The notes beneath the pieces were generated by a model, which ran no database searches, was not told where the DNA came from, and saw only the letters and a program-made list of their open reading frames with translations. A stretch of DNA of 64,000 nt from an uncultured Chloroflexia bacterium. Lineage in GTDB: Bacteria > Chloroflexota > Anaerolineae > Anaerolineales > UBA4823. Numbering within the stretch: the stretch's first letter is position 1; every line of letters begins with the position of its first letter. This document shows, in pieces, positions 1 through 64,000 of the stretch. Position numbers and translations under genes: made by a program. The DNA lies in contig CAWBGK010000020.1 of NCBI GenBank assembly GCA_963788305.1, forward strand, positions 81,390 to 145,389, read 5' to 3'.

Positions 1-663
1 TGCTGAATCCGCTCGGTACCACCTTGATCCTGACGGTCGTTTTTTCAAGTATGTTCGGAGGCGCCGCCAACTATGCACCTTATGTGCTCAGCGGCCTGAT
101 TTGCTGGGTGTTCTTTTCCCAGGGCACCAGCGATGCAATGGCCAACCTGATCTGGGGGGAAGGATTATTGAAGCGGATTTATATCCCGCGCACCGTATTT
201 GCTGTATCCGCAATTGGGACAGGGCTGATTAACATGGTTTTCGGCCTGGTTCCTCTGCTCCTGGTGATGCTGATTACCGGGATGAAAATTCGGCCCACCA
301 TCCTGCTGCTGCCTATACCTGTCCTCTTCCTGGCAATGTTCGCATTAGGAATCGGCTTGCTCCTTTCAGCCGTCGCGATCTATTTCACGGATATTGTCTA
401 CATGTACGGCATCGTTCTAACCGCCTGGATGTATCTCAGTCCGGTGATCTACAAGATTGAAATGATCCCCGAAAAATTTGCCTGGATCATCAAATTAAAT
501 CCGATGTATTATTTGATTACCCTTTTTCGAATGCCGATTATGAACGACACACCGCCCCAGCCAGAAATATTTCTGATCTCCGGGGCGATTAGTTTTTTCA
601 CGCTTGGTAATTGGCTGGGTCTTTTTCTCCCAGAAGGCGGACGAGTTTGCTTACCATATCTGA
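1..663 (+). CDS. wzm: ABC-2 polysaccharide exporter permease (Wzm), 5'-truncated by window edge
   Basis: ABC-2 permease motifs (LLKRIYIP, MYLSPVIY, LNPMYYLITLFR); +1 indel near 607, corrected C-terminus ...ADEFAYHI* (TGA 661-663). Confidence 0.9.
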
Positions 664-1445
664 AGCAGATCCACGCCCCGTCCTGAAAAAGACCGGAAAT
701 CCGACGATCGATCAAGCTGCAATCCGACTCGAGAACGTCGGAGTTCTGTTATCGGGCTCCAGACGAGAGGATCCCATCGATTAAGGAATATGCGATCCGG
801 TGGATGCAGGGGAAGATCAAGCACCGCGAGTTCTGGGCGCTGCGCGATGTCAGCCTGACCATCCCGCGCGGTGAAGCGATTGGCCTGATCGGTCATAATG
901 GGGCAGGGAAAAGCACGTTCTCCAAGCTGGTTGCACGTGTTTTAAAACCCACATCCGGTCGGGTCGTTGTCATCGGTCAGATTGCCCCGCTTCTGGAATT
1001 TGGCGCCGGTTTCCACCCGGAATTAACGGGCAGGGAAAACATTTTCTTAAATGGCGCTTTGCTTGGGTTTTCTCATCAGGAAATGGAGGATAAATTCCAG
1101 AACATCGTCGATTTTGCCGAGCTCTGGGAATTTATCGATGCCCCGATCCGGACATATTCCTCCGGGATGTGGGCCAGGCTGGGATTTGCAGTCGCGACCG
1201 ACGTCAAGCCTGATACCTTAATCATCGATGAAGTCCTCTCTGTAGGAGACGAGTTTTTTCAACGCAAAAGCGCCGCCCGAATGCAGGAATTTCGCGACCA
1301 GGGCGCCACCATTTTGCTGGTTTCCCATAATTTAGCCTCCATCGAGCAAATGTGCCATCGCGCCGCCTGGCTCGATCACGGCCGCCTGATGGAAGTTGGA
1401 AAACCTGAAGCAGTGATTGAGGCGTATCGGAACCATCAATCATAA
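647..1445 (+). CDS. wzt: ABC polysaccharide exporter ATPase (Wzt), no C-terminal carbohydrate-binding domain
   Basis: Walker A GHNGAGKST, GFHPELTGREN, YSSGM, IIDE; N-terminus (IRLENVGV) lies in another frame, indel near 748. Confidence 0.9.
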
Positions 1446-1536
1446 AATGAGTACTGGACTGGGTTCCGGTTATGGTAAAATCTAGCCTCAATTTAGATCG
1501 GACTTCAATTGTCAACATTTCGAATGCAGGAGTTTT

Positions 1537-3030
1537 ATGCTCAAAATATTCAGCCTTCTCTTTATTGTTGCCTCTTTCTTCCCCAGCTCTCTTAAAGCCA
1601 GCGTTACCACGGGTAAAAGCTTCGCTGCTGCCCTCCAAAATCCACAACAACCCGAACTGGAATCCGAAATCTATCTGCCAGTCATCTTCCGCGTTCTTGC
1701 CCCATCTGTTTTTGGCGTCGAGACGAGGGATAATTACAATCGTGAAGCCTTCCAGACCTGGAAAATGGACGCAGCAGACGCCGCAGATGTATATTGGCTG
1801 CGCGCGGCAGCCTTTAATTGGGACGAGATTGAGCCCACTCGCTATCCGACCCCGTTCTATTACTGGAACAAGGTCGACGAGGCCGGTCTGATTAAAGCAG
1901 CAAACAGAAATATGGCCATCATCGGGACGATCAAGTACACACCTTCCTGGGCTCAAAGAATCCCCCCTGGGCTTGCGGGCCGATCGCTCCTGATTCCCTG
2001 GATGAGTTTGCCCAGTTTGTCACCGCTGTCGTCAGGCGCTACAGCGCCCCACCTTATAACATCCACCATTGGGAGCTCGGCAACGAGGTCGACGCCGACC
2101 CATCCTTAATTTATCCCTGGTATCGGGCCGTATTCGGCTGTTGGGGAGACAAGAACGATACCTATTACGGTGGCGGTTATTACGCCGAAATGCTCAAGAA
2201 GGCGTATCCGGCTGTAAAAGTGGGTGATATGCATTCCAAGGTTTTGCTCGGTGGTTTACTGCTCGACTGCGATCCCACGAACCCGCCGCCAGGCCGAACT
2301 GACGGATGCCTGCCGGCAAAATTCCTCGAAGGCATCTTAAGAATACGGCGGAGCCCCGTATTTCGATATTCTCGCCTTCCACACCTATGTCGGTTTTGGA
2401 CCTTTAGACAAAATTGGGACGGATGACACCCTGAAAATTCGGGATGTCGACAACCCAAGCTTCAAAGCGAGGGGCGGACAGGTCGATGGTAAGGTGAACT
2501 ATGTCCGCAGCCTGCTATCAGCATATGGGATCAGCAAACCGCTTTTCCTCACCGAAGTCTCGCTGAGCTGCTTGGATGAAGCATTTGTTGACAAATTCTG
2601 CACGACCGAACAGGATCTCTTCTGGGACCTGCAGGCCGATTTCGTCGTGACTTCGCATCTCCGCGCCTGGGGACATGGGATGATGGGAGCGATCTGGTAC
2701 ACGCTTGAGGATTCGACCTGGCGCGACACAGGCCTTCACACCCCAGAAATGACTCCAAAACCGGGCTATCTCGCGCTTCAGTTCATGTCCAAAGAGCTGA
2801 AAGATGGCGCCGTGATCTCCGAAATCAAAGATTATCCCGGACTGCGCGGCTACGTATTCCAGCTCCCCACCAAGAAAGTCAGGGTTTTATGGTCGCCAGA
2901 TGGGGTGACAGGAGTTTCAATTGTTCCTCCGGTCGGTACGTCGCTGATTTTTGACAAATTTGGGAATCCCATTGCGCTGACGGGAACAATCGAAATCGTA
3001 CATCCGACATATTTTGAAATCCCCCAATAA
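1537..3030 (+). CDS. Secreted clan GH-A glycoside hydrolase (GH5/GH39-like), split by indels
   Basis: Signal peptide; TPSWA; WELGNEVD acid/base motif (~2070-2093, alternate frame); LFLTE nucleophile; pieces 1537-2109, 2190-2426, 2494-3030. Confidence 0.75.
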
Positions 3031-3197
3031 ATCATCTGGGGGTATTTTCCTTTTTTTCCAACATCACAGGTGGTAGAATAACTCCCCAAATCCCCCTCAG
3101 ATCGGTTTTTTCCAGATGGGAAAAACCGATCTGGATCTTTTTAACCTTCATATCCGCAGGTTATATCCTGGCCTTTCTGCTCATTGCCGGGTTCCGA

Positions 3198-5018
3198 ATG
3201 GTCTATCCCTATGAGCTGGAGTGGATCGAAGGGGCAATGATCGACCAGATTCGCTGGATTCTCCAGGGTCAGGCGCTGTATGCTCCTCCAGATATCCACT
3301 TCATCCCATTTGCATATACCCCGGTTTTCTTTTACCTGTCCGCAGTTTTGATGAAATGGGTAGGAATTGGTTTTCTGGCTCCGCGGTTCATTTCCATCCT
3401 TGCCGCAAGCGGTTGTATCTTGATCATTTATCAGATCGTCCGGCGTGATACCGGTCGCTTTTTCCCTGCCGTAATCGCAGCAGGGATATACGCAGCCTCC
3501 TTCCAGCTCACAGGAGTCTGGATGGATCTTGCAAAGGTGGATTCGCTTTTCATGCTGTTCGTCCTGGCAGCGTTCTTCTTCAGCCGGCCGGAAAAACACA
3601 AGGGCTTGATGCTGATTTCGGGGATGTGTTTCGCCCTGGCATTCTTCACCAAACAGCTTGCCCTGCCGGTCATCCTGGTCTTTGGTCCTCTTTCGCTTTG
3701 GATCTATCGCGGCAGAACCTGGCCTGTCTGGATCACAACGCTGTTATTGATTTGCGGAATCGCTGCAGTCTCCGATTTAATAAGCAGCGGCTGGTTTTCG
3801 TTTTACACCTTTAAGACCGTGATGACCCATCAAAAAGTCTCGGGTTGGCTCCCATTCCTGCAGGCTGCCATTCCAGGGCTGTGGCCTTCGATCCTCCTTG
3901 CAGTCATATTCAGCGTTCGCCAGCTAAGGAGCACGTCTCCGTTACGAATGGAGAAGAATGGTCAGGAACTTTGGAACACTTTGGGTTTCTGCGCGGCGTT
4001 AATCTTGACCAGCTGGAGCATCTATTTCAAAATTTGGACTTTTCAGAACGATCTGATCCCGGCTGCAGCTGGCCTGGCGATCATCTGCGGGCTGTGTGCT
4101 GGAAGTGTTCTTCAAGACCGCCCAAAATTCGTCGTACCTGCTGCTTTCGCACTCATCGTCCCGGGGCTGCTGTTCCTCCAGCTCGCCTTGCTGGTTTACA
4201 ATCCCCGCCAGCTCATCCCGACGGAAAAACATTTCAAGAAATCCGAAAAGATCATCCAGCGCACCCAGTCCCTCCCGGGGGAAGTGCTGAACTTTAACCG
4301 CGGTTACTGGAACGATCTGGCGGAAAAAAACACCTATCTCCATATTACACCTCTGGGAGATGTCTTTGCCGCAAATTTCCCGCCGGGATCTGAATCCTTC
4401 CGCCGCCAGGAATTAATCCAGGATATGTTTCAAGATTTATTATCGAGCCAGATGTTTGACTGGGTCATTGTGGATAAGCTGCCTGACTCGTGGCTGCCCT
4501 ATTATTTGTTTGTTGGAAACTTTCTGCGCGAATCCGGGGTCAATTATCCAGGTCGGGATCAAGCTATGGTCCCAAAATACCTCTTAATGAAGAACCCCAT
4601 CGCGTACGGTGGCAGCTTTCCCCTGGACGAGCCCCTGTTCAATGACCTTTACAAAGAAGGGTGGGGAAAAGCAGCCGAGGGCTCGCGTCAGATCGTCGCT
4701 TTCCAGGCTCTTCTGTTGATCGCGATAAATGGGGATCGTCCAACCGAGCTGGACCTGGTCGTACAGCCCGCATGCTACGATGGAAAACCTGCTGTTACTG
4801 GTTTGAAAGCATCCTGGGGTCCTAAGGAAATTGGCATGATCCAGCTGTCAGCTTGCGAGAATGCCTCGGGCAGGTTCACGATTCCCCCCGACCAGATTCG
4901 GACAGATGAATACAATCAGCTTTCATTCGAGCTGGCAGGCCACCCAGACTGGTCGCTGAACGAAAACGAATCACCAACCTTGCTCACTGTACACGAGCTG
5001 ACATTCCACCAGCGCTGA
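3198..5018 (+). CDS. GT-C-fold (PMT/ArnT-like) polytopic membrane glycosyltransferase
   Basis: About 11 TM segments, EWIEG, YTPVFFYL, AKVD, FFTKQ motifs; frame stays open upstream with another hydrophobic segment, so the true start may be near 3100. Confidence 0.7.
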   Translation: MVYPYELEWIEGAMIDQIRWILQGQALYAPPDIHFIPFAYTPVFFYLSAVLMKWVGIGFLAPRFISILAASGCILIIYQIVRRDTGRFFPAVIAAGIYAASFQLTGVWMDLAKVDSLFMLFVLAAFFFSRPEKHKGLMLISGMCFALAFFTKQLALPVILVFGPLSLWIYRGRTWPVWITTLLLICGIAAVSDLISSGWFSFYTFKTVMTHQKVSGWLPFLQAAIPGLWPSILLAVIFSVRQLRSTSPLRMEKNGQELWNTLGFCAALILTSWSIYFKIWTFQNDLIPAAAGLAIICGLCAGSVLQDRPKFVVPAAFALIVPGLLFLQLALLVYNPRQLIPTEKHFKKSEKIIQRTQSLPGEVLNFNRGYWNDLAEKNTYLHITPLGDVFAANFPPGSESFRRQELIQDMFQDLLSSQMFDWVIVDKLPDSWLPYYLFVGNFLRESGVNYPGRDQAMVPKYLLMKNPIAYGGSFPLDEPLFNDLYKEGWGKAAEGSRQIVAFQALLLIAINGDRPTELDLVVQPACYDGKPAVTGLKASWGPKEIGMIQLSACENASGRFTIPPDQIRTDEYNQLSFELAGHPDWSLNENESPTLLTVHELTFHQR

Positions 5019-5026
5019 ACGGATAT

Positions 5027-7892
5027 TTTGAAGAAGTCCCAGAACAGTTCCTTTGCTTTGATTGCCCTGTCAGTTGTGCTGGTCTCGGGAATGCTTACCC
5101 TCCTGGCAGTCGCACCCATCCAAAAATCCAACACGGATCCGGATGAAGCTCTTAATTGAGAACCCGGCAGTGTGGGTGGGTCAGAATTCGCCGTCTTTTC
5201 CGCAGGTTGTGCTTTTCCGCCACTCATTTCGCTTGGTCGATCCAGCGCCTCTGGCAGAGCTCGAAATCTTTGCAGATACCCGTTATGAGGTCTGGATCGA
5301 CGGCGCCTGGATCGGCAGGGGACCTGCCCGGTTTTCCAGGACACTTCAAGAATTTGATGTTTATAAACTTGACCCGTTCCATACCGGCACACACACCATC
5401 GCTGTGCTGGTGCAGTGGGCACCTAATATTCGCCGCTCTGAATCAACCGTTCCGCAGTTGACCGCCAGGATTTTGTCGCAGTCCGGATTTCGGAAACAAA
5501 TCTTGACAAAGACTGGCTCGGATTGGAAAGCCAGGCTCTCTGATGCATGGCAGCAGGACTCCGCTCCGGTCCATGACTGGGGTTTGATCGGCCCAACCGA
5601 GCTGCTCGACCTGCGCCGCTTACCCATGGACTGGCGCCAGCCTGGATTTCCCGACCAGGATTGGCCGGATGCCGTTTTGCTTACCCAGTCCAGAGAATGC
5701 GCTGCTCGAGCCTGTAGTTCAACCGCGTTCTATCGAGCTCCTGGCCGAGTACCGCATGCCCCTCACTATTTTGGATGCCGGTCTGCTCTCGCCGCACTGT
5801 TCCATCGTCGAAATCTCTCCCCCGGTCCCGAATCCGTACGAGCTCAAGCTCCAGGTCTCCTCCCCGACGGAATTGGTGATCGAGACGGTGTCGATATCCT
5901 ATCCATTCACGATGACCGCTGGGGTTGATGGAAACTTGCTCCATTGGGCTCCATCTCCCGAAGACCGTCTGGATGTGTTTAAAGCGTCAGCTCCTGTGGA
6001 AGCAGGGCCTCATCAGCTTGTGATCACGAACATCCCTGAACAGGGGGCCACTTTCTGCATCTCCAGGGACGGCGGCACGATCCCGCTGCTGGCTCTAGAG
6101 CAGGGGGTGCACGCTGGAAGAAGGACCCTCCTTGCAGAACTTGCATCGGATCTCACTCAGGTGCACGCCAGCCGAGACGGCAGCCGGCCTGGATTTGGAA
6201 TTCCGCAAACTGCCTGCCTATGTCGTCCTGGATGCCGGTCGGACGATCCACGGACGCATCTACCTCGAAGTTGAAGGTCCTGCCGGCTCGATTCTGGATA
6301 TCGGCTGGGACGAAAGGCTGCATACGAGCTCAAGGCGCCCGTACCCTTACCCCGGCTCGCTTTATCCGCAGTGGAACCAGGTTGACTCCTGGGTGCTCGA
6401 CGGCCGCATGCGCTCAATCCATACGATCGACGCCCGGGCCGGTCGTTATATTCTCATCGCGGTCTGGGGCGAAGGTCCAGTCAGGCTGAGCCAGATCCAG
6501 GCGCTGGAAGAACGCTATCCAATAGAACAGGTTGGCGAATTTCATTCATCAAATCCGCTTCTGGACCGCATCTGGCAGGTCGGCGTGGACACGCTTCGCC
6601 CCAATATGACAGACGCATTCACAGATACACCCTGGCGTGAGCGCGGCCAGTGGTGGGGAGATGTTCACGCCGAAAACAGGATTGCCAGGGTCGCTTTTCA
6701 GGATCAGAGGTTGCTGCGCCGCAGCCTGATATATATGGCTGATGCCTTGCAGCGCAGCGAAGCGCCAGGGTTGGTTCCAAACAATCAGGGCCTGCGCATG
6801 CTCGATTACTCGATGTTGTGGGTCCAGGATCTGGCGGGCTACCTGAAGGTTACTGGTGACAAAAATTTGGCGACGGAGTTATTTCCACGGCTATCCCAGC
6901 TGATGAAAAACCTGGAAAAGGCCGAAAATGACCGCAGCGGTCTGCTGGATTTACCCGAAGGACCCTGGTCTGAGACCGCCTATATCGATGTTGCAGCCAG
7001 GCTGAGCCGGTCTGGACAGTCTGCTGCTTTGAACTCAATCTATTATGAAACGCTGAAACAGGCCGCCTGGGTCGCAGATTTCACAGGTAGATCTACAGCC
7101 GCCCGCAGATGGACGAATAAATCGGAAAAAATCCGGTCGGCGATCAATAACCTCCTTTATCGGCCTGAGGATCATCGCTATCTTGCGAGTCTCTCTGAAA
7201 CAGGTTATTCTAATCCCACCGTCCACTCCCAGGCCTGGCCGCTCGCATTCGATATCATTCCAGAGGATCAGCGCATACAGGCAACCAAGTCTTTGCTGGA
7301 GATGATCCCGCCAGATCCGGCGAAATCAACGTTCGGGACCTATGGTATGTTATGGATCCTGGAAGCCCTCGGAAATGCAGGCTTTTTTCAGCAGGCTGTC
7401 GCCTTGATCGAGGACTATTATGGATATATCCTTCAATCGGGCGCTCAGACCTGGTGGGAGGGGTTCCACGCCGGGGAATATCCAGAAACCAGCATATCTC
7501 ACGGCTGGAGCGGCGCTCCCACATGGTTCCTGACGAATTTCATCCTCGGCGCCCGTTCAGACGATCTGGATAGATGGGTCGTGCGCCCCTCTTTTTCAGC
7601 AGTCGGGCGAGCCGCAGGTCGGCTGCCGCTTGCCAGTGGGGTTCTGGAAGTCGAATGGCAGAATCCTGGATGCGGTGAAAGTAATCTCACGATTTCAGCC
7701 CCGCTCCAAACTCGTGGCGAGGTCGTCTTCCCAAATTCCTGGCAAAATTTAGAGCTTCTTCTGGACGGCGAAAGCATCTTGGGCCTGGAACCGACGATAC
7801 AATTCAATGGATTTCAAGACCTCCAGGGTACCCACATTTTCCTGGAAGGCGGCGCCCACGCGTTCTCCGCCCGCTATCTGTGCATTCCATGA
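5027..7892 (+). CDS. Secreted/membrane-anchored alpha-L-rhamnosidase-like protein (GH78), split by indels
   Basis: N-terminal hydrophobic leader MKKSQNSSFALIALSVVLVSG; FADTRYEVWIDG; DTPWRERGQWWGD; TWWE; SHGWSGAP. Confidence 0.85.
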
Positions 7893-7947
7893 ATTTCTCG
7901 GAAACAAGCTATACAGATTTTCTGGCTGAAATGAAGAAGAATCAACA

Positions 7948-9438
7948 ATGAAACCAGCCTTGGGTATTATTTTCTCTTCCACTCCGGTCGCCCGGAGGCC
8001 GATATTCTGGGCTCTGGCTTATATTCTGGTCGTCGGTGCGGGGATATTTCTCCTGCGGACCGATTGGGGTTATGACGATCCATTCATCACTTTTCGTTAT
8101 GCCTGGAATCTCAGCCAGGGTTTGGGTTTCGTTTACAACCCGGGCGAGCAAATCCTGAGCACGACAACACCGCTTTTCACCCTGATCCTGGCCGCCGCAT
8201 CACTTTTCGTGAGCAACATCCCAAAAGCAGCCAATCTGATTGGGGCTCTGAGCATTGCCATCGGCGCTCTGCTGATCTTTGATATCGCCGCATCCCTGAA
8301 AAACCCCCTTGTAGGGTGGACTGGTATTGTGCTTTATCCCTTATCTGTCCTGCTTCTCGATACCCTGGGTTCCGAGACTCCGCTTTATATCGCACTTTGC
8401 CTGGCTTCATTTGCCTGTTATTTTCGAGGCAGGCTCACCATGGCGGCTGGGTTCAGCGCTTTCGCTGTGCTGACCCGACCGGATGGGATCCTGGTGGCGG
8501 TGATCCTCCTGGCAGATTGGCTGATCGTCCGCAGACGGCCTGTTCCCTGGAAGGCATTGCTCGTTTTTGCCCTGATCTTGCTCCCTTGGGTTGTGTTTTC
8601 CTGGCTTTATTTTGGGTCTCCAATTCCCATCACGCTTGCGGCCAAGCAGAATCAAGCTTTCATGGCGATCGGTCGCAAGTTTCCAGAACACATCTTTGCC
8701 GCGCTGGAGCAGTCAAACATCCCCTGGTACAGCTGGGTCCTGGCATTGCTCGCCCTGGCAGGCGGTATTTTCGTACCGCTGCGCGCCCGCCAGTGGGTTG
8801 TGTTTCTTGCATGGCCTTTGCTCTATTTCATCTCGTACACTGCCCTGGGGGTTTCCAGCTATTTCTGGTACTATGCCCCGCTTCTCCCCGGAGTCCTCGT
8901 CCTGGTCGGCCTAGGCCTCACATCCCTCACGAGAGGTATAGAAGCGCTTATCGATCCTGAAGTGCATAGATCTTCCTGGCTAACGCACATCCCAGAGGCA
9001 ATCGGCGCGGCGATTTTGCTCGCTATGTTTATCCCCATGGCAGCTCAGGCGGTTTCATCTTCCAGTAAAAACGATTCTCGTTACCCGATCTATCGACGGG
9101 CAGGCCTCTGGCTGAACAAAAATACACCGCTTGATGCATCGGTAGGGGTCCTGGAAGTTGGGATGATTGGCTATTTTTCTGATCGTTTCATTGTCGATTT
9201 CGCTGGTTTGATCCAACCGGAGATCATTGAAAATATGGACCGTCAATCAACCTACAGCGATTCAGCCCTTCTTGCAAGTACTTTATACAGACCAGACTAT
9301 CTTGTCATAAATGAAGGCTGGCTCCCCGAATTTGAAACAAAATACATCTACAAAAATTGCGTCCACGTAAAACAGTTCAGGGGATCACAGTTTAGCTATC
9401 CGACAAACCTGGACATCTTTTCCTGCTCCCAACCCTGA
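7948..9438 (+). CDS. GT-C-like membrane protein (arabinofuranosyltransferase-like family)
   Basis: DDPFITFRYA..N, VYNPGE, GSETPL, LTRPDG, VDFAGL motifs; many TM helices. Confidence 0.7.
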   Translation: MKPALGIIFSSTPVARRPIFWALAYILVVGAGIFLLRTDWGYDDPFITFRYAWNLSQGLGFVYNPGEQILSTTTPLFTLILAAASLFVSNIPKAANLIGALSIAIGALLIFDIAASLKNPLVGWTGIVLYPLSVLLLDTLGSETPLYIALCLASFACYFRGRLTMAAGFSAFAVLTRPDGILVAVILLADWLIVRRRPVPWKALLVFALILLPWVVFSWLYFGSPIPITLAAKQNQAFMAIGRKFPEHIFAALEQSNIPWYSWVLALLALAGGIFVPLRARQWVVFLAWPLLYFISYTALGVSSYFWYYAPLLPGVLVLVGLGLTSLTRGIEALIDPEVHRSSWLTHIPEAIGAAILLAMFIPMAAQAVSSSSKNDSRYPIYRRAGLWLNKNTPLDASVGVLEVGMIGYFSDRFIVDFAGLIQPEIIENMDRQSTYSDSALLASTLYRPDYLVINEGWLPEFETKYIYKNCVHVKQFRGSQFSYPTNLDIFSCSQP

Positions 9439-9466
9439 AATGTCCGGGTCTCCGCTGATGATTGTT

Positions 9467-9475
9467 TGCTATAAT
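9467..9475 (+). promoter_or_regulatory. Extended -10 promoter of rml operon
   Basis: TGCTATAAT 35 nt upstream of rmlC ATG. Confidence 0.55.
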
Positions 9476-9510
9476 CTCTTCCACATTCTTGTTCTTTTGT
9501 GAGGTTGCCG

Positions 9511-10059
9511 ATGCGTTTCATCCCGACAGAAATTCCGGATGTTCAATTAATCGAGCCTGAGATGCTGGGGGACCAGCGTGGCTTTTTTATGGAAATTTAC
9601 CATGCCAGGATATACAATCAGGCCGGGATCGATGCGGTTTTTGTCCAGGACAACCAGTCTGGATCGCGCCGCGGCAGCCTGCGTGGTTTGCATTACCAGA
9701 TATGCCACCCGCAAAGCAAGCTGATTCGCGTGGTTCATGGAGAAGTCTTCGACGTTGCCGTTGATATCCGCCGCAGCTCGCCTACTTTCGGCCGCTGGGT
9801 GGGGAGGCATATATCGTCCGAGAACCGGCTCCAGATCTATATCCCTGTGGGTTTCGCCCACGGCATTTATGTCCTGAGCGATTGGGCCGAAGTGACCTAT
9901 AAGGTGAGCGATTTTTACGCACCGGAATGCGAGCGTACGCTGCTTTGGAATGATCCGCAGGTGAATGTACTCTGGCCGCTGTTTGATGGAGAACCGCCTG
10001 TCCTTTCTGCAAAAGACGTGCGCGGGGCGACGCTGGAAAATGCCGATCTCTTCGAGTAA
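9511..10059 (+). CDS. rfbC: dTDP-4-dehydrorhamnose 3,5-epimerase
   Basis: DQRGFFME, VQDNQS, LRGLHYQ, DVAVDIRRSSPTFG, GFAHG. Confidence 0.97.
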   Translation: MRFIPTEIPDVQLIEPEMLGDQRGFFMEIYHARIYNQAGIDAVFVQDNQSGSRRGSLRGLHYQICHPQSKLIRVVHGEVFDVAVDIRRSSPTFGRWVGRHISSENRLQIYIPVGFAHGIYVLSDWAEVTYKVSDFYAPECERTLLWNDPQVNVLWPLFDGEPPVLSAKDVRGATLENADLFE

Positions 10060-10065
10060 TTACCG

Positions 10066-11160
10066 ATGAAGAATATCCTGGTCACCGGTGGAGCGGGGTT
10101 CATCGGCTCTAATTTCATCCATTTCATCCTGGCTCGCGAACCTCAGGCTCAGATTATCAATCTGGACGCATTGACCTATGCCGGCAGCCTGGAAAATCTG
10201 AAAGGGCTGCCGGATCCATCCCGATATACATTTATCAAGGGCAACATCTGCGACCGCGCTCTCGTCCAGAGTCTGTTGGAGCAGCACCAAATCGATACCA
10301 TCGTTCATTTTGCTGCCGAGACCCACGTCGACCGCTCCATCCTTGGTCCTGAGCAGTTCATCCAGACGAACATCATTGGCACCTTTACCTTATTGGATGC
10401 GGCAAAGTCCTATTGGCAGGCCGGCGGACGATCGGATCGGTTTCGATTCCACCATGTCTCCACGGATGAAGTCTTTGGCTCGCTTGCACCAGACGATCCT
10501 CCCTGGACTGAAGCGACTGGCTACGCTCCCAACTCGCCGTACGCGGCCTCAAAAGCATCAAGCGACCACCTGGTGCGAGCCTATGGGCATACCTACGGGC
10601 TGCCCTATTCGATCACCAACTGCACGAACAACTATGGACCTTACCAGTTTCCTGAAAAACTGATCCCTTTAATGATCCTGAATGCGACTAACGGTCTGCC
10701 GCTGCCTGTTTATGGCGACGGACAGCAGATCCGCGATTGGCTTTATGTTGAAGACCATTGTGAAGCCATCTGGACCGTGCTGGATCGCGGCGGCGCAGGA
10801 GAGACCTATGTGGTCGGCGGGGAGAATCAGCCGGCCAACCTGACCGTCATCCACACCATCTGCGATATCCTGGACGAGCTTCAGCCCAGCTCTCCCCATA
10901 CCCCACATCAACGGTTAATTCAATACGTTGCTGATCGACCCGGTCATGACCGGCGATATTCAATGGATATCCAGAAGATTCGCCGGGAATTGGGATGGCA
11001 TCCAAACCATTCGATGACCAGCGGCCTTCTGGATACCGTCCAATGGTATCTCGACCACCCGGAATGGGTCCATGCTATCCGACAGGCCCAGGATTACCAG
11101 GGCTGGCTGGCAAAGAATTACGACCAAAGGTCCTTAAAATCCTCAGGAGGAGAGATCTGA
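10066..11160 (+). CDS. rfbB: dTDP-glucose 4,6-dehydratase
   Basis: [38 protein letters not shown]. Confidence 0.98.
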
Positions 11161-12056
11161 TGAAAGGGATTATCCTCGCTGGAGGTCACGGAACTCGCCT
11201 TTTCCCCTTGACGATCGGGGTGAGCAAGCAGCTTCTCCCGGTATACGACAAGCCGATGATCTATTACCCGCTGTCGATGTTGATGCTTGCCGGGATTCGC
11301 GAGATTCTGGTGATCAGCACGCCAGCAGCGCTGCCGAATTTCAAGCAGTTATTGAGCGACGGCAGCCAATGGGGGTTGGAATTAAGCTACGTTGCCCAGC
11401 CAGAGCCGCGCGGGCTGGCAGATGCATTTCTCGTCCAGCCCGACTTCATCCGAGGCGAATCTGTCTGCTTGATCCTGGGAGACAACATATTCTTCGGTCA
11501 CGGTCTACCCTCCAGGCTGCGCGAGGCAGCCCGGCTGGAGCAAGGCGCCCTCATCTTTGCCTACCCGGTGCGCGACCCGGAGCGTTATGGAGTTGTGGAA
11601 ATCGACAAGGACGGCATGGCAGTAAGCATCGAAGAAAAACCGCTTGCGCCGCGCTCGAATTACGCGGTCCCCGGCCTCTATTTCTTTGATTCATCGGTTG
11701 GCGAGATCGCCGCCAACCTGCAGCCATCTCCCCGTGGCGAGCTAGAAATCACCGATGTAAACCGGGCTTATATGCGGCGCGGCGAGCTGCGCGTCGAAGT
11801 GATGGGGCGCGGGGTCGCCTGGTTGGATGCCGGGACCCATGAGTCGCTGCTCCAGGCGGCGAATTTTGTCCAGGCTGTCGAAGACAGGCAAGGTATGATG
11901 ATCTCCTGCCCCGAAGAAATCGCTTACCGCCTGGGGTTGATTGATAAAGCTGGGCTTCGAAAGCAAGCTCAGCGCTACCACAACAACCAGTATGGGGAGT
12001 ATTTGATTTCTTTGCTGGACCAGGATTTCTTTTTCGAAGATCAAAGCTCATCATGA
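11160..12056 (+). CDS. rfbA: Glucose-1-phosphate thymidylyltransferase
   Basis: [37 protein letters not shown]; start overlaps rfbB stop. Confidence 0.98.
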
Positions 12057-12072
12057 TTGAGCATCGAGCACC

Positions 12073-12957
12073 ATGAGACTTCTATTACTTGGAAATAAAG
12101 GCCAGCTTGGCTGGGAGCTGCAGCGTACGCTTTCCCCATTAGGAGAGCTGGTCTGTGTGGATTATCCTGAGATTGACCTGGTTCAGCCGGAAAGCGCCTG
12201 CAAGATGATCCTGGCGTGGCATCCCGATATTGTTGTCAACGCAACAGCGTTCACGATATTGGAAAATGCCGAAAGAGATGCTGATACTGCGTTGTTGATC
12301 AACACAACCGCGCCTGGAATGCTTGCAGAAGCTTCTCAAAAGATTGGCGCCGCTTTCATCCATTATTCTACAGACTATGTCTTCGATGGGACCAAGGGCT
12401 GCCCTTATATCGAAAGCGACGAACCCAATCCCCTCAACGTCTATGGGCGCACAAAGCTTGCTGGCGAACAGGCTGTCGCTGCTGCTCAAAAAGCCTGCCT
12501 GATTTTCCGCACCAGTTGGGTGTACAGCCTGCGGAGAGACAACTTTGTGACCAAAGTCCTGGGGTGGGCTCGTCAGAACAAAGAGCTTTTCATCGTAGAC
12601 GACCAGATCGGAAGTCCTACCTGGGCCCGAATGCTGGCGGAAATCAGCGCCCAGGTTCTCGCAAGAAGCGGCGCCCATCCATCAGATTGGATTGCCGAAC
12701 GACGCGGCGTTTACCACCTGGCGGGTGACGGCACTGCCACCAGATTAGAGTGGGCGACCGAAACGCTAAGGCTCGATCCTCATCCGGAAGAACAGCTTTG
12801 CAGTCAGGCGAGACCCGCCCAGACAAGCGATTTTCCTTCGCATGCCGTTCGCCCGCTTTATTCCGCCCTTGACTGCAGCCGGTTCATCAGCGTTTTCGAT
12901 CTGCGCCTTCCACCCTGGAAGACCGCCTTGAAGATGGCAATGGATACGGCAGGGTAG
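12073..12957 (+). CDS. rfbD: dTDP-4-dehydrorhamnose reductase
   Basis: GNKGQLG, STDYVFDG, YGRTK, DQIGSPT. Confidence 0.97.
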   Translation: MRLLLLGNKGQLGWELQRTLSPLGELVCVDYPEIDLVQPESACKMILAWHPDIVVNATAFTILENAERDADTALLINTTAPGMLAEASQKIGAAFIHYSTDYVFDGTKGCPYIESDEPNPLNVYGRTKLAGEQAVAAAQKACLIFRTSWVYSLRRDNFVTKVLGWARQNKELFIVDDQIGSPTWARMLAEISAQVLARSGAHPSDWIAERRGVYHLAGDGTATRLEWATETLRLDPHPEEQLCSQARPAQTSDFPSHAVRPLYSALDCSRFISVFDLRLPPWKTALKMAMDTAG

Positions 12958-12963
12958 AATTTT

Positions 12964-15900
12964 TTGATGAAAGATCAGCACCTGGAAAAATCAGCTCAGT
13001 TATCAGAATTTCCCAAACCGACTCTGGCGGTCTTCGCTGCAGATTATTGGGAACATGTTTGTCCCCAGATCCGCATTGCAAGACCAGCTAAATTTGCCGG
13101 CTTTCCGCTGATTCGCGGTTCGATCTGGGCCGATAGTAAGCTGACGCTTGTTCCCGACCAAATCAAACAAGCCGACCTGGTAGTGATCACGCGCGAATTC
13201 CCGATCTGGAGCTCCGAATATCACCAGGTAATGGAAGAAGCGCGTAAATCCAGCAAGTTCGTTGTGTATGAGCTGGACGACCTGCTGCTGGAGATCCCTG
13301 AACAGCACCCCGATTATGGCTACTATACGGCATCTCGTTCTGCGATCCTCCAGGCAGTTGTTGAAGCAGATGCCGTGGTCGGCAGCACGCCAGCAATTTG
13401 CGAGTATCTAGAGCAATTCAACCCGTCCACCCATCTTTGGGAAAATTACCTGGATGATAGTTTGTGGTCTTTCTCCACTCCCAATCAGTCGCCGGACCAT
13501 ACGCCGATCCGAATCGGCTATATGGGCGGACACAGCCATATCCATGATCTCAACCTGATCATTCCTGCTTTACAGCGGATTCTGACACAATTCTCCCACC
13601 AGGTTCAAATAACATTCTATGGGATCCAGCCGCCCAGCTTATTGAAGAATTTCTCGAATGTCGACTGGATTCCGGTTGCCTTCGGCTCATATCAGGATTT
13701 TGCGGCTTATTTTCAACATCAGAACTGTGATATTTTCCTGGCCCCCCTTGAATCCAATCTCTTTAATCACTGTAAGAGCCACTTGAAATTCCTCGAGTAT
13801 GGCGCTCTCGGTGTTCCAGGAGTCTACAGCCGTGTGAAGCCTTACGAGCGCTGCGTGGTCCAGGGCCAGAACGGATTTCTTGCCTCTGACAACGACGAAT
13901 GGGAAACGTATATCGCCAGGCTTATTGTTGATCCCGAGCTTCGCCTTCGAATTGGGAAGAATGCCCAGGACTCCGTTCGACAGAGCTGGCTGCTTTCTGA
14001 TCACTCCGAGATTTTTGCCGACCTTTACCGAAAATTCTCGCATAAACAGTCGGCGGTCGAGAAAAACTCGCTTGCGCAGCAGGTTGCCCGAAAAATGCAC
14101 TCTTTTCAAGAGGCGTTGGAAAAGGAGCTGCTCGAAAGCCGACTGGTAAGAAACCAGGTAGCATCCCTCCAAAAACAGCTGGTTGAAAAAGACCAGGCTC
14201 TCCTTGAAACGGACCGAGCCGCACAAAAATACTTCTACCTTTATCAGGATTTGGTGACTAGCCGCACCTGGAAATTGATGGAGCGATTGATCAAACTGAA
14301 GCTCCGGCTCGTTCCTCGGGGCAGCCTGAGAGAACGTGTGCTGGCCGGAGCCTATCATTCAATTTCTGCGCTGAAAAACAGCGGTATTAAATCGTTCGTC
14401 AGTCAGGCTCGTAGTGAAGCCATCCGGATCAGAAAACCCGATCAAACCTCGTCGATGCAGGACCCCAGGAAATTCAGTGCTTTGTATCCCGGTTCTGTAC
14501 CGCCAGGCGCACGCCTTTCGCTTCCAGCAATAGCCGTACTTCTCATCCAGTCTGAAAACAAGGTTTTTCCAGACACGGAGAGGTTTCAAAAATGGTTGCG
14601 CCGGCAGACGCTTCCCCAGGCGGCCAGTTTAATCCGTTGGGATATTTCGGCGTCTTGTGCTTGCTATCTGAATGATCCCTCTTCAGAATGGATAGCTTCG
14701 AGCGTGCCTGAGCTGCTGGAAGGAATCTCAGAAAAATATCTCGTCGCTGCATCCGAAGATTTGCTCCAAAGCGAAGAGTCCTATCTCGAAACCAACCTGC
14801 TGGCTCTGGAAACCGAGGGATTGGCTTTCACCGTCAATGTTCCTGACAAAGACGAAGCGTTCATCCAGGCTACTCGCCAGGGAAGACTGCCCGGCAGCCC
14901 AGATTTTCCTCTCCTGCGCATGATCGTTCAAAAAAACTGCCTCCGCCCGGACTTCTCGATCGATCTTTCTCGCTGGCAAGCCGGTCATCCAGATCAAGCC
15001 GAGAACTTTCGTGAGATCAACCGGCAGAACCCCTCAGCAGTTGCCGGAAAAATAATCTCTCATTTCACAAATCTCGTCGATGAGATGACCCATCTTCCCT
15101 ATGAGACCCAGGCAGCCCAACCATTAGGATTGGTTGAACGGCACCTGCTGGTGGGTGATTCTGGCTGGGATCGAGCCAGTTCATTCTTGATGCTCAATCC
15201 AGTGGATCAAATCATGCCAGCAGTGAGCGAGCCTTCGGATCTTCCTACCGTATTCGTGGTGATGCCTTTTCTGGCCGTCGGCGGCGCTGAAAAAGTCGCT
15301 CTTCGGGTCATGGAAAACCTTTCGGATCGCGTTCGATTTGTGGTCTTGACTTACGATTCGCATGACCATGCCCTGGGTACAACAACCGCTCATTTCCGGA
15401 AGATAACACCGTATGTTTATGAAATTCCTGAATTTCTCTCCAATGAGCTCAACGATTCTTTTACCGAGTATCTGATTCAGAGATTTAATCCAGCTGCAAT
15501 CTACATCGCCAATGGTTCGCCTTGGATTTACGATTCGCTGCCAGTAATAAAGGACCGGCATCCATCGATCCGGATCGCCAACCAGGTTTATGATACGCAG
15601 ATGGGCTGGATCAATCGCTACGATCCTGCCCTGTTGACTTTCATCGATGCCCACATCGGATGCAACTCAAAAATCAGCCAGGCTTATCTCGATAAAGGCG
15701 CTCACCCAGATACGGTCTTCTTCATAGAGAATGGCACAGACCCGGTTGAGCTTGATCCGCATCGTTATGATCGAGCTCAAAAAGACAACCTGAAAATCAA
15801 GCTCGGGCTCCCGCTTCAAACCAGGGTGGTAAGCTTTGCGTCAAGGCTCAACCCTCAGAAGCGCCCGATGGATTTTGTCGAGATGGCCAGGCGGTTCTCT

Positions 15901-16344
15901 GCCAGATCGGATATTTCTTTCTTGATGGTCGGCGATGGACCGCTCGCGGGGACGATCGATGAACAGATCCACAGGATTGGAGCGGCAGGTCTCATTCGCA
16001 AACCATTTTATCAACCGATCACGGATATCCTTGCGGTCAGCGATGTGCTGGTCTTGCCGTCTGAATTCGAAGGCAACCCCTTGATTGTGATCGAAGCCCA
16101 GACGATGGGCGTACCTGTCGTGGCTACAGATGTCGGCAATATCCGTGAGATCCTTGAACGTACTTTGGGTGGTGTCGTCGTTTCTCAAGTCGGGGATATC
16201 CCGGCGCTGATGGCCGGTGTAGAAAAAATGCTCGACTCCCGACCTCTGCCTGAGGAGATTCGAAACAGCACGCTCCAGCATTTCAACTGGAAGGATTGTG
16301 CCGAGAAACATCTCATGGCTTTCTTCGGTGCGCCAAATGCCTGA
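12964..16344 (+). CDS. Multidomain glycosyltransferase: GT-B domain, coiled coil, unknown domain, GT4 domain
   Basis: N-terminal YELDD...KSHLKFLEYG GT domain; heptad-rich segment ending SRTWKL; C-terminal VGGAEK...PSEFEGNP.V.IEA GT4 motif. Confidence 0.85.
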   Translation: MMKDQHLEKSAQLSEFPKPTLAVFAADYWEHVCPQIRIARPAKFAGFPLIRGSIWADSKLTLVPDQIKQADLVVITREFPIWSSEYHQVMEEARKSSKFVVYELDDLLLEIPEQHPDYGYYTASRSAILQAVVEADAVVGSTPAICEYLEQFNPSTHLWENYLDDSLWSFSTPNQSPDHTPIRIGYMGGHSHIHDLNLIIPALQRILTQFSHQVQITFYGIQPPSLLKNFSNVDWIPVAFGSYQDFAAYFQHQNCDIFLAPLESNLFNHCKSHLKFLEYGALGVPGVYSRVKPYERCVVQGQNGFLASDNDEWETYIARLIVDPELRLRIGKNAQDSVRQSWLLSDHSEIFADLYRKFSHKQSAVEKNSLAQQVARKMHSFQEALEKELLESRLVRNQVASLQKQLVEKDQALLETDRAAQKYFYLYQDLVTSRTWKLMERLIKLKLRLVPRGSLRERVLAGAYHSISALKNSGIKSFVSQARSEAIRIRKPDQTSSMQDPRKFSALYPGSVPPGARLSLPAIAVLLIQSENKVFPDTERFQKWLRRQTLPQAASLIRWDISASCACYLNDPSSEWIASSVPELLEGISEKYLVAASEDLLQSEESYLETNLLALETEGLAFTVNVPDKDEAFIQATRQGRLPGSPDFPLLRMIVQKNCLRPDFSIDLSRWQAGHPDQAENFREINRQNPSAVAGKIISHFTNLVDEMTHLPYETQAAQPLGLVERHLLVGDSGWDRASSFLMLNPVDQIMPAVSEPSDLPTVFVVMPFLAVGGAEKVALRVMENLSDRVRFVVLTYDSHDHALGTTTAHFRKITPYVYEIPEFLSNELNDSFTEYLIQRFNPAAIYIANGSPWIYDSLPVIKDRHPSIRIANQVYDTQMGWINRYDPALLTFIDAHIGCNSKISQAYLDKGAHPDTVFFIENGTDPVELDPHRYDRAQKDNLKIKLGLPLQTRVVSFASRLNPQKRPMDFVEMARRFSARSDISFLMVGDGPLAGTIDEQIHRIGAAGLIRKPFYQPITDILAVSDVLVLPSEFEGNPLIVIEAQTMGVPVVATDVGNIREILERTLGGVVVSQVGDIPALMAGVEKMLDSRPLPEEIRNSTLQHFNWKDCAEKHLMAFFGAPNA

Positions 16345-17377
16345 AATTTCAGTGGTCATCCCGTCTTACAACCACAGCAGCTACATCGACAAAGCAGTCG
16401 AGAGCGTTCTGAACCAGACCTTTGACGATCTGGAGCTGGTCATTGTTGATGACGGCTCGACGGATAATACCCTTGAAGTCTTGGAGGTCTATTCTGATCC
16501 CCGTTTGAAAATCTTCAGCCAGGAGAACCTGGGAGCGCATGCTGCAATCAACCGCGGGCTGGAGCTGGCTGAAGGCAAGCTCCTTGCAGTTTTAAATTCT
16601 GATGATTTCTACCACCCCAAGAGGCTTGAGAAAGCCGTAGAGGCGCTTAGAAAGACACCTCAAGCCGGTTTGGTTAGCTCATATATCCAAATTGTGGATC
16701 AGAATAACCATCCGATCGGAATTAAGCACGGATATCAAGACTATGAGCCCTGGCCATTAAAAAATGCAGAGCGCAGCTTTCGGGTCGGATCCGAATTGAA
16801 AGACGTGCTTCTGACGGAGAATTGTCTCGCGACGACATCTAATTTTGTGTTTCCACGCCGCTGTTTAGAGCAGGTGGGTGGATTTCGTCCCCTTCGCTTT
16901 GCTCATGATTGGGATTTTGCCTTAAGGATCAGCCGGATTGCGGACCTTGTTCTGCTCCCCGAGCCATTAATAAGTTACCGAATTCACCCGCAGAATACCA
17001 TTCGCAAAGATCAAAGCGCGATGATCTTTGAGATTTGCTGGATATTGGCGGTTCATCTGCCGTGTGCAGTCGCGGACCCGGATTTTCTGGGGGTTGACGC
17101 CCTGGAAAAACAAATCGATCAGCTGCTTCATTCCATCTATACTTTCAATTGCGATCGTGTGTTGAATATGCTTCTGCTGATGAAGCTGCACGAGCAACCC
17201 GAGCTGGCTTTAAAGCTCCTGCACCCTCAAAATCCGATCCGGACCATGCTGATTGAACACATCCAGGAAGAAAAATCTCGCCAAAGCAGCAGCGTCAGTG
17301 CTTCCGGCACGCAGTTTATCTGGGCGGCTGGTTTGATCCGCAGGCTTAAAAAGGCTTTTCGCAAAGATCTTGAATAA
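16337..17377 (+). CDS. Glycosyltransferase family 2
   Basis: ISVVIPSYN, VDDGSTD, LNSDD, HDWDF. Confidence 0.92.
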   Translation: MPEISVVIPSYNHSSYIDKAVESVLNQTFDDLELVIVDDGSTDNTLEVLEVYSDPRLKIFSQENLGAHAAINRGLELAEGKLLAVLNSDDFYHPKRLEKAVEALRKTPQAGLVSSYIQIVDQNNHPIGIKHGYQDYEPWPLKNAERSFRVGSELKDVLLTENCLATTSNFVFPRRCLEQVGGFRPLRFAHDWDFALRISRIADLVLLPEPLISYRIHPQNTIRKDQSAMIFEICWILAVHLPCAVADPDFLGVDALEKQIDQLLHSIYTFNCDRVLNMLLLMKLHEQPELALKLLHPQNPIRTMLIEHIQEEKSRQSSSVSASGTQFIWAAGLIRRLKKAFRKDLE

Positions 17378-17378
17378 T

Positions 17379-18444
17379 ATGAGTGGGGAAGTTCCCGATC
17401 TCAGCATCATCCTTCCTTGCTTCAACCGGGCGCACGACCTCGCCCGTGTGTTGAATGCCTTCGACCAGCAATCCGGATGGACCTCTTTTGAGCTGATTGC
17501 TGTGGATGACGGATCCACCGACGGCACCTACGAGCTTCTCAGCACATATCAACCCACAAGCTATTCCCTGCAGGTCGTCCGGCAGGAGCGCAATCAAGGC
17601 CCGGCTGCAGCCCGAAATGCCGGGATAAGTCAAGCAAAATCACCGATTGTTCTCTTTGCCGGCGATGATATTTTACCGGATCGGTATCTCGTGTCCGGGC
17701 ATCTGGCAGCCCACCGTTATTATCCAGGGAAGGAAATTGCCGTCCTTGGCAAAGTGATCTGGCCGAAGGACATGCCGGTCAACACCCTGATGGCGCATAT
17801 CGATGGGATTGGCGCCCAACAGTTCAGCTACCATTATCTTCGCACGGGGATGATGTACGATTTCCGCCACTTCTATACCGCCAACGTCTCAGTCAAGCGA
17901 GAGCTTCTGACGGAGCAGGACAAATGGTTTGATACCGATTTCCCGTACGCTGCGTTTGAGGATACTGAATTCTCCTACCGGTTAAGTCAGGCCGGGATGA
18001 AGATCATCTATTTAGAACATCTGCTCGGCTACCATTATCACTATCACACCATCTGGACCTTTTCCATCCGCCAGTTCAGAGCAGGGATGATGGCCTGTCA
18101 TGTGGTAAAAAAGCAGCCAGGGAGCAGGAATTTGGTCCTCGGCAGACGGTGGAAACTGCGCCTTCTCCGGCTTCAATGGTTGTCCGTCCTTAAAAAACCC
18201 GACGAGACAGCCGCTGCAGAGCTGGAAAGCCAGGCGCTCCACCTGGCCAGCCAATACGAGTGGAAATCGCATCCAGCGCTTGACCGGTTCTATCTGGGAT
18301 TGCTCTATTATTTCTTTTATAAAGGGACTTATTTTTGGGTCTTTTTCCGATGAAGCAAAAGCCAAAAAGATCAGCAGCCTGTTGGCCGGACGCATGCTCG
18401 CACCAATCTCAGCGCTGATCTCACAACAAACCGGCGGATCTTGA
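17379..18444 (+). CDS. Glycosyltransferase family 2 (indel near 18330)
   Basis: LSIILPCFNR, VDDGSTD, GPAAARN, FEDTE. Confidence 0.9.
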
Positions 18445-18448
18445 GTGT

Positions 18449-19231
18449 TCACACCTTCCGAAAAAGATACATGTCTTGTTCGGATGAATCTCGCACACCG
18501 CCTGACAGATGATCAACCAGGACCAGGTTCAGAGAGCTCTGCAGTTCTCGCATATACTTCTCGGAATGATAGGTTGCACAGGCGTTTGTCCCGCGAAGCT
18601 CCGCCCCAAAAACTATCACGCCGTCGGTCTCGAGTTTTTCAAGCCAGTCGCTCGAAAAACCAGATTTCCAGGCTGAACGTTTTCCATGGACTGTGATCAG
18701 CAAGTGACCGTCTGTTTTTACCACGCGTGTCAGCTCCTTGAACCAGGCTTCCTGCTGGTTGATATCGAAATGGGTGAAAACTGAATAGGCGTAGACGAGT
18801 TCAAAAGATTCGTCTGCAAAATCCAGCGGCGGATTGGCTTGATTGACTTTGAACTTTCCCATCTTGGAAAGTTTTTTCTGACACCACTCGATCAGGTCAG
18901 GATTGTAATCCGTTCCCCAGATTTCACATTGATGGCGAAGATCAGACCACCAACGAGTGATCCTCCCGCACCCGCAGCCGAAATCGAAGACCGATTTCAG
19001 CTCATTCACCTCCACACCATTCCTGCGCAAGAAGGTGGTAATCGCCTGATGCATAAAAAGCCCACCCAGCTGGTACCAGGCGATTTCTCTTGTCCCAATC
19101 ACCAAATTAATCAACTTTGCTGGCGGGAAAGGATACCCATCAAGCGATCCAATCAAGCGATAGCTCAGGTTATAGACATCAATTCGATACTTGCGGACAA
19201 TTCGATTTAATAATGACTTTGCTTTTCTCAT
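18449..19231 (-). CDS. Class I SAM-dependent methyltransferase
   Basis: VFDFGCGCGR motif I, YAYSVFTH, ELTRVVKTDG. Confidence 0.9.
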   Translation of the reverse strand: MRKAKSLLNRIVRKYRIDVYNLSYRLIGSLDGYPFPPAKLINLVIGTREIAWYQLGGLFMHQAITTFLRRNGVEVNELKSVFDFGCGCGRITRWWSDLRHQCEIWGTDYNPDLIEWCQKKLSKMGKFKVNQANPPLDFADESFELVYAYSVFTHFDINQQEAWFKELTRVVKTDGHLLITVHGKRSAWKSGFSSDWLEKLETDGVIVFGAELRGTNACATYHSEKYMRELQSSLNLVLVDHLSGGVRDSSEQDMYLFRKV

Positions 19232-20095
19232 GTTTCAATCCTTGATCGACCAGAGTGTAAAATTTTAGCCAGCTCCCGCATTTTTTAAGATATTTCCAGG
19301 TTATCGGGCAATAGGATAAAGGATGTCCATTAGGAGATGATCCTGAAATGCTATTATACATTCTCTCGTTCAATTGTCTTCTCCTGAGTCATATCGATCA
19401 ATCCAAGCTCTATCCGAAATTAAGGTTTTTTACACCGACCTAATCATTGAGATGTCCATCTTTTCGCAATCCATAAGTTGCTTTATAAGAGATATGCAGA
19501 ACAACGCCTTGAAATCCAAGACGATCTTTGGACTATTGTTCAAAATAGATATCTAATTCACGAAAGGAAAACAGGAATCTCTGCATATTTGTTTGTCAAC
19601 CAAAAAATCACTCCATTTTAGTATTTATGTACTACTAAAATCACAAAAGCTTGAGGTTTTCTAATTTTTCATAAAATCCTGAGAGAATAGCCGTGAACCA
19701 ATGGCGGCTATTCTTCATTTAAATGTACAAAAAAATAGTTTGTCGATTCCACCAATCCTGTTCTATATTAATAACAAATTAATAAGCAGCGCTTTCACAC
19801 TTGTAATTTGATAAGATCGCTTATCTTGTAAAATCTAGGTATGAAATAAAAAAAGTTCTTTTCACAAATTTTCTGAGATAGTGGATTCAATCGATTTATA
19901 ACGATCCATCCATGAGCAAGACGATCAGGCCGCTGGGCAATTTCCAGCAGTTGCTGCTGCGCTCGTTTATTGTTGAAAGAACGATTAACAAATAAAGGTA
20001 AATCAAAATTTGAATGTACTCTTCCGGTTCATCACTGCACATCGATCTGAGTTCGTTCAAGGTTGAATAACGAAGACAACCGGTAAGGAGAAAAA

Positions 20096-22731
20096 ATGCT
20101 AACCAAAAAATTACTTCAGATAAGCATGACCGTTTTGATGGTGTTCTCATACACCCAACCATCACAGGCAGCCTCCGTATTTGCAGGAGGCCCCGCTAGC
20201 AGGTCCCGTCATAAACGTTCCAGGAGACGCCAATACCGATCTCCAAACTGCGCTCAACCAGGTGCCAAATAACGGAACGATCGAGATCCAATCCGGGACC
20301 TACAGCTCGCCAACTCCGGCTTTTTCATTCAATGGGCAAGACCGGAGCTTCACCATCCAGGCCGCCGATGGTGCCAACGTGGTTCTTTCTGGCGCAGGCA
20401 ACCATCGGATCATCGAGCTGATCAATTCCCCGCTTGCGCATGTCGTGTTCAAGGGGATTACGTTTGCGAACGGCTACGATGCCAGTTCATCTCACGGCGC
20501 CGGAGTGACCGTTTCAAACTCGAATGTGACCTTCATCGATTGCATTTTCGAGAACAACCGTCAGGCTGGCTACCGCTATAACTTGAGCGCGGCTTCGGTG
20601 TTCGTGGGTGATGGTTCAACAGCGAATTTTTTCAGCACCATCTTCAGGAATAACACTTCAGAAGATGGCGGCTCTGGGATCGCCACACGAGATTCGACCA
20701 TTAATGTCCATAATTCCCAGTTCCTGAACAACACGACAACTTCAACGACTTATCTGGGTGTCCCAGTTGGCGGAGGCATTAATATCGCTAACTCTGTCGC
20801 CAGGGTCACAAACTCCCGCTTCTATGGGAACAATACTTTTGGACATGGATCAGCTATCTATATTATCGGAGAGTGGTTTAAAACCGGAAGTGATGTCATA
20901 GTAGCGAATTCCTCCTTCGAAAACAACCATGTTGTTCGCACCAACTCTGTTTTTGAGCCGATTTCAGGCGGCGGAATAAATGTTGAAGACAATACCCGAT
21001 TGAAGGTATACCATTCTCGTTTCATCAATAACAGCGCCTGGGTCGGCGGCGGGATGAGCATCTACCGGGCTAAAGTGGAGATCCGCGACAGCGTGTTCAT
21101 CGGTAACCGCGCCACCGATCCGGATCCAAACTCGGGATTCGGTGGGGCAATCTCCTTCAACATTAATGACCGCCCGGATGCCTCCAGCCTGCTTATTGAA
21201 GACACCTTGATCCAGGGCAAATACCCGGGCTACACAACCGTCGCCAAGTATGGCGGTGGATTACACGCCCATAACAGCGTCCCATCAACCAGGCCTCCCA
21301 TCACGCTTCGGCGAGTCATCCTGTAACGACCTGGATACCACGACAACGTCGACCAAACCCACCCTCGGGGCAGGGATCGAAATCGGGGATGTGAACTTCT
21401 TGATGGAAGACTTGATCGTCATGAACTGCGATGCTCGCGGTCCGCTGGGTGGCCGCGGTGGTGGTATGATCGCCTTCGGAAACACTAACATTAATATCCT
21501 TCGATCTGCATTTGCAAACAATTCGGCCGATTCGATCGGGGCAAGCCTCGAAACCTGGGGGTCTACGCTCAATGTCGCCAATTCCAGCTTCTTCAACAAC
21601 GTCCTCAGCCCGGGTGTGAAGGAGTATGCAAGCGGTTCGCTCGGTGCGGCCATTTTCTCCAGCCCGGATTTCGGCCGCAATTTGTCGATGAACGGCACCG
21701 TCGCGAACAATTTATTCCAGAACAACGACGGCCTGGCTGCATATGATGACGATCGCGCCACAGGATCACTCAATGCATTGGTCTACAATAACAATAGCTT
21801 TTACGAAACCACTTTTGGCGACAAAATCTATAGAGATTCACTCACCGATGTTCAATCCCCCGCTGGATTAAACAGCCTGGTGGTTTCCCGGTCAGGTTCC
21901 TCGACCGACAAAGCTCCTCAAAATAACAACCAGTTGCTTGCTAATTCATCAACGATCAATAAACTTTATGCTGCACCCAGCATGCTGCTGCCGGTTCTGG
22001 CAGCCGGCGAATATGCCCAAAGTACAACAGGCTATTTGGGTTACGGCTGGAACGGCTCTTCGGCAAATCTGGATGGATCGTCTCTATCCTCCCAAACGGG
22101 AGTTCAACCCACGACCACCACAGGGAATCACAGCATGAATGTCGACGGGACAAACTCGACCGTCCAGCTCCCAATGGGACCTGCCCCGGCTTTCAACGCC
22201 TCTATGATGTCCGGAAATCCATATTCAACCCTGAGTTGGGAGCACACCGCAGGTTCTTTCCTGGGCATTTATGCAAACCAGGGTCTTAATCTGTCCAACC
22301 AGAGCTCTGGGTCAGTTCAAGTTCAATCCACCAACCGCATCTATTCGGTCTATCTGGTCACAAAAGAAGGTGGCTTTGTCAAGTCATTTGACACGCGCAC
22401 GGCAAAGCTTTTCGCCCAGGACAAAATGACCGTCTTGATCAGTCTCGACCAGCCCAACCGGGAAGCATCTTTCCCAATCCAAAACATCGGCGGTTGGACC
22501 ATCGATTGGACTGCAGAGACCAGCACGCCCGACTTGATCCAGATAACAACTTCAAGCGGAACCATCACCAGTGTTGGAGCCGTCCCGTTCAATATTTTAC
22601 CGGACCAACCAGGCACATATAATGCCAAGATGGATATTGACGGCGGTCCAGCGGGCTTTGCCCAGGTGACGATTGAGATCATTGTTGTTGAAACGGTTGA
22701 AAACGTTTTTCTACCAGTTGTAAAGCGGTGA
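20096..22731 (+). CDS. Secreted right-handed beta-helix (pectin-lyase-like / Pmp-type GG..F..N repeats) surface protein, split by indels
   Basis: AAGGAG RBS, ATG 20096, signal peptide MLTKKLLQISMTVLMVFSYTQPSQA; repeated GGG(I/A)...F.NN units; indels near 20180 and 21325; ends VFLPVVKR. Confidence 0.8.
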
Positions 22732-22826
22732 GTAGTTTAAAACTGGCCGGCTGCGCCTCGCCCTGCCCCGGGAATTAATCCGGTTTCGCAAAAAGAGCCG
22801 TTCAGTCAGATGCCGGTTCTCCCTAG

Positions 22827-22884
22827 AACCTGCCAATCGTCCACTTTTTCAAATAGAATTTGTGGCCGAAAGGCAGGTTTTTTA
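22827..22884 (+). terminator. Intrinsic terminator
   Basis: AACCTGCC...GGCAGGTT stem with inner TCGTCCAC/GTGGCCGA pairing, followed by a T-tract. Confidence 0.65.
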
Positions 22885-23059
22885 TTGCCTGATCCATCGG
22901 CGCCAGCAGCCATACGACAAATGCTCATTCATTCAAGAAAAGCTTGCAGGTCTATCCCTCCTTTCAATCCTGGCATCGTGCTCGACCCCCATCAATGTTT
23001 ACGAATGGACATTTCAGAAAAAATCTGTTAACATATTTTTTTATGACCAAGATAACCAT

Positions 23060-24742
23060 ATGAAAAAGACCTGGATCGGGATTCTTGTAGGAATGCTTCT
23101 TCTTTCGCTCCTCAAGCTTTGGCTAGTTGAGGCGCAGTCAGTGTATGTCCTGGCTTATGCCCTTCACGATGACGCCTTATTCCTGAAACTTGCTCAACAT
23201 TTATTAAAGGGTGAGTGGTTGGGACCTTACGATCAATTTACTCTGATCAAAGGTCCCTTCTATCCGATGTTCATTGCTGGCGTTCATGATCTGGGCGTCC
23301 GCCTCCTTTTCGCCCAGCATTTCTTGTACGTGTTTGCATGTTGGGTCCTGACAGCCGCCTTGATCCCCGCATTTAAGAAACCAGCCTTATTGCTGATCTT
23401 CTTTGGCGCACTCCTGTTCATCCCGGTCAGCTATGAAATCTCTACCTTTCGCGTCCTTCGCGAGGGCATCTACACATCGCTTGTGCTTCTGGTTTTGGGA
23501 TGCGCCTTTGGTCTGGCGCTTCGCCCTGCATCAGCATGGACCAGACTTTGGCCCTGGGCTTTCGGGCTTGGGCTATCCCTCTCCGCTTTCTGGCTCACGC
23601 GCGAGGAAGGGATCTGGCTTCTTCCATCCCTTGGGCTGATCATCGCCCTTGCAGTTTATCAAAGCAAAAGGTGCGGTTTGTGGGCCTGGAAAAGCAGGCT
23701 TGCGCTTTGGCTGGGTGTGCTTGCGATCCCGGTTGTTTGCGTATGGATGGTTTCAGCCGCGAACATGCAGAATTATGGTGTTTTCGCAAAGACCGAATAC
23801 GATTCAGCGGTCTTCAAATCAGCTTACGGCTCGTTGACCCGCGTCAAAGCTGGAATCCGCCGTCAACAGGTCCCTGTGACCCGCAAAGTACGGATGAACA
23901 TCTATGATGTCAGCCCGACATTCGCTGAGCTTCACCCCTACCTTGAAGGACAGATTGGCAAGGGATGGGGAGAGTTCGGTAATAAAAATCCGCAGAATGT
24001 TAATGAAATTTTGGGTGGTTGGTTTATGTGGGCTTTTCGAGATTCGGTCTCACACGCCGGATATTATTCTAAGGGCAAATTCCCTGAGGATTTCTACCTT
24101 AAAATGACGGATGAGATCGAGACTGCCTGCAGAAAAGGATTTTTGTCCTGTTATCCACCTCGTTCCTCGATGATACCCCCTGTTTTGATTGAAGACATGC
24201 GCCCGCTAGCACATTATTTTCAGGATGATTTGCTGAGCATCCTTCGATATGAAGCCTTTCTCATCGATTGTCCAGCCTACACCCCTGATCCAGATCATGA
24301 TGCCTCGATATTTCCACGGCTGACCGGCGAAGAGTCCTGCAGAACCAGCGAAGAGCTGGCTTCAATCCCTTTTCCGCTGCCAGAACGGGAACGGTTAAAA
24401 GGCATTAAAATGACAATCCTGCACGGCATTCTGGATTCTTTCCAAAGCTTCCACTTGCCCCTGGCGATAATCGCCCTGCCAGCATATGCGGCGCTTTTTC
24501 TGCTCCAATTCAAGAGAAAAAGAATGCTCGACAGTTGGGCTGTTGCATCCATATTTTTGACCGGAGCGCTGACCCGGATTCTTTTGGTCGCCCTCTTTCA
24601 GCTGACATCCTACCCCAATTTCACGGTCGGGTACATGGCGCCAGCCTATCCGCTGCTCTTAGGATGGTGCACGCTATCAATTCTGGGTCTGATCTCCGAA
24701 TGGATGCTGCCTGATCCGGTTCTTTCAACCGCCAGTTCTTGA
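23060..24742 (+). CDS. GT-C-like polytopic membrane protein
   Basis: HDDALF, KGPFYPMF, LREG, LTREE motifs; many TM helices; ATG 23060 preferred to GTG 22862. Confidence 0.65.
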   Translation: MKKTWIGILVGMLLLSLLKLWLVEAQSVYVLAYALHDDALFLKLAQHLLKGEWLGPYDQFTLIKGPFYPMFIAGVHDLGVRLLFAQHFLYVFACWVLTAALIPAFKKPALLLIFFGALLFIPVSYEISTFRVLREGIYTSLVLLVLGCAFGLALRPASAWTRLWPWAFGLGLSLSAFWLTREEGIWLLPSLGLIIALAVYQSKRCGLWAWKSRLALWLGVLAIPVVCVWMVSAANMQNYGVFAKTEYDSAVFKSAYGSLTRVKAGIRRQQVPVTRKVRMNIYDVSPTFAELHPYLEGQIGKGWGEFGNKNPQNVNEILGGWFMWAFRDSVSHAGYYSKGKFPEDFYLKMTDEIETACRKGFLSCYPPRSSMIPPVLIEDMRPLAHYFQDDLLSILRYEAFLIDCPAYTPDPDHDASIFPRLTGEESCRTSEELASIPFPLPERERLKGIKMTILHGILDSFQSFHLPLAIIALPAYAALFLLQFKRKRMLDSWAVASIFLTGALTRILLVALFQLTSYPNFTVGYMAPAYPLLLGWCTLSILGLISEWMLPDPVLSTASS

Positions 24743-24816
24743 AGCAATAAAAAACTTCCTCACGAAAATAGCTCCTCGCAATCCAACCCCAGCTCTCTTC
24801 AGCGGGCATCTTTCGA

Positions 24817-25080
24817 TCACCTGGCTGCGTGCTGATCCATTCTCCTCTCCACCATTTCCGCGAGCTGGCCGATTGTGTCAAACACATCCATGTTCAGCTC
24901 TGTATCATCAATGTGCACTCCAAAAACCTCGTCAATAAAAACCGCCAGGTCCACAAGGTGGAACGAATCGATCAAACCGCTGGAGATCAATGGGTCGTCG
25001 CGTTCTAATTCGAATTTCGGCCGTTTCAAAACCTGGGTGCGGATATACTCTGCCAGTTTTTCTTCGATTTCTGCTCTCAT
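24817..25080 (-). CDS. Acyl carrier protein
   Basis: 87 aa acidic protein with GLIDSFHLVDL phosphopantetheine site; abuts the AMP-ligase stop. Confidence 0.9.
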   Translation of the reverse strand: MRAEIEEKLAEYIRTQVLKRPKFELERDDPLISSGLIDSFHLVDLAVFIDEVFGVHIDDTELNMDVFDTIGQLAEMVERRMDQHAAR

Positions 25081-26857
25081 TATTCACCTCGTAACTGCGG
25101 GGAATCTCCTGTCTGCAGCGGTCCATCTTCCAAAGCACTCTCCTGCAGATACTTCTCCCGGTTCGCCGAGCGAGAGATTTTCCCGCTGGATGTCTTTATT
25201 AGCCAGCTCCGCTCGACAAACCAGATCTCTGAAAGCGCAATTTCGCTTTGCTGGACCACACGACGGCGAAGCTCTACCTCGAGTTTCTTTCTTTCGCTTC
25301 TGCTCAGGCGCCCATCCTCCAATTCGCAAACCATCACAATGTTTTCCGAGCCGAGCGTCTGGTCGAACAGACCAAATGCAGCGCTGCGTCCAGGGATGAT
25401 CCCGGGAATCTCGTTAGCAATCGCCTCTAAATCCTGCGGATAGATGTTTTTTCCGCCCACGATGATCAAGTCTTTTTTTCGACCTGTGATAAAAAGCTCT
25501 CCCATCTGCAAGATAGCCCATATCGCCAGTGTGATACCAGCCGTCCTGGATGGTTTCTTGGGTGACATCAGGTCGGCGGTAATAACCGCTTAACATGCAG
25601 TTGCTGCGTAAGGCGATCTCACCAATCTGCCGCTCCTGGAGCAGTTTGCCGTCAGAATCCAGAATACGAATCTCCGTCCCGGAAATTGGAAAACCGCAGC
25701 TCACCATCGCCGTTGAGCCTCCCTCGTCTGCCGGTCCCGGAGCTGCCTTCTGCTCCTTTTGAAGGATGGAAGTTCTCACCCAATCCACCCGGACGGATTT
25801 CCCTACCGGATATTGTGTGACGGCAAATGTGTTCTCTGCCATCGCGTAGCATGTCGAAAGCGCAGCTTGATTTACACCAATAGCGGAAAATTTCTCGAAG
25901 AATATCCTGATGGCTCTGCAGATGAACTGGCTCTGAACAGTTGATGAAGGCGCGCATGCTGGAAAGGTCAATGCCGGATAAATCCCGAGGCCGGATCACC
26001 CGCGCCGAATGATTGTAGGCAAAATTGGGCATCCAGCATAAAGTCCCTTTTTCACGCTGGATCACCTGGAAGAGGACCTTTGGATCTCGCACCCATTTGA
26101 AAGGCGACATTAACACCAGGGGGATACCGGCGACCAGCGGCATCAAAAATCCGGCGATCAACCCCATATCATGATAAAGCGGCAGCCAGCTGACAACGAC
26201 GTCATCAGGCTTTAAATCGATCGCCCTGCTGTACGATTCGATTTGATTCAACACCGCCCGATGGGAAAGCGCGACACCTTTCTGCAATCCAGTCGTTCCA
26301 CTGCTGTGTTGCAGAAAAGCGGTCTTGTCGCCGGAAAAATCGGGCCATACTCGTTCTTGATAATCCCCAACCGCTTTCCTGATGACTTCATCCGTGCCGA
26401 GCACTGCACACCCTGCATCGGCAAGAAGACTTGCCAGCTCAGCCTTAAACTCAGGAGAAGTGATCACTGCCCTGGCCTGAGAGATTTTCACCAGCTCTCT
26501 CACTCGTGTCATGTAGATTTGAGGATCTAGTTTTTCAGTCAAGAAAGGGAAAATCGAGCCGATTGCTCCCAGGTACATCGCTCCCCAGAACGCGTACAGC
26601 AAATCCAGCTCATGGCGCAGCACCAGGATGACCAGGTCGTCCTCGCGTACACCAGCAGCCTGCAAAGCCACTGCATACCGCGCCGACTGGTGATGGAGCT
26701 CTGCTGCAGAGATCCGAAGCTCGCTCTGATCCTCGTTAAGGAAAACCAAAACCGGGTGCTCAGGGCTGCTCCTGGCGCGCTCCTGGATGGGCTGAGTCAG
26801 GGTATGGCAGGATCCAATCCGCAGGATTTCTGGCGATTTATCCTTTGTTGCTCTCAC
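25080..26857 (-). CDS. Fatty acyl-AMP ligase (FAAL)-like adenylating enzyme, split by indels
   Basis: FLQHSSGTTGLQKGV, SWLPLYHDMGLI, YAMAE, HTGDMG, GRKKDLII, KTSSGK over three frames. Confidence 0.88.
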
Positions 26858-26914
26858 AGGAAGGAGATTTTATCACAACCCAGACATCGCCTTCCAATCT
26901 GAAATTCTTGGTTT

Positions 26915-26923
26915 TGATATAAT
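26915..26923 (+). promoter_or_regulatory. Extended -10 promoter
   Basis: TGATATAAT in the divergent gap before the GT cluster. Confidence 0.5.
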
Positions 26924-26977
26924 CATTCCAAACCCTTGCTGAATGTCCTTCGGCGCCGAAAGTTGTCCAGGAATAGT

Positions 26978-28031
26978 ATGCCGGCTTTCATCCATGAATC
27001 CGATCCGCTCGTATCGATTGTCGTCCTGAACTGGAATGGGGCGCTCATCTTGCCTCGCTGCTTGAATGCGATCGCGGCGCAGACATTCCAGGACTTCGAA
27101 GTGATCGTTGCAGACAACGCCTCAACCGACGGGTCGGCAGAAGAGATCGAAAAACGCTGGCCGGGCTTCAAGGTCATACGTTTTGATCAGAACCTGGGAT
27201 TTGCCTTGGGAAACAACCGCGCCGCCTCCGAGGCGAAAGGTCGCTGGCTTGCATTCGTGAATAACGACGCGTTTCCAGACCCCGATTGGTTGGGATGCAT
27301 CATGAAGGCTGCCCAGACAAATCCGGGTTTTTCGTTTTTCAGCTCTCGATTGGTGTACGCGGACCAGCCTGATCGGGTTCAAAGCAGCGGAGATATCTAC
27401 AATATCAGCGGATTTGCCTGGTCGCGGGACAATCATTGTCCGGTCGAGCAGGCGCACCTCGACCCGGATGAGGTTTTTAGCCCCTCCGCAGCTGCAGCGG
27501 TTTACTTAAGCGATGCGTTTATCGAAGCAGGTGGATTTACCCGGCGCTTCACCAGCCACCATGAGGACGTCGACCTTGGTTTCCGCCTTCGACTGCTGGG
27601 ATATCGCTGTCTATTATGTCCCAGGCGCTGTTGTCCCTCACCTGGGGTCAGCCAGTTACGGGAAAGAAAGCAACCGGACTGTTTATCAAGTTCAGCGAAA
27701 TGTGGTCTGGGCGTATTTTGTCAATATGCCAGGCGTTCTTTTTTGGAAGTATCTACCCGCTCATCTGCTTGCCAACTTTGTCTTTATAATTTACTATACG
27801 CTCCGCCGGCAAGCTGGCCCGGTCTGGAAAGCCAAATGGGACGCCCTTCGCACCCTGCGCGAGACGCTTCATGAACGCACGCGGATCCAGAAAATCCGGC
27901 GGGTAGAGCCCAAAGAGATTGACCGGATTCTCAATCACAATTGGTTGGCGCCGTTTTTGCTTGGCAGGCGAACCCGTGCAGTCCGCTCGCGCTTCAATCC
28001 TACCAGTGAGAGAAGAAATAAACCGAGATGA
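26978..28031 (+). CDS. Glycosyltransferase family 2 (indel near 27615)
   Basis: VSIVVLNWNG, DNASTD, NLGFA.GNN, HEDVDLGFR. Confidence 0.9.
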
Positions 28032-29526
28032 ATTTCCGGTACCAGATCCCAACCGGTGTGCGATCGGACCAAAGCCGCGGGCAGATCTTTTTGAAAACCC
28101 GAGAAGGTGGCCGCGTCTGGGTCGACAAGTCAGTCCTTCGTCTCTGGCATGCTGCCGACGGCATCGGTCCGGATGATGTTCTGAGCCTGCTCCACCCGAA
28201 ACCAGCCGAACGATTGCAGATCCTTGCCGGGTTGGCCTGCCTCGCAGAAGCGGGCTTGCTCCTAAGAGACGGTCTGCCTGTCCCAGCCAATCGCATCTCC
28301 GTCCAGCAAGGTGAGCTGGTGTCCGTTGTGGTCGTCAGCTATAACAGCCAATCCTGGCTCCCCGCCTGCCTTGACTCCCTGGCAAAGCAGAGTTACACGC
28401 CTGTTGAAATCATCCTGGTGGACAATGGCTCGAAGGACGGCTCGGCGGATTGGGTCGAGGGGCAGCACCCGGAGCTCAGGCTGATTCGCCTGGGGCAAAC
28501 CGAGCCTCTGGCGAGAGCCTTGAACCTCGGCATGCAGGCTGCCAGTGGGAAGTACTATTCTTCTGTTGAACCCTGATGTCCAGGTCGAACCGGATGCAGT
28601 CGCCCATTTGGTGCACAAGGCAGCCTCCAATCCGCGTTGTGCGGCAGTTGCAGCCAAACTGCGCATGCTTTGGACGCCGGCGTTCCTGAACGGTCTTGGG
28701 AACCAGGTCGGCGCGATATCCTGGGGTACGGATATCGGATTGGGCCATCTGGATCTTGGACAATTCGCCGGATGGGACGAAATCCCTTCCGCCTGTTTTG
28801 CAGCCGCCTTGATCCCCTCCCGGGCTGTTCGAGACGATTGGGCCGCTGGACGAAGGTTTTTCGATGTATTATGAAGACAGCGAATGGTGCTACCGGGCGC
28901 GGCTCTCCGGATTTTCTATCCACGCCGCACCGGCAGCTGTTGTCTACCACGCCTTTGGCAGCCGGCAAGCACAGGACAGCACGGATATGCTGGGTCCGGC
29001 AAAAATCCGCCGGGTTACTTCAGGGAGATTGCGTTTTATCACCCGCATCAACGGCGCTTTATATTTTTGGACCTTTTTTTTGAGCTATGCGCTGGAAGAC
29101 TTCCTTCGTTCCCTTTTTTATTTGATCCGCGGCCGTGGTGGGATGGTGCGCTCGATATTTCAGGGTTGGGTAGACTATTTCCAATCTCTCTCCGGGCTGC
29201 TTAAGCAGCGAAGAACAATCCAGGCAAACCGCCGCATGGATGACCAGGAGCTGTATCATTTGCAGAGGCAATATCGCCCGTCCCCCGGATATTCGCCGGT
29301 TCTCCTCAGCTGACCTGGGAAGCCATCTGTGGTGAATATCTGTCTTTAATTCTTGCTGGTCGAACGAACGAATTCCCGGAATTTTCAAATGAGCGGTCCG
29401 GCGAGCAGCCTGTTTCCAGGCCAGGACTTGTTCAAACAGCCTGTCCGCGTTTGGAAAACCGAAGGATTAGGCGGGATGCTCCGCTGGATCGGCCGGCGCA
29501 TCCAATGGAGACTGATGCAGCCATAA
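28028..29526 (+). CDS. Glycosyltransferase family 2 with N-terminal extension, split by indels
   Basis: VSVVVVSYN, DNGSKD, LLNPD, MYYEDSEWCYR in successive frames. Confidence 0.85.
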
Positions 29527-29559
29527 CCAGGCAGAGCAACTGGAGCGGACAAGGAAAAG

Positions 29560-30687
29560 ATGAAAATTGGCATCGACTGCACGTCGCTACCCCCGAACCC
29601 GGTCGGGGCGGGAAATTACATCATCCAGCTCGTCAGGGCAGTCACGGCTTTCCCCAGCCAGCATGAATTTGTGATTTTTGCCCAGCAGAGAGGCCGCGCC
29701 CTGATCGGCGAGTTGCCTGGAGATCGGGTGCAGTGGGCTCTTTCAACCGACATGCCGCCCGCTCTGCGATTGCTGTGGGAGCAGGTCCGGCTCCCTCGAG
29801 CGGCATCCTCTGCCGGGATCGATCTGCTCCACTCTCTGCACTATACCCGGCCAAGGTTCCTCTCCTGCGCTTCTGTTGTCACTTTCCACGACATGACCTT
29901 CTTCCTCTACCCCGAGCTCCATACTCGCTCAAAAAGGATATTTTTCCCCTGGGCAATCCGGATGAGCGCTCGCCGCTCAGAGGCTATAATCTCCGATTCC
30001 GAAAGCACGCGCCGCGATGCAATCCGTATCCTCGGCATTCCTCCGGAGAAGATCGTCGCTGTCCCGCTTGGCATCAGCGAGGAATTCAAGCCGATTGCAG
30101 ACACCCGTCTTTTGGATTCAATCCGCAAGAAATATCACCTCCCCGAGAGGTTCATCCTCTTTGTCGGGCTGATCGAGCCGCGCAAGAACCTGCCGCTTCT
30201 GCTGCGCGCCTACGCCCGCCTGGTAGAGCGCGAAGACCCTCCACCCTTGGTGCTTGCGGGACGGTTGGGTTGGGATTCTGGTCCTTTTTTCCAGCTGATC
30301 GAAGATCTCAAGCTGAAGCAGAACATCCATCTCCCGGGCTATATCCCGGCCGTGGATCTGCCGGTCCTTTACAATTTAGCCCAGATCTTTGTCTACCCAT
30401 CGTCCTATGAGGGATTTGGCTTCCCGCCGCTGGAAGCAATGGCCTGCGGCACACCTGTGATCACCACCGCGGTCTCAGCCATGTTGGATAATGTCGGAGA
30501 CGCCGGGCTGCTGGTGCCTCCCCAGGATGAGGAGGCTCTTGTCTCAGCGCTGCATGAGCTGCTGGAAAATCCAGGTCTTCGTGAGCAGTTTTCCAGCGCG
30601 GGCATTCGACGTGCTGGCGAGTTCACCTGGCAGAGGACGGCAGAAGAAACCATCCAGGTCTATGAGAAAGCCAGCAGATCAAAATGA
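29560..30687 (+). CDS. Glycosyltransferase family 4 (WbaZ/MtfA-like)
   Basis: TFHD, EPRKN, YEGFGFPPLEAMACG. Confidence 0.95.
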   Translation: MKIGIDCTSLPPNPVGAGNYIIQLVRAVTAFPSQHEFVIFAQQRGRALIGELPGDRVQWALSTDMPPALRLLWEQVRLPRAASSAGIDLLHSLHYTRPRFLSCASVVTFHDMTFFLYPELHTRSKRIFFPWAIRMSARRSEAIISDSESTRRDAIRILGIPPEKIVAVPLGISEEFKPIADTRLLDSIRKKYHLPERFILFVGLIEPRKNLPLLLRAYARLVEREDPPPLVLAGRLGWDSGPFFQLIEDLKLKQNIHLPGYIPAVDLPVLYNLAQIFVYPSSYEGFGFPPLEAMACGTPVITTAVSAMLDNVGDAGLLVPPQDEEALVSALHELLENPGLREQFSSAGIRRAGEFTWQRTAEETIQVYEKASRSK

Positions 30688-31582
30688 GCGCACCGGTCCT
30701 TTCTATCTGCATTGTCACATACAAGTCCCGGGATTTACTTTGTGATTGCCTGAAATCGATTTCCGAGAACACGCGGCTCTCCTGGGAATCAATCGTGGTG
30801 GATAACGGCTCAAACGATGGGGTTGGCCAGCTGCTCGCCCAGGAATACCCGGATGTGCGCTTTATCCAGAATGACGCCAACCTTGGTTATACCCGTCCAA
30901 TGAATCAGGCCCTCCGGCAGGGGCAGGGCCGCTTTTTGATGCAGCTCAACCCGGATACACAGATCCTTCCAGAAACGTTGGATACGATGGTCGCGTTTAT
31001 GGAAGAACACCCGGAGATTGGCGTGATGGGCCCAAAAGTGCTGAACCGAGACCGACACTCTCCAGAAATCGTGCCGGCGCGGCGAGTCCACACCCTGGGC
31101 AGTGATCACTTACTTCCTCGGCCTTTCCAGATTATTTCCATCCAGCCAGCTCTTCGGCAAATACCAGCTCAACTATCTGGATGAGGACGAAACCTGCCCG
31201 GTTGCGGGCGTCGCCGGCTCCTGCATGCTGATCCGCCGTGAGCTGATTGAGCAGATCGGGTATCTGGACGAGCGGTTCTTTGCCTACCAGGAAGACGCCG
31301 ATTTCTGCTTCCAGGCCCGTAAGGCAGGCTGGCAGGTCTTCTATTACCCAAAAGCCCAGATTATCCATTATGGCGGAGAAGGCGGCTCCAAAGAACGAGC
31401 CGTATCGCTCGATCTTCGCCTGGCATCGGTCTTATTTCCTTTATTACCAGAAAAACCTTGCCAGAAACTACTTCTTCCTGTTCAACTGGCTTTATTATCT
31501 GGCGATGTTCATCAAGCTTTTAGTCTCTTTGGTAGTAAACTTCTTGCGTAAAGAGAAAATCGTCAGCGCCCGCCGGCCCTGA
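30684..31582 (+). CDS. GT2, WbbL-like rhamnosyltransferase, split by indels
   Basis: SICIVTY, QLNPD, GSCML, LDERFFAYQEDAD. Confidence 0.85.
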
Positions 31583-31648
31583 AGCATTTCTGGAGGCTAT
31601 TTGAAATAAAGCGTGGTTCATAGCCTCTGGCGGAATAACCTGTCTATC

Positions 31649-32707
31649 ATGTTATTTAATTCGATCAACATCATCTTTATTTTCGAAACCCTGCTGGCAG
31701 CATTGCTGACTTCACTGGTAGCCGCGATCGTCAGCATTCAGCTTGCCAGGCGAACCCGCTTGATCGATCAGCCGGGCAGCGCTCCTCACAAGCAGCATCG
31801 CCATCCCGTCCCTCTGGCGGGCGGCTTCGCGCTTCTTCTCACAATCCTGATCAACGGCTTGTTTTTAGGCTCTTTTCATCAGCCTGCTGTCAGGGCAGCC
31901 TTGATATCGGCAGTCCCTATCTTCGTATTCGGCCTTTGGGACGATTACCGGGGCCTTTCGCCAGCGGGTAAATTGGTTGGCCAGTTAATCGCAGCAGTCA
32001 TCCTGATCCAGCAAGGGATTTATATCAAGATATTCGAATCACCGGAATTCTTTTTTTATGGGACCGGCGGGGTGTACCTTTTTCTGGATTGGGCGCTCAC
32101 CGTGCTCTGGGTGGTCGGAATCACGAATGCCTTTAATTTTGTCGACAGCATGGACGGTCTCGCGGTAGGATTGGCAGGGATGGCGGCATCTTTCTTCATG
32201 CTTGTAACGCTGGCTTCCGGACAGTTACACCTCGCCCAGCACAGCGCGATGCTGATCGGAGCATGCATCGGTCTCTATTTCTTCAATTCCCCGCCTGCGC
32301 TTCTTTTCCTGGGAGATTCTGGCGCCCAGCTTCTTGGTTTTCTGCTGGCTGTCCTTGGGATCAGCTACGCGCCTCAGGGCGTCAACCAGTCCTCATCTTG
32401 GTTCGTCCCGGTCATGCTGCTCAGTGTGCCAATTTTCGACGCATCGCTTGTGATCCTTTCACGCCTTCGGCGCGGCAAGCCGGTCTATCATGCCGCCCTG
32501 GATCACACCTATCATCGCCTGCTTCGGCTGGGGTTGCCTTCCAACCGTGCCGTGCTGGTGATGCAGGTGGTCTCGCTGACGCTGGGCTGCCTGGCTTTTA
32601 TCAGCTTGATCCAACCGCCGTCCATCGCAAACTTGATTTTCATGACCTTGATCCTCATCGGGGGGCTCGCCCTGGCCTTGCTTGATCGGCGCGCATTTTG
32701 GGTATAA
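31649..32707 (+). CDS. Undecaprenyl-phosphate GlcNAc-1-P transferase (WecA/TagO, MraY family)
   Basis: GLWDD, NAFNFVDSMDGL, FLGDSG, HTYHRL. Confidence 0.93.
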   Translation: MLFNSINIIFIFETLLAALLTSLVAAIVSIQLARRTRLIDQPGSAPHKQHRHPVPLAGGFALLLTILINGLFLGSFHQPAVRAALISAVPIFVFGLWDDYRGLSPAGKLVGQLIAAVILIQQGIYIKIFESPEFFFYGTGGVYLFLDWALTVLWVVGITNAFNFVDSMDGLAVGLAGMAASFFMLVTLASGQLHLAQHSAMLIGACIGLYFFNSPPALLFLGDSGAQLLGFLLAVLGISYAPQGVNQSSSWFVPVMLLSVPIFDASLVILSRLRRGKPVYHAALDHTYHRLLRLGLPSNRAVLVMQVVSLTLGCLAFISLIQPPSIANLIFMTLILIGGLALALLDRRAFWV

Positions 32708-32733
32708 TTCCTTGAATTTGAGGCGCCTCAAGA

Positions 32734-33793
32734 ATGTCAAATGAGTGGTCTCTTCGCGATGAGATCCTGAAAGCCACCCAAAGCTGGCCCTGGTTGGTTC
32801 TGTTATGCGCGGCAGGCGCCTCTGATGGGTTGGGCTATCTCTATGGTCTGGCCAACCCCCCATCGTGCGACCCGAGAGCTTTACGTTGGCTTAAACATCT
32901 ATCATTCATTGGACGGCGGTCAAAACTTCAGCGAATCTGCTGGCGTCCAGGTGGTGAATGCCAACGATTTCAAGAACTGGCAGATGGCAAGCCTTAACAA
33001 CCTGATTTTAATGGACAGCGTGATCGATGAGACGTTAAAACGACTGCAGGACCTCGATCCCTACTGGTCAACCGTCAGCCGGACAGATCTGGCTGCCGCG
33101 CTGCATGTATACTGGCGAAACGCCGGCAAATGGCGGTTGGTAGCCGAGAATCCAGACCCAATCCGAGCGAGCCAGGCCGCCGCCGTCTGGCAGGATGTCG
33201 TGCTGGAACAAGTGCATGCTGCCGTACTGGAAGCTCAGCAGGCGCTCGTTTTGGAATTTCAGCTCCACTCGCTGACGGATCAATCTGCCCAAAATCTCGC
33301 GACGATCAAGAGTTTAAAGCGGACGATCCTTGCGTTGGAAGAATGGCAGATCGAGCTGGACGACCGGTCGCCTGAAGCGGTCATCGACGCTTCCGAGTCC
33401 TGGCTGATCTGGCGGCTGATCACTAGGGCTGACTCAGCTCCAGAATGGGAACCCTTCCTTGATCAATATCCCTCTGCAGGTGCGTCCGCCCGGAGTTATC
33501 TCGAGTGGATCGGGCAGGCTCTCCCGCTTTTTGAAGGTGAAATCCGAATCCTCGAAGGGCAGCTTCAGGATCTTAAAGCCCAGGAACAGGAAGCAAGCGC
33601 CTTGTTTGCAGAGGCATCCCAAAAAAGCCTGGGGCTTTCCGCCACCCTGGATGTGGATCGGTTATCCGGGACCCCAATCCGACCGTCGGTCACGCGCCCG
33701 ACCGGGCTGCTCATGCTGTTCGGGAGCCTGGCAGGTCTGGTCGTATGGTTGGCCTGCTGGTTCAGCAAAATAAGCCTGCGAGGCGTTTCATGA
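32734..33793 (+). CDS. Wzz/polysaccharide co-polymerase-like protein, copy 1 (indel near 32820)
   Basis: N- and C-terminal TM helices around a coiled-coil region, Pro/Gly-rich segment before the last TM. Confidence 0.7.
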
Positions 33794-35310
33794 GCACAGG
33801 AATGCTGAACAAAACCTGGATCTGGCTTGAAAAAGCTGCCTGGGCTGCAGTGTTGTTTTTTTTGCCGGTGACGAGCTTCCCATACTTCCCAAATGCGGTC
33901 GGCGGCGAGGCGCTCGTACGACCGCTTTCGCTCTATCCGCTCGTGTTTTTGATCCTTTTTTCAATCATTCCAAAGCTTTTCCGTAAACCGCTCCCAAAAA
34001 ACTTCCTCCCGCTGCTTTTTTTTATCCTGGTCGCGGTTGGTGCGTCGTTACTATCCCTTGTTAGGAGCATTGAGCCGGCGTTGGGGGTCTCAGTGGATTC
34101 GCGCGTCCTGCGCGGGGTTTCCACCCTCGCGATCGGCTGTGCCTTTTTTGTCACGCTTTCGATCCTCCCACAAAGCCCGGCCGACCTGAGGTTTTCGTTG
34201 CGCTGGATTTACGCGGGGATCGGCGCAGCAATGCTCTGGGGATCGGCTCAGGCCTACAATATCCTCGCCCCAAATCCCGAATACTTCGCATTTCTCGAGA
34301 AAGTCCAGCGCCATATCTCCACCCGCCGGCTGCTTCCTGAAAGGATTTCTGGGATGACGTACGAGCCTCATTGGTTCGCAGAGCAGATCATTCTGCTCCT
34401 GATCCCTTACGCTCTGGCGGCAGTGCTGATTGATACCTCTGCATTCAAGCGGCGCTGGCGGCGCCTGTCTGTTGAATGGTTCCTTCTTGGATGGGCCTTG
34501 GTCCTGCTTCCTTTCACTTACTCGAGAGCCGGGCTGATAAACTTGATCGTCGTGCTCTTCCTTGCGATCCCGCTTTTTCGACCCAGGCGGACCGAGAACA
34601 AGGTAGCAGCCGGAAGTTATTCAAAATCTCGTCCATGGATGCGTCGGATCGCGGAGATCAGCCTGCTCGCGGTTGTTGTTGCCGCTTTGATTTTCAGTAT
34701 CGGCGGTAGAAACCCTTTTTTCGCCCGAATTTGGGGCTACTGGATGACGCCCAACCCCAACCTGCAAGGGTATTTAAGCTATCTTGGTTTTGACGCCCGC
34801 CTGGTTTACGCCCAGGCCGCCTATAACACCTATCAGGCCCATCCCCTTTCCGGGGTCGGGCTGGGTAATTATGCCTTCTATTTTGAGGAGATGCTGCCCT
34901 ACCGCCCAATCGCCGAGGTCCCCGAAATCCTCCTGATGATTACACCAGAAATCGGGCGCGATCGATTGATTACTTCCAAGAACTTCTTCCTGCGCATCCT
35001 GGCCGAAACCGGGATCATCGGTTGGATCGCGTTCCTCGCTTTCTTTGTCGTCTGCGTCGGCTACGCCATTTATCTCTGGCTGTCGCCGGAAAAAGAATGG
35101 AAATACTGGGGTATGGCAAGCCTGATCGGCTTGATCGCTTTTAGTTTATCTGCCCTGACTTTTGACTCATTCGTCATTCCCAACATGTGGGTTCTCCTGG
35201 GACTGGTGACTGCGGCGACCCGTATCGCCAGCCGCAAAGACCTTCCCCTGAAGAATCCCTCTGAAAGAAACAATGAACCGAACCTGGAACCTGCGCGAAG
35301 AACTGTATAA
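33790..35310 (+). CDS. O-antigen ligase family (Wzy_C/WaaL-like) protein, copy 1
   Basis: RISGMTYEP, TYSRAG, GVGLGNY, LAETGIIG; about 12 TM. Confidence 0.85.
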   Translation: MSTGMLNKTWIWLEKAAWAAVLFFLPVTSFPYFPNAVGGEALVRPLSLYPLVFLILFSIIPKLFRKPLPKNFLPLLFFILVAVGASLLSLVRSIEPALGVSVDSRVLRGVSTLAIGCAFFVTLSILPQSPADLRFSLRWIYAGIGAAMLWGSAQAYNILAPNPEYFAFLEKVQRHISTRRLLPERISGMTYEPHWFAEQIILLLIPYALAAVLIDTSAFKRRWRRLSVEWFLLGWALVLLPFTYSRAGLINLIVVLFLAIPLFRPRRTENKVAAGSYSKSRPWMRRIAEISLLAVVVAALIFSIGGRNPFFARIWGYWMTPNPNLQGYLSYLGFDARLVYAQAAYNTYQAHPLSGVGLGNYAFYFEEMLPYRPIAEVPEILLMITPEIGRDRLITSKNFFLRILAETGIIGWIAFLAFFVVCVGYAIYLWLSPEKEWKYWGMASLIGLIAFSLSALTFDSFVIPNMWVLLGLVTAATRIASRKDLPLKNPSERNNEPNLEPARRTV

Positions 35311-36329
35311 CGTACTCCATCGCTGGCAAATTCTGCTGGCTGCCGCTTTGCTTGGCTGTTTTGTGGGCTGGGGATTGTCCTGGATCTGGCCTGCCCATTA
35401 TCGGGCATCCAGCCAGATTTACATTGCCCTGAACCCTTACCGAAAATTTTCGGACTCGGTCTTCGAAGCGCTCGCGAACCCGAAATACTCCAACCTGGAC
35501 AACTACCACTACTGGCAAATGTCTCAGCTCGAGTCAGCGATCACCATGGACGGCTTTCTGGAGCCTGTACTCGACCGCCTGAGGGAAATCGATCCCTATT
35601 GGGAGAACGTCGACATCGACGCGCTCCGCAGCATCCTGAAATCCGAATGGAGGACCAGTGGGACCTGGAGTTTGATCGCCAACCACCCGGATTCGGCTCA
35701 CGCCAGTCAGGCCGCCCGAGTCTGGAGTGATGTTGTGGTCGAACAGGTGGGCATAGTCCGTCGCTGCGGCGATCCGAATGATTTTTATCGATGAGCAGCT
35801 CCAGGCCGGAGAGGACGAGATGCTGAGTTCATCGATGCGGCTGCAGGACCTGATCGAGGTTCGCAGCTCCCTTGATGAATGGCAGCGCCAATCTGAAAAA
35901 GGTGACCCAACCATCCCTCTCGACGCCAACCAGCGGGCGAGCCTTTCCGCCCTCGTTGCATTCCCGGCGGAGTTCACACCCGCCTGGATGAATGCCCTCG
36001 AAGGCATGCCTCCGGCCGAGGCGCCTCTGCGAGAATACCAGGACTGGATCGGCCAGATCCAGCGGGTGGTCCAATTGGAGATCAATTCCTTGAACAGGCG
36101 CCTGCGCCAGCTTGACGCGGACCAGATCGAGCTTGCCCAATCCTATTCGATCGAGTCGAAAGCCAGCCGCGGCTTTTCTCCAAATATCATCATCGATCGA
36201 AAAGAAGACCTCGAGGCGCGCCAGATCCGCCCGACCTCGGTTTTTGTGCTGGTCGGCGGGATCGTCGGGCTGTTAATCGGGCTCTTAATACAATTGATTA
36301 TGATATTGCCACCATGGAAACGCAATTGA
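35273..36329 (+). CDS. Wzz-like protein, copy 2 (indel near 35770)
   Basis: Paralog of 32734 (WQM..L, DPYW, WR..G.W.L.A..PD). Confidence 0.7.
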
Positions 36330-37792
36330 GCTCGCCCAGAAAAAAACCTTACCTTTCGACGATCACCAGGATCGCCTGGGCATTGTTCTTCCTGACCTTG
36401 CCGGTGACAAGCTTTCCTTACTTTCCGGCCGGGATGGGCGGTCGGACTTTGGTGCGGCCGCTTGCTGTTTATCCGATGGTTGTGCTCCTCGTTCTGGTCG
36501 TCATCCCGTGTTTATTCAAAAAACCGCTCCCGAGGACCTTCCTGCCGCTGCTTGCGTTCATCCTGGTCGCGCTGATCAGCTCCGTGTTCGCGTTCACCTC
36601 GGACATGGAGGCGTTTCGAGGCGTCACCCCAGTTTCCAGGCTGGTGCGCAACCTGGCCACGCTCGGAATCGGCGTCTCTTTTTACTTTACGACAACCCTT
36701 CTCCACGAGAAATGGGATGATCTTCACTTTTCACTTCGCTGGCTGTACGCCGGTTTCGCCGCCGCGCTGCTCTGGGGCACCTTTCAAATCCCGAATATCA
36801 TCTTGGGATGGCCAAAATATTACCGGATGGTCAATTCCCTGCAGAAATATATCTCCATCCGCAGGCTCTTTGAAACGCGCATCTCAGGGATGACCTTCGA
36901 GCCCAAGTGGTTTGCCGAGCAGATCTGCTTCCTGCTCTTACCGTGGCTGATCGCCTCCGTGTTGACGCGACGCACCGTCTTCTCCTGGCGCTGGCGCAGC
37001 GTCACGATCGAATGGTTGCTGCTCGTCTGGTCGGTTGCCGTCCTGCCGTTCACATTCTCGCGCACCGGCCTGTTCCTGCTCGTGCTGTTGGTTGTAATCG
37101 GCTATTTCCTCTTTCCTTACCAGTTTCACCAGAAACCCGCCCGCCCAAAGAAGCCGCTCCGCAGGAGGATATTCGAGACTGGCTCCATCGTCTTGATTGT
37201 GATCACGGCGCTGGCGATCTTCGGCTCGCAGAATGCCTATTTCTCCCGGCTGTGGCGTTATTGGACCGAGGCGAAGACCCGCAACAAATCCTATCTCGAG
37301 TTCATCTCCGTCGCTCAACGCTTCGTCTACTGGCAAACGGCCCTGAATATTGCTTCCGAGGATCCCTGGCTGGGCGTCGGTTTGGGGAATTATGCTTTTT
37401 ACTTTGATGAGAACCTCCCCAATCGTCCCTGGAACCAGCAGGTTGAAATCGTCCGTCAGATCACTCCCGGCGAAGATCGCGACCGGCTGATCACACCCAA
37501 AAACCTGGTTGCCCGCCTGATCGCTGAAACCGGTGTCATCGGGCTTGTCGCTTTTTTTACCTACATCCTTTCAATCGTTGGATGCGCCGTCTTCCTGTGG
37601 TTCTCACCGTCATCGGAACAGCGCTTTTGGGGGTTGGCGGCTTTTCTTGCCTTGATCGTTTTTTTGTTCCTGGTTTTTTCTTTCAATTCCTTCGCGCTGC
37701 CCAACATGTGGGTCGTTTTTGGCCTGATCACAGCTGCAGCACACCTGCCGGAAGCCGGCAGCACGTTCGAACAGCTTGAGGTGCCGGTTTGA
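36314..37792 (+). CDS. O-antigen ligase family protein, copy 2
   Basis: Paralog of 33790 (TSFPYFP, RISGMTFEP.WFAEQI, GVGLGNYAFYF, RDRLIT.KN, PNMWV). Confidence 0.85.
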   Translation: METQLSSPRKKPYLSTITRIAWALFFLTLPVTSFPYFPAGMGGRTLVRPLAVYPMVVLLVLVVIPCLFKKPLPRTFLPLLAFILVALISSVFAFTSDMEAFRGVTPVSRLVRNLATLGIGVSFYFTTTLLHEKWDDLHFSLRWLYAGFAAALLWGTFQIPNIILGWPKYYRMVNSLQKYISIRRLFETRISGMTFEPKWFAEQICFLLLPWLIASVLTRRTVFSWRWRSVTIEWLLLVWSVAVLPFTFSRTGLFLLVLLVVIGYFLFPYQFHQKPARPKKPLRRRIFETGSIVLIVITALAIFGSQNAYFSRLWRYWTEAKTRNKSYLEFISVAQRFVYWQTALNIASEDPWLGVGLGNYAFYFDENLPNRPWNQQVEIVRQITPGEDRDRLITPKNLVARLIAETGVIGLVAFFTYILSIVGCAVFLWFSPSSEQRFWGLAAFLALIVFLFLVFSFNSFALPNMWVVFGLITAAAHLPEAGSTFEQLEVPV

Positions 37793-40532
37793 CCTCGCAC
37801 GATCTGACGCGCCGAAACACCATCTTATCTCTATGGCGGATATTTTTCGGCCTGATCGCCCTTCAGGGCTTGGGTGTTTTAGTTTCATACCTGCAAACGA
37901 GGTCCGAGACCGGTTTATTCCTTGGTTTTTCCAGGATGCGGCTGGCGATCGTCGCTGGCGTGCTGCTCCTGACCGCAGCAGCCGCCTGGCTGTTTGTGGG
38001 GAGCTTACTCTTTCCCGTTCGCTTCCACCAGAGGGCAGTTGGCTGGGCAGATTGGCTCAGCCGCCCGGTTCGCTGGGGTTACCTGACCCTGCTCAGCGGG
38101 ATCCTGCTCTTTATCTCCAGCTACCTGCTCACGCTTTACCCGGATATCACTGAACCCTTCACGCGCGGTTTTATCGAGCGCTTGGTCCCGATCATCGCCT
38201 GGTTGACGGGCGCCTGCGCACTATTTCCTAATCCTGATGATCTACCTGGGACGTGCCAGGGGGGTCCCGGTGCCAGGCCCTATTCCTCGCAGCTTCTGGT
38301 TGTTCCTCGCCTACTTCTGCGCAGCCTTGCTGGCATGGTTTTGGGTCAGCCAGACGGTTCTCCCGATCGCTTCATCCCGGGTGGGCTGGAACCAGCTGGG
38401 CGTGCCGGTTCTGGAGTCTCAGCTGGTTCTGGCCTGGGGCGTTGGGATCCTCGCCCTGCTTCTGGTCGACCGGCTGAGCGCGGCGGGAAGAACCAACGGC
38501 CGGCTGTTCGATCTGGTGGCAGTCGTCTTGCTCTGGTCTTGCGCCGCAGTGTTCTGGCAGAGCACGCCGATCTCTCCAAATTGGTTCGTATCCGAGAAAA
38601 TCCCTCCCAATTTCGCTCAATATCCTTATTCTGATGCGCGCGTTTATGACGTGGCGGCTCAGTCCGCCTTGATTGGAGAGGGGTTCAAATTCTTTAATGG
38701 TATTGATGTCCGCCGCCCGCTTCATGCGGCATACCTGACCATCCTGCACCTTGCCGCCGGCCAGGAGTACGACCGTGTGATCTTTCTGCAGGTGCTCATC
38801 CTCGCGCTGCTTCCGGTTTTCGTCTATTTAACGGTCAAATCCCTGCACAACCGGGCTTCCGGGTTCGTCGCAGCAGCCTTCATCATATTCAGGGAGGCGA
38901 ACTCGATCTCGATCGCAGGCACGATCACGGCCTCGCATGTAAAGCTGATCATGGTAGACCTCCCGACGGCTCTGATCGTGATGATCTTCTTCTATCTTTC
39001 GATTCGCTGGCTCAAACAGGTCGAACAGCGCAGCTTTCCAGCTCTGGTCGCCGGAGGAACTCTCGGCCTGGCGATGCTGATCCGCCTGGAAACCGCAGTC
39101 CTCGCCTTTTCGCCAGTGCTGATTGCCAGCCTGGCGCTCCTGCCGAAAAAGCGATTTGCCTGGTGGGTTAAACATCTGGCTCTTTTTTCGTTGGGCGCCG
39201 CGCTGGTCATCTCTCCCTGGATCGGGCGCAACTGGCAGCGCACCGGGCAGCTTTTTGTCGATTCGCCGATGTTCCGCTATCTGCTCCTGGTTCAACGGTT
39301 TCAGCCGATCGCCACATCCGCCTCGCCTCCACCTGCCAGCCCATCTGCACCCGGACAAGAAGGTGCGGTTCCAACCACTCCGCCTGCAGCGTCCATCCTC
39401 CCAACGCAGGTTCCTGGGGGACTCGAAGCGGCTGGCAAGAATTTAGTAAACGAATCGCTTAAGAAACCCGGCGAGCTGGCTGGATTGTTCGCAGCCCATT
39501 ACCTGAACAACCAGATTCAGATGCTGCTGATCTACCCTGACGCGTACCGTTTCTTTGACAACTTGATCGGTTTGTTCGGACACCGCGACCTGCTGAAATA
39601 TTCCGAGTCCTCCTCGCTGACCGACCTCATCCGCAGGCTGCCTTTCTGGAGAAAATGGGACGGCAGTTTCCCATCCCAATCGATCCTGCCGGTGCTGTTT
39701 TCGGTGTCGATGCTCGCAGCCGGGCTTTCGGCCGCCTGGAGAAAGCAGCGTCTGGTCGGCCTGATGCCGGCCTTGGCTCTCGTGTTCTTTATCGGTTTCT
39801 ACGCCCTGCTGCGCAACTCCGGGGGTCGGTACATCCTCCCGGTGGACTGGATCAGCATCCTGTATTTCAGCATCGGTTTGATCGCGTTTTCCATGGCTGC
39901 AATCGAGCTCGCCGGGCGGTACCGGCCGCGCGAAGACTTTCAAGCGCAGCTTCCTTCAGCGGACACCGTTTCCAGTCCGGAGCGCTTGCTCAAAGCTCCA
40001 AAATTCTATCTTTCCGTGGTGTTCTTTCTGCTCCTCGGAGTCTCGATCCCGCTGGTTGAGCGGTCCTTCCCGCTTCGTTATCCCCCGGAGCGCGAAGCCA
40101 AAATGCTGGAAGCCCTGCTCGGATCAGAAACCATCCCGCTGAACATCCGCCGCGATTTCGAGGAATTCCTGGTTCAAGGCGGTACCGCCATGGCTGGACG
40201 CGCCCTTTATCCCCTGTTTTACCCGTCCGGCTACGGTTCTCCGGACCCGGACGAAGGACCGCTGATGACCAAAGACTACCCCCGCCTGGTGTTCAACCTG
40301 ACCGGTGAGTTTTCGCTGGATATGGCTTTGCCGATGCGAAAACAGCCCGTTGAATTTTAAAAATGCCTCGGATGCGCTGGCTCTCTTTTGCCTGACATCA
40401 AATCCTCTGCGCGCCGATCCGCTCGCTCTGGCGCTATTTGATCAATCCGGCAGCCTGGATGGAATCTTTCTCCGCTCGCCTCTCCCTGAAAATTCATCCT
40501 GCCCGCTGCCCCCGTATTCCCCCAAACAATAA
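37789..40532 (+). CDS. Large GT-C-like polytopic membrane protein, split by indels
   Basis: PYSDA..YD, RPLH, LIRLE, PWIGRN, RYILP motifs; Pro/Ser/Thr linker; indels near 38230 and 40355. Confidence 0.65.
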
Positions 40533-40547
40533 CAGGTGTGTTTTCTT

Positions 40548-42566
40548 ATGAATAATTCCCGGTCTCGCATGATCGTATTCATCTTCTTAGGGATTTTCGT
40601 TATATGCTGTCTGTCTGCGAGCGGGATCGCCGCAGTTTCCATGCTCCTGGACACCGATGGAAGCTCCTCAGCGCCAGAGCTTGAGGTGATAACCGGGCCA
40701 GGATCGTCCGGGCCGGAGCCCACAGCCCCGGAGCTTATGGTTTCGACTGAAGTGGTCACCGAAACCCTCGCTGCGCTGGAGAGTGAAGACGTCCCGATCT
40801 ATGACCCGATCGTGGTGGCAGAGCAGCTCGAAAACAAGCAGAGTCTGCCCCGCAGCCTGGAGTTCCCCGTCCAGATTTATCAAGCCGGGGATACGGAGAC
40901 ATTCTGGGTCATCAATTCTGAGACAAATATCAACTTCCAGGTGCCGGCCGTGCTGCGGTATGTGAGCGATCACGTATATTTTTGGATCGAAGAAGGCGCT
41001 GATTTCGACGAAAAAGAGGTTCGGGCGCTGGTGGACAATTTTGAAGAAAAAACCTACCCTACCAACCGCGAGTTTTTTGGAAGCGAATGGACCCCCGGAG
41101 TCGACGCAGACCCCCACCTCTTCATCCTTTACGCCGGCGGCCTGGGAGGCTCGGTCGCGGGCTATTTTTCTTCCGCCGATGAATATCTCCCTGTCGTTCA
41201 GGAATATGCGAACGGCCACGAGATGTTCTTGATGAGCACAGAGCACGTCGACCTGGATGAGCAGTATGCTTACAGCGTCCTGGCACACGAATTCCAGCAC
41301 ATGATCCATTGGTACCGCGACCGAAACGAAGAAACCTGGATCGATGAGGGATCGGCAGAGCTGGCCGCCTTCCTGAATGGATATTCGATTGGCGGGCATG
41401 ATCGGTCTTTTGCCTCGAATCCTGACATCCAGCTCACAGACTGGCCGAACGACTCTGGCAGCAGGTCGCCCAACTACGGAGCATCGTTCCTCTTCATGGC
41501 CTATTTCCTCGACCGGTTCGGCGAAGATGCAACCAAAGCTCTCGTCTCTGATCCATCCAATGGGATGGTCAGCATCGACAACGTCCTGGCACAGCTCGGT
41601 GTGGTTGACCCGCTCAGCTCAGCTGTGGTCACCGCCGACGATGTCTTTATGGACTGGTTGATTGCCAACATCCTCCAGGATTCAGACGTAGCCGACGGCC
41701 GTTATGACTACCAGAATTACCCGGGAGCTCCAGACTTCGACCCGACAGAAACCATCACAGATTGCCCGGTCAGCCCGGGCACGCGTACGGTTCACCAGTA
41801 TGGAGTCAACTACATCGAAATCCGCTGTAAAGGCGAGCATCTGATCCAGTTCACCGGATCCACTCAGGTGCCTGTGCTCCCGGTCGATCCTCATTCCGGC
41901 AGCTACGCCTTCTATTCAAATCGCGGCAACGAATCAAACATGACCCTGACGCGCGAGTTCGATTTTACCAACCTGTCTGGACCGATTACGATGCAGTACT
42001 GGACCTGGTACGACCTGGAAAAAGACTACGACTATCTTTATCTGACTGCTTCATTGGACGGCGAAGACTGGCAAATCCAGATTACCCCCTCAGGCACCGC
42101 GGAAGACCCTTCGGGGAACAGCTATGGTTGGGGATACAACGGGGTGAGCTCTGGTGGTGCTGGTTGGATCCAGGAGGAAGTGGATCTGTCCGAGTTCGCA
42201 GGAAAGAAAGTCAAGCTGCGCTTCGAATACATCACGGACGCAGCTGTCAACGGCGAAGGCTTTCTCGTCGATGATATAGCAGTCCCGCAGATCGACTACT
42301 TCACAGATTTTGAGACAGACGATGGGGGTTGGAGCGCGGAAGGTTTCGCGCGAATTCAAAACACCCTGCCGCAGACCTTTCGTCTGGCTGTGATCAGCCG
42401 CGGCCACGAAACAACCGTCCAGATGGTCCCGGTTGCCCCTGGGGAAATGGTTGAATTCCCGATTTCAACAGGCGGAGAAATTCAGGATGTCGTACTGGTC
42501 GTAACAGGGACCAGCCGCTTCACCCGCCAGAGTGCGGTTTATTCTTTGTCGGTTCAACCAAAATAG
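40548..42566 (+). CDS. Membrane-anchored zinc metalloprotease with immune-inhibitor-A-like C-terminal domain
   Basis: N-terminal TM, LAHEFQHMIH, WIDEG, YDLEKDYDY, LRFEYITD. Confidence 0.85.
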   Translation: MNNSRSRMIVFIFLGIFVICCLSASGIAAVSMLLDTDGSSSAPELEVITGPGSSGPEPTAPELMVSTEVVTETLAALESEDVPIYDPIVVAEQLENKQSLPRSLEFPVQIYQAGDTETFWVINSETNINFQVPAVLRYVSDHVYFWIEEGADFDEKEVRALVDNFEEKTYPTNREFFGSEWTPGVDADPHLFILYAGGLGGSVAGYFSSADEYLPVVQEYANGHEMFLMSTEHVDLDEQYAYSVLAHEFQHMIHWYRDRNEETWIDEGSAELAAFLNGYSIGGHDRSFASNPDIQLTDWPNDSGSRSPNYGASFLFMAYFLDRFGEDATKALVSDPSNGMVSIDNVLAQLGVVDPLSSAVVTADDVFMDWLIANILQDSDVADGRYDYQNYPGAPDFDPTETITDCPVSPGTRTVHQYGVNYIEIRCKGEHLIQFTGSTQVPVLPVDPHSGSYAFYSNRGNESNMTLTREFDFTNLSGPITMQYWTWYDLEKDYDYLYLTASLDGEDWQIQITPSGTAEDPSGNSYGWGYNGVSSGGAGWIQEEVDLSEFAGKKVKLRFEYITDAAVNGEGFLVDDIAVPQIDYFTDFETDDGGWSAEGFARIQNTLPQTFRLAVISRGHETTVQMVPVAPGEMVEFPISTGGEIQDVVLVVTGTSRFTRQSAVYSLSVQPK

Positions 42567-42693
42567 CCGCCCGTGGAAGGCGGTCTATATTGATCCATAG
42601 TTTGTCATCCTGTTGATTTACTCAAAAAGCAATTATTCCTCGCACTTAAAACACCGTGCGAGGAACAGCGCTGTTGGCTCGGTCAGGTCGTGA

Positions 42694-42924
42694 TCAGGCA
42701 GCCGGCGGGGTAGATGTCCGAGGAGCTCGCAGCTCGCTGAGCTGCTTTTCCAGTTCTATCCGGCGGTCGCTCGCAGCTTTTTCCACTTCAGTTCGAACAC
42801 GCTCGGCTTCAGACTGGATTTTCCCGCGCAGCTCCTCTCCGGAGGAGGGAGCCAACATTAAAGCTGTTGCCGCGCCGATCAATCCACCCAGGATCAAACC
42901 TGCAAAGAATTTTTCAATATTCAT
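42694..42924 (-). CDS. YtxH domain protein
   Basis: GLILGGLIGAATALMLAPSSGEELR. Confidence 0.9.
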   Translation of the reverse strand: MNIEKFFAGLILGGLIGAATALMLAPSSGEELRGKIQSEAERVRTEVEKAASDRRIELEKQLSELRAPRTSTPPAA

Positions 42925-43029
42925 AGCCTCTGGCCTCCTTCTCTTTTAAGAATTATAACAGAAAGGAAATAAATTTCTTCAGGGTCAATCCTGAGAGACC
43001 GCCTCCTGATTCGACTGTATAATTGGGTT

Positions 43030-43761
43030 ATGATCGTCCTTTCTGTTGGCATGCCCCGCGCAGGTTCCGGCTGGTACTACAACCTGACGAACGATTTGAT
43101 GCTTGCGAGCGGCGCAGAAGACGCCCACCTGATCCGCAAGCGTTTCCGCCTCCAGGGGATTCTCACCGAAGTGAACTGCAACATCGGCGCTCTGACGCCC
43201 CGCCGTCTGCTTGCGGTAAGTTTACCGGCGTTGATGGGCAACACATTCGTGATAAAAGCCCACGCCCCCCCCACACCGTTTGCGCTGCGGTTGATTCGAG
43301 TTGGGACGATCCGGCCGTCCTATATCTACCGCGATCCGCGCGATGCGATGCTCTCGGTGATGGAAAACGGCCGCCGGGCCATCGAAAAAGGCCGCGAAAA
43401 TGCCTTCTCACCTTACGCCGATTTTGATGCCGCTCTAAATTTTATGGCTGAATATCTGCAGGTCTGGGAGGCGTGGATGGCCTGCAGCCAGGCTCTGCTC
43501 GTCCGCTACGAAGATTTTCTGTTAAATTACAACGATGAAGCCGGGCGGCTGGTGGATTTCCTGGACCTGGACATCCAGAAGCCGGAAATCCGATCGATCC
43601 TGACGCGCTACCAACCAGAAGGGGCTAAGCCCGACCAGAAAGGATTGCATTTCAGCCATGGAAAAATCGGGCGGTTCCGCCAGAAGATGAGCCCGGAACA
43701 ACAAGACGTGATGGCAGACCGCTTCTCCGGCTTTCTGGACAGGATGGGTTATGCGGTTTGA
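43030..43761 (+). CDS. Sulfotransferase family protein (possibly leaderless mRNA)
   Basis: GMPRAGS 5'-PSB, YRDPRD..S 3'-PB, RYED, GKIGRF; TATAAT at 43018-43023, 6 nt before ATG. Confidence 0.85.
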   Translation: MIVLSVGMPRAGSGWYYNLTNDLMLASGAEDAHLIRKRFRLQGILTEVNCNIGALTPRRLLAVSLPALMGNTFVIKAHAPPTPFALRLIRVGTIRPSYIYRDPRDAMLSVMENGRRAIEKGRENAFSPYADFDAALNFMAEYLQVWEAWMACSQALLVRYEDFLLNYNDEAGRLVDFLDLDIQKPEIRSILTRYQPEGAKPDQKGLHFSHGKIGRFRQKMSPEQQDVMADRFSGFLDRMGYAV

Positions 43762-45626
43762 ATCGAGTAGGGGGCGGGGACAAGCCGCCCCCTCTCACAC
43801 CACCGGACATGCGGGTCCGCATCCGGCGGTTCATCAAGCAAAGCGCAGTTCTTGATACCGAGTTTTGATACTCTTCAGCCCTGAGTTACTCCAATAGGTG
43901 TTACTCAGGGCTTCGTTTACCACAGGTGACTTGGACATATGCCAAGGGCTTTTGCCTACAGCTCCTAGTGCTGCCCGTTCTCTGGGCACTCCCAGCTTGG
44001 TCAATTCACGGTAGCGGGTTGTATCCCGCTTCCAACGTTTCCAGATCATCTGCCTCAGCCTGCGACGGAGCCACTTGTCCAGGTTTTCATAAACGCTCGG
44101 CGTATTCGCCAGCCGGTAGTATCCGATCCAGCCCATCGTGTACTGATTGATCGCCTCGATCACGTCTTCCAGCTTGCCTGACCGGGTACGCTTGGTCAGG
44201 CGGCGGAGCTTCTCGCAAAACCGCTCCCGGCTGCGATTGGCTACTCGGATGAGCACTTCCCCATTGCGTTTGAAGAAACTGAACCCCAGAAAATTCACCC
44301 GGTTCGCTCTGTCCACCTTGCTCTTCTTTAGGTTAACCTTCAGCTTGAGCTTCTGTTCCAGATACGCCTTCACGCTCTCCATTACTCGTTCGCCTGCCCG
44401 CCGCGTCTTTACATAGATGTTGCAGTCATCAGCGTAGCGTACGAACTTGTGCCCCCGCTTCTCCAGTTCTTTGTCCAGGTCATCCAGCATGATATTTGAC
44501 AGTAGCGGCGAAAGCGGCCCACCTTGCGGTGTCCCTTCTACAGTGTCGATCACTACACCTTCGACCAGCACCCCACTATTCAAGTAGGCCCGGATCAGCT
44601 TCAGCACCCGTTTGTCTTTCACCACGCGGGCCACTCTAGCCATCAGCATATCGTGGTTCACCAGGTCGAAAAATTTCTCCAGGTCAATATCCACTACCCA
44701 TTCGTATCCGGTTTGCACATACTCCTGGGCTTGCTTCACGGCTTCATGCGCACTGCGCCCGGGTCGAAACCCGTAGCTGTGGTTCGAGAACAACGGCTCA
44801 AACAGAGGCGTGAGTGCCTGTGCGATCGCTTGTTGGAGAAAACGATCCATTACACTCGGTATCCCTAACAACCTCGCCCCACCATCCGGTTTGGGTATCT
44901 CTACCCGCCGCACAGGCTTCGGCTGATAGGTTTGCTCGTCAAGCGTTTTCCTGATCTCCAACCAGTATTCTTTCAGGTACGGTCGCAGTTCTTCCACCCG
45001 CATCCCGTCGATGCCCGGTGCTCCCTCGTTCCGCTCGACCCGCTCTAAGGCTCTGACGACATTCTGGTTTGCCCAGATCTGTCCCCACAGCTCCGCACTC
45101 GACTTTCCTTCTTCTCGTGCCGGGGACGGCTCGGCCCTCTGGTCAGCCAAAGGAAGCTTCACTTCCCGCCTCTGCCCAGCAGTACCCTTATCCAGAGCAT
45201 TCTGCCTTTCCTGCTCGTCCCGCGAACTGCTCAAAGTACTCGTCCTCCTTGATGTTCGGCCCTTCCCTCCTCGACGGAGTTGGTACTATGGCCTCAGCTG
45301 ACTTCTGCCGCCTCAACCTGACCTCGCAGCCAGGGTTACTACTCATGTAGCTTGTCGGCAGACCTCCCCAGGTAAGAACGCTGACTGTCTCTGCGCCCTT
45401 GCCGTATTTACTGCTTTGGCTCTTGGTCGCATCGGGCTTCGTTGTCTCATGCCAACTCGCCCAGCCTCGTAGCCTCATACGGTTCGTATGCCTCAAGTCG
45501 CAGGTTTGCCTCCGGCTTCCTCCAGACCTCGCCTCGCGGCGACACCTTTGCCTTTGGCTAGCGGTTGGTGCGACCAACCTCCGCAAGGGTCTTTCACCCT
45601 CTAGTCAGCGCCCATGCTGGGCGCAC
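43762..45626 (-). mobile_element. Group IIC intron, full length (1865 nt)
   Basis: 5' GTGCG at 45626; domain V GAACCGCCGGATGCGGACCCGCATGTCCGGTGGTG with CGC triad; domain VI ending CTACTCGAT at 43762; inserted 6 nt after a stem-loop. Confidence 0.95.
43834..45234 (-). CDS. ltrA: Group II intron reverse transcriptase/maturase without endonuclease domain
   Basis: PGIDG, GTPQGGPLSP, RYADD, maturase X domain; AAGGAGG RBS before TTG; intact ORF. Confidence 0.96.
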   Translation of the reverse strand: MSSSRDEQERQNALDKGTAGQRREVKLPLADQRAEPSPAREEGKSSAELWGQIWANQNVVRALERVERNEGAPGIDGMRVEELRPYLKEYWLEIRKTLDEQTYQPKPVRRVEIPKPDGGARLLGIPSVMDRFLQQAIAQALTPLFEPLFSNHSYGFRPGRSAHEAVKQAQEYVQTGYEWVVDIDLEKFFDLVNHDMLMARVARVVKDKRVLKLIRAYLNSGVLVEGVVIDTVEGTPQGGPLSPLLSNIMLDDLDKELEKRGHKFVRYADDCNIYVKTRRAGERVMESVKAYLEQKLKLKVNLKKSKVDRANRVNFLGFSFFKRNGEVLIRVANRSRERFCEKLRRLTKRTRSGKLEDVIEAINQYTMGWIGYYRLANTPSVYENLDKWLRRRLRQMIWKRWKRDTTRYRELTKLGVPRERAALGAVGKSPWHMSKSPVVNEALSNTYWSNSGLKSIKTRYQELRFA

Positions 45627-45632
45627 ATAACA

Positions 45633-45660
45633 GGGGCGATCGCTGAAAATCCGTCGCCCC
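45633..45660. terminator. Stem-loop forming the intron 5'-exon target
   Basis: GGGGCGAT...GTCGCCCC hairpin next to the intron 5' end. Confidence 0.7.
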
Positions 45661-45727
45661 CGTTGAGTATCCATTTCCCACCCGGCAGCAGCCTGAGGTC
45701 TCAATCCAACAATCCATCTGGTCAGAC

Positions 45728-45756
45728 TTGTCATTTCAAGCCAATCAGGGCATAAT
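45728..45756 (+). promoter_or_regulatory. Sigma70 promoter of pan operon
   Basis: TTGTCA-N17-CATAAT. Confidence 0.75.
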
Positions 45757-45761
45757 AGACC

Positions 45762-45848
45762 TGCTGCCCGGATCACATCCGACCGGGACAGTGAATGCCT
45801 TTTAACTGCTCCAACAGTTCAGGCCTCTACCTTTTACAGGAGGGTACC
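45762..45848 (+). promoter_or_regulatory. Structured panB leader, probable pan RNA motif
   Basis: CTG-CCCGG...CCGGG-A-CAG bulged hairpin after the predicted TSS; a second hairpin overlaps the GGAGGG RBS; pan motif is known upstream of panB in Chloroflexota. Confidence 0.55.
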
Positions 45849-46742
45849 ATGTCAACGATTCCCCCTTCACGAAGCTCTACAGACGCAATCCGCAAGAAAA
45901 CTACCACCATTACCCTGCGCCAGAAAAAAAGGGCAGGCGAGCCGATCAGCATGCTGACCGCATACGACTACCCGACCGCCATGGCAGTTGACCAGGCCGG
46001 GATCGACGCGATCCTGGTCGGAGATTCGCTCGGGATGGTCGTGTTGGGTTACCCCAACACGCTGCCTGTCAATATGGAGGAGATGCTCCACCATTGCAGG
46101 GCGGTCTCACGCGGCGCCCAACACGCGCTGCTCATTGGCGATATGCCATTTATGTCTTACCAGGTCTCAACCTCGGAAGCGGTCCGCAACGCAGGGCGGT
46201 TCCTGCAGGAAGCCGGCATGGACGCGGTCAAGCTGGAAGGCGGCCGGCCTCGTTTGGACGCGATCCGGGGAATCCTTTCAGCCGGCATACCGGTGATGGG
46301 CCATCTTGGCCTCACACCCCAAAGCATCCATCAATTAGGGGGGTTTCGGCCTCAAGCCCGCGAAGTCGAAGCTGCCCTCAATTTGCTGGAAGATGCCATT
46401 CTGCTCCAGGAAGCCGGATGCTTCAGCATCGTGCTGGAATCGGTTCCGGCCCGGCTTGCTGCTGCGGTTTCCGAGCGGTTGGAGATTCCGACGATCGGCA
46501 TCGGAGCAGGCGCCGGCTGCGACGGCCAGGTCCTGGTCACCCACGATCTCTTGGGGCTCTTCGAGCGTTTCACCCCGAAATTTGTGAAAAAATATGCCGA
46601 TCTTTACAACGAGATGGCCCAGGCTTTCTCTGCCTATAAGGCCGATGTTGAATCGCGCGGCTTCCCGGCGCAGGAACACAGCGTCGAGATGTCCGATCAA
46701 GAATGGAATCAATTTTTACAGGTGGTGACTGATGAGTTATGA
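45849..46742 (+). CDS. panB: 3-methyl-2-oxobutanoate hydroxymethyltransferase
   Basis: MLTAYD, LVGDSLG, VKLEGG, GHLGLTPQS. Confidence 0.98.
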   Translation: MSTIPPSRSSTDAIRKKTTTITLRQKKRAGEPISMLTAYDYPTAMAVDQAGIDAILVGDSLGMVVLGYPNTLPVNMEEMLHHCRAVSRGAQHALLIGDMPFMSYQVSTSEAVRNAGRFLQEAGMDAVKLEGGRPRLDAIRGILSAGIPVMGHLGLTPQSIHQLGGFRPQAREVEAALNLLEDAILLQEAGCFSIVLESVPARLAAAVSERLEIPTIGIGAGAGCDGQVLVTHDLLGLFERFTPKFVKKYADLYNEMAQAFSAYKADVESRGFPAQEHSVEMSDQEWNQFLQVVTDEL

Positions 46743-47649
46743 TCCAAATAATTCGGTTTTGATCATGGGGACAGGCGCGATGGCCTGTCTCTTCGCGGCG
46801 AGGCTTTCTGCCGCCGACGTTCCGGTCTTTATGTATGGCACCTGGCCTGAAGGCAGGCACGCCCTCCAGACGGCAGGCGTCCGGCTGGTCAACGAGACCG
46901 GAGAAGAGCACGCTTACCCTGTGCAGGTGATCTCGCAGCCAATGGATTGCCCCGGGTCGCGGTATGCATTGGTTCTCGTCAAATCCTGGCAAACCCAGCG
47001 CGCCGCCCGTCAGCTCGCCGACTGCCTGGCGCCAAACGGCGTGGCGCTTACCCTTCAAAACGGGGTCGGAAACCGAGAGGCGCTCTCTAAAGCCCTGGGC
47101 GCCAAACGGACCAGCCTGGGCGTCACCACGATTGGCGCCACGCTGCTCGGCCCCGGGAGGGTCCGCGAAGCGGGTGAGGGGGTGATTTCAATGAGCGGTC
47201 ATCCTCAGCTTTTGCCGCTGGCAAACATGCTGCGCGCAGCCGGGTTCCTGATCGAGATCGAGCACGACCCGACCGCGATGCTTTGGGGTAAGCTGGTGAT
47301 CAACGCTGCGATCAATCCGCTCACTGCAATCCTGGAAATCCCGAATGGAGAGCTGTTAGCCAGGAGCCCGGCGCGCCTCTTGATGCAGTCGATCGTCCGA
47401 GAAGCAGCCGCGGTCGCAGTCGCTCAGGGTATCCGCCTGCCCTATCCCGATCCAGTCGTCGCAGCAGAAGCGATCGCCCGCCGGACCGCCCTCAACCAAT
47501 CATCCATGCTCCAGGATGTGCTGCGCGGCGCACCGACAGAGGTCGACCAGATCTGCGGGGCGATCGTCCAGGCAGGCGAGAACACCGGCGTGCCCACGCC
47601 GAGCATCCGGACCGTCTGGCAGCTCGTCCGGGCTCTTCGACCGGAGTAG
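46732..47649 (+). CDS. panE: 2-dehydropantoate 2-reductase
   Basis: GTGAMA, LQNGVG, WGKLVINAAINP, SSMLQD, TEVD. Confidence 0.95.
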   Translation: MSYDPNNSVLIMGTGAMACLFAARLSAADVPVFMYGTWPEGRHALQTAGVRLVNETGEEHAYPVQVISQPMDCPGSRYALVLVKSWQTQRAARQLADCLAPNGVALTLQNGVGNREALSKALGAKRTSLGVTTIGATLLGPGRVREAGEGVISMSGHPQLLPLANMLRAAGFLIEIEHDPTAMLWGKLVINAAINPLTAILEIPNGELLARSPARLLMQSIVREAAAVAVAQGIRLPYPDPVVAAEAIARRTALNQSSMLQDVLRGAPTEVDQICGAIVQAGENTGVPTPSIRTVWQLVRALRPE

Positions 47650-47651
47650 TG

Positions 47652-48494
47652 ATGAAAACGATCCTATCGATTGAGGATTTACGGTCAGAGCGCCGGCTCT
47701 TAGCCGATCCGCTCGGCTTTGTTCCCACGATGGGCTACCTGCATGACGGTCATTTATCACTCGTCAGGGCAGCCAGAGATCAATGCGCCAGCGTGGCGGT
47801 CAGCATCTTCGTCAATCCTTCTCAATTCGGTCCGCAGGAAGACCTCAGCCGCTACCCGCGCGACCTGCCTCGCGACCTGGCTCTGCTCGAAGCCGCCGGC
47901 GTCGACCTGGTGTGGACCCCAACCGCCGAGATGATGTATCCTCCCGGCTTTCAGACCTGGGTGAGCGTTGACGAAGTATCAGCTCCGCTCGAAGGCTCGA
48001 TGCGTCCGGGGCATTTTCGCGGTGTGGCGACTATCGTCGCAAAGCTCTTCAACGCCGTCCAACCCACGAAGGCGTATTTCGGCCAGAAAGACGCCCAGCA
48101 GGCTGCGGTGATCCGCCGGATGGTAGCTGACCTGAACTTCAACCTGGAGATCGTCGTCTGCCCGATCCAGCGCGAACCCGATGGGCTGGCCCTTTCAAGC
48201 CGCAACATCTATCTCGACCAGGGACAGCGAACGGCTGCTGTCGTGCTGAGCCGGGCGCTCCGGGCTGCAGAGGCAGCATTTAACCGCGGCGAACACCGGG
48301 CAGAACGCCTCCGGGCGATCATGACCGAAACCATCCAGGCCGAGCCTCTGGCTGAGTTGCAGTACGTCTCCTGCGCCGACCCGCTCAGCATGCAGGAGAT
48401 CGAAGGGCTGATCCCGGATCGAGCCCTGCTCTCGATGGCGGTGTTCATCGGGAAAACCCGCCTGATCGATAATTTGGTCCTGGGAGGCGAATGA
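47652..48494 (+). CDS. panC: Pantoate--beta-alanine ligase
   Basis: PTMGYLHDGH, RPGHFRGV, FGQKD, LSSRN, RLIDN. Confidence 0.98.
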   Translation: MKTILSIEDLRSERRLLADPLGFVPTMGYLHDGHLSLVRAARDQCASVAVSIFVNPSQFGPQEDLSRYPRDLPRDLALLEAAGVDLVWTPTAEMMYPPGFQTWVSVDEVSAPLEGSMRPGHFRGVATIVAKLFNAVQPTKAYFGQKDAQQAAVIRRMVADLNFNLEIVVCPIQREPDGLALSSRNIYLDQGQRTAAVVLSRALRAAEAAFNRGEHRAERLRAIMTETIQAEPLAELQYVSCADPLSMQEIEGLIPDRALLSMAVFIGKTRLIDNLVLGGE

Positions 48495-48495
48495 G

Positions 48496-49260
48496 ATGCT
48501 CCTTGCGATAGACGTCGGCAACACCAATCTGACGCTCGGCCTCTACCAGGGCAAAGAGCTTGGCCCACGCTGGCGGCTGGCTACGGTCCACGACCGCATG
48601 CCGGACGAGTACGGGCTTCAGTTCATCGGGCTGCTGAACCATGCCGGTTTCGGACCCGCAGATATCGATGGGATCTGTCTGGCTTCTGTCGTCCCGCCGT
48701 TGACCGGCAAAGTCGTTGAAGCCTGCCAGCGCTACCTTGAAAATGATCCGCTCGTCGTCGACGCCGGGGTAAAGACGGGTGTTCGCATTCGCTACGAAGA
48801 TCCCCGCGCCGTCGGCGCAGACCGCGTCGCAGATGCTGCTGCTGTCCAGGTGCAGTACGGCGGACCGGCTTGCGTCGTCGATTTCGGAACAGCGACAACC
48901 TTCGACGCGATCTCGAAAGATGGGGATTATCTCGGTGGGGCGATCGCCCCGGGAATCGGGATCGCCTCCGAAGCGCTGTTCATCCACGCCGCCAAGCTGC
49001 CCCGGGTTGACCTTCAGCGCCCGCCGGCCGCAATCGGCCGCAACACCGTGCATGCGATGCAGTCCGGGCTTTTATTCGGCTATACCTCGATGGTGGAGGG
49101 CATGGTTGACCGCTTCCGGCGCGAGCTCGGCAAGGATATGAAAGTGATAGCCACCGGCGGGCTGGCGGAGCTGATCGCTCGGGAGACCGAAGTGCTGAAA
49201 ATCATCGCCCCCTGGCTCACTTTGGATGGATTGCGGATCATTTGGGACCTGAACCGCTGA
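48496..49260 (+). CDS. coaX: Type III pantothenate kinase
   Basis: IDVGNT, VGADR, VDFGTATT, GGAIAPG. Confidence 0.97.
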   Translation: MLLAIDVGNTNLTLGLYQGKELGPRWRLATVHDRMPDEYGLQFIGLLNHAGFGPADIDGICLASVVPPLTGKVVEACQRYLENDPLVVDAGVKTGVRIRYEDPRAVGADRVADAAAVQVQYGGPACVVDFGTATTFDAISKDGDYLGGAIAPGIGIASEALFIHAAKLPRVDLQRPPAAIGRNTVHAMQSGLLFGYTSMVEGMVDRFRRELGKDMKVIATGGLAELIARETEVLKIIAPWLTLDGLRIIWDLNR

Positions 49261-49853
49261 GCTTCCTGGAGATCCAAACCCGGACTGGTTGGGCGCGCAC
49301 GCTGCAGGGTTTCGCCGAATGGTGCAGTCCGCAGCCTGGCTGGAGGGTGCTGGATGTCGGCTGCGGTCCTGGCTTGCTGCCGGGGATTTTTAAAGCTGCC
49401 GGCTGCACGGCTTTCGGCGCGGACATCGATCCCGACCTGCTCACCGGCGAACGCCTGCATCCTGAGCTGCTCCAGGCGGATGCCTGCCGCCTTCCGTTTG
49501 CAGAGCGCACCTTCGACCTGGTCACCGCCAGCAACCTGCTTTTCCTGCTTGCCGACCCGCTCACGGCGCTGGTCGAATTCAGGCGGGTCGTCAAACCCGG
49601 CGGGCAGATCGCCCTGCTCAACCCGTCTGAAAAGATGAGCCTCTCCGCCGCAGCCGCCCTGGCGGACGAGCGCGGCCTGCAGGGGTTGGCGCGTGAATCT
49701 CTGCTAAACTGGGCCCGCCTCGCTGAAACCCATTGGCGTTGGGACAGTGCGGATCTGAATAATCTGATGGATGCCGCCGGGCTGCATATTCAAGCATCGA
49801 CCTTGAAAGTTGGGGAAGGTCTGGCCCGGTTTATAAAAGTCGTCCGGCTTTGA
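49242..49853 (+). CDS. Class I SAM-dependent methyltransferase
   Basis: VLDVGCGPG, ADACRLPF, RVVKPGG. Confidence 0.88.
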   Translation: MGPEPLSFLEIQTRTGWARTLQGFAEWCSPQPGWRVLDVGCGPGLLPGIFKAAGCTAFGADIDPDLLTGERLHPELLQADACRLPFAERTFDLVTASNLLFLLADPLTALVEFRRVVKPGGQIALLNPSEKMSLSAAAALADERGLQGLARESLLNWARLAETHWRWDSADLNNLMDAAGLHIQASTLKVGEGLARFIKVVRL

Positions 49854-50491
49854 GTTTATCGGAGGAATACCGTTTGGAAACGCTGATCCTGCCTGCAGCA
49901 GAAGAGGCATCATTATCGGCTGCCCTGGATTTGATCCGCTTGGGAGAGCTCGTGGCCTTTCCCACCGACACGGTCTATGGCCTGGGAGCAGCCCTGGAAA
50001 ACCCCGAATCGATCGAGCAGCTCTACCGGGTTAAAGACCGCGAGGCTTCCAAAGCGATTGCCGTCCTGGTCGGCGATCCATCCGATGCAGTCAGGGCAGC
50101 ATTATCCATGCAAGGGATTGCGGAAAGGCTGGCATCGCGTTTCTGGCCCGGTCCGCTCACCCTTGTCGTCTCCCGCCGCCCGGACCTGCCTGAGAACCTC
50201 TCTCCGCAGGCGACCATCGGAATCCGGATGCCGGATCATGCATTGGCCCTCCGCCTGCTGCAGAACACCGGCCCGCTGGCGGTCACCTCCGCTAACCTGT
50301 CGGGCTCGCCCAACACGACCTCTGCCCGGGAAGTATATGATCAGCTCGCCGGTCGGATCCCGCTGATCCTGGACGGCGGGCGCACACCCGGAGGGCAGCC
50401 CTCGACCGTAGTGGACTGCACTGCAGGTGAGCCGGTCATCCTCCGCCCCGGCCCGATCAGCCTCGAGCAGCTGCTCGATGCACTGTCCTGA
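49850..50491 (+). CDS. tsaC: L-threonylcarbamoyladenylate synthase (TsaC/Sua5, YrdC domain only)
   Basis: FPTDTVYGL, FWPGPLT, TSANLSG, PSTVVD. Confidence 0.93.
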   Translation: MSLSEEYRLETLILPAAEEASLSAALDLIRLGELVAFPTDTVYGLGAALENPESIEQLYRVKDREASKAIAVLVGDPSDAVRAALSMQGIAERLASRFWPGPLTLVVSRRPDLPENLSPQATIGIRMPDHALALRLLQNTGPLAVTSANLSGSPNTTSAREVYDQLAGRIPLILDGGRTPGGQPSTVVDCTAGEPVILRPGPISLEQLLDALS

Positions 50492-50699
50492 TCCCGCTCG
50501 ATTCTCATGGACCCTTCAAGGGGCATTCATACCGGCTTAAGCTCGATCGGTATAATAGGAATTACATTCTCCCTTAACAAAAATCCGTGCAGGCGGCGTG
50601 GTTGGCAGACCATTCCAGGCACGGTTTTTGTTTTAACAGCCAGGCGTCAACCCCACTCATCCGCCTTCTTATTCTCGAAGAAAATAAATAAATGCGCAG

Positions 50700-51490
50700 T
50701 TATCCTGCCGCGGTTAAGTGACTCCTGGCAAGCGGGAGCGATGTCTCTTCTCCGATCGTCCCGATTCTTCCTGCCAGCGCTGCCCCGATGATCCCGGCTT
50801 CGTTCAGCATCTGCGCCGCGACCAATTCGGTCGGCACATCCATGAATTCCTTGAAAGAATCGAATTTATTGCTCGTTCCGCCGCCCAGGATGATCAGGTC
50901 GGGTGAAAAGAGGAAGCAAAGTATGTTAAGGTAGCGGTTGAAGCGCTTGCCCCATTTTTTCCAGGAGAGCTCCTCGCGTTTCGCGCCGCGTCGGAAGCCT
51001 GCCATTCGGCGTCCTGTCCGTCCATCTCGATGTGTCCCAGCTCTGCGTTCGGTAGCAGGTACCCGTCCGTGAAAAGGGCGGTCCCCAAACCGGTGCCGAT
51101 CGTGACGATCAGCACCACCCCCTTGCGGTCGCGTCCGGCGCCAAAGCGCATCTCGGCCAGGCCGGCCGCGTCGGCGTCGTTGACTATCCAGGTCGGGCAG
51201 CCGGTCTTCTGGGCGATCTGGGCCGCAGCGTCATATCCGATCCATCTTTTAGAGACGTTCGCCGCTGAAAGCGTCACCCCATGCCGCACCACACCCGGGA
51301 AGCCGCACCCGATTGGACCAGTCCACTGAAAATCCCGGACGATCCCGGAGATCAATTCGATCATCGGTTCAGGATTCGCACCCGGGGGCGTCGGCACGCG
51401 CAGCCGCTCCGCCAGCATCTGGCCGGTATCCGTATCCACCGGTGCACCTTTGATCCCCGATCCTCCGATGTCGATCCCCAAGACCTTCAT
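50700..51490 (-). CDS. ppgK: ROK-family polyphosphate glucokinase (indel near 50980)
   Basis: [41 protein letters not shown]. Confidence 0.9.
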
Positions 51491-51567
51491 CCCAACCTCC
51501 TGATATCCATCATTCTATTTTAAGCATTGGATATGAAATTATATCCGTCTTCTATTCAGATAGGAGA

Positions 51568-51714
51568 TCAACGTCGAAAAGGTCTAGAGGTCTCCCATGT
51601 CAGACGCGGCTCAGCATATTGGATCAGCGCATAACCACCTATAACCAGATATCTAACGTCGTTGGCGTTGAAAAGTTTCAACAGATCGCTGAAGTCGGAG
51701 TTGATGAACATCAT
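51568..51714 (-). pseudogene. Truncated nucleotidyltransferase-like (DUF6036-type) gene remnant, 48 aa
   Basis: MFINSDFSDLLKLFNANDVRYLVIGGYALIQYAEPR followed by unrelated sequence and a stop before the expected T.D.D motif. Confidence 0.7.
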
Positions 51715-51871
51715 ATCCTTTAACAGACCAGACGTGTTCGATCATTTCCCAGGCAGCCTTTATGCGTGCTTCAGAGCTCTGGGATTGCCAGAAAATAAGG
51801 TCAAAAGACCGGTCCAGATCCTCAATTTTACCTTTTCGCTCGACAAATATGCCTTTCACCATCGTCCTCAA
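51653..51871 (-). CDS. Small hypothetical protein (partner of the nucleotidyltransferase)
   Basis: D..FWQSQS.EAR..AAWE...RLQRSV pattern typical of small genes preceding such NTases; overlaps the remnant. Confidence 0.65.
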   Translation of the reverse strand: MRTMVKGIFVERKGKIEDLDRSFDLIFWQSQSSEARIKAAWEMIEHVWSVKGYDVHQLRLQRSVETFQRQRR

Positions 51872-51966
51872 AACAAGATTATAGCACGCTCACATCCGTC
51901 GGAGCTCAGCCGCCCGGTTTAACGGCTTTCTGCGTTATAATGTCCCGCTTGTAGGAAGGATGATTT

Positions 51967-52591
51967 ATGAACGAGCCATCTCTAACGATCCCCTGCGATC
52001 ATCTTCGATTACGGCGGTGTCCTGGTGGATTGGGATCCGCGCTACCTCTACCGCAAGCTCTTAAACGGCGATGAGCAGGCTGTTGAACAGTTCCTGAAAG
52101 AGGTCCGCTTCTTCGAATGGAACGTCCAGCAGGACGCCGGTCGGCCTTTCCACGACGCGATCCTCGAGATCTGCAGCCGCTACCCCCAGCATTGCGAGCT
52201 GATCCGGGCTTACGACCAGCGCTACGAGGAATCGATCTCCGGGCCGATCTGGGCGACGGTCGAGATCCTGCGCGAGCTGAAAACCCTCGGCTACCCGCTC
52301 TACGGGCTGAGCAACTGGCCGGCCGAAAAGTTCCCCCCCGTGCGCGACAAATACGAGTTCTTCAGCTGGTTTGACGACATCATGATCTCGGGCGATGTCA
52401 GGCTGGCCAAGCCCGACCCGGCCATTTTCCACCTGCTGAGCGAGCGGATCGGGCATCCCCCGCAGGATTGCCTATACATCGATGACGCCCTCCACAATAT
52501 CGACGTCGCCAGCGAGCTGGGCTTCCAGGTCATCCATTTCAAATCTGCGGACCAGCTCAAAGATGATCTAAGAGCCCTCAGAATCCTTTGA
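51967..52591 (+). CDS. HAD-family phosphatase (indel near 51990)
   Basis: IFDYGGVL, LSNW, KPDPAIF, YIDD. Confidence 0.9.
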
Positions 52592-52648
52592 TTCTGCGCT
52601 GATCTCAAGCCTGCATCCCAACCATTTTTCTCGATAGCGCTGGTAAGA

Positions 52649-53044
52649 CTACCCTCCTGCCTGGACCACGGCGTCCGCCTCGATCTCCACCAGCCACTCA
52701 GGATCGATGAACCCGGCGACCTGCACCATCGTGCTGGCGGGGCGGATGTCCTTGAAATACTCCCCCAGCACGGTCGCCACCTTTTCCCAATCCGCGATGT
52801 CGACCAGGTAGATCCTGATCCTCACCACATCATAAAGCGAGCCGCCGGCAGCTTCCAGGGCAGCCCGGATGATCTCCAGGCAGCGGCGCGCCTGTCCGGC
52901 AGCCTCGCCCGGGCTGGCGGTGCTGCGGTCTGGTCCGATCGGCGCAGTCCCGGAAACCGCGATGAGATTGTCGAGCCGTACGGCTCGCGAGAAACCGATC
53001 ACCGCTTCATATGGGCTTCCACTGGAAATATTTTTTCGGGTCAT
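52649..53044 (-). CDS. RidA/YjgF family protein
   Basis: GFSRAVR, VSGTA, RPASTMV, LVEIEA. Confidence 0.92.
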   Translation of the reverse strand: MTRKNISSGSPYEAVIGFSRAVRLDNLIAVSGTAPIGPDRSTASPGEAAGQARRCLEIIRAALEAAGGSLYDVVRIRIYLVDIADWEKVATVLGEYFKDIRPASTMVQVAGFIDPEWLVEIEADAVVQAGG

Positions 53045-53045
53045 G

Positions 53046-53309
53046 TTATTCCTTCTTATCGATATTGACCTTCATACCCTTGTTTCCCCCCAGGACCATC
53101 GACAGTCCGAGCAAGAAACCGAAATTGTACCAACCGCCGTTGTTGTGGGGCTCATATATTCCAACCTTCTTGTTGAACAGGGTCATAAAGAAGGCAAATG
53201 GCAGGGTAAATCCATGCCAGAGACCCTGCCAGAAACCGGCCACATCTCCCTTTGGGGATTCTGTGTTGACCAGCTCGTTTGGGGTTGCTGAAACGAATAT
53301 CTTATTCAT
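53046..53309 (-). CDS. Small conserved membrane protein
   Basis: AGFWQGLWHG...IYEPHNNGGWYNFGFLLG; GGAG RBS. Confidence 0.75.
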   Translation of the reverse strand: MNKIFVSATPNELVNTESPKGDVAGFWQGLWHGFTLPFAFFMTLFNKKVGIYEPHNNGGWYNFGFLLGLSMVLGGNKGMKVNIDKKE

Positions 53310-53478
53310 ATACTGACTCCTGTATTTTCTTTTTGAGATGATATCTGGCTATTACAAAAGTGTTTGCCTCGCCTGTTTGGTCCTCATTATCTCCTGAGAT
53401 TATACAACTGCAGCCTGGTTTTGCCAGGCAGGAAGAGCAGTCCACCTGACTGACAGCCGATTTTTTTCAAAGCCATCG

Positions 53479-53507
53479 TTGACCCAACCGCAAACATGTG
53501 GCATAAT
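53479..53507 (+). promoter_or_regulatory. Sigma70 promoter of T-box/ileS
   Basis: TTGACC-N17-CATAAT. Confidence 0.8.
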
Positions 53508-53526
53508 CCCGCCTATCTGAATTGCC

Positions 53527-53910
53527 CAACGGCTATGATGGAAACGAGTACGCTGATCCCTACCTGACAGCGATCCCGGGGCAATGGGTGCAAGCCGGGA
53601 CAGGCCTCCAGCCGAAAATCCTTCCGGAGTCGCGAGCAGAAATGGTTATTGGTTGTTAGTTATTGGTTCTTTGTTCTTGGCAGGAAAGTGTTGATCATAA
53701 GTTGTATTAAATGCCTTAAACTAACAACTAAAAAACTAATCACCAAAAACCAAAGTAATCCCCGCCGGGTCCGTCCCCCGTTATCCTCGACGCAGGCATC
53801 GCCGATTTCAACCTCGGCGCCTGGCCGAGCTGCCCGCCTCTGCGCGGGAAGCAGGGTGGTACCGCGGGAGCTTTCTCTCGTCCCTGGATTTGGACGGGAG
53901 TTCTTTATTT
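53527..53910 (+). ncRNA. Ile T-box riboswitch (transcriptional) with expanded stem II
   Basis: GCTATGATGGAAACGAGTA 5' stem I, AGCGA and GGTG boxes, specifier ATC 53618-53620, CCGTTA box, T-box AAGCAGGGTGGTACCGCG 53849-53866, terminator 53875-53910. Confidence 0.93.
53644..53752. repeat. Inverted pair of heptamer tandem arrays inside the T-box
   Basis: GGTTATT GGTTGTT AGTTATT GGTTCTT TGTTCTT ... TTAAACT AACAACT AAAAACT AATCACC AAAAACC. Confidence 0.85.
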
Positions 53911-53954
53911 AATCTACGTTCGAACCTTAGTTCGAACGTTCTATCGGAGGAATC

Positions 53955-56900
53955 ATGCCATTCAAAGAAGTGCCGACGAAGGTCGATTTCCCTGCCCAGG
54001 AGCGCGAGCTGCTGCGCTTCTGGCACGAGACGGACGCCTTCACCAAGCTCAGAAAAATCCACGCTGACGACCCGCACTGGTCGTTCATCGACGGTCCGAT
54101 CACCGCCAACAATCCGATGGGCGTCCACCACGGCTGGGGACGCACCTACAAGGACCTCTACAACCGCTTCTACACGATGACCGGCCGCAAGCTGCGCTAC
54201 CAGAACGGCTTCGACTGCCAGGGTTTGTGGGTCGAGGTCGAAGTCGAGAAGGCCAAAGGCTTCACCAGCAAGAAGGACATTGAAGAATTCGGGCTGGACA
54301 ACTTCGTGCGCATGTGCAAGGCCCGCGTCCTGCGCTACGCCGCCGTCCAGACCGAGCAGTCCGTCCGCCTGGGCTACTGGATGGACTGGAACGATCCGGA
54401 CGAGCTGCGTATGCTTGCCGACCTGATCGAGACCGATCCGCTGAAGGTCATCACCGTTCAGCGCCCTGAAGGCCCGTTCACTGAAACAGTCGAGCAGATC
54501 ATCGGTCAGCTCGGGCTTAAAGACCTGGCCGGGAGCTACTTCACGTTCTCGAACGAGAACAACTATATGATCTGGACCTTCCTCAAAAAGTGCTGGCAGA
54601 AAGGCTGGCTGTTCCGCGGCGTCGATGTGATGCCGTGGTGCCCGCGCTGCGCGACCGCGATCAGCCAGCACGAGATCGTCACCGACGGCTACGCCGAGCT
54701 GACCCACCGCAGCGTCACCCTGCGCTTCCCGCTGCTGGGGCACGAAAGAATCCCTGTTGGTTTGGACCACCACACCCTGGACGTTGAGCAGCAATGTCGC
54801 GGCCGCAGTCGGCCCTAACCTGATCTACTGCAAGGTCCGCCAGGGCGACGAAGTCTTCTACCTCTCGAAGGGTACGCTCCACATGCTTCGTGGCCCGTAT
54901 CAGCTGCTCGAAGAGCTGAACGGCTCGCAGATGGTCGGCTGGACTTATTCCGGTCCGTTCGACGACCTGCCCGCCGAACAGGAAATCGGCGGCCACACCG
55001 TCCTGAAAGAGCTGGCTCGCGACGTCAAATTCAGCGCCGTCCAGTCTCACCAGGTGATCCCGTGGAATGAGGTCGGCGAGACAGAAGGCACAGGGATCGT
55101 CCATATCGCCCCTGGCTGCGGCGCCGAAGACTTTCAGCTCGGCAAACTGCACCATTTCCCGTTGGTCGCCCCGCTGGACGAAGAAGGCCATTTCGTTGAA
55201 GGATTCGGCTGGCTGAGCGGGCGGCATGTCAGCGAGATCGCCGACCCGATCTTCGAAAATCTGCAGCAGAAGGGCCTCCTCTATCAGGTCGAGCCCTACA
55301 CCCACCGATACCCCACCTGCTGGCGCTGCAAGACCGAGCTGGTCTTCCGGCTTGTCGACGAATGGTTTATCAGCATGGGCGAGACCTACGATAAGCCGCG
55401 CGAAGAGCTGACCTTCGAAGAAAAAGAGCGCAGCCTGCGTTACCAGATCATGGACGTGGTCGACCAGATCCGCTGGATTCCCGAGTTCGGCTACTCCCGC
55501 GAGATGGACTGGCTTCGCAACATGCACGACTGGATGCTCAGCAAGAAGCGCTACTGGGGGCTGGCCCTGCCTTTCTGGATCTGCGAGAAGTGCGGTGAGT
55601 ACGAGGTGATCGGCGACGAACACGAGCTTGAAGCGCGCGCCATCGAAGGCTGGGAGGCATTCGCAGGGCACACACCCCACCGCCCCTTCATTGATTCTGT
55701 CAAGCTCGAGTGCCCGCACTGCAAAGGCCGGATGAACCGCATCCTGGATGTCGGCAACCCCTGGCTGGACGCCGGGATCGTCTCGTTCAGCACCCTCCGC
55801 TACCGCACCGATCCAGATTACTGGCGCTCCTGGTACCCCGCCCACTGGATCAGCGAGTTCGTTCCCAGGCCAGTTCCGCAACTGGTTCTACAGCCTGCTC
55901 GCGATGGCGACCGTGATCGACCGCAGTGCGCCGTTCCTCGAAAACTTCGGATACGGAACCCTGCTGGCAGAAGACGGGCGCCCGATGCACAAGAGCTGGG
56001 GCAATATGATCGAGTTCAACGAGGCCGCCGACAAGATGGGCGTCGACGTGATGCGCTGGCTCTACTGCGCCCACAAACCCGAAAACGACCTGATCTTCGG
56101 CTACAACCGCGGCGACGAAGCCCGGCGCTCCTTCTTGATCCCGCTCTGGAACGCCTACAGCTTCCTGGCGACATACGCCAACCTGGACAATTGGTCTCCA
56201 GCAGAGGATGAAGTCAGTCCCCGCTCTGCGAAAGGGGAAGAGCGCAGAGGGTTTCGATCCGCATAACCCTGAAGGTCCCACGCCTCACAGCGAAAACCTG
56301 CTCGACCGCTGGGTGCTTGCTCGCCTGAACCAGGTCATCCCGCTCGTCTCGGAGGCCCTGGCGAATTCCGATTCGAACACCGCCACAGGCTACATCGCCG
56401 CCTTCCTGGACGACCTGACCAACTGGCACATCCGCCGCAGCCGCCGCCGCTTCTGGAAGAGCGAGCACGACGGCGATAAAAACGCTGCCTATGCCACCCT
56501 TTACCACGTGATGGTAAAGTTCGCCCGCCTGCTGGCGCCCTTCATTCCGTTTGTCACCGAGGCGATCTACCAGAACCTGGTGCGCTCGGTCTATCCGGAT
56601 GCCTTTGAAAGCGTCCACCACACCGCCTGGCCGGCCGCCGACTTTGATGCGGTCGATCCTGAGCTGCTCGAGCAGATGGACGTCGCCCGCCAGGTGGCCA
56701 GCCTGGGGCTCGCGGCTCGCAACAGCGCCGGGCTGAAGGTCCGCCAGCCGCTCGCCCGCGCTCTCGCATACGCCGGCGGTCGGAGCACGCTGCGGCCCGA
56801 GCTGGTCGAGATCGTCGTCGACGAGCTGAACGTCAAACAGCTCGAGTTCGTCGAGCAGGCCAGCCAGCTTGTCCGGTATCACGTATTGCCTGACAACAAG

Positions 56901-57408
56901 CTGCTCGGCCCGCGTTTCGGCGCCCGCTTCCCCAGGGTGCGCCTCGCGCTTCAGGCCGCCGACCCGGGCGCCGTCGCCGCGAGCGCCGCAGCCGGACAGC
57001 CCTTCGTCCTGGACGTGGATGGAGAGCAGGTCGAGCTTGCCCCGCAGGAGATCCTCATCCAGACCCAGCCCGCCGAAGGGTTGGCCGTCGCGTTCGATAA
57101 GCTGGCCACCGTGGCAGTCGATTTCGGCGATCACCCCCGAGCTGCGCGCCGAAGGCCTCGCCCGTGAAGTCGTCCGCCGCATCCAGGCGATGCGAAAGGA
57201 TGCCGGGTTCGAAATCTCCGACCGGATCACCACCTGCTATCAAACTTCCGGTGAATTCCTCGAGATTTTCAAGGATTGGGCGGACTATATCAAGGCCGAG
57301 ACGCTGACGACCGATCTGGTCGAAGGCGAGCCGCCTGCCGGCGCTTACCGCGAGACCCAGCAGGTGGAGGGACAGCAGATCACCTTAGGAGTGATGCGCA
57401 AGGGATAA
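53955..57408 (+). CDS. ileS: Isoleucine--tRNA ligase (type 2), split by four indels
   Basis: GPITANNPMGVHH, WTTTPWT, GTGIVHIAPGCGAED, PMHKS, NWHIRRSRRRFW; indels near 54745, 55860, 56250, 57122; Ile T-box upstream. Confidence 0.95.
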
Positions 57409-57412
57409 TCCA

Positions 57413-58443
57413 ATGAGCGCTGACGTTTTCGAACAGATCCGTTCGAACCTGCTTGAAAAGCGGGCCAACTTGACCGAATGGCTCGAGGCATCGTCCAGCA
57501 GGTGAACGCGAGCTCCGCCTGGGAATCTGCTGGCGAGCAAGCCGTTCATACCCACCTGGCCGCCATCGATCAATCTCTGGAGAACGCCGCTTGCGGCGAG
57601 CTGGGATGCTGCCAGGTCTGCCACGAAGTGGTCGATACCCGCCTGCTTCAGATGGATTACACCTCCTGCATCTGCCTTGAGCATTTCTCTGAAGAAGAAG
57701 CCCGCAGCCTGGAGCAAGAGCTTGAGCTTGCCCAGACGGTGCAAAAATCGCTGCTTCCCCAGCATGGCCCGGACACCCCTTACCTGGAAGCGGCCGCCTT
57801 CAGCCGCCCGGCCCAGGTGATCGGCGGTGATTATTTTGATTTCTTTCAGTTCGGGGATGGCTCGCAGGGTCTGGCGGTTGCGGATGTCGCCGGTCACGGC
57901 ATCTCTGCCGCCCTGCACATGGCCAGCGTCCAGGCGCTTCTGCGCACACTGATCCCCACCAGCAGTAGACCGGAAGAAGTGGTCAACCACATCCACAGGC
58001 TGCTTATCCATAATATTCGTTTTTCAAATTTTGTCACGATATTCCTGGCAAAATACGACCCGGTCGCCCACCTGCTGCGTTATGCCAACGCCGGGCATAA
58101 CCCCCCGCTCCTGGTCGGAGCTGACAATGGTCGATTTTCGTTGGAGTGGCTCCGCCCCACCGGCGCGGCGGTTGGCTTGCTCGAAGAATCCCTTCAGCAG
58201 GAGCGGAGCATCCCAACCCATTCCGGCGACTTCCTGGTGATGTACACAGACGGCGTCACCGAAGCGATGAACACCGCCGGTGATCAGTTCGGCTACCAGC
58301 GGCTTGCGGAGACGGTCAGCCGGGGCGTGAAAGGCTCGGCAAGTGAGATGGTTCAGGCGATTCGCCAGGAGCTTGTCGAATTCAGCGGTCCGGAACCGCT
58401 GGCAGACGATGCAACCATCCTGGTTTGCCGGCTGTTGGGCTGA
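57413..58443 (+). CDS. DksA/TraR-type zinc finger fused to SpoIIE/RsbU-type PP2C phosphatase (indel near 57500)
   Basis: IDQSL....GELGCCQVC-x17-CLEH; then GGDYFD, ADVAGHG, NAGH, YTDGVTE, DDAT. Confidence 0.88.
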
Positions 58444-58516
58444 TCAATCAGCGGCATTCCCAGGAAAGTGGATCTCCTGGTGCTCGCATCCTGAATGACG
58501 ACCTGCGATATACTTG

Positions 58517-58556
58517 AAGCGGCGCCTCCGTCCGGTGCGCCGCTTTTTGATAGAAT
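58517..58556 (+). terminator. Intrinsic terminator followed by an extended -10 element
   Basis: AAGCGGCGC...GCGCCGCTTTTT, then TGATAGAAT 17 nt before ATG 58574. Confidence 0.65.
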
Positions 58557-58573
58557 CCTGTCCAGGCAACCTG

Positions 58574-61500
58574 ATGTACAAACCCGTTCCACCCAAATAC
58601 AACCCTGTTCTGCAATGAAGAGCAGATTCTTAATTTCTGGAAGCTGCGCCGGATTTTTGCCAAAACCAGCGAGCTTCACCAGGGCAGCGCCGAATTTTCT
58701 TGCTTCGAATACCCTTCATCCGCAACCATCAAGCCCGCTGTGAGCGATATCCAGCCGCAGGCAGTTGCAAGATGTCTATCTTCGCTACCGGCTGATGCGC
58801 GGCTACCACGTCGATAAACGCAGCAGCTGGGGGGCTCACGGGCTGCCGGTCGAGATCGCAGTCGAGAAACAGCTGGGCATCCGTTCCAAAAGCCAGATCG
58901 AAGCCTATGGGATCGATCGATTTAACGCTCTTTGCCGGTCTTCAGCCTTCAAACACATCCAGGCCTGGGAGCGCTTCGCTGACAGGCTCGCATCCTGGAC
59001 GGATATGCAGAAAGCCGGCGTCACTTCTGCGAGCGAAATGATCGAATCTACCTGGTGGATCCTGAAGACATTCTGGGAGCGCGGTTATCTGGTTCAAAGC
59101 CTTCAGGTCGCTCCGTATTGCCCTCGCTGCGGCACTCCGCTTTCAAGGCATGAGGCCTCCCTCGGCAGCCGCCTAGCAGACGACAGGGCTGTTCTCGTGC
59201 GCATGCCGCTTGTCGACGAGCCTGGGACCTCCCTGCTGGTCTGGACAGACCAACCCTGGACGCTGGTCGGCAGTGTGGCTGTCGCCGCCGATCCCGAAGC
59301 AGAATATGCCCTCGTCCGCCGCGGGCTCCCCGAGGGCGGCTCTGAAAAATTGATCGTGGCCCGCCACCTGGTCGAAAAGGTCTTTGCGGACCAACCAGTC
59401 GCGGTCCTCGAGACGTTCAAAGGCAAGAAGCTCAAAGGCAGGCGCTATCACCCGCTGTTCACCTTCCTTCATCCGCAGAAGCCGGCCCATTTTGTCATCC
59501 TGCAGGATAATCCTGTTCTGGAATCAGGGTCAGGTCTGGTCAGCATTGCGCCAGCTTTTAGCGGGGATGGGTTGAAGGCTGCGATCAATAATGACCTGCC
59601 GATTCTGATGACCGTCGCAGAAGACGGCGCCTTTATTCCCGAAATTCGCCCCTGGAGCGGTCAATTCGTCAAAGACGCCGAGCCATTGATCGTCGAAGAG
59701 CTGCAGCGGCGCGGGCTGCTCTTTAGCGAAGAAACCATCACGCATTCCACGCCATTTTGCTTGTATTGCGGTTCTGCTCTTCTCCACGTTGCCCGAAATG
59801 TCTGGTCGATCCGCCTCGGCGAGCACGCAGAGCGGTTGATCCAGCTGAATCAGCAGTCCCATTTCGTCCCCTCTCATTCCAGGAATCTCGGCCTCAAAGG
59901 CTGGATCGATGGCGATGCAGAATGGATCATCAGCCGCGAGCGCTTTTGGGGTACTCCGCTCCCCATCTGGGAATGCCCCCTCTGCCGCAGCCAGATTGCC
60001 GTCGGCTCGCTCGAGGAGCTTTCCAGGTTAGCCGGACGCAGTTGTGCTCTCGATGATCTGCACAGGCCGTACATCGATCAAATCCAGATTCCGTGCCCCA
60101 AATGCAGCGGCATGATGAAGCGGGTCCCTGATGTGGTTGACTATTGGTTTGATTTCGGCTCGATCCCAGCTGCCCAGTGGCATTTCCCATTTGAAAACCG
60201 CCCGGAATTCCGCGCCCATTTCCCGGCCAATTTCATCTGCGAAGCTGCCGAGCTCGATCAAAGCTGGTTCTATTCGCTCCAGGTTGTCAGCGCCTTGCTC
60301 TTCGACAGCATAGCCGTTCAAAACATCATCCGCATCGGCCCGGTTTCATTCCTTGAGAGTGAAAAAACTTCCATATCTCCTGAGAAATTTGCCGATCCCT
60401 GGGAAACCCTGAACCAGCACGGTGCTGACGCCCTTCGCTGGCATTTCTATACCGCTTCGGGCCCTGGTCAAGCAGTCCCTTTCTCACCCGATCTGGTCGG
60501 GGTCATAACCCAGGAGTTTTTTCAGAAACTCTGGGACATCTACGCGTTCTTTATCACCCTCGCCAACCTTGACCAATTCAATCCCACCCTGCCAGCAAGC
60601 AGTGATGTTGACGACATTTCTCCCCCTCTCCCCATGGGAGGAACTCAGGGATGCCAGCCCTCCCACTCTCTTCTTGGGAGTGACACCAGCGATCACATCT
60701 CTCCCCCTCTCCTCATGAGAGTAACGCCCGGGATGCCAGCCCTGCCCACTCTCTTCTTGGAAGTGACGCCAGCGACGACATTTCTCCCCCCTCTCCCCAT
60801 GAGAGTAACGCCCGGGATGCCAGCCCTCCCCACTCTCTTCTTGGGAGTGACGCCAGCAATAACATCTCTCCCCCCTCTCCCCATGGGAGAGGGGCCGGGG
60901 GTGAGGGCTTCCTCCTCGACCGCTGGCTGCTCTCGGAGCTCAGCATCCTGATTCGCGATTCTAACCCAGGCATTCGAAGCCTACGATGTGACAGGTCGCA
61001 GCAGTTCTGATCCAAAACTTCGTAGATGACATGTCCCAATGGTACCTGCCTCGCTCCCGCCGCCGGTTCTGGAAGCGCGGCCTGGATGCAGCCTTGAATT
61101 CGGCGTACACTACGCTTCACACGACGCTGCTCAGCCTCGCTCACCTGCTTGCCCCGGCCGTGCCCTTCCTGGCAGAGGTCCTCTACCAAAACTTGCAGCG
61201 CACAATCGACCCGGCCGCTCCCGAATCGGTCCACCTGAGCCGCTGGCCAAAATTTGATCCGGAGAGAATCGACGAAAGGCTCAATGCCGAGATGCGGCTG
61301 GCGATGAGACTCGCCTCATTGGGTCATTCTGCCCGAAATCAGGCCGGGGTAAAAGCTGCTCAGCCTCTGCAGGAAATCGTATTTCAAATGGCAAGTGAAG
61401 ATGAGGCCGGGGCTATGCAGCGGTACAGAGACCTGGTTGCCGATGCGTTGAGCGTCAGGCAGGTGCGCCTGCTCGGCGAAACAGCCTTCCATCGGTTCAT

Positions 61501-61903
61501 CGCCGCTCAGGAGTTGGAGCTCAAGCCAGATGAAGTGGAAATTCCGCTCCTCGACCTGCCTGGATTTGCAGCCGCCGCAGACGGCGGCTATCAGGCAGCC
61601 CTGACCACCGCGCTGACTCCGGCCTTGATCCGTGCCGGGCTGGTCGGCGAAGTGATCCAGCGCATCCTGGACCTGCGGGTCAAAGCCGATCTTGCCATCA
61701 CCAGCCCGATCGTGGTCTTCATAACGGCAACGCCCGGGCTGTGGGATGCAGTCCAGGAAGGCCGCGAGCTCCTCCAGGGCGAGACGAACGCAGCAGAAAT
61801 AATTCAAGATAAGCCTCCCGAAGGAGTTCAAGTTGCTGAAGCCTGGTTCGGCGGGCACTGGTTGAAAATGGGCATTTCTATACCTTCACAAAATTCTCAA
61901 TAG
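58574..61903 (+). CDS. Full-length IleRS-like protein with degenerate HIGH, KMSKS and editing motifs (candidate pseudo-synthetase), split by indels
   Basis: Colinear with IleRS2 (HGLPVE, PYCPRC, ISRERFWGTPLP, GADALRW, RSRRRFW) but AVSD, KTSIS, WTDQPW and APAFSGDG at the catalytic motifs. Confidence 0.85.
60610..60907 (+). repeat. Intragenic higher-order tandem repeat (3 x ~84 bp, each two related 42-mers) ending in a CCCCTCTCCC...GGGAGAGGGG palindrome
   Basis: Units 60610-60690, 60691-60773, 60774-60857; terminal CCCCTCTCCCCATGGGAGAGGGGCCGGGGGTGAGGG. Confidence 0.9.
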
Positions 61904-61935
61904 ACTGTCACACCTGCGCATCGGCCGGTGTTTAT

Positions 61936-62541
61936 ATGTTAATGAACACCGCAGCCCAGGAACCCTGGAATACCATGACCCCTCCCCGCTGGCTGGCTTC
62001 GATCTTCACCCCGCAGAACAAACCAGTCGAGCTCGAAGCTGGACGCTTTGAAGAGCTGTTCGAGCAAAACTGGGAGCCTGTCTGCAGGCTGCTCTTCCGC
62101 CTTCTCGGCGATTGGGATGAAGCCGAAGACCTGGCGTTGGAAGTGTTTCTCGAGCTGCATCGCAATCCCCCGCGCGAAAACCAGAACCTCCCCGGCTGGC
62201 TGTACCGGGTGGCGCTGAACCGGGGATTGAACGCGCTGCGCGCCCGAGATCGACGCCGCCGCTACGAGCAGCAGTCCGGCCTGGAATCTCTCAGGGCTGC
62301 CGCTTCCGCCGATCCTGCCCAGGATGTTGAGCGCAAGCTGGAAGGCGAGTTTGTTCGTGCTGCATTGCAGAAGATCAAGCCGCGCTCAGCCCGATTGCTG
62401 CTCTTGCGCTATTCCGGGCTCTCGTATGCAGAGATTGCTGCGGCGCTGGACCTGGCGCCCGGCTCGGTTGGCTCCTTGCTGGCTCGAGCAGAACAAGAAT
62501 TCGAAAGGGTCTACAGCCGCAGAAAGGAAGGGATGGGATGA
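61936..62541 (+). CDS. ECF sigma-70 factor
   Basis: AEDLA.EVF, WLYRVALN, GLSYAEIA..L....GSV...L.RA. Confidence 0.95.
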   Translation: MLMNTAAQEPWNTMTPPRWLASIFTPQNKPVELEAGRFEELFEQNWEPVCRLLFRLLGDWDEAEDLALEVFLELHRNPPRENQNLPGWLYRVALNRGLNALRARDRRRRYEQQSGLESLRAAASADPAQDVERKLEGEFVRAALQKIKPRSARLLLLRYSGLSYAEIAAALDLAPGSVGSLLARAEQEFERVYSRRKEGMG

Positions 62542-63731
62542 ATTGAAATATTGAGCACCTCACCGAAGGTCAAATCCGGGCTTATCTCGACCGCAGCCTT
62601 GAAGATCCAGATTTGATCCGAATCGAACGCCATCTTACAGACTGTTTGAGCTGCCGCACGGCCTCGGAGTCAGTTCTTGAAACGTCGCAGCGGATACAAA
62701 GCCATTTTTCCCGGTTGGACCCCAATCCAGGGTCGGATCATCCAAAATCCCTGACATCTGTCCGCTCCATTCTTGAAAACCGGATGGAATTAGAAAAGGA
62801 GAAACAAATCATGAAACCAAATGCTATCCAGCGCATTCCGCCTCCCGCATGGGTCGCCTTGGGGCTGGTCGTCGTCCTGGCCGTCGCATTGACCTTCCAG
62901 CCTGTCCGCGCCCTCGCGGAGGATTTCCTGGCGCTCTTCCGGGTCGAGCAGATCCGCGTCGTCCAGGTCAATTCGGAAAAGAGCCCGGATAAATTGGAGA
63001 GCTCCTCCAACCTGGAATATATCCTCTCCAACCAGGTCCAGCTGGAAGAGCAAGGCGAGACTCAGCAAGCGGCCGACCTCGCTGAAGCCACGGCGCTGGT
63101 AGGCTTCACGCCCCGCCTGCCGGTTGAAATCGAAGGCGAGCCGGAATTTACTGTTCATCCCGCTGGAAATTTGAGCCTGGTCGTGGACCTCGAGCTGGTG
63201 CGGGCTGTGCTTAAGGACATCGACCGCGAGGATATAAAGCTCCCGGACGAGCTCGACGGCGCGGTTGTTCAGGTCCGCATCCCGGCCAGCCTGTCCGCAT
63301 CCTTCGGCGATTGTATTTTCAGAGCCTACCCTGCTCCTGTTGACCCGGACGAACCCGAGGCGGAAGAGTGGGATTTTCGGAGCTGCACCAAACTGATGCA
63401 GGTCCCCAGCCCGGCCGTCTCAGCCCCACCGGACCTTGACCTGAACCAGATCGGCGAAGCCTATCTCCAGTTGTTTGGGATGGACGCCGAAGAAGCTGCC
63501 TCCTTTGCCCGCAGCGTGAACTGGACGACCACCTTCGTTATTCCGCTCCCGCGCTACGACGCCGATTATGAAGAAGTCCAGGTCGATGGAGTCAGCGGCA
63601 CATTGATCTATGACTACGGCATGGCAAACGAGAACTATACCCTGATCTGGATCAAAGACGGGTTCATTTATGCCCTGAGTGGCTGGGGAGGCCGTTCCGC
63701 AGCCTTGAAGATCGCCGGCTCAATCCAATAG
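62538..63731 (+). CDS. Zinc-finger (HxxxCxxC) transmembrane anti-sigma factor
   Basis: HLTEGQIRAYLD...HLTDCLSC, one TM, extracellular domain ending LIWIKDG; ATG 62538 has an in-frame TGA at codon 3 (probable error). Confidence 0.85.
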
Positions 63732-63797
63732 ACATCCAGTCAAAGATCGGGTATAACCAGGGGTGCATGCCTCTGATAATACCCAACCATGGACATC

Positions 63798-63825
63798 ACC
63801 GGGGCGCAGAAATTTGCGCCCCGGT
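63798..63825. other. GC-rich intergenic hairpin
   Basis: ACCGGGGCGCA-GAAATT-TGCGCCCCGGT, no T-tract. Confidence 0.6.
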
Positions 63826-63846
63826 TGACTTGGAACCCTTTCAACC

Positions 63847-64000
63847 ATGCCGAACAGCCCTGCGATCGAAACCCTCAACCTGAAGAAATCCTTCGGCGAA
63901 AAAGCCGCCGTCCGGGACCTGACCCTGACCGTCGAGCGCGGCGAAGTCTTTGGATTTCTGGGTCCCAACGGCGCCGGCAAGACGACTTCGGTCAAGATGC
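63847..64000 (+). CDS. ABC transporter ATP-binding protein, 3'-truncated by window edge
   Basis: [27 protein letters not shown]. Confidence 0.92.

What the first reader, a model, noticed from the sequence alone, without database searches (positions are those of the whole stretch)
58574..61903. Full-length IleRS homolog with every catalytic motif degenerate: candidate tRNA-binding pseudo-synthetase
Seen: an ~1050-aa protein colinear with type-2 IleRS, 1.2 kb after the real ileS. The HIGH region (canonical EGPPTANGxPGxHH) reads EYPSSATIKPAVSD (~58705-58748). GWDTHGLP reads SWGAHGLP and KMSKS reads KTSIS (60364-60378). The editing Thr-rich WTTTPW reads WTDQPW, and GTGxVHxAPxxGxxD reads GSGLVSIAPAFSGDG, losing the catalytic Asp. 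All four CxxC motifs and the anticodon-domain W..RSRRRFW are retained, and a 728-codon stretch has no stop. Its HGLPVE signature differs from the neighbour's CQGLWVE, so it is not a recent duplicate. It has its own extended -10 behind a terminator. Established: inactive synthetase paralogs serve as regulators or subunits (HisZ, the GCN2 HisRS-like domain). I know of no described inactive full-length IleRS. Inference: motif loss with an intact scaffold suggests a selected non-catalytic role, such as sensing or sequestering tRNA-Ile.
Basis: partly seen in the sequence, partly recalled or inferred. Interest (0 to 1): 0.88.

Follow-up and report, generated by a model that had tools for sequence, protein, structure and literature searches.

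The report
Conserved catalytically dead IleRS paralog
Next to its normal isoleucyl-tRNA synthetase this Anaerolineales bacterium keeps a second full-length copy that has lost every catalytic signature yet is still preserved by selection, so it probably has a non-enzymatic job, most likely one that involves binding tRNA.

Summary
Window 58574-61903 encodes a full-length type-2 IleRS homolog ("B'"). HIGH, GWDTHG, KMSKS and both editing motifs are degenerate; four CxxC pairs and the anticodon helix are kept.

The frameshifts are not evidence of decay. The window differs from its closest relative G005 by 84 small indels in 64 kb, and the housekeeping ileS is broken four times. Short-read contigs of relatives lack four of the five frame-breaking bases in B'.

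B' is under purifying selection. dN/dS against G005 is 0.205, versus 0.06 for the housekeeping ileS and 0.08-0.34 for 18 neighbouring ORFs.

The same degenerate form is an intact 951-1064-aa ORF in 11 other genomes. In all, 13 genomes of 8 genera carry it, and every one also has the canonical "A" IleRS. A second pair gives dN/dS 0.15.

Catalytic residues are lost in nearly all of 12 lineages. Zinc-site cysteines and the G34-recognition arginine are kept in all 12.

Best reading: a selected, non-catalytic IleRS-derived protein. tRNA-Ile binding is inferred, not shown. I found no description of it in print.

The parts
58574..61903 (+). B' gene: full-length type-2 IleRS paralog with degenerate catalytic motifs. 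It is read in six frame segments: 58574-58612, 58617-58766, 58768-~60700, ~60700-60959, 60961-60995 and 60997-61903. The stop codon is TAG at 61901-61903.
58707..58748 (+). HIGH-region equivalent, EYPSSATIKPAVSD. The canonical B lineage reads EGPPTANGxPGVHH. No histidine is left.
58825..58848 (+). SWGAHGLP in place of GWDTHGLP. The Asp and Thr are lost.
59242..59259 (+). WTDQPW in place of the editing-site WTTTPW. The two invariant Thr are lost in 12 of 12 B' lineages.
59527..59571 (+). GSGLVSIAPAFSGDG in place of GTGLVHxAPAFGxxD. The editing His and Asp are lost.
60364..60378 (+). KTSIS in place of KMSKS. This loop has low confidence in the AlphaFold2 model (residues 530-540).
59113..60111 (+). 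Span holding four retained CxxC pairs (59113-33, 59755-72, 59974-91, 60094-111). The first two pairs are kept in 12 of 12 B' lineages.
60614..60889 (+). 84-bp (28-aa) tandem repeat, 3.3 copies, in the variable linker between the catalytic core and the anticodon-binding domain. G005 has one copy (248 bp fewer). One frame shift lies inside it, where C5 and C6 runs differ between units.
61052..61072 (+). RSRRRFW anticodon-helix motif. Arg at 61058-61060 aligns with PmIleRS2 R721, which recognises A35/U36.
   Evidence: paper 10.64898/2026.02.03.703510
61676..61678 (+). Arg that aligns with PmIleRS2 R964 (G34 recognition). It is kept in 12 of 12 B' lineages.
58516..58556 (+). GC-rich hairpin plus U5 (terminator-like) followed by TGATAGAAT (extended -10-like), 18 nt before the ATG. 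Conserved in G005.
53955..57408 (+). Context: housekeeping 'A' IleRS. It is in five frame segments in this assembly. dN/dS against G005 is 0.06.
53526..53888 (+). Context: T-box leader in front of gene A. None is found in front of B'.
57478..58443 (+). Context: SpoIIE/PP2C phosphatase gene lying between A and B'.
61936..63731 (+). Context: ECF sigma factor (61936-62541) followed by a 372-aa ORF (62613-63731) with no NCBIfam match. Its role as an anti-sigma factor is my guess from its position.

Best explanation
B' is a real protein-coding gene, not a decaying relic. It descends from the family's second type-2 IleRS lineage ('B'), which sits in tandem after the T-box-controlled housekeeping IleRS ('A'). 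B' has lost the residues needed for isoleucine activation (HIGH, the Asp/Thr of GWDTHG, KMSKS) and for editing (the Thr pair, and the His/Asp of GTGxVHxAPxxGxxD). It therefore almost certainly neither charges nor proofreads tRNA.

Purifying selection still keeps the fold, the zinc knuckles and the anticodon-binding module. My committed mechanism is that B' acts as a non-catalytic protein that still docks tRNA-Ile through its ARD1/ARD3 anticodon pocket, as a buffer, chaperone or sensor of that tRNA.

Shown: homology, motif loss, selection, conservation across genera, and co-occurrence with A. Inferred: loss of activity, tRNA binding, and the physiological role.
For: 1. Selection.
- NG86 dN/dS for G000 versus G005 is 0.205 over 1011 codons, with 102 synonymous and 73 non-synonymous differences on 718 and 2312 sites.
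- Gene A gives 0.06. Of 20 other window ORFs tried, 18 give 0.076-0.335, one gives 1.8 and one had no aligned codons.
- An independent pair, G113/G114, gives 0.15 with dS 0.55 over 965 codons.

2. Open frames.
- Degenerate copies are intact ORFs of 951-1064 aa in G003, G014, G019, G060, G100, G105, G106, G113, G114 and G119, and 965 aa in G073.
- A substitution-only neutral simulation from a canonical B gene left 1 of 300 copies without a stop at 89% amino-acid identity and 0 of 300 at 80% or lower. B' copies are 36-66% identical to canonical B.

3. Non-random loss (355 columns invariant in 16 canonical B, scored in 12 B' lineages).
- Lost: T225/T226 kept in 0 of 12, H57 in 1, K600 in 1, D86 in 2.
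- Kept: C182, C185, C395, C398, W85, H88 and R987 (the equivalent of Pm R964) in 12 of 12.
- By region, the HUP-C/KMSKS segment is the most eroded (16-84% kept). ARD1 keeps 51-94%.
- R721 is kept in 9 of 12 lineages.

4. Partner.
- All 13 B'-bearing genomes also carry an A-type IleRS.
- In this window the T-box sits before A and not before B'.

5. The frameshifts are assembly noise.
- There are 84 small indels against G005 across the window.
- A is broken four times. One break is co-located with an error in G005, in a GAAAAGGAA context.
- Short-read contigs of relatives (97% and 92% identical) lack the extra bases at 58614, 58767, 60962 and 60993.

6. Fold.
- The AlphaFold2 model of 58768-60613 has pLDDT 79.5 and TM 0.91 to P. 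megaterium IleRS2, entry 8c8w.

7. Literature.
- HIGH and KMSKS are described as essential for ATP binding and transition-state stabilisation (passages of 10.1101/2023.01.31.526100).
Against: - There is no expression, protein or binding evidence. No RNA run was listed for this stretch.
- One frame shift, the extra T near 60960, is shared by G000 and G005. It could be a real lesion that cuts off the anticodon domain. The repeat expansion adds another shift.
- B' was not found in 3 of 6 genomes of the genus (G001, G002, G004), so it is dispensable there.
- Branches are 3-15 times longer than those of canonical B.
- R721 is lost in 3 of 12 lineages.
- The INS subdomain, which binds the tRNA D-loop, is deleted.
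- The larger tree does not make B' one clade. A graded series of partly degenerate copies exists (G118, G123, P0018, P0045, P0075, P0097). G070 looks shattered. All of this also fits slow, repeated decay.
- The AlphaFold2 model leans on an alignment dominated by canonical homologs.
Confidence: 0.7

Rival explanations
1. B' in this genome is a pseudogene on its way out. Once A took over, B became redundant and is decaying. The open frames in other genomes are earlier stages of the same process.
For: - G000 has five frame shifts. One of them, near 60960, is shared with G005.
- A 248-bp repeat expansion lies inside the gene.
- B' was not found in G001, G002 or G004 of the same genus.
- A graded series of motif loss exists, and the G070 copy has stops (2 TGA, 1 TAA) and about 10 frame pieces.
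- B' is not one clade, so degeneration recurs.
Against: - dN/dS is 0.205 overall and 0.25 in the part downstream of the shared shift (60998-61900, 300 codons). That part should drift neutrally if the shift were real and ancestral.
- An independent pair gives 0.15.
- Eleven intact ORFs are seen, against 0 of 300 intact in the neutral simulation at comparable divergence.
- The indel rate in B' (7-8 in 3.3 kb against G005) is close to the window's rate (84 in 64 kb) and to gene A's (5 in 3.45 kb).
- Short-read contigs of relatives are in frame at four of the five sites.
Confidence: 0.12
2. B' has a new catalytic or ligand-binding function in the remodelled pocket. It could, for example, use Ile-tRNA-Ile as a donor like the IleRS homolog SbzA, or bind a nucleotide or metabolite as a regulator.
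For: - SbzA is a precedent: an IleRS homolog that transfers Ile from Ile-tRNA (PMC6331615 and PMC12945691, passages).
- The scaffold and the tRNA-recognition residues are kept.
- B and B' sit in an operon-like unit with a double-NUDIX hydrolase gene in several genomes.
Against: - SbzA keeps HIGH (HYGH) and KMSKS (same papers). B' does not.
- The pocket residues differ among B' lineages rather than converging on a new motif.
- No biosynthetic genes lie nearby in this window.
- The NUDIX gene also follows canonical B, or A alone, and it is absent from G000 and G005.
Confidence: 0.1
3. B' is still a working IleRS with unorthodox motifs, for example a slow, antibiotic-insensitive backup.
For: - The B lineage carries the GxHH variant of HIGH, which is linked to mupirocin hyper-resistance (10.1101/2023.01.31.526100, passages).
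- Second IleRS genes often serve as resistance genes (PMC9437257, passages).
- The G003 copy still scores above NCBI's ileS cut-off, 738 against 621 bits.
Against: - No histidine is left in the HIGH position.
- The second Lys of KMSKS is lost in G000. The whole loop is deleted in G003, G014, G113 and G114.
- The Asp of GWDTHG is kept in only 2 of 12 lineages.
- The editing residues are gone.
- Rates are 3-15 times those of canonical B.
Confidence: 0.05

Closest known systems
Bacterial type-2 IleRS (Thermus thermophilus IleRS 1ILE; Priestia megaterium IleRS2 8C8U/8C8V/8C8W; MupA/MupB)
   Same: - Clear homology. The G003 ortholog hits 1ILE at E 1.2e-246.
- The model of the window's core superposes on 8c8w with TM 0.91.
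- The domain order is the same: type-2 C-terminus (DUF5915), zinc cysteines, and the anticodon arginines R721 and R964.
   Different: - HIGH, KMSKS, the Asp/Thr of GWDTHG and the editing residues are gone.
- The INS subdomain (Pm 851-925) is deleted. INS loss is itself known to recur in active IleRS2 (10.64898/2026.02.03.703510, sections 6 and 10 and passages).
- There is no T-box.
- Evolution is much faster.
LeuRS-I of Sulfolobaceae and LeuRS2 of Halobacteria (class Ia paralogs with lost or weak aminoacylation)
   Same: These are full-length class Ia synthetase paralogs that sit beside the housekeeping enzyme. They retain tRNA binding, their function is unknown, and LeuRS-I is needed for optimal growth (PMC9437257, passages).
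   Different: - LeuRS-I still makes the adenylate, so its ATP site works. B' has lost both ATP-site motifs.
- The synthetase is different, and the domain of life is different (archaea).
HisZ (HisRS paralog, regulatory subunit of ATP-phosphoribosyltransferase)
   Same: It is a catalytically inactive synthetase paralog kept for a non-aminoacylation role (PMC9437257, table passage).
   Different: It is class II, it is shortened and lacks the anticodon domain (recalled, not checked here), and it has a known partner enzyme. No partner is known for B'.
SbzA (IleRS homolog in SB-203208 biosynthesis)
   Same: It is an extra IleRS copy with a non-translational job that depends on tRNA-Ile (PMC6331615, passages).
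   Different: SbzA keeps HIGH/KMSKS and weak aminoacylation, and it lies in a biosynthetic cluster. B' does neither.

Membership tests
Isoleucyl-tRNA synthetase, type 2 (active enzyme) | Sequence and fold homology over catalytic, editing and anticodon domains | tested here: met
   - Pfam PF00133, PF08264 and PF19302.
- TIGR00392 scores 488.8 bits on the 615-aa piece and 738 bits on the G003 ortholog.
- Foldseek gives TM 0.91 to 8c8w.
Isoleucyl-tRNA synthetase, type 2 (active enzyme) | HIGH-type signature (HxGH or [A/G]xHH) | tested here: not met
   The site reads KPAVSD. H57 is kept in 1 of 12 B' lineages.
Isoleucyl-tRNA synthetase, type 2 (active enzyme) | KMSKS loop | tested here: not met
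   The site reads KTSIS here. The loop is deleted or unrecognisable in most other B' copies, and K600 is kept in 1 of 12 lineages.
Isoleucyl-tRNA synthetase, type 2 (active enzyme) | CP1 editing residues (the Thr-rich WTTTPW, and the His/Asp of GTGxVHxAPxxGxxD) | tested here: not met
   The sites read WTDQPW and GSGLVSIAPAFSGDG. T225/T226 are kept in 0 of 12 lineages.
Isoleucyl-tRNA synthetase, type 2 (active enzyme) | Anticodon-recognition arginines (PmIleRS2 R721, R964) | tested here: met
   Both are present in the window's gene, at 61058-60 and 61676-78. R964 is kept in 12 of 12 lineages and R721 in 9 of 12.
Isoleucyl-tRNA synthetase, type 2 (active enzyme) | ATP-PPi exchange and tRNA-Ile aminoacylation | not testable with these tools
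   This needs a biochemical assay.
Inactive synthetase paralog (pseudo-enzyme kept by selection) | Catalytic residues lost while a canonical enzyme for the same amino acid is present | tested here: met
   Gene A is at 53955-57408 with a T-box. An A-type gene is present in 13 of 13 B'-bearing genomes.
Inactive synthetase paralog (pseudo-enzyme kept by selection) | Purifying selection and long-term retention of the open frame | tested here: met
   dN/dS is 0.205 and 0.15. Intact ORFs occur in 11 genomes of 8 genera. In the neutral simulation 0 of 300 copies stayed intact.
Inactive synthetase paralog (pseudo-enzyme kept by selection) | A demonstrated non-catalytic activity (tRNA or partner binding) | not testable with these tools
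   Only residue retention speaks for tRNA binding.
Pseudogene | Disruptions above the assembly's background | tested here: inconclusive
   - Against G005, B' has 7-8 indels in 3.3 kb, the window has 84 in 64 kb and gene A has 5 in 3.45 kb.
- Four of five shifts are absent from short-read contigs of relatives.
- The shift near 60960 is shared with G005.
- The shift inside the repeat is not covered by any contig.
Pseudogene | Neutral evolution (dN/dS about 1) | tested here: not met
   dN/dS is 0.205 overall. Segment values for the three segments of 49 or more codons are 0.15-0.25; one 35-codon segment (6 differences) gives 0.69.

The most novel reading that the evidence does not exclude
In one Anaerolineales family, the second IleRS of an ancestral A-B(-NUDIX) operon has turned into a dedicated non-catalytic tRNA-Ile-binding protein, possibly more than once. 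By holding uncharged or charged tRNA-Ile it would tune the T-box switch that controls the housekeeping ileS. That would make it a protein-level regulator of a riboswitch, built from a dead synthetase.
Probability: 0.2. Interest if true: 0.85.

Novelty: new variant of a known kind. Interest (0 to 1): 0.7.

Why it matters
Inactive synthetase paralogs such as HisZ and LeuRS-I show how translation enzymes are recruited to new roles. A full-length IleRS that has lost both ATP-site motifs and the editing site, yet has stayed under selection across eight genera, would be a clean natural experiment on what an aaRS scaffold is good for without catalysis.

There is also a practical point. These genes pass NCBI's ileS model cut-off: the G003 copy scores 738 bits against a cut-off of 621. 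The partly degenerate P0082 is named 'isoleucine--tRNA ligase' by NCBI. They are therefore silently annotated as active enzymes, which distorts counts of IleRS duplication and of putative mupirocin-type resistance genes.

Intact orthologs (G003, G113, G119) give directly testable proteins.

Tried and rejected
- Expression. The look-up of sequencing runs listed no RNA holder. It listed 7 DNA runs, each holding only 5-7% of the sampled words. None is the source organism, so the gene could not be polished with its own reads.
- Read laying. Only short contigs of relatives lay on the stretch. Nothing covered 60578-60819, so the shift inside the repeat is untested.
- Dam-site basecalling error as the cause of the shared extra T near 60960. 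Rejected: GATC is not depleted in G000 (observed/expected 1.04).
- A B'-specific partner gene. A double-NUDIX gene follows B' in G003, G014, G100, G113 and G114. However, it also follows canonical B (G104, G107, G108, G116) or A alone (G012, G021, G145, G148), and it was not found in G000 or G005. It is therefore an ancestral operon member, not a clue specific to B'. NCBIfam does not name its substrate.
- Single origin of B'. A 24-row tree under a C20 mixture model gave one clade with SH-aLRT 97. A 35-row LG+G4 tree split it: G060 and G073 fall with canonical copies, and the long branches fall towards the root. Long-branch attraction cannot be excluded in either direction. No AU test was run.
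- dN/dS within genus g15 (G019, G105, G106). Synonymous sites are saturated (pS 0.76-0.78), so no ratio is given. pN is 0.28-0.32.
- Promoter. The consensus scan found no sigma-70-type site before the gene. The extended -10 rests on reading the sequence.
- Complex prediction, the search of protein representatives and the protein-atlas search were not used. No claim needed them.
- Supplementary files of papers are closed. The 96,219-sequence IleRS set of preprint 10.64898/2026.02.03.703510 may contain such copies, and I could not check.
- Literature. Searches found no inactive full-length IleRS. They cover open-access text and bioRxiv only.
Full report
**What is there.** Window 58574-61903 (+) encodes a homolog of type-2 isoleucyl-tRNA synthetase. 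Pfam finds tRNA-synt_1 (E 2.9e-62) on 58744-60951, and Anticodon_1 plus DUF5915 on 60992-61903. The upstream gene (53955-57408, 'A') is the other IleRS. The two are about 32% identical. A has a T-box leader at 53526-53888 (63.9 bits, E 2.8e-12, full model length, below Rfam's gathering score of 93). No T-box precedes the second gene ('B''). A SpoIIE/PP2C gene lies between them, and an ECF sigma factor gene follows. Names attached to the closest database proteins place the organism in the Anaerolineales. The genome is a 22-contig, 83%-complete assembly.

**The frameshifts.** B' is read in six frame segments. This is not evidence of decay, for the following reasons.
- The window is colinear with the closest relative G005 at about 93.5% identity and differs from it by 84 small indels in 64 kb. 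Many fall inside ORFs that are open in the other genome, in both directions.
- Gene A, the only canonical IleRS found in the genome, is itself broken four times in G000 and once in G005. At one place both assemblies are wrong, in a GAAAAGGAA context, when compared with the intact G003 gene.
- Three of the five shifts in B' (58614, 58767, 60996) are absent from G005.
- Short-read contigs of close relatives in two public metagenomes (97% and 92% identical) lack the extra bases at 58614, 58767, 60962 and 60993.
- The shift inside the repeat lies where units differ by a C5 versus C6 run. No contig covered it.
- The extra T near 60960 is the only shift shared with G005, and it remains the one candidate for a real lesion. 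A Dam-site error was tested and not supported.

**Selection.** Codons were taken in the IleRS frame of each segment.
- B' differs from G005 by 102 synonymous and 73 non-synonymous changes over 1011 codons: dS 0.158, dN 0.032, dN/dS 0.205.
- The segment downstream of the shared shift gives 0.25 over 300 codons. It should drift neutrally if that shift were real and ancestral.
- Gene A gives 0.06. Of 20 other ORFs of the window that I tried, 18 give 0.076-0.335. One gives 1.8 (6200-7892, probably a shadow frame), and one had no aligned codons.

**Relatives.** In 41 related genomes the B lineage is widespread with canonical motifs (EGPPTANGxPGVHH, GWDTHGLP, WTTTPW, KMSKS). In several genomes it appears to be the only IleRS, and there it carries the T-box: T-boxes were found in 8 of 13 loci searched. 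A survey of the whole family (137 genomes), followed by motif inspection of the low-identity hits, gave degenerate copies in 13 genomes of 8 genera: G000, G005, G003; G060; G073; G019, G105, G106; G119; G100; G113, G114; G014. There is also one database protein, P0082 (1016 aa), which NCBI names isoleucine--tRNA ligase. Apart from the noisy G000 and G005, these are single open frames of 951-1064 aa.

All 13 genomes also hold an A-type gene. It is often directly upstream of B' (G003, G105, G106, G119). The A-then-B tandem is also common with apparently canonical B: at least 24 genomes by identity, of which I checked motifs only in G007, G008, G009, G020, G022 (in part), G118 and G123.

An independent close pair, G113/G114, gives dN/dS 0.15. 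A substitution-only neutral simulation from a canonical B gene left 1 of 300 copies stop-free at 89% identity and none at 80% or lower.

**Pattern of loss.** I took the 355 alignment columns that are invariant in 16 canonical B proteins and scored them in 12 B' lineages.
- The lineages keep 45-86% of these columns overall. The HUP-C/KMSKS segment is the most eroded (16-84%) and ARD1 is among the best kept (51-94%).
- Kept in 0-2 of 12 lineages: the residues around HIGH (G46, T49, N51, G52, H57), D86 of GWDTHG, T225/T226 of the editing site, and M598, K600 and G603 of KMSKS.
- Kept in 12 of 12: C182, C185, C395, C398 (zinc knuckle), W85, H88 and R987.

By alignment to P. megaterium IleRS2, R987 is R964 and the Arg at 61058-60 is R721. 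The 2026 preprint 10.64898/2026.02.03.703510 (abstract, sections 5, 6 and 10, and passages) reports that alanine substitution of either arginine abolishes charging, and assigns them to G34 and to A35/U36. R721 is kept in 9 of 12 lineages. The C-terminal deletion shared by most B' copies maps to the INS subdomain (Pm 851-925). The same paper says INS loss recurs in active enzymes.

The AlphaFold2 model of 58768-60613 (pLDDT 79.5; low around the former KMSKS loop) matches IleRS2 structures at TM 0.91.

**Phylogeny.** B' branches are very long: 0.8-3.2 against 0.2-0.3 for canonical B. One tree makes B' a clade inside the family's B lineage (SH-aLRT 97). A larger tree under a simpler model does not: G060 and G073 sit with canonical copies, while g15, G119, G014, G100 and g63 form a deep group with support 96. 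I therefore leave open whether the state arose once or several times. Partly degenerate copies also exist (G118, G123, P0018, P0019, P0045, P0075, P0097).

**Interpretation.** Shown: B' is an IleRS2 derivative; it lacks the signature residues for activation and editing; it is under purifying selection; it persists across genera; and it always accompanies a canonical IleRS. Inferred from established enzymology: it does not aminoacylate (HIGH and KMSKS are needed for ATP binding and the transition state; passages of 10.1101/2023.01.31.526100). Inferred from residue retention only: it still recognises the tRNA-Ile anticodon. The physiological role (buffering, chaperoning or sensing tRNA-Ile, possibly feeding back on the T-box of A) is speculation.

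**Rivals.** The rival readings are a slowly decaying relic, a new enzyme, and a still-active odd IleRS. They are scored in their own sections.

**Comparison with known systems.** The closest functional analogues are LeuRS-I of Sulfolobaceae and LeuRS2 of Halobacteria, which are class Ia paralogs with lost or weak charging and retained tRNA binding (PMC9437257, passages), and HisZ. SbzA, the only IleRS paralog with a described non-translational role, keeps HIGH and KMSKS (PMC6331615 and PMC12945691, passages). [quoted passage not shown] My five literature searches found no inactive full-length IleRS. Supplements and subscription journals were not searchable.

**Verdict.** This is a new variant of a known kind, the inactive synthetase paralog. 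The evidence that it is real and selected is good. Its function is untested.

Noticed in passing
window 53526-53888: A T-box leader (RF00230, 63.9 bits, full length, conserved AGGGUGGUACCGCG) lies in front of the housekeeping ileS (A). Canonical B genes of B-only relatives carry a T-box instead: it was found in 8 of 13 loci searched.
   Followed up: partly
whole window; e.g. 54747, 55860, 56241, 57124 in gene A: The assembly is riddled with 1-bp indels: 84 gaps against G005 in 64 kb. They break many ORFs, including the essential ileS. G005 has the same problem, and the two assemblies are sometimes wrong at the same site. Any pseudogene call in this genome needs polishing first.
   Followed up: yes
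window 60866-60908: A ~42-nt hairpin-forming element ends the tandem repeat. In all four metagenomes laid it occurs at high summed depth with unrelated flanks. Its last ~30 nt occur three more times in the window's own genome (contigs C8 and C10). It looks like a widespread miniature repeat that landed in the linker of B' and was amplified in frame as 28-aa units.
   Followed up: partly
L024:16231-17166 (G003); L042:4451-5446 (G100); L029, L043, L044: A two-domain NUDIX hydrolase gene directly follows B', canonical B, or A alone in 22 of 137 family genomes. This suggests an ancestral ileS(A)-ileS(B)-NUDIX operon. The gene was not found in G000 or G005.
   Followed up: partly
window 54060-54080 (A) and relatives' B genes: Both IleRS lineages of this family carry the non-canonical GVHH form of HIGH. 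The literature links that form to mupirocin hyper-resistance in IleRS2. Many genomes keep both lineages in tandem with apparently intact motifs.
   Followed up: no
L049 (G070:C3:260500-266500): The B-type gene of G070 is split into about 10 frame pieces, and stops (2 TGA, 1 TAA) lie inside one match. It is either a true pseudogene or another noisy long-read assembly.
   Followed up: no
window 57478-58443; L025 (G001): A SpoIIE/PP2C phosphatase gene sits after gene A in G000, G005 and G001 but not in G003. In G001 an unrelated 1031-aa ORF occupies the place of B'.
   Followed up: no
window 6200-7892: The long ORF 6132-7892 gives dN/dS 1.8 against G005 (dS only 0.056). It is probably a shadow frame over a gene read in another frame or on the other strand.
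   Followed up: no
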